A DNA stretch of 33,502 nucleotides, taken from assembly GCA_964645535.1 (NCBI GenBank), contig CAZYCQ010000018.1, positions 1 to 33,502 of the forward strand, given 5' to 3'. Shown here piece after piece: positions 1 through 33,502 of the stretch (position 1 is its first letter; the number at the start of each line of letters is the position of its first letter). The notes beneath the pieces are model-generated. The model was not told the DNA's origin. It made no database searches and was given only the letters and a program-made list of their open reading frames with translations. The position numbers and the translations under genes are program-made. This DNA comes from an uncultured archaeon. GTDB taxonomy: Archaea; Asgardarchaeota; Heimdallarchaeia; Heimdallarchaeales; Kariarchaeaceae.

Positions 1-911
1 CCGCAATTCTCGCAGAAGGCGACCTCTCCCTGCACCTGATCGATCTTTGTACCCACTGCCAACGGCTCCGGTGCAGGAGTGACCCCTCCTGCCATTGCCC
101 GAGGGGGAACAAACAGGTTCACGGGTATTAGGTAATTGAAATCACTTGCCAATCGTCTATCGACCACCAATTTGAGGACAGCCGTGATCGAGAAATTGTG
201 CCCTTTCAATGTACTTACAGGCAATTGTGGTATCTGGATCGGGGGGAACGGATTGGGCGGCTCCGCAAATTTTGCAATCACCATGCTCTGTTTGTAGCTC
301 TTGCTCCTCCCGCGTGCACGAGCGTTGACAGACCATTCAAGCTCCAGTCTCAGTGAACGGTACTTCACATCTGGAGCTACCTCAAACATCCAAGAGACTA
401 GATCATTGCTGAAAAGGTACACATTGCCAATCCAAAACCGACCTGCCTGGTCACGTGCCTCATTGGGAAAGACCGCTGTCAAATCATTGGGCGTATAAGG
501 AACCATATTCAACGGAAAGAACCTGATGTCATCACTTCCCAGCCGAATGTCTTGTTTTACGGTCACTCCATGAAAGACGCGAACCTGATCTGGAATGTCT
601 ATCACCTGACTGGGAAATGGCGGCAATTGGTAACGGAGAACAACAGTCTGGTTGATTTGCTCAGTCACTGGAACTTCCTGAAAGACTTGATTATAAACCA
701 CCGATTCATGATACAATCTTGTCCCGGAATGTAAATCCCCATCAATGTCTCGGTGCGATTCTTGGACACGAACCCACGTCTCCTCCACAGATTCCAGAAA
801 CACAAGTATTTGCCGGGTGCGTCCATGGGGCTTGCCACTTAGGTGAACCGTGGCGGTCACCCAATCTCCCGGAAAATAGTATGGCTTGTCGTAACTTACC
901 TGGACATCCAC
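1..911 (-). CDS. Arrestin-fold (alpha-arrestin/SpoOM-like) protein with start of a C-terminal CxxC zinc ribbon; truncated by the window edge
   Basis: Absent from the ORF track because there is no stop in the window. Manual translation from GTG at 911 (in-frame TGA at 923-921) is open for 303 codons. It begins MDVQVSYDKPYYFPGDWVTATVHL (arrestin-N-like), includes LPVSTLKGHNFSITAVLKLVVDRRLASDFNYLIPVNL (arrestin-C-like end), then a Pro-rich linker and FCENCG. Confidence 0.75.
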   Translation of the reverse strand, partial: MDVQVSYDKPYYFPGDWVTATVHLSGKPHGRTRQILVFLESVEETWVRVQESHRDIDGDLHSGTRLYHESVVYNQVFQEVPVTEQINQTVVLRYQLPPFPSQVIDIPDQVRVFHGVTVKQDIRLGSDDIRFFPLNMVPYTPNDLTAVFPNEARDQAGRFWIGNVYLFSNDLVSWMFEVAPDVKYRSLRLELEWSVNARARGRSKSYKQSMVIAKFAEPPNPFPPIQIPQLPVSTLKGHNFSITAVLKLVVDRRLASDFNYLIPVNLFVPPRAMAGGVTPAPEPLAVGTKIDQVQGEVAFCENC

Positions 912-1003
912 AAACAGTTCTCAGTAATTCGTTAATTATGTTTTTCGCTATGCAGTCGTACCCCCCACAAAAAATTTATTCCACCGATATTCCTATCTGA
1001 TTG

Positions 1004-1831
1004 ATGCCTCTTCCCCCTGATTTAGCCTTTTCTTCCAAAGGGGCAGAGTATGAAAGAGAATCATTGCATAATCCCATTGTCCGGTTTACCCGCAGGCAGG
1101 TGTATTCCCACATCCTCCGCCTCCGAAAACCTCCCGCAAAAATTCTCGAAATCAATGCAGGATCTGGCTTTGATGCCCTCAACCTTGCCAGAATGGGTTA
1201 CTCCGTCCTTGCCACCGATTCCGCTCCCGGAATGGTTGACATGATCAAAAGTAAGACTCACCCCAACCTCAAGGGAGAACAGATGTCTTTTCTGAATTTG
1301 GATCTGGATCAGACTTTTGACATCATTCTTTCCAATTTTGGAGGGCTCAACACCACACCACATCTTGCCAAGGTTTTCAAGCAATTTCCGTATCTCCTCA
1401 ATGAAGGTGGTTTTGCCATTCTGACCATTCTCAACCCCTTTTGCCTTTGGGAATTCGCAAACCTTCCATGGAGCTGGAAAACTGCGACTCGACGTCTCAA
1501 CTGGTTCAAAAAGAAACCTGTGAAAGCAAACATCGATGGCCATTCTGTCAATACCTATTACTACTCCCCTTCCCAAATCAGAAATGCCATGCCTTTGTTC
1601 ATGGAATATGTCGGTATTCAGGGTCTTTCCACCTTTGTCCCTCCCCCTTATATGAATCATATCCCCGCAAAGTATCCCAATTTCTACCGTTTCTTGGAAA
1701 AAATCGAAAAAAGACTTGCTTTCTACTGGCCTTTCACACACGTTGGAGATTATTTTATCATCACATTCAGGAAAATGCCTCTGGCGTCGCGCAACATGAT
1801 CCTGTATTCCCGATGGCCTGGATTTGACTGA
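1004..1831 (+). CDS. Class I SAM-dependent methyltransferase
   Basis: Motif I ILEINAGSGFDA, post-I ATDSAPGM, and FDIILSNFGGLN. ATG at 1004 follows TTG at 1001. Confidence 0.9.
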   Translation: MPLPPDLAFSSKGAEYERESLHNPIVRFTRRQVYSHILRLRKPPAKILEINAGSGFDALNLARMGYSVLATDSAPGMVDMIKSKTHPNLKGEQMSFLNLDLDQTFDIILSNFGGLNTTPHLAKVFKQFPYLLNEGGFAILTILNPFCLWEFANLPWSWKTATRRLNWFKKKPVKANIDGHSVNTYYYSPSQIRNAMPLFMEYVGIQGLSTFVPPPYMNHIPAKYPNFYRFLEKIEKRLAFYWPFTHVGDYFIITFRKMPLASRNMILYSRWPGFD

Positions 1832-1842
1832 ACGCCTCTTCT

Positions 1843-1886
1843 TGATGATATGTCTGAAGGAAGGTGATGATATATCTGAAGGAAGG
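1843..1886 (+). repeat. Two tandem 22-nt repeats, TGATGATAT(G/A)TCTGAAGGAAGG
   Basis: 1843-1864 and 1865-1886 differ at one base. Each unit contains TGATGA and CTGA. Confidence 0.85.
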
Positions 1887-2102
1887 CTGCTGGATGGTGG
1901 AATGGAGGAATTCACTTGCAGGTATGTTTGAGCCAAAAACCGATGTCGAATTTGACCCTGAAGATTTGAGACACCCCATCCAATCTGGCCACTACAGGAT
2001 TCTTGCAGAAAAGATCCATAGACTCAACCATGGCAAGAATTAGAATCAAATATCCCTCAAGTCTCATGTACAGAAAAATGATTCGTTGTGGGGTATAGTG
2101 TT

Positions 2103-2109
2103 GAAAAAA
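2103..2109 (-). terminator. Oligo-U tract directly after tRNA-Gly
   Basis: The minus strand reads TTTTTTC right after the discriminator base, which fits an archaeal U-tract terminator. Confidence 0.5.
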
Positions 2110-2180
2110 TGCACTGGCCGGGATTCGAACCCGGGTCCCGTCCGTGGCAGGGACGAATTCTACCACTAAACTACCAGTGC
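2110..2180 (-). tRNA. tRNA-Gly(GCC), no intron, CCA not encoded
   Basis: Sequence GCACTGGTAGTTTAGTGGTAGAATTCGTCCCTGCCACGGACGGGACCCGGGTTCGAATCCCGGCCAGTGCA. Acceptor stem GCACTGG/CCAGTGC, anticodon arm CGTCC-CTGCCAC-GGACG, T-loop TTCGAAT. Confidence 0.98.
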
Positions 2181-2220
2181 TTTAGGAACCTAAGTTCCTA
2201 CATTTCGTTTTAATTTTATG

Positions 2221-2228
2221 TTTATAAA
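2221..2228 (-). promoter_or_regulatory. Putative TATA box for tRNA-Gly
   Basis: TTTATAAA lies about 41-48 nt upstream of the mature tRNA. The predicted start near 2200 coincides with a leader hairpin at 2183-2200. Confidence 0.55.
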
Positions 2229-2337
2229 AATTGGGAAAGTGTTGTGGAGTTGGATGATGGAAATGTCTTTTGATTTTGATTAAGGTTTATCTCATTTTGC
2301 TATTTCAGCGTAATCTGGATTTTTAATGATTTCATGA

Positions 2338-3000
2338 TTAAAATTTTCTTTGTAGTAGTTTCCATGCCTTGAGGGTTATGAATGCTTCGAATTCTGCATC
2401 GAGGAGTGCTCTGTGTGCTTCTTTCCTTGGCTGGTCTGGAAACAGGAAGTTCCATGCTTCCTGAGCGGTGGGTACTTTCGTTCCCAATCTTTCATGCCTT
2501 ATTCCCATGATTCTTCGTGTCCATTGCATGAGGCAGGTGGTGCTGTCATGGATTTCGATGTCTCTATGGGTGAGGAAGTTGAAATCAAAGGGTTTGTTGA
2601 AGGCGGTCAGTGTGGTTCTCTCAATTTTTTCTTGCAGTTGATCCTTTATTCTGTTGAAATGTGGGGCATTGATCACTTCGGCGAAGGATAGATTGGAATT
2701 GAGGAATATCCATTGGTTCAGAGGGTCTACTGGTTTTTCAGGTAGTTCATTGCAAATTGCATGGAAGCTTGGTTTGATTTCCTGCTGTTTCAGATTGATC
2801 CATACTCCTCCTATTTCGAGTATGGCATTTTTCCTGTAACTCATTCCTGTTGTTTCAATGTCAATGATGGTGAATCGCAAAGGCAGTTTGAGCCTATCCA
2901 AATCAATGTTGGAAGGGATGTATTGACATTGGCAACGGAGCCAATGGATACAGCAATTGGGGCATATGTAACCTTTGGCAAAAGAGAGATTTTCCCCCAT
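2338..3000 (-). CDS. DEDDh (DnaQ-like) 3'-5' exonuclease with Cys-rich N-terminus
   Basis: ExoI IIDIETTG, ExoII AFNKPFDFNFL, ExoIII HRALLDA. N-terminal CPNCCIHWLRCQC. Confidence 0.9.
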   Translation of the reverse strand: MGENLSFAKGYICPNCCIHWLRCQCQYIPSNIDLDRLKLPLRFTIIDIETTGMSYRKNAILEIGGVWINLKQQEIKPSFHAICNELPEKPVDPLNQWIFLNSNLSFAEVINAPHFNRIKDQLQEKIERTTLTAFNKPFDFNFLTHRDIEIHDSTTCLMQWTRRIMGIRHERLGTKVPTAQEAWNFLFPDQPRKEAHRALLDAEFEAFITLKAWKLLQRKF

Positions 3001-3034
3001 GGTAATGAACTATGCTAAAATGCACATATAAATT

Positions 3035-4183
3035 TTAAAGGAGGGTTGCAGACTTTTCCACTTCATTTCTGAGTTGGTTTGTCAGCTCGGTGAGGTTTTG
3101 AAGTGAACTTGCGATTTCCTTTGCGGCGGCAGCCACTTCTTCGGAGGAAGCTGCACTTTCTTGAGCAATTGCCGCAAGGTTCTCGACATTTTCCCTGATG
3201 CCATCGATCATTGTACTGAGGTGGGATGTGACTTGGTTGATGGTTTGCTTGACTTCATCCACTGTTTGTTGCGTCTGTTCTGCAAGCTTGAGTATATTCT
3301 GTGCAACAACTGCGAACCCTCTTCCGTAATCGCCTGCCCTTGATGCTTCAATTCCTGCATTGAGGGAGAGGATGTTGGTCTGAATTGCGATCTCGTCGAT
3401 GAGGGACGTCTTTTTGAGCATGGTCTCAAGGACTTCAGCAATTTCCTGTTGTTTGCTGTGGATAGTTTCCAGCAATTGGGAGAGCTGTTCTGCCTGTGTG
3501 GACGAGGTTTGGGCCATTGCACCGCTGGTGGCGGTGATTTGTTCAGCAGAAGCAGCTACTTCCTCGATATCTGCATTGATTGAGATTGAAGTTTTTTCGA
3601 TCTGATCTTGGGCAGCTTTCAGGCTTTCAAGGTAATGCTGGTTTTTCTCAGCCATGGTGTTAAGCAGGTCTGCAACGATTTTGAAGAACCCATCCTTAAG
3701 AATTTGTGGATCATCCAATCTTGCATGATAGTCGTGGTTGCTGATTTTGCTCGAAAAGGTTCTTACATTTCTTTCCCAAACCTCAAAGGTGTTGAGCAAG
3801 GCTAGGAATGTGCCGAGCCAGACGAGCACAACAGGGAGAAAGACAATAACGTAATTGATGAGGACTGTAGGTGTCAATACAGTGTCTGGATCGTTGATTC
3901 CTGTGTATTCATCGATTTTCCCATAAGTCACACTCATAAAAATCAAGTTTGCAAGATGAAATACTAGGCGTACCCTTGCATCGTTGAGTTGAAATTTCCA
4001 ATAAATGAAGAGCAATAGGATCAAGGCAATAATGGTGGAGGAGACAAAATGGCCAATCCAATTCTTGAATGGTATCCCAAACGCCTCTCCTTTTGAGGAG
4101 GCGGTAATTAGTATCGCCATGTAATATGGCAGGGGAATAAGTTCCAGCAAATGATACTTTTGAAACTTGAAGTCATTGTCCAT
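3035..4183 (-). CDS. Methyl-accepting chemotaxis protein
   Basis: Signalling hairpin [30 protein letters not shown], methylation-type helices ([13 protein letters not shown]) and several N-terminal TM segments. Confidence 0.93.
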
Positions 4184-4256
4184 GATTACCCCAAATTTTT
4201 CTTTTCAGTTTAAAAAAATTGGGGTGTCACTTTCTCTTGAAAAGGTAGATTTTAAA

Positions 4257-5147
4257 ATGGCATTTTTTATTCATGTAGTGGCTCCCTTAATTTCTATAGG
4301 CATTTGTGCCACCAATGATATTTGTACACTTCCCCCACTGTTGGCTCGTATTAACTCATTTTCCGGCTTTTATGAAGTGATAATTGTAACTAGCGGTGTG
4401 TCGGATGAGATGATTGGGGTGGTAGACGAATTCATGGAGAAATGCTGGCATCGGGTCATCCATATTGTTGAGAAAAAACGAAGGGGAAAATGGTATGCAC
4501 TCAACATGATCTTTGGAGTATTTTCGGGAGATTATCTCATTCTTCTTCCAGCTGATGTTTGGATTAATGAAGATTCTATCCTTCAATTGGTTCATCGATT
4601 ACAGGACATGCCAGACCTAGGAGTTGTATCTGGGTTTCCTCTTGCGCATCCCCGTTCTTTAGGAGCCATGGGGTTGTTGTGGCGTCTGCATGGTGCGGCT
4701 CTTCGCGTGAATGGGGATTTCAACAGCCACGCCACAGGAGAATTGCTGGCAATGAAGCGGGCCTTGGCACACCCCTTACCTCCAAAAACGATCAATGATG
4801 ATGCTTTTCTTGCTAGACGAGCAATTCTAAGAGGGTGGAGAGTAGGTGTTGTCCCATCCGCAAAGGTGATCATTCGAGTTCCTAACTCGATACGTGGGTA
4901 CATCTGGCAAAGAGAGAGAATCTTGCTTGGCCATCGACAACTCCGTTCGATGGGCGATAAATCGACCACATTGAAAGGAATGATCAGTGTATCTCCAAGG
5001 AAGGCCTCACGACTCATACTGTCGGAATTGCATTCAATCAAGGATCTCTTGAACCTTGCGATGCTGGTTTTTTTGGAGCTCTTCCTTATGGTCTTGATAT
5101 TGAGAAGAAGAACAACAGAATATTCCATTTGGAGGAGGATTGAATGA
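4257..5147 (+). CDS. Glycosyltransferase family 2
   Basis: ISIGICATND, RRGKWYALN, DYLILLPAD (degenerate DxD), INDDAFL, QRERI, C-terminal TM. The listed start at 4167 overlaps the divergent MCP, so ATG 4257 or GTG 4278 is more likely. Confidence 0.85.
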   Translation: MAFFIHVVAPLISIGICATNDICTLPPLLARINSFSGFYEVIIVTSGVSDEMIGVVDEFMEKCWHRVIHIVEKKRRGKWYALNMIFGVFSGDYLILLPADVWINEDSILQLVHRLQDMPDLGVVSGFPLAHPRSLGAMGLLWRLHGAALRVNGDFNSHATGELLAMKRALAHPLPPKTINDDAFLARRAILRGWRVGVVPSAKVIIRVPNSIRGYIWQRERILLGHRQLRSMGDKSTTLKGMISVSPRKASRLILSELHSIKDLLNLAMLVFLELFLMVLILRRRTTEYSIWRRIE

Positions 5148-6025
5148 AGAGTTCTTTTGAGGTGCTTGTTCGTGCAGTATATGAAGGGTTGACATATTTT
5201 GAAGTCTTTGACTTCGTACCAACGATCAGGGAATTGCATAGATTGGTGGGAATTGCCATTTCAGAAGCTGACTTTCAAGCAAGCCTTGAGAAAATGGAAG
5301 GAGTTATTCTCAAGAACGGCTATGTTGCATTGCGGGGTTCTTCTGATCTATTGTTTCGTCGTCTACAACGGAATGGCATCTCCTCTGCAAGGATTACTGA
5401 AGGAAGGCAATGGGGGCATAAGCTTGGTCAGTTGCCGGGTGTTCGCGCGGTATTCCTGACTGGGTCTGTTGCCGCAGGAAATGGATCTGAAAGTGATGAT
5501 CTAGATTTCCTCGTGGTGACAAGTCCTGGACGGCTTTGGTTGGTTCGGCTTATACTGTACTTGGCCATTCGACTTTGGAAACCCAAAGTTGACCTGTGTC
5601 TCAATTATTTGGTTTCTGCCTCTGATCAGGCAATGATGATGGATCAAAATCTCTATGTTGCCACTGAACTTGCGATGATGGTTCCCGTCTACGATGAAGG
5701 TTTCTATCGAAGATTCATGGAAGTCAATAATTGGAGATATGCATATCGCCCTAATTCTAATCCATATCCCTTTAAAAGCACTCGTCCGACATTCCGGAAG
5801 CGAATTCTCGATTTGGTACTGTCATTTCCGATTTTTGGTCTTTTGGATTGGATGGAAATGAAACGTGCCATTTCCCGACTGAAACGTCTCTCATGGAACG
5901 ATGAAGTTCGTGTTGGCAGAGAGGTCTATAAGGGACATTTTTCAGGGCATCGCAAAAGCACCCTCACTCGCTTCAGAGCAAAAGTACAAAAAAGGTTTAA
6001 CAAAAACGGGGAATTCACTGCCTAA
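5144..6025 (+). CDS. Pol-beta-superfamily nucleotidyltransferase domain protein
   Basis: GS...DxD motif in LTGSVAAGNGSESDDLDFLVV. ATGA overlap with the GT2 stop. Confidence 0.8.
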   Translation: MKSSFEVLVRAVYEGLTYFEVFDFVPTIRELHRLVGIAISEADFQASLEKMEGVILKNGYVALRGSSDLLFRRLQRNGISSARITEGRQWGHKLGQLPGVRAVFLTGSVAAGNGSESDDLDFLVVTSPGRLWLVRLILYLAIRLWKPKVDLCLNYLVSASDQAMMMDQNLYVATELAMMVPVYDEGFYRRFMEVNNWRYAYRPNSNPYPFKSTRPTFRKRILDLVLSFPIFGLLDWMEMKRAISRLKRLSWNDEVRVGREVYKGHFSGHRKSTLTRFRAKVQKRFNKNGEFTA

Positions 6026-6099
6026 ACAACTCGAAGTTTTATCCTTACAATAATCATATTGTACAACAGGTTTAAGAAATGACTAAATAACGCGTCAAT

Positions 6100-6594
6100 G
6101 TGAATGCAGAAGCAAGGTTCAGAAAACTCAAAGAGGAATTGGATTCTCTTTGGGAAGAACTGAACTCAGAAAGGGAAGTTGCTGAAAGAAATCTCAAATC
6201 TCAAATTGAAACCTTGGAAAAGGAAAAAGCAGATCTTGAGGAAAAGTATATGGAGGTTCAATCTAAGCTGACCCATATTGAAGAGCAGTTCAAGGAAGCC
6301 GTGGAGAAATTGGAGACATTCAGTAAGGAGCAGAAAAAAGATGTGGATGCGCTGAAACTATTGGATATTTACTTGGTTCTCATGGGTGATGTTTTCAACT
6401 CTTCAGTCCATGTAAGACTATTGCTGATCCTTCATGGAGAGAAAGCAAAATACACCCTGGAAGAATTGGCAAAAGCTTCTGGTAGCCGATTACTTGTGGT
6501 TAGACAGGCTATATTCGACCTAAGAAATGCCAACCTTGTGAAATACAATGACGATACCCAAGAAGTAGAATTGGTGACCCGTTTTCTTGAATAG
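6100..6594 (+). CDS. Coiled-coil protein with C-terminal winged helix-turn-helix
   Basis: About 80 aa of E/K-rich heptads followed by YTLEELAKASG...IFDLRNANLVKY, a wHTH pattern. Confidence 0.7.
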   Translation: MNAEARFRKLKEELDSLWEELNSEREVAERNLKSQIETLEKEKADLEEKYMEVQSKLTHIEEQFKEAVEKLETFSKEQKKDVDALKLLDIYLVLMGDVFNSSVHVRLLLILHGEKAKYTLEELAKASGSRLLVVRQAIFDLRNANLVKYNDDTQEVELVTRFLE

Positions 6595-6636
6595 CCGACT
6601 GCAATGGTTTAAATCCTTCTAAGTAGGAAATAACGT

Positions 6637-7356
6637 GTGGCAACGCTGAAATTGGGTTCACCTCAAGGTGTGGCTGTCTTTGAGGCATTGTATCTTGATG
6701 TCAGGCAGAAGGAAAACCGACTGTTGACAATTCCACAACTGCGGGCATTTCCCGATCTTACTGGATTTCCCCATCTTGAAGAATGGAAAGTGAGATTGCA
6801 ATCTGCCAAAAGACTGTTGCGGTATCTAGGGAAAGAGGAGGCAACAGTACTGGATGTTGGCTGCGGTAATGGTTGGCTTTCCTCCCTTCTTGCTCGGCAT
6901 GGATTTCATGTCACGGGAGTGGATATCAACCGTTATGAACTGGAACAGGCAGCAGAGGCCTATGATTTCCTAAACCTTGAGTTTATCTGCGATGATATTT
7001 TTTATCCACAGATCTTGGAAGGACGGTTCACCTACATCATTCTTTCTAGTTCACTTCAATACTTTCAAGATCTGCCAAATCTTTTCTCCTCTCTTCTTGG
7101 CTATCTTGGAGAGGAAGGTGAGATCCATGTCATCAACACCCACCTCTATTCAGAAACTGAGGCAATCAAGGCCAAACAAAGGACAAGGAAATATTATTCG
7201 GATCTTGGTTTTCCGGAAATGGCGAACCACTACTTTCATCATACATGGACTCAAATTGCAAGGCTTGGCGGCAAAAAAATGCGAGGTTTCTGGCGCCGAT
7301 CCTATTTTCCGTGGGTACGGTTCAGATTTGAAGACCTCAGGAGAGCACTGAGATGA
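6637..7356 (+). CDS. Class I SAM-dependent methyltransferase
   Basis: VLDVGCGNGW, VTGVDIN, FTYIILSSSLQYF. Confidence 0.92.
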   Translation: MATLKLGSPQGVAVFEALYLDVRQKENRLLTIPQLRAFPDLTGFPHLEEWKVRLQSAKRLLRYLGKEEATVLDVGCGNGWLSSLLARHGFHVTGVDINRYELEQAAEAYDFLNLEFICDDIFYPQILEGRFTYIILSSSLQYFQDLPNLFSSLLGYLGEEGEIHVINTHLYSETEAIKAKQRTRKYYSDLGFPEMANHYFHHTWTQIARLGGKKMRGFWRRSYFPWVRFRFEDLRRALR

Positions 7357-8657
7357 AGCACTGGATTTCTTTCCTCCGAAAACATTCTTACATTACAATG
7401 ATGGGAATAGTTCTTCGGCTACTTCCCTCTCCTTTGACAGGTCATCCTTATGATATGGGCATTTGGTGGACAACTGGAAAATTGCTTAGCAAAGGCCAAT
7501 CTCCTTATACCCCATATGACCACTTGGGTCAACCTGTAATCATGGGCGTTTGGATGCTCATATCCTATTTAATTGCAGCTCATTTGCCCTATTCAACAAA
7601 TATGTTTTCTCTTTTCATGAAAATCCCCTTGATGCTTACGGATCTCTATCTTCCCTATTATCTGCTACATCTTTGCAAAAAGTACAATGTTCCTGTCTCG
7701 TGTTCTGAAAGGCGTTTTTATGCCTTTATCTTTCTCAACCCATTGGCAATTCTAATTACTGGTTTTTGGGGAATGCCTGACTTATTGGCATTAATCTTGG
7801 CATTGATCTCTCTTGACAGACTTCTTGAAGAGAAGTGGTTTTTGTCCTCCATGCTCCTTTCCTTGGCGATCGGAATCAAGCTTTATCCAGCCGTCCTTAC
7901 CGTTTCCATGATGATTGTGTTGCAATGGAAATCTCAATCTAGGCTTCTTCCTTTTATCTATGGGGCAGTCACCACAATAGTGTTTTTGCTTATTTCATAT
8001 TTGCCATTTTTCATTCTTGGATGGGATCAAGCAGAAATCACGGGGGTTTTGACATCGCAAACCAATAGGGGCTATGGAACTCTTTCCCCATTCCACATGC
8101 TAATCCTTTTTTCTTATTACAACCATTCTCTGTATCTTCAGCAGATCGTGGAATTCATCGTACGAAATGATTGGCTTGGATTCCTTTGGGCAATCAACAG
8201 TATTTTTCTTCTTTTAATCATGCAGATCATAGGCAGGAACCTTCACAATAATGTCAGCTTGGATGTTTCCTTTTTGTTTGCTCTTGATCTGATGGTGGTT
8301 TCCTATGCGTTGTGGATGGCTGTAGCTTCATGGGTTAGTGAGCAGAACACACTTCCATGGTTGATTCTCACCTTATTCTCCGGTATTTTGGATGATGATC
8401 GAAGAGTGATCTTAATTTCTTTTCTTGCAAGTGTTTTTGTCATTGGCTTTGCAGTCTACAACCTTCCTTTCTTTAGGTTTTTCTATATGACCTTCAAGCC
8501 TATTATCATTTATTCCCTCAATCTCCCGTTAGTGACACAAAGAAACTATTTCCTGTCATTATATGGTTCTGCCTATTATATAATGATGCTCATGCTGTTG
8601 GTTCTCCATATCCGCAAATTACGATTGATGGTTATCTACTGGAAAAAGGTTATTTAG
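7353..8657 (+). CDS. GT-C fold polytopic membrane glycosyltransferase (GT87/PIG-M-like)
   Basis: HPYD in the first loop, KIPLMLTDL, FLNPLAIL..FWGMPD, LAIGIKLYP, many TM helices. ATGA overlap with the methyltransferase stop. Confidence 0.75.
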   Translation: MKHWISFLRKHSYITMMGIVLRLLPSPLTGHPYDMGIWWTTGKLLSKGQSPYTPYDHLGQPVIMGVWMLISYLIAAHLPYSTNMFSLFMKIPLMLTDLYLPYYLLHLCKKYNVPVSCSERRFYAFIFLNPLAILITGFWGMPDLLALILALISLDRLLEEKWFLSSMLLSLAIGIKLYPAVLTVSMMIVLQWKSQSRLLPFIYGAVTTIVFLLISYLPFFILGWDQAEITGVLTSQTNRGYGTLSPFHMLILFSYYNHSLYLQQIVEFIVRNDWLGFLWAINSIFLLLIMQIIGRNLHNNVSLDVSFLFALDLMVVSYALWMAVASWVSEQNTLPWLILTLFSGILDDDRRVILISFLASVFVIGFAVYNLPFFRFFYMTFKPIIIYSLNLPLVTQRNYFLSLYGSAYYIMMLMLLVLHIRKLRLMVIYWKKVI

Positions 8658-8874
8658 CTGACGAGGATGGTAAATCACTGTGACACGCATCAAGGCGATC
8701 CTTTGGAGAATTTTCTTCCCCAGACGAAATGGAAAAAGGTTTCGCCACCAATTTTCAAAGTCATTCTTTCTTCAGTTTATCGGTCAAATCATGTTTGATG
8801 AATCTCCCGCCATTGCAAAATTCTCGAAACGTAAACGTCCCTCCAGATATCATTTTTTGCCTTGGGTATGGTAT

Positions 8875-9462
8875 ATGACCAATCTCTCCTATCTCCACCT
8901 TGATTTGCAACCCTCCATTGCTTTGAAACTGAAAGATCCATTGCTTCCACAGCAACTTCAAATCAATTTTTCCACCCATCCATTTAGCGATACCTCTCAT
9001 GTGGATGAGCCATTGGCTTTATTGCATGATGGCCAATCACTTTGGTTACTTGCCAACCTTTCTCATATTTCTGTTCTGCAAACTTTTCTCGATGCCATTC
9101 CTTTGGAACATCATATCCACGCGAAACTTCTTGTGGTCACAATTGAAAAGGATACTGAAATTGTTGAACATGCGAACTTACCTCCTCTTGGAATACATCC
9201 AGATGACGATTTGGAAAAGGTTATACAAACCTTGAGCTTCAACAAAATCTACAAGAGTATCAAAGACCTTGGGAAAGGACTTAGCATAGCTGTTCGTGAA
9301 GATCCGGAGATGGAACATTTTGATCTTCTCATTAAGAATCTGGATCGGATTGTCCAATCTAGTGATATTGATACCATTTGTTCATTTCTTGTTTCATTGC
9401 TTAATCAAAACCCAATGATCCAAAATCTTCCAGAATCGACTGGTTTCACTCGTTCGAAATAA
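8875..9462 (+). CDS. Hypothetical protein
   Basis: The frame is open from 8680, but the first 65 codons look non-coding, so ATG 8875 is preferred. No motif recognised. Confidence 0.55.
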   Translation: MTNLSYLHLDLQPSIALKLKDPLLPQQLQINFSTHPFSDTSHVDEPLALLHDGQSLWLLANLSHISVLQTFLDAIPLEHHIHAKLLVVTIEKDTEIVEHANLPPLGIHPDDDLEKVIQTLSFNKIYKSIKDLGKGLSIAVREDPEMEHFDLLIKNLDRIVQSSDIDTICSFLVSLLNQNPMIQNLPESTGFTRSK

Positions 9463-10201
9463 GTTGTTCTGCTACCCACTCCAGCCTTTCCCGAACAAGT
9501 GCAGGGAAACTTTCAGAAGTACCATCGGAAAGGGTGATGTCACTTCCTACAAGTATCCCGCACACTTCCAAATCATAGAAGTGACCAAGTGCATAAAGTG
9601 TAGATAATTCCATATCTACTGTGGAAACTTTGAGCATCCTGAAGTAATTCAATTCTTTTTCCGTAAGCCTGAAAGGTGCATCTGTTGAAAGGTTAATGTT
9701 TTCAATCACTATACTCCCTGCGTCCTCAAGAGCGGCCTTTGATCTAAAATACAGGGTTTTTTGTGGGATATCCACGAGTGATCCCGGCTTCAAATAATGA
9801 TGGCTTGTACCTTCATCCCTTACAGACTGTGCAGGAATGAAAATCTCTCCAATTCCATAAGGTGTCTCTGGAAGAATCCCTGCTGTTCCAATTGTCAAAA
9901 ACTTTTCAATCCCTCCTCTTCTATAATATTCAATAGTGGCTGCCAATGCAGGGGCGCCAATTCCAATTGAGGAGACAAGCATTACTTCCTTTGTCCTCCT
10001 GAGAATTGAAAGACGACCAAAGCTTCCATCCACTTCCTTTCCTTTGAACCTTTTCTCAATGAAAGATGCCAACCCTCTGTCGAAAACGATGACAAGTTTA
10101 GATTTGCCTTCAAGAGCTTTCTGAACTTTTTTTGGCATGATGGACTCATGAAGCACAAAGGTTTCCTCTTGATACTTGGAAGGAAGCTGAGGAAAAGACA
10201 T
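9446..10201 (-). CDS. Nucleoside phosphorylase (PNP/UDP family 1)
   Basis: GIGAPA, IGTAG, VRDEGTSHHY, STDAPFR, VDMELS. Confidence 0.93.
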   Translation of the reverse strand: MSFPQLPSKYQEETFVLHESIMPKKVQKALEGKSKLVIVFDRGLASFIEKRFKGKEVDGSFGRLSILRRTKEVMLVSSIGIGAPALAATIEYYRRGGIEKFLTIGTAGILPETPYGIGEIFIPAQSVRDEGTSHHYLKPGSLVDIPQKTLYFRSKAALEDAGSIVIENINLSTDAPFRLTEKELNYFRMLKVSTVDMELSTLYALGHFYDLEVCGILVGSDITLSDGTSESFPALVRERLEWVAEQLISNE

Positions 10202-10323
10202 TCAAGAAATAATTCTCTTAATCACAACAAAAGCCTTGGCTTTAAGACATTCTCAATTTTTTTGTCAAAAGATTATGTATTGAAGCCAATACTTCAAAAA
10301 AAAACAGGACAATACCCAACTTG

Positions 10324-11964
10324 ATGACATTCGATAGCGTCCCAAAAATTCCGAAACCTTCGAATGAACCCATTCTTGGTTATATGCCGGGATCTCCTGA
10401 ACTTAAAGCCCTTCGGGCTGAAATTGACCGACTCAAAAACATGACCATTGATGTTCCTTTGGTCATTGGCGGAGAAAAAATCTTCACCGAAGAAAAGGGA
10501 ACGATGGTCATGCCGCACAACCATCAACATGTGCTCGGTCACTACTCAAAAGCCAGCAAAGAACATCTTCTACGAGCCATTGAAGCCGCCAAAGAGGCAA
10601 AGGAAGAATGGGAATCCTATGAATGGTATGAACGGGCGGCTGTCTTCCTCAAAGCTGCTGACCTTCTCTCTGGAAGGTGGAGGGCAACCCTTAATGCAGC
10701 AACCATGCTTGGGCAATCCAAAAACATCTTTCAGGCAGAAATTGATTCCGCTTGTGAACTGATTGACTTTTTGAGGTTCAATGCCTACTATATGCAACAG
10801 ATTTATGAGGATCAGCCCTATAGTCCAAAAGGAATGTGGAACACAATGGATTATCGTCCCCTTGAGGGTTTTGTGTTCGCGGTCACCCCATTCAATTTCA
10901 CTTCAATTGCGGGAAACCTTCCCACTTCCCCTGCAATGATGGGTAATACAGTTCTTTGGAAACCTGCTTCAAGTGCGGTCTATTCTGCTCACTTCATTAT
11001 GGAACTCTTGGAGGAGGCTGGACTGCCGAAAGGTGTCATTAACTTTATTCCTGGACGGGGTGCGGATGTTGGTAAGGTTGTGCTTCCCCACCCTGACCTT
11101 GCAGGCATTCACTTTACTGGATCCACGGAAACGTTCCGACAAATGTGGAGGATTGTTGGTGAGAATATCGCCACTTACAAGAGTTATCCTAGGATCGTAG
11201 GTGAAACCGGAGGAAAGGACTTTATCTTTGTCCATGAATCGGCCAATCCTGTTGAAGTGGCAGTGGCTGCCCTTCGTGCATCATTCGAATACTGTGGACA
11301 AAAATGCTCTGCTTCCTCAAGGATGTATGTTCCAAAATCTCTTTGGCCAGAAATCAAACGCATCATGCTAGAACAACTCAAGGAATTCAAAATGGGTGAT
11401 CCTGAAGATGTGGAAACAATGATGAATGCAGTTATTGATCAAGCTGCATATGAAAAGATCACCCAATATATTTCCTATGCCGAAGAATCTTCCGAAGCAA
11501 CAATCATTACGGAAGGTACCCCTGACTCATCAGTTGGATACTTCATTCCCCCAACAATCATTGAGACAACCAATCCCAAATTCAAAACCATGGAGGAAGA
11601 GATATTCGGTCCTGTATTGACTGTTTACCCCTACGATAATGATAAATTTGATGAAACCCTTAAGTTGTGCGATCAAACTTCGATTTACGCATTGACGGGG
11701 TCGATCTTCGCTAAAGATAGGGCTGTTATAAAGAAGATGACCAAGGCGCTTAGACATGCCGCCGGTAACTTTTACATTAATGACAAACCCACTGCTGCGG
11801 TAGTTGGTCAACAACCATTCGGTGGAGGTAGAGCTTCCGGAACCAATGACAAGGCTGGCTCCTACTTGAATCTTATCCGTTGGACCTCAGTAAGGTCAAT
11901 TAAGGAGACCTTTGATCCACCCAAATCATTCTGGTATCCATACATGCGTGCTGGAAAAGAGTGA
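10324..11964 (+). CDS. pruA: Delta-1-pyrroline-5-carboxylate (L-glutamate gamma-semialdehyde) dehydrogenase, ALDH4/PruA type
   Basis: NEPILGY, QAEIDSACELIDF, PFNFT, FTGST, GETGGK, FEYCGQKCSA (catalytic Cys), EEIFGP, INDKPT..VVGQQPFGG.RASGTNDKAG. Confidence 0.95.
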   Translation: MTFDSVPKIPKPSNEPILGYMPGSPELKALRAEIDRLKNMTIDVPLVIGGEKIFTEEKGTMVMPHNHQHVLGHYSKASKEHLLRAIEAAKEAKEEWESYEWYERAAVFLKAADLLSGRWRATLNAATMLGQSKNIFQAEIDSACELIDFLRFNAYYMQQIYEDQPYSPKGMWNTMDYRPLEGFVFAVTPFNFTSIAGNLPTSPAMMGNTVLWKPASSAVYSAHFIMELLEEAGLPKGVINFIPGRGADVGKVVLPHPDLAGIHFTGSTETFRQMWRIVGENIATYKSYPRIVGETGGKDFIFVHESANPVEVAVAALRASFEYCGQKCSASSRMYVPKSLWPEIKRIMLEQLKEFKMGDPEDVETMMNAVIDQAAYEKITQYISYAEESSEATIITEGTPDSSVGYFIPPTIIETTNPKFKTMEEEIFGPVLTVYPYDNDKFDETLKLCDQTSIYALTGSIFAKDRAVIKKMTKALRHAAGNFYINDKPTAAVVGQQPFGGGRASGTNDKAGSYLNLIRWTSVRSIKETFDPPKSFWYPYMRAGKE

Positions 11965-12118
11965 AAAAACCAATCCGGATTGCGTTCTATACATCCGAAA
12001 ATTATTCTTCCCCTATAAAATTAATTCACTCTCTTCACGATAAGTTAATAAAAAGATGATTTCAAGCAGAATTGCTCGTATCCTCAAATGAGGAAAGCAA
12101 AAAACATGAGGTATAATC

Positions 12119-14041
12119 ATGAATTTCAAGAATAAAGTACTCGTTCAACTTACGTTGATCGTATTGCTTTCGAGCCTTGTGTCCTCATCTACCGTAAGGG
12201 CAACACCAACCCTACACCAAGATGATGAAATGGTCATTGTCTATGCATTGCCATATGACTTCGACGAATATTCAATTTGGACACAGGACTCCTATGCAAC
12301 TGCCCAATGGACATCGGCTGTCTATGCCGGTCTCTTCAAAAGGGATGACGCTGCATTTAGGGATTGGGTTCCTGATCTGGCTGGTGGGTACCCAACCGTC
12401 TCTGCAAACGGATCTGAATTCACTGTTACCCTTAGACCTGGTATCAAATTCCCCAGCGGAAATCCAATTACTGCTGATGACGTCATTTTTTCATTCAAGG
12501 TAGCGGTCACTCCCTCAATTAACCTTGCCGGCTACTCCGTCATGTCCCAATACTTTGACAACTCCTCATTCATCAAAATTGATGACAAGACTGTCAAGTT
12601 CGTGTTCAATCAACCATATGCTTTCGCTTTGGGATTGTTGTCCTCTGCTATCATTGAGAAGGCAATTTTCCAAACTAGGTATGATTCCTGTGTTGCAGGC
12701 ACTGCCGCAGATTGTGAATGGAACGCTCCTGACGGTTCTGATGCAAAGGGTGCCGGTCCTTTCATGGTTGATTCCATTGATAATACCAATGAGATCGTCA
12801 CTCTTGTGAAGAACCCCAACTACTATGGTGCAGTTGATGTCCAGGCCGATAAGATCGTCTACCAGAAGATCGCTGAAAAGGCTGCTGCAATTTCCGCACT
12901 TGTTTCTGGTGACATCGACATCATGGATTCACAATATGTACCTACTGTTGATGAGTTCAGTGCTTACACCGGTATCCATGAGGAAATCGTCGGTGATCCA
13001 GCACACCAGGAAATCTCCCTTAACCACAAAAGCCAATGGTGGGGCAACGGTTCTGCCGTACCTGACGGTGATCACACTGATGATGCGATGGATGCCCTTC
13101 TTATCAGGAGAGCAATGTCCCACATCGTTGATCGAGAATTCATTGCAAATGAAATCCTTGAAGGTCTTGGACAGCCTGCTGCATCTACCATGCCTTCCGC
13201 AGCCGTTGGTTGGGATCCAAACCTCAAAGCAGATGAATACAATGTAACTTTGGCCAAACAACTTATGGAGCAGGCAGGTTTCGATTACTCCACGCTTACT
13301 GATTCAGATGGTGATGGAACATATGAAACCTTCTTCTTCGAAATAACTGTGCTTTCACCAAATACTAACCCTGCAAGGAATGAATGGGCTTCATTGTACG
13401 TCAATGAACTGCCTAAGATTGGTATTGGTGTCAAGCAGCATGTCTCCACTGGTTGGGGTGACATTATCCCCAGAACCTTTGGTGCAGATAGTCCTCCTGG
13501 TCTTTATGATGAAGGTGGTTATGATATCTTCTTTGTTGGTTATGGTTGGGGACTTGATTGGGATCCAACTGGTCTTTATGAAGAATCCAACTTTGTACCA
13601 ACTGGTGGTAACTTCTACAACTATGTGAATCACACTTTGGAGGCTTTGATCGCAAACTACACCACTGAACTTGACCCCGATGCAAGGATTGAAAAGGCTC
13701 ATGCAGTGCAAAAAGCCATTCATGACGATCTCCCTGTCATTCCTATCGTGTATCCTCAAAGCCATTGGGCTTGGAGCGAGAGAATCCAGGGTATTGATCC
13801 TATCCTGCTTTCAACCTCTTCACAGGAGTGGGGTGAAGTTTTCAAGGCTGATATCAAGACTTCGACTTCCGTTTCAACCGAAGTGACAACTGAGGTTTCA
13901 ACAGCAGTTTCAACTGTTGTGGTCACCCAAAACAACACTGAAACTGGTGCTTCTGGCGCTCCAATCTCAATGACATTTGTTGTGCTCGGAATGATGTTCA
14001 GCGCAGTTGTCGCTATAGTGATTCGTCGCAGAAAATACTAA
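12119..14041 (+). CDS. dppA: Peptide/nickel ABC transporter substrate-binding protein (family 5), C-terminally membrane anchored
   Basis: Signal peptide, PDLA, F.SG.PITADDVIFSF, GAGPF, LVKNPNYY, then a Thr/Ser-rich linker, TM helix and RRRK. Confidence 0.92.
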   Translation: MNFKNKVLVQLTLIVLLSSLVSSSTVRATPTLHQDDEMVIVYALPYDFDEYSIWTQDSYATAQWTSAVYAGLFKRDDAAFRDWVPDLAGGYPTVSANGSEFTVTLRPGIKFPSGNPITADDVIFSFKVAVTPSINLAGYSVMSQYFDNSSFIKIDDKTVKFVFNQPYAFALGLLSSAIIEKAIFQTRYDSCVAGTAADCEWNAPDGSDAKGAGPFMVDSIDNTNEIVTLVKNPNYYGAVDVQADKIVYQKIAEKAAAISALVSGDIDIMDSQYVPTVDEFSAYTGIHEEIVGDPAHQEISLNHKSQWWGNGSAVPDGDHTDDAMDALLIRRAMSHIVDREFIANEILEGLGQPAASTMPSAAVGWDPNLKADEYNVTLAKQLMEQAGFDYSTLTDSDGDGTYETFFFEITVLSPNTNPARNEWASLYVNELPKIGIGVKQHVSTGWGDIIPRTFGADSPPGLYDEGGYDIFFVGYGWGLDWDPTGLYEESNFVPTGGNFYNYVNHTLEALIANYTTELDPDARIEKAHAVQKAIHDDLPVIPIVYPQSHWAWSERIQGIDPILLSTSSQEWGEVFKADIKTSTSVSTEVTTEVSTAVSTVVVTQNNTETGASGAPISMTFVVLGMMFSAVVAIVIRRRKY

Positions 14042-14169
14042 TATCAAATCTCTAAATTAAACATCAAACAATATTAATTCAACTGAAAATTACATTCCCT
14101 AAACAAATTTTGAGAAGAAGGTACATCAATTTTCCAAAGGATTATAAGCCACATCCAAAAGGTGATTCA

Positions 14170-15675
14170 ATGCTTTCCGTTCAAAAAATAGGCGGGTTTA
14201 TCTTTGTATTTTTAATTGTCTTTACACTAGTGAGTAAGGGTCAAGAAATTGTAACTGATCCTGTGGAGAAAATCGGCGAGGAGGAACTGCTGTTTAAGTT
14301 GCCCGAATCCAGCTCTCATTTGGTTTTGAAAGGAAATGAGACTTTTTGGCAATTTACATTCTTGGTCGGACCCTCAATTGACGCGGATCCTATTGGTACC
14401 TCCTATACTCCTGACCAAATTCTAATGTATGGAACTTTTAATAATGTTACAAGAGAACTAACGTTGGAAAATGTTACTTCGCAGCTCGTTTACCCATCAC
14501 AATATGACTTTGTTGTCGACGATCTAGGTCAAGTTCACACTGTTTTTGTTAGTGGGCTCTACACTTTGTATTATGCTGTTAGATTAACAAACGGCACATG
14601 GGTTGAAGAACAGGTGACAGACCCCAATAACTGGTGGGCATGGTCTCCAGATATTGATCTGGCATCTGATGGAACTCCCCGGATTACCTATGCATTAAGC
14701 TACAAATCTGGTGCCAGTGAAATTTTTCCCATGGGATTTGGCTTTGTTGGTGCTCGATCAGTTCATTTTGCTATGAAAACTGATTCTGGTTGGACATACT
14801 ATGATGTGGTTGGTCAAATTGGAAATAAGATTCTTCCTGGTCGACTGATGGAAATTCAATATCCCGCATTTGTCATTCAGAATGGGAGCGTTTACTTGGC
14901 TTTCACTAATCGTAGTCCTCAAGGGGCAGATACTCAGATATATTTTGCCCATTTTCCTGAAGATCCTTCCAATTCAACAACCAATCAATCTCTGCAAGCA
15001 TATGTCTATAAAAATGTATTCAGTGTGAACTCGGTTGCAGGTGTCTTTACCTATCCTGAGATATTCCCCTACAAATCCGGGGTGTTTTTGGCGGGAGGCA
15101 GTTGGGTGAGAAATGGCGCATGGTATGCATATTTAAAGGATCTGAACGTCTCACAAGATGAGGCGGATTGGCAAAGCAACCTCTTTTCACTTGATTACAT
15201 TAGCCAAGAAATCAAATCAATGAGTGGTGCAATTAGGGATGGAAAAGTCTATTTGGCATGGTCACCATATGATCTCTTCGATACTACCAACAATCGTTTT
15301 ACTCAAGACATTATTTTAACTGTCACAGATTTGGAACTTTCAGTCGAGAATTTCACAATCACCTTTTTGACAGATACCGTCAACATTGCCCATGAATTTC
15401 CAAACCTTGTATTGACTGAAGATTCAGTTGTCGTCATTTCAGTAGTTTACAATGGAACGAATCCTGTTCCCTATTTCGGTTATATTTCCGCGGCTGCCAT
15501 CATTGTTGAAGACCCTGTTCCCGGAGGGGAGATTGCCTTTGCACTTACCTTTGCGGTCATGGTGATTTTTGTTGTGGTGCTCGGTTTTGCCATCCGAAAA
15601 GTCCCTGTCCGTGAAGAAGAAGAAGAAATCCTTCCCCATATGGTCAATCTGAGAGATTCAATTACGAGGGACTGA
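14170..15675 (+). CDS. Secreted, membrane-anchored beta-rich hypothetical protein (possible propeller)
   Basis: SD GGTGA 4 nt before ATG 14170. Signal peptide, repeats such as VVDDLGQVHTVF and IDLASDGTPRITY, C-terminal TM and acidic tail. Confidence 0.75.
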   Translation: MLSVQKIGGFIFVFLIVFTLVSKGQEIVTDPVEKIGEEELLFKLPESSSHLVLKGNETFWQFTFLVGPSIDADPIGTSYTPDQILMYGTFNNVTRELTLENVTSQLVYPSQYDFVVDDLGQVHTVFVSGLYTLYYAVRLTNGTWVEEQVTDPNNWWAWSPDIDLASDGTPRITYALSYKSGASEIFPMGFGFVGARSVHFAMKTDSGWTYYDVVGQIGNKILPGRLMEIQYPAFVIQNGSVYLAFTNRSPQGADTQIYFAHFPEDPSNSTTNQSLQAYVYKNVFSVNSVAGVFTYPEIFPYKSGVFLAGGSWVRNGAWYAYLKDLNVSQDEADWQSNLFSLDYISQEIKSMSGAIRDGKVYLAWSPYDLFDTTNNRFTQDIILTVTDLELSVENFTITFLTDTVNIAHEFPNLVLTEDSVVVISVVYNGTNPVPYFGYISAAAIIVEDPVPGGEIAFALTFAVMVIFVVVLGFAIRKVPVREEEEEILPHMVNLRDSITRD

Positions 15676-15742
15676 TCTTTTGTTTTTGGACGCGCCCCAA
15701 TAATTTTAAGTGTACAAATTTTATCCCAATCAAGGGATCACC

Positions 15743-17263
15743 ATGGAAACTGTAGTCTCTGCTCAAAAGGAAGAAAAAAACTATTTTGACTTCACCGAAC
15801 GAGGTCCACTTTTTGTCCTCATTGCTGCAATCCTCTTCAATGCCTTTGTGTTCGTTCAAATCGCAACCAAAGGAAATTTGGATACAATTGCCTTTCTAGG
15901 TATGACCCGGCGACTATATTTTGTTGTTGCTAGTCTGTTGCTAGTGGATCTTTATACTTTGATTTTGTATATGCAACCTTTCTTTCAAGAAAAGATTCCA
16001 AGATTTATCAAATATCTGGCGTTTATAATTGGCATATTGCAAGCATCTCTTATCCAGATTGCCAGTAGCAACTTGATTGGGATCTATCTCTCCTTGACCT
16101 TTCTTCCCTTGTTTATTTGGTATTGGCTTCACAATGGTGAAGTGACCAGTCTTTTTGGAAACAACATATTTGTGTTCACCGTCCGTAGACATATAGCAAT
16201 GATTCCTATGTTCATTGCCATTTCATGGTTCTCATTTTTCCTGCTGAACCAATTGGTCGATCCAGTCAAACTCCTTCTCGGCATCAGACAAGTTCGGTTT
16301 GGAAAGGAACAGCTGGAACAGTCAATCAAAATCCAATATGGTTTGGTCGACCCAGCAACCGGTCGGGAATATACTTTTTGGGAACGATACGTGAATTATG
16401 TTATCGATTTTGCCCATGGTGATCTTGGAATAACCTACAGCGAATCTATTCCAGTAACTCAGAATATTGCCAACCGGCTCTGGACCACTCTAGGAATGCA
16501 GGTGCCCGCTCTTGTCGTTTCCTTCTTCCTTAGTGTAACAATCGGTATTCTTGCAGCATATTTCCATCAAACTCCCATTGATTCTGCTGTTTCATCATTG
16601 GCCTTGCTTGGGCTTTCAATGCCGATTTTCGTTTCCGGTATCTTGGCAATTCTCATTTTCACTGGAACTGGACTCCAATGGTTCCCATTTGGGGGTGCAA
16701 AATCATTGGATCATATATTGGCTACAAAATGCGATCCCTGTAGCAACTCTCCGCAAACTATTTGGGATACCTTATGGGCTGACGGGAATTGGACGGACAT
16801 TGGTCTTTGGAGTGATTTCATTGAAGTCTCATGGGTGTATACCGCTGACTTTGTGTGGCATCTTGTCTTACCTGTTCTAACTTTGACTTTCGCAACAATG
16901 GCGACATTTTCACGATTGACTAGGGGGACAATGCTGGAGGTGCTACGAGAAGACTATATTCTTGCCGCTCGTGCCAATGGTATTTCTGAAAGGAATATTG
17001 TAATTAAGCATGCTCTTCCCAATGTCATGTTGCCGATCACTACATTTTTAGGCTTAAGCATTGGCGGTCTTCTGGCGGGAGCCCCCATCACAGAAACGGT
17101 TTTTAGCTGGCCAGGATTGGGTGTTGAGTATCTTGCTGCTGTCAATGTCTTGGATGGTCCTGTTATTGTGGGTCTGACGATGATCATTACCCTCATGATA
17201 CTTTTTGCAAACATGCTTACAGATATCGCATATACGAAGCTTGATCCAAGAATTACACTGTAG
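15743..17263 (+). CDS. dppB: Peptide ABC transporter permease DppB/OppB with extra N-terminal TM domain
   Basis: GDLGITY, SMPIF, RGTMLEVLREDYILAARANG, KHALPN, ITETVFSWPGLG. About 140 aa N-terminal hydrophobic extension. Confidence 0.92.
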   Translation: METVVSAQKEEKNYFDFTERGPLFVLIAAILFNAFVFVQIATKGNLDTIAFLGMTRRLYFVVASLLLVDLYTLILYMQPFFQEKIPRFIKYLAFIIGILQASLIQIASSNLIGIYLSLTFLPLFIWYWLHNGEVTSLFGNNIFVFTVRRHIAMIPMFIAISWFSFFLLNQLVDPVKLLLGIRQVRFGKEQLEQSIKIQYGLVDPATGREYTFWERYVNYVIDFAHGDLGITYSESIPVTQNIANRLWTTLGMQVPALVVSFFLSVTIGILAAYFHQTPIDSAVSSLALLGLSMPIFVSGILAILIFTGTGLQWFPFGGAKSLDHILATKCDPCSNSPQTIWDTLWADGNWTDIGLWSDFIEVSWVYTADFVWHLVLPVLTLTFATMATFSRLTRGTMLEVLREDYILAARANGISERNIVIKHALPNVMLPITTFLGLSIGGLLAGAPITETVFSWPGLGVEYLAAVNVLDGPVIVGLTMIITLMILFANMLTDIAYTKLDPRITL

Positions 17264-17272
17264 GTGAATGTT

Positions 17273-18220
17273 ATGAGTACCGCTACATCAGAACAAAAAA
17301 CAGTACGCGTTAAAGAAGTGAGCCAGTCAACGAACCTTTGGTTGATTGTACTGGAGCGCCTGAGACGAAACAAAGTTGCTATGCTGGCCTTCTATTACAT
17401 CATGTTGAACGTTCTCATTGCAATATTCTATCCAATTCTCATTCCTTTTGACCCTATTGAACGAGCTCCTGGCAAGGATTCAAAATTCGGTGGAGGTGTC
17501 AATGCCTTTCCCACACTCAAATATCCTGCCGGAATAAATCAACCTGGACAGGATATCTTTTCGAGACTATTGGCAGGCTCTGAAATTTCAATTTTGGTAG
17601 GTATTTTTGCAACACTGATTTCCGTCATCATTGGTGTCCTTGTAGGTCTTTTGGCAGGATATTATCAAGGTAAGGTTGAGGAAATCCTTATGAGGGTCGT
17701 AGATCTTTTCCTTGCCGTTCCGTTCTTGTTGATCGCGATTGTTCTTGTTCAGCTCATCACCTCAGGACAGGCAAAAGTGTTGCAAGGCATGCCCGTGGTC
17801 TGGGTCATTACCTTCGTCATTGGATTTTTCGGTTGGGCTGGTCTAGCCCGACTGGTTACGGCAAATGTCAAACAGGTAGCTGCTCTGGAATACGTTTCGG
17901 CAGTCAAGATTATGGGGGCAAGAGATTCCCGGATATTGTTTGTCCATATACTTCCTAACGTGTCAGCCCCTATCATTGTCATCACTGCCCTTTTTACGGC
18001 ATCTGCTATTCTTTCAGAAGCAGGCCTTGCATTCCTCGGTATCGGTGACCCCGCCAATACCGTAAGCTGGGGCATCATGGTGAACAACGGAAGAACGCAG
18101 CTTGCCAAACATCCTGAACAGTCCCTATTCCCTGGCTTTGCCATATTCTTCCTAGTTCTCTGCATCAATCTTTTCGGAGATGCCTTACGAGACGCACTTG
18201 ATCCTAAACTTAAAAACTAG
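17273..18220 (+). CDS. dppC: Peptide ABC transporter permease DppC/OppC
   Basis: GQDIFSRL, HILPN, ILSEAGLAFLG, NLFGDALRDALDPK. SD GGTGA 5 nt before ATG 17273. Confidence 0.95.
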   Translation: MSTATSEQKTVRVKEVSQSTNLWLIVLERLRRNKVAMLAFYYIMLNVLIAIFYPILIPFDPIERAPGKDSKFGGGVNAFPTLKYPAGINQPGQDIFSRLLAGSEISILVGIFATLISVIIGVLVGLLAGYYQGKVEEILMRVVDLFLAVPFLLIAIVLVQLITSGQAKVLQGMPVVWVITFVIGFFGWAGLARLVTANVKQVAALEYVSAVKIMGARDSRILFVHILPNVSAPIIVITALFTASAILSEAGLAFLGIGDPANTVSWGIMVNNGRTQLAKHPEQSLFPGFAIFFLVLCINLFGDALRDALDPKLKN

Positions 18221-18259
18221 GACAGAAATGTTCTTATCACTCACATCCCTTCTGCTATT

Positions 18260-18631
18260 GTGGACAACACTTCCATGCTTAAATTTTATGGGCGTGAAAT
18301 TGGATTTGGTGCTCTCATTGGAATTTTGACGGTAGGTCTCACCGTCTCTTTTTCACTCATCACCTTTTACCTTGGGATAGATGTTTTCGTTCTGCTTTTT
18401 CCATTCTTGTTAGGAATACAGTTGCTATATTTTCTCCTCTATTCATTTTGGATACTTTGGTTCGGCTTTTCACCGTCCTATCAGGCAATAATGCAACGTT
18501 TCTTCAAAAAGAAACCCCATGAAACGTCTGAACAAGAACTTACTGGAAAAGGTATCCGGTATCTGATATCCGGTCTTGCAATCCTCCTTCTCTTCGACTT
18601 GTCAACCAAAATAGTTTTCAATATTGTCTAA
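18260..18631 (+). CDS. Small membrane protein
   Basis: About three hydrophobic segments; fills the gap inside the ABC operon. The start could be ATG 18275. Confidence 0.6.
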   Translation: MDNTSMLKFYGREIGFGALIGILTVGLTVSFSLITFYLGIDVFVLLFPFLLGIQLLYFLLYSFWILWFGFSPSYQAIMQRFFKKKPHETSEQELTGKGIRYLISGLAILLLFDLSTKIVFNIV

Positions 18632-18694
18632 AAAAGCATTTAAAATCAATGTCGTTATCCAAATTACTTAAGAATAGAGGTTCGATGAAAACCT

Positions 18695-19807
18695 ATGGCT
18701 TCTGCAGAAATGCCCTCTTCCCCAAAATCGGATGAGGATATTTTTCCAGGCTCTCCAAAGGGAAGGGATGATGTTGTTCTTGAGGTTAGAAACCTAAGAA
18801 AATACTTCCCCATTCAGAGCCGGTCTGTTCTTTTTTCAAAGGTCATCGGTCAAATCAAGGCCGTAGATGGAGTTGATTTGCAAATCTTCAAAGGGGAAAT
18901 TCTTGGATTGGTCGGAGAATCTGGATGTGGAAAATCCACGTTATCGAAAACCATTATTGGACTTGAAAAACCCACCACCGGACAGGTTCTTTATTTCAAC
19001 CATGATTCAGATGAAGAACTGCTTATTGATGTGCATCATCCAAAATCCAAAAAGGAACTGATGGCTGTAAGACGTAACATTCAGATGGTTTTCCAAGACC
19101 CATATAATTCCCTTAATCCCCGCAGATTGGTTAAGAACACGCTGAAGGAGCCTTTGATTATCCACAAGTTGGAAAAAGGAAGGGAAGATGAAGTAGTAAT
19201 TGAGATGTTGAAGAAGGTCGGACTTGAGGATTACCATGCGCTCCGGTATCCGCACGAGTTCTCTGGTGGTCAACGGCAACGAATTGGCCTTGCCAGAGCC
19301 CTGATAATGAAACCTGAATTAATCATTGCGGATGAACCGGTCTCTGCTCTTGATGTTTCCGTCCAAGCCTCAATTCTTAACTTAATGCAGGATTTACAAC
19401 AAGAGTTCAATGTTTCAATGATATTCATCGCCCATGATCTCTCTGTTGTCAAACATGTCTCAAACCGGGTTGCTGTCATGTATCTCGGAAGAATTGTGGA
19501 AATCGGTCCAACCGATATGGTCTTTGACCGGCCTGCCCATCCATATACCGTCTCCTTACTATCCGCCATTCCATTTCCGGATCCTGACATCAAAAAGAAA
19601 AGGATTATCTTGGAAGGTGATGTTCCATCTCCCGTTAACTTACCAAAAGGATGTCGTTTTGCACCTAGATGTTACAAGGCACAAGACAAATGCCATGAAG
19701 AAGAACCCTTGCTTGAAGAGATAAGGCCAAATCTATGGGCTGCCTGTCATTATCCGGAAGATGAACAGGTCATTTTCTTTGATTTGGTGGAGGCTGAACA
19801 GTCATGA
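18695..19807 (+). CDS. dppF: Peptide ABC transporter ATPase DppF/OppF
   Basis: GESGCGKST, RYPHEFSGGQRQR, DEPVSALDVSVQA, C-terminal GCRFAPRC...C...AAC. Confidence 0.95.
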   Translation: MASAEMPSSPKSDEDIFPGSPKGRDDVVLEVRNLRKYFPIQSRSVLFSKVIGQIKAVDGVDLQIFKGEILGLVGESGCGKSTLSKTIIGLEKPTTGQVLYFNHDSDEELLIDVHHPKSKKELMAVRRNIQMVFQDPYNSLNPRRLVKNTLKEPLIIHKLEKGREDEVVIEMLKKVGLEDYHALRYPHEFSGGQRQRIGLARALIMKPELIIADEPVSALDVSVQASILNLMQDLQQEFNVSMIFIAHDLSVVKHVSNRVAVMYLGRIVEIGPTDMVFDRPAHPYTVSLLSAIPFPDPDIKKKRIILEGDVPSPVNLPKGCRFAPRCYKAQDKCHEEEPLLEEIRPNLWAACHYPEDEQVIFFDLVEAEQS

Positions 19808-20796
19808 CAGAAGAGACTCAAATCCCGAGATCCCGATTGAAATCTATATTTGGTCGTTTTCGATCTCTGTTTGCACCTATATTTGCTTATTTGAACCCTA
19901 TCTTTGTTCGTTTGAAACCTATATTTATTCGCTTGAAATCCGTGCTTATATCTTTGTTGACCAGTCCCACAACAATCTGGTTTGCATCCCTCTATCTTTT
20001 CTCCCTACTCGCAATTATTATTTTCAACTTTGTGAGGACAGGATATGATATCGAATCAATTGGATCTGCACCTAATTATTATGCTTCTCTTTTCCTCCAT
20101 TATGGGCTGAATGCCCGTTCTACATATGATTCTCCAATCGCAGAAGGAATTATGAGCTGGATCTTTACTCCTTTCTTGGTTGTCTTCCTTGGTTTGGCTC
20201 TGTTTTTTATCAAAGAAGCAGGATGGGCATATAACAGTCCGTATTTTGATTTCAGCCAAATCAACAAAACCTATGCTTTTTTCAGTCACAATGTTTTTGG
20301 CTACGAGGTAATATTTTTTGGTCAGAAGGGCAATGCTTTCTTCATCGGAATGGTTTGGTTACCGATAATTGCAGCGTCTGTCGTCACAATTATGTACAAA
20401 CTCCATACAAAAAGGGAAACTTGGATTGTTACAAGATTTGCGATCAACTTACTTATTTCCTTCAAACTTGGAATGGAAATGGCAAAAATGACAGATCCTA
20501 ACTTGCATTTCAACTGGAATGAATTCATCCCTACACTGATCGAACATCGATACACAAACAATTTTGTGGTATTTTCTGGTCATTATCATCCTTTTATGAT
20601 GATGGTTCTTCTTACCTTTGTCCAAATAGTTCCTATGATTGTTCTTGGTTTAATGGAGGGTGGATACAAAAGCCTGAAAATCTATTTGCAAAAAAGGGAG
20701 ATCTTCAAATCCGATGATGACAAAACCGTTCAGATTTCCACCCAATCGTTGCCTTGGATGGAAGAGTTTGGGGAGGAAATATATGAAGAGGAGTGA
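19804..20796 (+). CDS. Polytopic membrane protein of unknown function with N-terminal amphipathic heptad repeats
   Basis: ATGA overlap with dppF. About five or six TM segments and an acidic C-terminus. Confidence 0.8.
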   Translation: MTEETQIPRSRLKSIFGRFRSLFAPIFAYLNPIFVRLKPIFIRLKSVLISLLTSPTTIWFASLYLFSLLAIIIFNFVRTGYDIESIGSAPNYYASLFLHYGLNARSTYDSPIAEGIMSWIFTPFLVVFLGLALFFIKEAGWAYNSPYFDFSQINKTYAFFSHNVFGYEVIFFGQKGNAFFIGMVWLPIIAASVVTIMYKLHTKRETWIVTRFAINLLISFKLGMEMAKMTDPNLHFNWNEFIPTLIEHRYTNNFVVFSGHYHPFMMMVLLTFVQIVPMIVLGLMEGGYKSLKIYLQKREIFKSDDDKTVQISTQSLPWMEEFGEEIYEEE

Positions 20797-20802
20797 GAAT
20801 TA

Positions 20803-21906
20803 ATGAGTGAGCTAAAGACAGAAGAACAGACGGTATCAACAAATTCAAAGGAAGTTATTCTGGATGTACGGGACATCTATACCTATTTCAGGACAGAAAG
20901 CGGTGTAGTAAAGGCTCTTGATGGTGTTTCTTTTGACATTCGGAAAAATGAGGCTGTCGGTATAGTCGGTGAAAGTGGTTGCGGAAAGACAGTGACCTCC
21001 AGATCAATTCTGAGAATTCTACCAAAAAATGGTGAAGTTGTTTCTGGAGAGATCTATTATAAGGGAATAAACCTTCTTGATCTGACTCAAGATCAAATGC
21101 GAACCGTTCGAGGAAGGGAAATTGCCTTGCTCTTTCAAGACCCTCTTTCCTCTCTCAATCCAGTTCTTTCAATCCGTGAACAGATGGTTGATGTCATCAA
21201 ACTCCATCGGAGAAAAACAGAGGAACGGGAAATCCGCAAGCCCAATGGAGAGACCGAAATTGTCAAAGTCAAACGCCGTTTAACAGATGAAGAAGCCGCT
21301 GAAATCGCCATTGAGATGATGAAGGCAGTGGGTATCCCTGAGGCTGAGAAACGGTTTGATGATTATCCCCACCAATATTCTGGCGGAATGAGACAAAGGA
21401 TTCTTATCGCTCGAGCACTTGCTCTCCAACCCAATCTTCTTATTGCAGATGAGCCAACAACAGCTCTTGATGTTACTATCCAGGCGCAAGTCTTGGATAT
21501 CATTCAAAGAATGAGAAAGGAATTGGGTCTCTCACTCATGCTCATCACTCACAATCTAGGTGTCGTTGCTGAAAACACTGATCGTATTCATGTTTTCTAC
21601 GGTGGACGGGTGGTGGAATCTGGTCCTACCCGAGATATTTTCAAAGATCCCCATCATCCCTATACAATAGCGCTGTTGGAATCAATTCCGTCCTTCAAAA
21701 AAGGAAAAGGCAAGCTTTCAACCATTCCTGGTTCTGTTCCTCAATTAATCAACCCACCTAAAGGCTGTAGGTTCCATCCAAGATGTAAATATAAGACCGA
21801 TATCTGTGAAACCCGACCAAAAATGGAAAAGATCGGTAAGGACAGGTATGTTGCCTGTTTCCATGTGGACAAGGTACTTGCAGACAGGAAAAAAGCCAAC
21901 AAGTGA
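20803..21906 (+). CDS. dppD: Peptide ABC transporter ATPase DppD/OppD
   Basis: GESGCGKT, YPHQYSGGMRQR, DEPTTALDVTIQAQ, GCRFHPRC. Confidence 0.95.
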   Translation: MSELKTEEQTVSTNSKEVILDVRDIYTYFRTESGVVKALDGVSFDIRKNEAVGIVGESGCGKTVTSRSILRILPKNGEVVSGEIYYKGINLLDLTQDQMRTVRGREIALLFQDPLSSLNPVLSIREQMVDVIKLHRRKTEEREIRKPNGETEIVKVKRRLTDEEAAEIAIEMMKAVGIPEAEKRFDDYPHQYSGGMRQRILIARALALQPNLLIADEPTTALDVTIQAQVLDIIQRMRKELGLSLMLITHNLGVVAENTDRIHVFYGGRVVESGPTRDIFKDPHHPYTIALLESIPSFKKGKGKLSTIPGSVPQLINPPKGCRFHPRCKYKTDICETRPKMEKIGKDRYVACFHVDKVLADRKKANK

Positions 21907-21953
21907 GTCAAAAGCCAAAATACAGATATAGCCATTGTCCCTTTCATAATTAG

Positions 21954-22358
21954 ATGAGTTCTAAAATTCGGGTTGTAGTAGCGAAACCTGGTTTAGATGG
22001 TCATGATCGTGGTGCCAAAATTGTTGCTCGTGCCCTTCGTGATGCAGGCATGGAAGTGATTTACACAGGCCTTCACCAAACCCCCGAACAGATTGTTGAA
22101 GTTGCCTTGCAAGAGGATGCAAATGCCATTGGGCTTTCCATACTGTCTGGAGCGCATAAGGTGCTTTTCAAAAAAGTCATGGATTTACTCAAGGAGAAAA
22201 ATGCCACTGATATTGTTGTGTTTGGTGGAGGCGTAATTCCAGAGAAGGATATCCCATATCTGAAAGAATTAGGGGTAAAGGAAATCTTTGGCCCTGGCGC
22301 ACCTTTGGAAAAAATAGTGCAATTCGTGAAAGAGAACGTGAAGCCAGCAGGCGTTTAG
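21954..22358 (+). CDS. Methylmalonyl-CoA mutase, cobalamin-binding small subunit
   Basis: [11 protein letters not shown] (DxHxxG), SILSGAH, GGGVIP. Confidence 0.95.
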
Positions 22359-22367
22359 GTGATTGTT

Positions 22368-23933
22368 ATGGATGAGAAAGAGTTTTTTACCAGTTCAGGT
22401 ATCAAGATTCCCCCCTTTCTACAAAAATATGATGTTAACCTTCCTGCTCCTGGTGAATATCCATTTACCAGGGGTGTCTATCCCACCATGTATCGTGGAA
22501 GAAAATGGACAATGAGACAGTATTCTGGGTTTTCAACGGCAGAAGAGACCAACCGTCGTTTCCATCTCCTTTTGGAACGCGGACAGACTGGACTTTCAGT
22601 TGCTTTTGATCTTCCCACTCAAATGGGGCTTGATTCATCAGATCCGCGTACTGAAGGGGAAGTTGGCAAAGTCGGAGTTGCTATTGATACCGTGGAGGAC
22701 ATGAAACTTCTTTTCCAAGGTATTGACCTTTCCAAAATATCGACGTCGATGACAATCAATGCCCCTGCCATGGTACTTTTGGCCATGTATATTGTGGTAG
22801 CTGAAGAAGATGGTGTTGATCCAACAGAAATCTCAGGTACTATCCAAAATGACATCCTGAAAGAATATATTGCACGAGGTACGTATATCTTTCCTCCCGA
22901 ACCATCAATGAGGCTCATCACAAACATTTTCGAATATTGCTCAAAACATCATCCCAAATTCAATACTATCAGCATAAGTGGTTACCATATTCGCGAAGCT
23001 GGCGCAACAGCTGTTCAAGAACTTGCCTTCACTCTTGCAAATGCCAAAGCGTATGTGCGAGCCGCAGTGGATGCAGGGCTGGATGTTGATGCCTTTGCAC
23101 CCCGATTAAGTTTCTTTTTCAATGCTCATAATGATTTCCTTGAAGAAATTGCAAAATTCAGGGCTGCAAGAAGAATGTGGGCAAAGATCATGAAGGAAGA
23201 ATTCGGTGCGAAAAAACCAAAATCAATGATGCTTCGTTTCCATACACAAACCGCAGGAAGCACCTTAACTGCCCAACAACCTGAAAACAACATTGTCAGA
23301 GTAACTCTTCAAGCATTGGCTGCGGTGTTGGGAGGTACACAATCACTGCATACAAACAGCATGGACGAAGCTTTAGCTCTCCCAACCGATAAGGCTGCAA
23401 CTATTGCACTAAGGACTCAGCAAATCATCGCCGAAGAAAGTGGAGTCCCTAACACCATTGATCCGCTTGGTGGATCATATTACATTGAATGGCTTACTGA
23501 TAAGTTGGAAGAGGAAGCCACTCAACTCATTGAAGAAGTTGAAAAGATTGGTGTCCTCGAAGCGATTTCCTCTGGAATGATTCAACGTGCCATCCAGGAA
23601 TCCGCTTATCGGTACCAACTTGAAATCGATTCAAAGAAACGAAAAATTGTTGGTGTCAATTCATATGTTCAAGAAGAGGACTTGGACTTTGACATCCTTG
23701 AAGTTGATGAAAAGATCCGTGATGAACAAATCAAGAGAATTGAAGCAATTAAGGCTCAAAGGGACAATGAAGCTGTGACCAACGCTTTGCACTCACTTCG
23801 GGAGGCCTGTCGTGGAACTGACAACCTTTTCCCATATGTCATTGATGCAGTGCGTGCAAGATGTACGATCGGTGAAATCTGTGGAACTATGAAAGAGGTT
23901 TTTGGCACATACCAACCTGTAGATTCAATTTAA
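22368..23933 (+). CDS. Methylmalonyl-CoA mutase, substrate-binding large subunit
   Basis: [18 protein letters not shown] (Tyr specificity position), [14 protein letters not shown] (Arg), [28 protein letters not shown] 5 nt before ATG 22368. Confidence 0.95.
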
Positions 23934-24526
23934 TGTCCCTTTGTCAGTTCTGTTCCTGCGGTCTCGGATTTCGATTGTTCTGGTTCATCTGTAATGACTA
24001 TCGAAAGCAACCTTTCTCGTATTTTCCATTGATTGAGCAATTCAATTGTTGATGGGTAAACATTCTGATCAATAGGTTCCTGATCGATTATTGCCTGTCT
24101 GATGGCAGTTGCTGAATACTTCTCTCGTTCATAGACTCCTGTCCGTTCTGTCTTGAGCCCCGCTTCTTTGAACAGGTTGATGGTGAACGGATTATTGCTG
24201 AACATGACATCGAATGGGGGAAGAAGTCGTTTGAGGTGTGTCACCCAAAGTGCGTTATCAAAAATATCTTGGGCTGGGAGTATCCATACTCTATGCATGG
24301 GAATCTTGGCCTCAATTAAGGCATTTCTTACCATTTCCAATCTCTCTCCTGCTGTCAGTGGATTTTTCAACGTATGACTTATCTGTGCCGCTGCAATTAC
24401 CACCAGAAGTTCGTCAACCCGTTGCAGGATTTCCCGTATCACTTCAATGTGACCTCGGTGAATTGGCTGAAATCGAGCAATAAACAATCCTCGCACACTC
24501 TGACATTGGATATGTGAATTTATCAT
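23930..24526 (-). CDS. nadM: Nicotinamide-mononucleotide adenylyltransferase
   Basis: [37 protein letters not shown]. Confidence 0.93.
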
Positions 24527-24556
24527 TTTCTGTTCAAACGCGCAACCCTTCTAAAG

Positions 24557-24634
24557 TTTTAAATCAAGCAAAGTCCGATGAAAGATGAAGACTATGCCTA
24601 GGCAAGAAACCATAGGCCTCTAGCTTCAGGTGAT
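24557..24634 (+). promoter_or_regulatory. TATA box, leader hairpin and SD of the uL3 operon
   Basis: TTTTAAAT at 24557-24564. Imperfect hairpin 24586-24628 (TGAAG/CTTCA, CTA/TAG, GCCTA/TAGGC, GG/CC, loop CAAGAAA). SD AGGTGAT at 24628-24634. Confidence 0.6.
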
Positions 24635-24639
24635 GCGTA

Positions 24640-25644
24640 ATTACAGCACGTACAAAACATTCACCACATAGAAGTAGTTTAGGATATAGAAGGTCTCGTG
24701 CAAGCAGTCACAAACCAAAGGTAAGAGGTTGGCCAAAATACGAAGGTGATCCCAAGATTCTGGCATTTCCTGGTTTCAAAGCAGGAATGACCCGACTGAT
24801 CTATAAAGAGGATTCTCCTAAGTCACACCTCGCCAATACAGACAGAATTACTGCTGTGACTGTGATCGAAACACCTCCTGTCATTCTGATGGGTATGAGG
24901 ACTTACAAACAGACACCTTATGGTCTGAAGATTCTGGCAGAAGCCAAAATTCAAAGTCCTTCAAAGCACATCAAGAGAATCAAAGTAAGATTCCCCGACG
25001 AGGAGAAGTATAAGGAACAATTGAAGAAGGTTGAGGAAACCGCTGATCAGGCTGTACAACTAAGAGCCATTATTCACACCCAACCGGATCTTACAGGCAT
25101 CGGAACCAAGAAACCAAGTATCTTTGAAATCCGAGTCGGTTGCAGGAATGCTTCAGAAGGTATCGAATGGTTGAAGGAACGGATGGGCAAAGAACTTCAA
25201 ATTGAAGATTTCACCAAACCTGGACAATATGTCGATGTTATCGGCATCACTAAGGGTAAAGGTTTCCAAGGTCCCGTTAAAAGACATGGTGTAACCCTTC
25301 TTCAGCATAAATCCAAGCACACCAAGAGGGGTGTGGGTTCAATAGCCCCTTGGACTCCTGCAAGGGTTCAATGGGTTTTGCCCCGCTATGGTCAATTGGG
25401 TTACTTCCGAAGAACAGAATATAACAAAAGGGTAATGTTGATTGGGACAAATCCTGATGAGATCAATCCCAAAGGTGATTTCATCAAATACGGCAAGGTC
25501 AGGAACCGATATGTTCTGCTCAAAGGTTCAGTCCCTGGACCAAAGAAACGGATGGTTATTCTCAGGGACGGTGTCCGAAGTCAGAACAAGCTTATTGCCG
25601 AGCCGCGGATCACTTTTGTATCCCAAGAGTCCCACATGCGTTAG
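24640..25644 (+). CDS. rpl3: 50S ribosomal protein uL3 (archaeal), predicted ATT start
   Basis: The frame extends 49 codons upstream of the listed ATG 24787: ITARTKHSPHRSSLGYRRSRASSHKPKVRGWPKYEGDPKILAFPGFKAG-MT. Downstream motifs are TVIETPP, TKGKGFQGPVKR, RTEYNKR and GSVPGPKKR. In-frame TGA at 24631. Confidence 0.92.
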   Translation: MTARTKHSPHRSSLGYRRSRASSHKPKVRGWPKYEGDPKILAFPGFKAGMTRLIYKEDSPKSHLANTDRITAVTVIETPPVILMGMRTYKQTPYGLKILAEAKIQSPSKHIKRIKVRFPDEEKYKEQLKKVEETADQAVQLRAIIHTQPDLTGIGTKKPSIFEIRVGCRNASEGIEWLKERMGKELQIEDFTKPGQYVDVIGITKGKGFQGPVKRHGVTLLQHKSKHTKRGVGSIAPWTPARVQWVLPRYGQLGYFRRTEYNKRVMLIGTNPDEINPKGDFIKYGKVRNRYVLLKGSVPGPKKRMVILRDGVRSQNKLIAEPRITFVSQESHMR

Positions 25645-25657
25645 GAGGTAGAAATTA

Positions 25658-26431
25658 ATGGTAAGCGTACTTAATATGAAAGGAAACAAAACCAGAAAGA
25701 AAATTGAACTTCCTCCTGTATTCGAAACGGAATATAGGCCAGATGTGATCCGTAGAGCCGTTCTCAGCGAACAGACCAAACAGAAACAACCTCAGGGCAG
25801 ATATCCCTTGGCTGGCAGAATCGTAGCTGCTTCCTCTCTTGGTCCTGGACGAGCTATGGCAAAAATCCCTCGGACACATGGAAGTGGGACACCTTCAGCA
25901 GGTAGAGGTGCGTTCGTCCACAGTACTGTTGGTGGAAAATTACTCTTTCCTCCAACCCCTGAAAAAATCATTGTGGAGAAAATTAATAAGAAAGAACACC
26001 GTTTAGCTCTGAAATCTGCTATCGCTGCCACAAAAGAAAGGGCATATGTCGAACAAAGAGGTCATAAGATAAACGAAAAGGTTCAGTTCCCACTCATTAT
26101 CGAGGAAAAATTCACTGAGCTCTCCAAAACCGCAGAGGTGAAGGCTGTTCTTGAAAACCTAGGGTTGGGACCTGACCTTGAAAGATGCCAAGTCAAGAAA
26201 ATCAGGGCTGGAAAAGGTAAACGACGTGGTCGAAAATACAGAAGAAAGGTCGGTCCCCTCATAGTGGTGACACAAGAATGTCCGCTATCCAAGGCTGCCA
26301 AAAATATTCCGGGTGTTGAAGTAATTGAACTCCGCCACATGAGGGTTGAAAAGCTTGCCCCCGGTGGTGACCCTGCTCGACTTACTGTTTGGACAGAAGA
26401 GGCAATCAAAAAGCTTGAGGAGATGGAGTGA
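25658..26431 (+). CDS. rpl4: 50S ribosomal protein uL4
   Basis: LPPVF, RPDVIRRAV, KINKKE, IRAGKGKRRGR, LAPGGDPARLTVWTE. SD GGAGGT. Confidence 0.97.
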   Translation: MVSVLNMKGNKTRKKIELPPVFETEYRPDVIRRAVLSEQTKQKQPQGRYPLAGRIVAASSLGPGRAMAKIPRTHGSGTPSAGRGAFVHSTVGGKLLFPPTPEKIIVEKINKKEHRLALKSAIAATKERAYVEQRGHKINEKVQFPLIIEEKFTELSKTAEVKAVLENLGLGPDLERCQVKKIRAGKGKRRGRKYRRKVGPLIVVTQECPLSKAAKNIPGVEVIELRHMRVEKLAPGGDPARLTVWTEEAIKKLEEME

Positions 26432-26436
26432 TCAAA

Positions 26437-26697
26437 ATGGAGAACCATGAAGTAATTATCAGACCAGTTTTCTCGGAAGCTGTGTATGACCTCATCATGA
26501 AGGACAATAAGATCCTTTTCGAGGTCAACAAGAATGCGAATAAGTTCCAGATCAAAAGAGCGGTGCAGGAACTGTACAACGTCAAGGTTGTCAAGGTGAA
26601 TACAATGATCACTCCTCAAGGAGTCAAAAAAGCGATTGTCAAACTCGCTAAGGAATATCCTGCCGACGACCTTGCTGCTGAGCTCAACTTGTTCTAA
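26437..26697 (+). CDS. rpl23: 50S ribosomal protein uL23
   Basis: IIRPVFSEA, ANKFQIKRAV, KVNTMIT, KKAIVKL. Start is ATG 26437 or GTG 26428. Confidence 0.96.
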   Translation: MENHEVIIRPVFSEAVYDLIMKDNKILFEVNKNANKFQIKRAVQELYNVKVVKVNTMITPQGVKKAIVKLAKEYPADDLAAELNLF

Positions 26698-26710
26698 TGA
26701 GGTGACATGA

Positions 26711-27460
26711 ATGGGTAAGAAAATTTTAGTACAGAGACGTGGCCGTGGTGGACCAGTATTTCGGGCAGCAGGGCATAAAAGAATCGAACCAATAAAATAC
26801 AGGAAAATCTCACGAGAGGAGATGACTTCTTCGTTCAGCGGAAAGGTAGTTTCGCTCCACCATGAACCTGGACGGGGTGCACCTCTTGCGAAAGTCCTGT
26901 TTGAAGACGGACAAAGTAAATATGTCCTCCCCGCTGAGGGCTTGGCAGTAGGTGACACAATCTACTATGGTGCTACTGCTGAAATCGCACCAGGCAATGT
27001 TTTGCCTTTGAAGTTCATGCCGGTGCGAACCCCTGTGTTCAACATTGAGTTACGTGCAGGTGATGGTGGTAAATTGGTCCGAACTGCTGGAGCAACGGCC
27101 TCCATTGATTCAAAGACCGATAAATGGGTATTTGTCAAACTGCCTTCTGGAAGAATCAAGAAGTTTCCTCCAGAAGCTCGGGCTACTGTTGGTGTTGTTG
27201 CAGGAGGTGGTATCACCAAAAAACCCCTCCTCAAGGCCGGTAACAAATACCACAAGAAACGTGCCAAGGGTCACAAGTATCCTCGTGTCAGGGGTACTGC
27301 GATGAACCCAGTCAAACACCCACACGGTGGTGGTGCTCACCAATCTCCTCCAAGATCGACTACCGTTTCACGGAATGCTCCTCCTGGGAGAAAAGTTGGT
27401 CTTATTGCGGCTCGTAGAACTGGTATTAAACGGGGTCGTCAGGCAAAGACAAATCAGTGA
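26711..27460 (+). CDS. rpl2: 50S ribosomal protein uL2
   Basis: MGKKILVQRRGRG, HEPGRGAPLA, PRVRGTAMNPVKHPHGGG, GRKVGLIAARRTG. SD GAGGTGA. Confidence 0.98.
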   Translation: MGKKILVQRRGRGGPVFRAAGHKRIEPIKYRKISREEMTSSFSGKVVSLHHEPGRGAPLAKVLFEDGQSKYVLPAEGLAVGDTIYYGATAEIAPGNVLPLKFMPVRTPVFNIELRAGDGGKLVRTAGATASIDSKTDKWVFVKLPSGRIKKFPPEARATVGVVAGGGITKKPLLKAGNKYHKKRAKGHKYPRVRGTAMNPVKHPHGGGAHQSPPRSTTVSRNAPPGRKVGLIAARRTGIKRGRQAKTNQ

Positions 27461-27469
27461 TTTGAATAT

Positions 27470-28267
27470 TTACTTAATCCGTATTTTCTTCCGAAACGAA
27501 AAATCAATTGGATTATCTTCCAGATTTATTTCTTCAAGATTTGGACATAGCTTGATTAGATTTGATGGTACTTCTGTCAATTCATTTCCGGAAAGATCAA
27601 GCTTTTTCAAACTATATAATTCTTTTTTGGAACCAATTTTCAAGGTCACCAAATTATTCTCTGAAAGATTCAATTCAACAAGGGAAAGGGGCAATTGCAT
27701 CAAATCAAAAGAGAAGAGTCGATTCCCTCGTAGGTTGAGCCTTGCCACTTCCATTCCTTGGAAAAATCCATCCGGTATACTCGAAATCTCGTTATTGGAC
27801 AGATCTAGAATATCCAGATCCAGTGTTTTTACAAGGTTCGATCGAATTTCATTCAGTGCATTCCTATGCAAATCAAGTATGCGAAGATTTCGAAGATGAT
27901 TAAATGTGCCCTCTTCAATTTGTCTGATCCTGTTTTCCCCGAGAAAAAGCTTTTCTAGCTCTCTGTTATTCCAGAAAAGTTGTTTTGGAATACATTCCAA
28001 TCGGTTACGGGAAAGATTGACTTCCTTCAGATTTGGCATTTTTGCAAAAAAGTGGTCAGGAACTGTGTTAAGGTCATTTAGCTGGAGATCAATTTTTTCA
28101 AGATAAGGTAGCCGAAGTTTTAGTGAAGAGGGAATCTCAACCAGTCTCATCTCAGAAAGATAAAGTTCCACAACTCTAATTTCCCCGTCTACCTGTCGTG
28201 TGACGATCTGGTTCCGTGAAATCCCCAAGTGCCTGATCAAACTCTGTATCTGTTCCGAATCATCCAT
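27470..28267 (-). CDS. Leucine-rich repeat protein
   Basis: About nine 21-24 aa repeats of LxxLxLxxNxLxxIP, for example LKEVNLSRNRLECIP and LKKLDLSGNELTEVP. Confidence 0.93.
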   Translation of the reverse strand: MDDSEQIQSLIRHLGISRNQIVTRQVDGEIRVVELYLSEMRLVEIPSSLKLRLPYLEKIDLQLNDLNTVPDHFFAKMPNLKEVNLSRNRLECIPKQLFWNNRELEKLFLGENRIRQIEEGTFNHLRNLRILDLHRNALNEIRSNLVKTLDLDILDLSNNEISSIPDGFFQGMEVARLNLRGNRLFSFDLMQLPLSLVELNLSENNLVTLKIGSKKELYSLKKLDLSGNELTEVPSNLIKLCPNLEEINLEDNPIDFSFRKKIRIK

Positions 28268-28320
28268 TCCTAAGGATTCTACTCTCTCCTTCAGTTAAAA
28301 AGACCTTGTTCTGCCCCAAA

Positions 28321-28659
28321 TTAAAAGGATAGTGCATCAATAAGGTCTTTGAGAGAGTTTCTGACTGCCACATTTTTCTCATGGATGCAAATCCTCTTCA
28401 GGTCTGCAATGTATTTATGGTGTGTGGGTTCTATCCATTCGCTCAATTTTTCAATTGCTTCAAGCTTTTGTTCTAATCCTAGACTCCCCATAATATCTTC
28501 AATCAACTCTTGGATCAAATAGTCCTGTAACCTACTTGCAATTTCCATATCCTCTCTAAAGACCTTTGATTGAACTGCTGAATTCGGTTCAGTGAACATT
28601 GTGACGCTTAGGTCATGGTAATCCATGTACTGATACTGAGCGTCTAGATGCATTGCCAT
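28321..28659 (-). CDS. Hypothetical helical protein with possible HEAT-like C-terminus
   Basis: SD-like GGGAGAGGT upstream. Helical pattern QKLEAIEKL...EKNVAVRNSLKDLI. Confidence 0.65.
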   Translation of the reverse strand: MAMHLDAQYQYMDYHDLSVTMFTEPNSAVQSKVFREDMEIASRLQDYLIQELIEDIMGSLGLEQKLEAIEKLSEWIEPTHHKYIADLKRICIHEKNVAVRNSLKDLIDALSF

Positions 28660-28755
28660 AAGTCAACCTCTCCCCTCCAATAAATAAAGGACGGAAGACC
28701 ATTTTCAAAGTGAACCTCATGAAATCTCCTTTCTACACAATAATTTTCAGTACAA

Positions 28756-29118
28756 TTGTTTTTGCCTTGGCCATGGGTTCAGATCAAAGAAGCTATTAGG
28801 AAAGTTGCACCAATTAAAATTGTGGGAAACAGCCGCCTTGATAAACTTCAATCCTTTCTGTCAGGTGACGAAACGATTATCGATCTAGGAACAGTAGGGG
28901 ATGAAGCATATATCATTACAAATTTTCGTCTGCTGATCTACACCAAGGATGGTTGGATGCTGGAATTTTATCCCGAAGAGATATATCTCCGACCATGGAT
29001 TATTAACGGACGCAAGTACCTCCATTTGGATTATCTTAGTAGCTATGATTACTTTTTCGAAGATCTGGGTATGGAGGCGGAAAAATTAGTGCAGATTTTC
29101 CATAAGGCATTCAACTAA
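28756..29118 (+). CDS. Hypothetical protein, possible PH-like domain
   Basis: FLSGDETII...AYIITNFRLLIY resembles the prokaryotic PH-like pattern. Start uncertain; ATG 28773 is out of frame. Confidence 0.5.
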   Translation: MFLPWPWVQIKEAIRKVAPIKIVGNSRLDKLQSFLSGDETIIDLGTVGDEAYIITNFRLLIYTKDGWMLEFYPEEIYLRPWIINGRKYLHLDYLSSYDYFFEDLGMEAEKLVQIFHKAFN

Positions 29119-29203
29119 CCAATTCCCTCTTCTTTTTTTCGTTAAATGGTAGATCTCCCTATCAATGCTTAAAAACATAAAAGCTCTGTTCGGATTTGAA
29201 AAT

Positions 29204-32119
29204 ATGTCAATTTCCCTTCCCCATGCTATCCCTCTTGATGAATTGTTGTCTCAGCTCCATACTGACAGGCGATCTGGTCTAAACCTCCAAAAAGTAAGGG
29301 AACACTACCGGAAATATGGGGAAAACGAAATAATCACAAAATCTCCCAGCATTTGGAAGATATATCTAGCCCCGCTTTTTGATGTTCTTATCACCATTTA
29401 CCTGATCATGACTGGATTTTTGGTCATTCTGGCGATCTGGTATCCGCCAATTCTTGGCCAAGTTCTTTTTTGGCTTTCAATTATCGCCTTCAACATGGCA
29501 ATCGCTATTTTTCAACAATTTCGTGCTCAGAAGAAACTAGATGCCTTACGTAATCTTTCACCACCCAAGGCAAAAGTCATCAGGGAAGGAGTTGTGTCTG
29601 AAATTGATGCCAAATTTCTTGTTCCGGGTGATCTTGTTATCCTTGAATTAGGCGACCGGGTTTCTGCGGATATGAGAATTCTTTCATCCGTCAACCTCAC
29701 GGTTAATGAAGCATCGCTTACTGGAGAAAGCAAGGCAGTAAACAAGGTTGAAGATGGCTCTATCCGACTGCCTGAAGACACCCCAATTGCCGAAAGAAAG
29801 AATATGCTCTATATGGGAACCTTCATACAAACTGGAAATGCTAGAGCGATTGTCTGTAACACCGGCAATGACACTGAACTTGGATCCATTGCCCAAGAAA
29901 TTTCTGAAATGCAATCATTGGAAATTCCCTTGCGAAGCAGGGTTAATGCCATTGCAAAAAAACTTGTGGCTGTCATGCTTGTCCTTTTTGTAGCCTCAGT
30001 TATCTTTAAATTCTATATCCGAATTACCCACCATCTTCCCATGACTCCAGAAGCCATCTCCCAAGATCTTGTTCAGAGTATTATCACAGCTATGTCAGTG
30101 ATGCCAATCAACATCCCACTCCTGACAACAATAATCCTCATCACGGGTGTTGTACGTATGGCTCAGGAAAATGTAATCGTCAAGGAACTGTCCGTAATCG
30201 AAACCTTGGGGCGGACATCTGTTCTGTGTTCTGACAAGACTGGAACCATGACCACTTCAAAAATGGCTGTTTCACGGATCTGGGATACGGAAAACTATTA
30301 TGCCGTCAAATTTGATGAAATTGGAACCGTTTCAATCTATCAAATCGATGAGACCATGAAACGGGATGCAACAGAGCTTGAACAGTTCCTCTTTACTCAA
30401 ATGAACCAAGTACCGAGAGATTCTGCACTTGAACTTCTCCTCACTGCAACAACTCTGAATAATGACGCCAATCTGATCATTGAGGATGTCTACGGTGAAA
30501 AGGGCTTGAATCTCTGGGAAGCCGTGGGAAATGCAACAGATGCCGCATTTCTTATCCTGTCCTACAGATCCGCTTTAGATCAGGATTATATCCGAAAGAG
30601 GTATGTCAAACTTCGTGATTATCCTTTCAACTCAACCGTCAAAAGGATGACCAAACTTTTCCATGATACCCTCGAAAATGACTACATGGTATTTTCTAAA
30701 GGAGCTGCTGAAGTTCTTCTTCCCCGATGTTCCCAAATCGGCAATGAAGGACGTCGAAAGGTTAGGGAATTGGGAAATGAAGAAAAAGAGGCTATTCAGA
30801 AGGATATTGATAGCTTTGCCAACCTCGGCTACCGTGTGGTTGTAGTTGCCTATAAAGCAATTGATTCCATCCCTGAATTTGCAAATCCTGATGAAGAACG
30901 CAATTGGATGGAAAGTGATTTGACCTTTATAGGATTTGCATGCCTTTTGGATCCTCCTCGTCCTGGTGTTAAAGAAGCTGTCCGAAAGCTTGACGAAGCT
31001 GGGATTTTTCCCATCATGATTACCGGTGATTCTCCAAAAACAGCTTCGACAATTGCAGCACAGGTCGGCATCCTTGACCCTGATGAAATAGTCATTGAGG
31101 GAAAACAAATTCCGAAACTGTCCGAGGAGGACTTTTTCAAAGTTTCTGTTTTTGCTAGAGTTTCCCCGCAGGACAAGAAGATCATTGTGGATAAATATCA
31201 AAGAAGAGGTGATGTGGTTACTATGACGGGCGATGGCGTCAACGATTCCCTAGCCATCACCCGTGCAGATGCAGGTGTTGCCATGGGAATCACAGGAACT
31301 GAAGTAACCAAAGAATCTGCCGACATTATCTTGGCTGATGATTCGTATGTAAGCCTTGTCAAGGGTGTTGAGCAGGGCAGATCTCTCTTTGAAAAAATCC
31401 GGATGGTGATCTTCTTTTTCATTGCAGTAAATATTGCTGAAGGTATCGTTTACTTCTCCACTTCTTTTCTTCCTGGTTTTGTGTTGCTCAATAATGCCCA
31501 AAGAGCGTTTATTTTTTCAATAATGCATGGTATCCCTCCAGCAGTCCTGATCTTTGATTCCATGGATAAGGACATCATGAAGCTCAAACCTCGGCAACAC
31601 GATGCGGTGATCAACAAACGGCTGTTCATGGCAATGCTCTCTTTCATTCTGCCCTTCTCAGCAATATTGATCGGTATCTATTTTTTCAGTTACAACGAAT
31701 ATATCCCCCTAACTCAAGTCAATTTGCAAGGCATCACTCCAATATTGCAAACTGATGGGTCTTCTCTTCATCCAACCTCATATTCGCAAGCTAAGGCACG
31801 AACCATGTTGATCGCTTCAATCTACTTGACAGAATCCCTTTTCATCTTCTCTATTCGGAGAATCAACCAATCATTCCTTCAATCTGTAAAGGATGCTTCT
31901 ATCTTTGTTTGGTTCATGGTGGTCTTTGGCCCTCTCATCCTGCTTATTACTATGTATTTCACTCCCATTCAAATTATTGCTGCTGAGCATGGTTTCAGAG
32001 TGGATTTATTGTGGCTTGGCCCTATGGACTGGTTAATTTGCTTATCGCTTGCTGTTATCCCAATCATTGTGCTTGAATCTTTCAAATCACTTATGCGTAA
32101 ACAAGAAGTTCAATTCTGA
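29204..32119 (+). CDS. P-type ATPase, P2-like architecture with non-canonical transport site
   Basis: YGENEI, LVPGD, LTGES, CSDKTGT, KGAAE, DPPRP, MITGD, FARVSP, MTGDGVND. TM4 reads PINIP. Start is ATG 29204 or 29165. Confidence 0.95.
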   Translation: MSISLPHAIPLDELLSQLHTDRRSGLNLQKVREHYRKYGENEIITKSPSIWKIYLAPLFDVLITIYLIMTGFLVILAIWYPPILGQVLFWLSIIAFNMAIAIFQQFRAQKKLDALRNLSPPKAKVIREGVVSEIDAKFLVPGDLVILELGDRVSADMRILSSVNLTVNEASLTGESKAVNKVEDGSIRLPEDTPIAERKNMLYMGTFIQTGNARAIVCNTGNDTELGSIAQEISEMQSLEIPLRSRVNAIAKKLVAVMLVLFVASVIFKFYIRITHHLPMTPEAISQDLVQSIITAMSVMPINIPLLTTIILITGVVRMAQENVIVKELSVIETLGRTSVLCSDKTGTMTTSKMAVSRIWDTENYYAVKFDEIGTVSIYQIDETMKRDATELEQFLFTQMNQVPRDSALELLLTATTLNNDANLIIEDVYGEKGLNLWEAVGNATDAAFLILSYRSALDQDYIRKRYVKLRDYPFNSTVKRMTKLFHDTLENDYMVFSKGAAEVLLPRCSQIGNEGRRKVRELGNEEKEAIQKDIDSFANLGYRVVVVAYKAIDSIPEFANPDEERNWMESDLTFIGFACLLDPPRPGVKEAVRKLDEAGIFPIMITGDSPKTASTIAAQVGILDPDEIVIEGKQIPKLSEEDFFKVSVFARVSPQDKKIIVDKYQRRGDVVTMTGDGVNDSLAITRADAGVAMGITGTEVTKESADIILADDSYVSLVKGVEQGRSLFEKIRMVIFFFIAVNIAEGIVYFSTSFLPGFVLLNNAQRAFIFSIMHGIPPAVLIFDSMDKDIMKLKPRQHDAVINKRLFMAMLSFILPFSAILIGIYFFSYNEYIPLTQVNLQGITPILQTDGSSLHPTSYSQAKARTMLIASIYLTESLFIFSIRRINQSFLQSVKDASIFVWFMVVFGPLILLITMYFTPIQIIAAEHGFRVDLLWLGPMDWLICLSLAVIPIIVLESFKSLMRKQEVQF

Positions 32120-32631
32120 CTCTGTTCCCTTGTTTCCTTTTCCCGTAGCATTGTTGATGATATTTTATTGCCTCTTTCGTCAGTGACCCATTGGATGGTG
32201 TAAATGAATAACGGCTTCAATCCGTTTTCCTTTCTCATCTGATTGATTTTTTCTGCTGCAGGATATGTCTCTTCTGATACCACGATCAGGTCTGCCTTTT
32301 CGTCATAAGGGGCAGGGCCCCAAGGATCCTTCAATTCATCAACTATGGCTCTCGCCTTAAATTGGGATAGGTATTCTTCAACTTTTGCTTTTCTGACTCG
32401 ATACGGCTGTATCTTATCTCCATGGCGTTTCTTGGCAAATAGACGCCTTCCAAGTTCTTCCCCAACAACGCCTACAAAAACCTCTCTTGCCAAATGAGCT
32501 GCTGTTTTGAGAAGAAGGCGGTGTGCGGCATGTAACCTATCGAATGTCCCTCCCATCACGCATTTGCTGAATGGTTTCTCCGAATTGTCTACCTCTTGCT
32601 TCAAAAATTTTTCATAAGAATCCTGCAACAT
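32110..32631 (-). CDS. coaD: Phosphopantetheine adenylyltransferase (archaeal/eukaryotic type)
   Basis: GGTFDRLHAAH, DPWGPA, IVVSEET, INQMRKENGLKPL, KISST. Confidence 0.92.
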   Translation of the reverse strand: MLQDSYEKFLKQEVDNSEKPFSKCVMGGTFDRLHAAHRLLLKTAAHLAREVFVGVVGEELGRRLFAKKRHGDKIQPYRVRKAKVEEYLSQFKARAIVDELKDPWGPAPYDEKADLIVVSEETYPAAEKINQMRKENGLKPLFIYTIQWVTDERGNKISSTMLREKETREQSQN

Positions 32632-32654
32632 CTAGCAGTTCAATCTCGTTTATT

Positions 32655-33122
32655 TTAATCCGTCGTTATAAGCCCTTTGAGAATGGCCAGACCAATTGAA
32701 AGCGTTCCGATAGACCCTATATCTCCAACAGGGAGTTGCACCGATCTTCCCATGTCCAAGTCTTTTCTGGATAGGCCTGGATCGCTTCCTCCGAATACAA
32801 TTGCATATTTTCTCCCCTTGATTTGTTCTGCTAGATTTTTATCCAATTTCTCTTTTCCATAGGGTGGTGGTGCAACAAGAATCACCTCTTCAGGAGAGAA
32901 AAGATCAACTACATCCTGTAAAGAATATAGAACCAGAAAATTTGCACGTTCCTTAAAGGCCAATTTTTGAGCCGCAGGCACCCCCTTCTGTGCCGCAGAC
33001 CCTTGAGCCTGTGAAATAACCATAGTTTTGTATCCAAGTCCCGAGGCAATTCGAACAAATTCCGTACAACGACTTGAAGAGCTTATGTTATGCATAACCA
33101 CGATCGGCCATATGTCTTCCAT
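32655..33122 (-). CDS. DUF2122/COG4080-like SPOUT-fold protein
   Basis: VVMHNISSSSR, GSAAQKGVP, LQDVVDL, IVFGGSDPGLS match my recollection of this archaeal family. Confidence 0.75.
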   Translation of the reverse strand: MEDIWPIVVMHNISSSSRCTEFVRIASGLGYKTMVISQAQGSAAQKGVPAAQKLAFKERANFLVLYSLQDVVDLFSPEEVILVAPPPYGKEKLDKNLAEQIKGRKYAIVFGGSDPGLSRKDLDMGRSVQLPVGDIGSIGTLSIGLAILKGLITTD

Positions 33123-33216
33123 ATCATTCTCTTAATAGGATCATTTATGAGAGATAGGGTTGGTCACATTCATAAAACATCCCTCAGTTACTTTTTCTTG
33201 TTACCTAATTTAATTC

Positions 33217-33224
33217 TTATATAC
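33217..33224 (+). promoter_or_regulatory. Putative TATA box for the 5S rRNA precursor
   Basis: TTATATAC predicts a start near 33247-33251, exactly where the structured leader begins. Confidence 0.6.
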
Positions 33225-33278
33225 TATGGCAATTTGATTTGATATGTAAGATCAACTACGGTTGATATCCGGAGGGTT

Positions 33279-33420
33279 CTCCCACCAGAGAGTTAAGCCC
33301 GGCATCGGACGACCCATGTACTGATTTCCGCGAGGGATCGGGAAAGGCGTCACGCTGTGATACGATCACGGTCATAGAGCCGGTGTGCACCCAGAAACAT
33401 TCCGAACCTGGATTTGGGAG
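33279..33420 (+). other. Bulge-helix-bulge processing motif formed by the leader and trailer of the permuted 5S
   Basis: CTCCCA(33279-84)/TGGGAG(33415-20); bulge ATT(33412-14); central 4 bp CCAG(33285-88)/CTGG(33408-11); bulge AGA(33289-91); GTT(33292-94)/AAC(33405-07). Confidence 0.85.
33291..33413 (+). rRNA. rrf: 5S rRNA, circularly permuted (3' half 33291-33361, ACG linker, 5' half 33365-33413)
   Basis: 5S hallmarks GGTCATAG, CACCC, CCGAAC, AGTTAAGCC, GTACTG and GGGAA. Helix I ATCACGGT/GCTGTGAT; helix II GAGCCGG/CCGGCATC with bulged A; helix III CCAG/CTGG; GACGACC/GGCGTC; CTGATTTCC-GCGA-GGGATCGG. Confidence 0.9.
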
Positions 33421-33447
33421 TGACCTGTCCCCGCAAAGGTGCTTTCT

Positions 33448-33502
33448 CCAGAGAGTTAAGCCCGGCATCGGACGACCCATGTACTGATTTCCGCGAGGGA
33501 TC
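33448..33502 (+). rRNA. rrf: Start of a second 5S unit (3' half), truncated at the window end
   Basis: Exact 55-nt repeat of 33285-33339, period 163 nt. Confidence 0.85.

Follow-up and report, generated by a model that had tools for sequence, protein, structure and literature searches.

Contig C18 in the genome of an uncultured archaeon of the family Kariarchaeaceae (GCA_964645535.1, G000 below) carries two permuted 5S rRNA genes arranged head to tail, each equipped with a bulge–helix–bulge (BHB) motif of its own; the two probably share one transcript, from which each would be released as a separate 123-nt circle. The window, that is, the whole stretch of 33,502 nt that was analyzed (C18 positions 1–33502), takes in the first unit and the beginning of the second. 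Each unit begins with the 3′ half, runs on through helix I with its closing 3-nt loop, and ends with the 5′ half. In the closed Heimdallarchaeum genomes, 5S rRNA genes could not be predicted (Wu et al. 2022, PMC8813620), and none of the literature searched describes an archaeal 5S gene that is permuted. What is new here is the presence of two units whose leader–trailer pairs are not interchangeable. The features of the locus are collected in Table 1.

Table 1. Features of the tandem 5S locus and its flanks (window coordinates; C18 coordinates for features past the window)
Feature	Position	Strand	Basis or remark
Cytidylyltransferase-like gene	32110–32631		adjoins the DUF2122 gene
DUF2122 RecB-family nuclease gene	32655–33122	−	86.7 bits; upstream, divergent
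Promoter-like box CTTATATAC	33216–33224	+	conserved CTTAWATA, putative function; sole one ahead of both units
Leader 1, 5′ strand of the unit 1 outer BHB helix	33271–33284	+	duplex energies; unit 1 minimum-energy fold
Unit 1 central-helix strand CCAG and 3-nt bulge AGA	33285–33288; 33289–33291	+	unit fold; identity between copies starts at 33285
Predicted cut, 5′ bulge of unit 1	between 33290 and 33291	+	usual archaeal BHB rule
Unit 1, predicted 123-nt 5S circle	33291–33413	+	3′ half, helix I with ACG loop (33354–33372), 5′ half
Unit 1 central-helix strand CTGG and 3-nt bulge ATT	33408–33411; 33412–33414	+	unit fold
Predicted cut, 3′ bulge of unit 1	between 33413 and 33414	+	copies diverge after 33413
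Trailer 1, starts TGGGAGTGACC, 3′ strand of the unit 1 outer helix	33415–33430	+	folds, duplex energies
Leader 2, ends GGTGCTTTCT, 5′ strand of the unit 2 outer helix	33434–33447	+	paired in the unit 2 fold
Unit 2, first 55 nt (CCAG, bulge AGA, start of 3′ half)	33448–33502	+	
Trailer 2, AGAAAGCA	C18 33678–33685	+	past the window; pairs with leader 2
MMR_HSR1/RsgA-type 50S-ribosome-binding GTPase gene	C18 33751–34546 (L002:1650–2444)	+	directly downstream

An Exact Repeat Continued across a Scaffold Gap

Comparison of the window with itself confirmed a repeat that an earlier sequence-only reading had pointed out, in which positions 33285–33339 recur at 33448–33502 with 55 of 55 nt identical and a period of 163 nt. 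The 10 nt immediately 5′ of each copy are unlike (GGTTCTCCCA ahead of copy 1, GGTGCTTTCT ahead of copy 2), so the identity begins exactly at CCAG, as had been claimed. An exact 55-mer repeat within 33.5 kb cannot be attributed to chance. Tandem Repeats Finder reported no repeat in window positions 33000–33502, because the window holds merely 1.3 copies.

The same reading had taken the end of the window for the end of the sequence, but C18 continues with 100 N (33503–33602), which we read as a scaffold gap inside copy 2, and sequence resumes beyond them. The remainder of unit 2 is found in the 74 nt directly after the gap (C18 33603–33676), in exact register with unit 1, so that unit 2 (55 + 74 nt) has the 129-nt length of unit 1 when both are measured from CCAG to GGAT. 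A 5′ half had been proposed to follow the second 3′ half, together with a trailer complementary to the leader sequence ahead of copy 2, and both are present beyond the gap. Unit 2 is followed by ATA, then by AGAAAGCA, which is the exact complement of TGCTTTCT in leader 2, then by a T7 run and the ribosome-binding-GTPase gene. Since a 129-nt public contig holds all three copy-2 letters in one unbroken piece, nothing is missing between 33502 and 33603, and the true length of the gap is zero.

The two units are identical at 126 of 129 positions. All three differences (33359 G>A, 33360 A>T, and 33367 C>T) fall in helix I, where those at 33359 and 33367 together constitute a compensatory change from G:C to A:U. 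Helix I of unit 2 contains a U–U mismatch.

Identity of the Units as Permuted 5S rRNA

The linear Rfam covariance model for 5S rRNA (RF00001) scored 12.8 bits (E 8.6) at window positions 33254–33363, below its gathering cutoff of 38 bits, and its best match elsewhere in this 89%-complete genome reached 14.6 bits; the search with this model thus found no other 5S candidate in the assembled part. Because a score below the cutoff is expected from a permuted gene, this result is no evidence against 5S identity. Opening the predicted circle at helix I gives a sequence that can be aligned over its full length with six canonical Asgard 5S genes (49–65% identity), and the circle junction reads CCUGGAU|AGUUAAG where the canonical sequence is CCCGGA-AGUUAAG. 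In the opposite direction, an HMM of the unit matches canonical Asgard 5S loci in two pieces whose order is exchanged. An RNAalifold consensus of 39 related loci recovered helices I–V, with compensatory changes at 22 of 33 pairs, located in helices I, II, III, and IV/V.

A Separate BHB Motif for Each Unit

The minimum-energy fold of each unit with its own flanks displays a canonical BHB motif. In it, a 4-bp CCAG/CUGG helix stacks directly on an outer leader–trailer helix and is bordered by one 3-nt bulge per strand; the first bulge reads AGA in both units, its counterpart on the opposite strand AUU in unit 1 and AUA in unit 2, and GUU/AAC comes next. The cognate pairs have duplex energies of −18.8 kcal/mol (leader 1 with trailer 1) and −15.8 kcal/mol (leader 2 with trailer 2, a perfect 8-bp helix) versus −4.3 kcal/mol for leader 1 with trailer 2 and −10.4 kcal/mol for leader 2 with trailer 1; chimeric constructs with swapped flanks lose the BHB motif in their minimum-energy folds. 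The suggestion that each unit has its own leader–trailer pair is borne out by these energies and folds. When the 361-nt two-unit RNA is folded in one piece, neither BHB appears as such in the minimum-energy structure, which is expected of two near-identical units and lends no support either; what is concluded here about the BHBs is drawn from the per-unit folds and the duplex energies, not from this fold.

Leader–trailer helices covary at about 38 related loci, most of which share the same strict BHB layout with at least 7 of 8 leader–trailer pairs, their sequences being different yet mutually complementary. The genome also encodes candidates for the required enzymes, with matches to the splicing endonuclease family PF01974 on C43 (88.9 bits) and C7 (55.9 bits) and to RtcB (PF01139) on C21 (560 bits). 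Archaeal BHB motifs are usually cut after the second base of the bulge, and cuts at these positions would give one 123-nt circle per unit.

One alternative is that the duplication is real but one unit is silent or decaying, so that the other alone yields functional 5S RNA. The U–U mismatch in helix I of unit 2 would suit such decay, as would partial decayed copies at other loci (e.g., L114:3200–3285). We consider it improbable, however, given that 126 of 129 positions are identical with one of the three changes being compensatory, that both BHBs are intact, with a perfect 8-bp helix between leader 2 and trailer 2, and that the helix-I variant of copy 2 is the one found in the only unit of a sister genome (G002).

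The array can also be parsed as a colinear 5S gene interrupted by a BHB-type intron, in which unit 1 supplies the 5′ half and unit 2 the 3′ half, the 34-nt spacer and the bulge bases are removed between them, and the outer halves are leftovers. The two inner halves do stand in canonical order, and trailer 1 and leader 2 could form a hairpin (−8.9 kcal/mol; −10.4 kcal/mol as a duplex) beside the same CUGG/CCAG helix. This hairpin is nonetheless rich in G–U pairs, opens with a U–U mismatch, and falls short of either cognate pair in stability; the supposed leftovers are intact and 100% identical to the halves that would be used; a 3-nt loop closes helix I of each unit, which would leave the spliced RNA without free 5S ends; and single-unit relatives have no downstream 3′ half at all. 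Such a gene is most unlikely.

Two Copies, Independently Assembled

Copy number was assessed with public k=31 contigs aligned to the locus, for which all depths given are contig means and not raw-read values. In run X1, a hot spring sample that is probably the one behind the genome assembly, depth was 10.8 for a 13,262-nt node that comprises the upstream flank and leader 1 and stops 30 nt into the repeat, 23.1 for the 129-nt unit node (C18 33285–33413, with the copy-2 letters), 9.9 for a 94-nt node spanning trailer 1, the spacer, and leader 2 (C18 33384–33477), and 11.4 for a 4,462-nt node with trailer 2 and the downstream flank. Run X5, which stems from another study and a related strain (about 92–97% identical), gave depths of 12.1 for the flank, 25 for the unit, and 6.3 for the junction, the last being a 94-nt contig covering C18 33385–33477; the tandem is thus not confined to one assembly. 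Runs X2 (two flank contigs only) and X3 (one low-depth contig) do not bear on copy number.

A unit at twice the depth and a junction at once the depth of the flanks amount to exactly two copies, and since a third copy would double the depth of the junction, the single-depth junction likewise speaks for two. By contig depth, the locus consists of exactly two units. The copy number, regarded as unknown when only the window was considered, is accordingly two, from a unit node at 2x versus a spacer node at 1x, and the depth check proposed at that stage placed the repeat at about twice its flanks and not at single-copy depth.

These depths also address the suspicion that there is a single 5S unit and that the assembler or scaffolder produced the second copy from a graph loop or a mixture of two strains. 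The left piece does stop 55 nt into the repeat, with the 100-N gap lying within copy 2, and G002 was assembled with one unit. An artefact is nevertheless very hard to sustain: the junction of trailer 1, spacer, and leader 2 is a contig of its own in X1 and again in X5, which belongs to a different study; the unit has twice the depth of both flanks, where two strains sharing flanks would give 1x; and an artefact would not create the perfect 8-bp complement of leader 2 and trailer 2. With its junction found in assemblies besides the window's own and its unit at twice the flank depth, the locus is a true genomic tandem duplication. Although a k-mer graph loop leaves the number of turns unfixed and the scaffolder gap is of unstated length, an array of at least three units with extra copies hidden in the 100-N gap is scarcely credible, as the spacer node stands at 1x and the unit node at 2x, the sequences flanking the gap meet exactly in register, and any middle unit would combine leader 2 with trailer 1, a poorly pairing couple.

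Relatives and History of the Locus

The permuted 5S layout occurs in all three other genomes of the genus and in the family with the closed Ca. Heimdallarchaeum genomes. It was further recognized in 46 MAG loci, mostly labeled Heimdallarchaeota, Hodarchaeota, or Kariarchaeota, with a few other Asgard or unnamed-archaeon labels; these remained from 80 loci fetched by a pattern scan after about 34 bacterial chance matches were removed by requiring AGTYAAG upstream. Among 151 sampled genomes of the phylum, no Rfam 5S match above the cutoff was found in the family of the window or in the Heimdallarchaeum family, and a third family of the order yielding matches had one borderline Rfam 5S match only (38.4 bits); another family in this sample had Rfam 5S matches in 37 of 37. 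Heimdallarchaeaceae-type loci (e.g., L050:661–861 (−) and L042:6878–7078 (−)) feature an additional hairpin (CATCTGG...CCAGATG, about 22 nt) that separates the BHB from GGAAAGTTAAG. As this hairpin lies inside the predicted circle, a Heimdallarchaeaceae-type 5S rRNA would carry an insertion beside helix III.

Single permuted units with their own BHB are present in the same genus and at dozens of other Heimdallarchaeia loci. The genomes G001 and G003 have one permuted unit each, and the leader and trailer of G001 (trailer TGGGGTAACCTGTC) are orthologous to pair 1 of G000, from which it follows that the permutation long predates the duplication. Judged by these sequence comparisons, the permutation is old and the duplication recent and secondary. 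A tandem array had been put forward as the route by which the permutation arose; single permuted units across the genus and Heimdallarchaeia do not support this order of events.

That leader 2 and trailer 2 arose by duplication and divergence from leader 1 and trailer 1 was dropped as a candidate explanation, the similarities (10/18 and 9/18) being at the level of random 17-mers (P 0.18 and 0.37). A 12-nt pattern search for leader 2 across the genomes of the genus returned chance matches only. Units alike at 126 of 129 positions between unlike flanks imply either selection or gene conversion acting on the units or a second unit acquired with foreign flanks.

The G002 locus (L009:1381–1700; same sequence at L088:3033–3233) has a single unit that combines leader 1, the helix I of copy 2, and trailer 2 ahead of the same downstream gene; trailer 1 and leader 2 are both absent. 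Only 4 of 8 positions pair between its leader and its trailer, and its helix II has a C–A mismatch. Either the assembly collapsed a tandem here, or unequal crossover truly deleted part of the array; the low-depth contig from X3, in which a G002-like leader is linked with sequence resembling trailer 1, hints at collapse. If the unit with leader 1 and trailer 2 is real, a strong outer helix may be nonessential. At another locus, in a Heimdallarchaeia-type MAG, a decayed leader and 3′ half of a permuted 5S (L114:3200–3285) lie about 350 nt upstream of an intact unit (L114:3568–3690); the decayed piece is a remnant of a local duplication.

Genomic Context and Transcription

The array sits between the DUF2122 nuclease gene and the ribosome-binding-GTPase gene. 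The latter is found at the corresponding place in G001 and G002, and this neighborhood may reflect a functional link to large-subunit assembly. Elsewhere in the window, an ordinary tRNA-Gly(GCC) gene at 2110–2180 on the minus strand was called by Rfam (66.1 bits) and ARAGORN.

In each of the four genomes of the genus, a CTTAWATA box precedes the central helix by 59–69 nt. The 34-nt spacer between the units contains neither this box nor a T-run, and no T-run follows trailer 1. The sole T-run of the array, a terminator-like T7, starts 21 nt past the last base of unit 2; in G001, a T5 run starts 17 nt past the end of the single unit. One box upstream, none in the spacer, and one T7 run downstream make cotranscription the economical reading, and it is plausible from the sequence that both units are on one transcript. 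The sequence-only reading had envisaged one concatemeric transcript cut into several 5S circles; its single transcript stays plausible on the grounds just given, and the number of circles would be two rather than several. Near the expected transcript start, 5′ of leader 1, a hairpin (ATCAAC-TACG-GTTGAT, window 33251–33266) was observed that is kept in G002 and has its core, CAAC-CACG-GTTG, in G001.

Eukaryotic 5S rDNA arrays comprise hundreds of colinear units, each with its own internal promoter and terminator. A promoter and a terminator for each unit were not found in the present array, which has one box and one T7 run. The two systems are alike in their head-to-tail units; they differ in that the archaeal locus has two permuted units behind one promoter-like box and ahead of one terminator-like run, with release predicted to depend on RNA splicing enzymes.

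Proposed Maturation and Known Permuted or Circular RNAs

We propose that a single RNA would start from the promoter-like box and end at the T7 run after unit 2. Each leader would pair with the trailer of its own unit and so build a BHB; as transcription reaches leader 2 only after leader 1 and trailer 1 are complete, the cognate helices can form one after the other while the RNA is being made. The tRNA-splicing endonuclease would then cut in the bulges and RtcB join the ends, releasing two circles of 123 nt that regain the normal 5S sequence at the junction CCUGGAU|AGUUAAG. These circles would differ at three helix-I positions, and because the leader–trailer pairs are not interchangeable, the units would be kept from joint excision. 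The single transcription unit, the cleavage, the ligation, and a possible later reopening of the circles are all inferred from the sequence.

A bolder extension of this scheme is tentative and on balance doubtful. The circles might work in the ribosome unopened, and the leader–trailer helices might have been driven apart by selection after the duplication, so that two monomers and not one 286-nt dimer are produced. The middle of the array would then represent a canonical-order 5S split by a weak BHB-like spacer, an intermediate for the interconversion of permuted and colinear genes.

The nearest precedent is the SRP RNA gene of Thermoproteus tenax, which, according to Plagens et al. 2015 (eLife, PMC4731332), is permuted and gives a circularized RNA, as proven by RNA-seq and enzyme assays. 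Both are structured noncoding RNA genes with their parts in swapped order, and the present locus has the characteristics of the T. tenax type: a 3′ part upstream of the 5′ part, a 4-bp helix with opposite 3-nt bulges, and genes for the endonuclease and RtcB. The difference is that T. tenax is a crenarchaeon with a single SRP RNA gene, whereas the Asgard locus concerns 5S rRNA and has two units on one presumed transcript, with processing predicted from sequence. Among rRNAs, Pyrococcus and Thermococcus form circular pre-16S and pre-23S rRNA in a BHB-dependent manner as well as a circularly permuted 23S rRNA (PMC7758197, PMC12918454, bioRxiv 10.64898/2026.03.23.713588). There, as predicted here, a BHB in a leader–trailer helix is cut and ligated to give a circular rRNA; unlike here, the rRNA genes are colinear and any permutation is post-transcriptional. 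A 2026 study described archaeal 5S rRNAs as not circularized and as lying outside the BHB circular-rRNA pathway (PMC12918454).

Two eukaryotic systems share features with the array. In the permuted tRNA genes of Cyanidioschyzon merolae (Soma et al. 2007, cited in PMC4267664), the 3′ half also comes first and a circular intermediate is formed at a BHB-like site; that tRNA circle is reopened to normal ends, whereas the RNA here is a 5S rRNA and no reopening signal is evident. The mitochondrial 5S rRNA of brown algae likewise has helix I as a closed hairpin with its ends elsewhere (Valach et al. 2014, PMC4267664). That RNA remains linear and permuted when mature, its ends falling where the alpha and gamma domains meet, and neither a BHB nor ligation takes part; the break in the archaeal units is next to helix III and would be sealed.

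Implications

The two flank pairs are each mutually complementary, yet no likeness is detectable between them, which provides evidence from within one genome that the leader–trailer helix is a functional processing signal. A repeat of this kind breaks or collapses in short-read assemblies and may hide 5S copies in other MAGs. With two near-identical units on one presumed transcript, the locus constitutes a natural experiment, for which the prediction is two circles that can be told apart by three letters in helix I.
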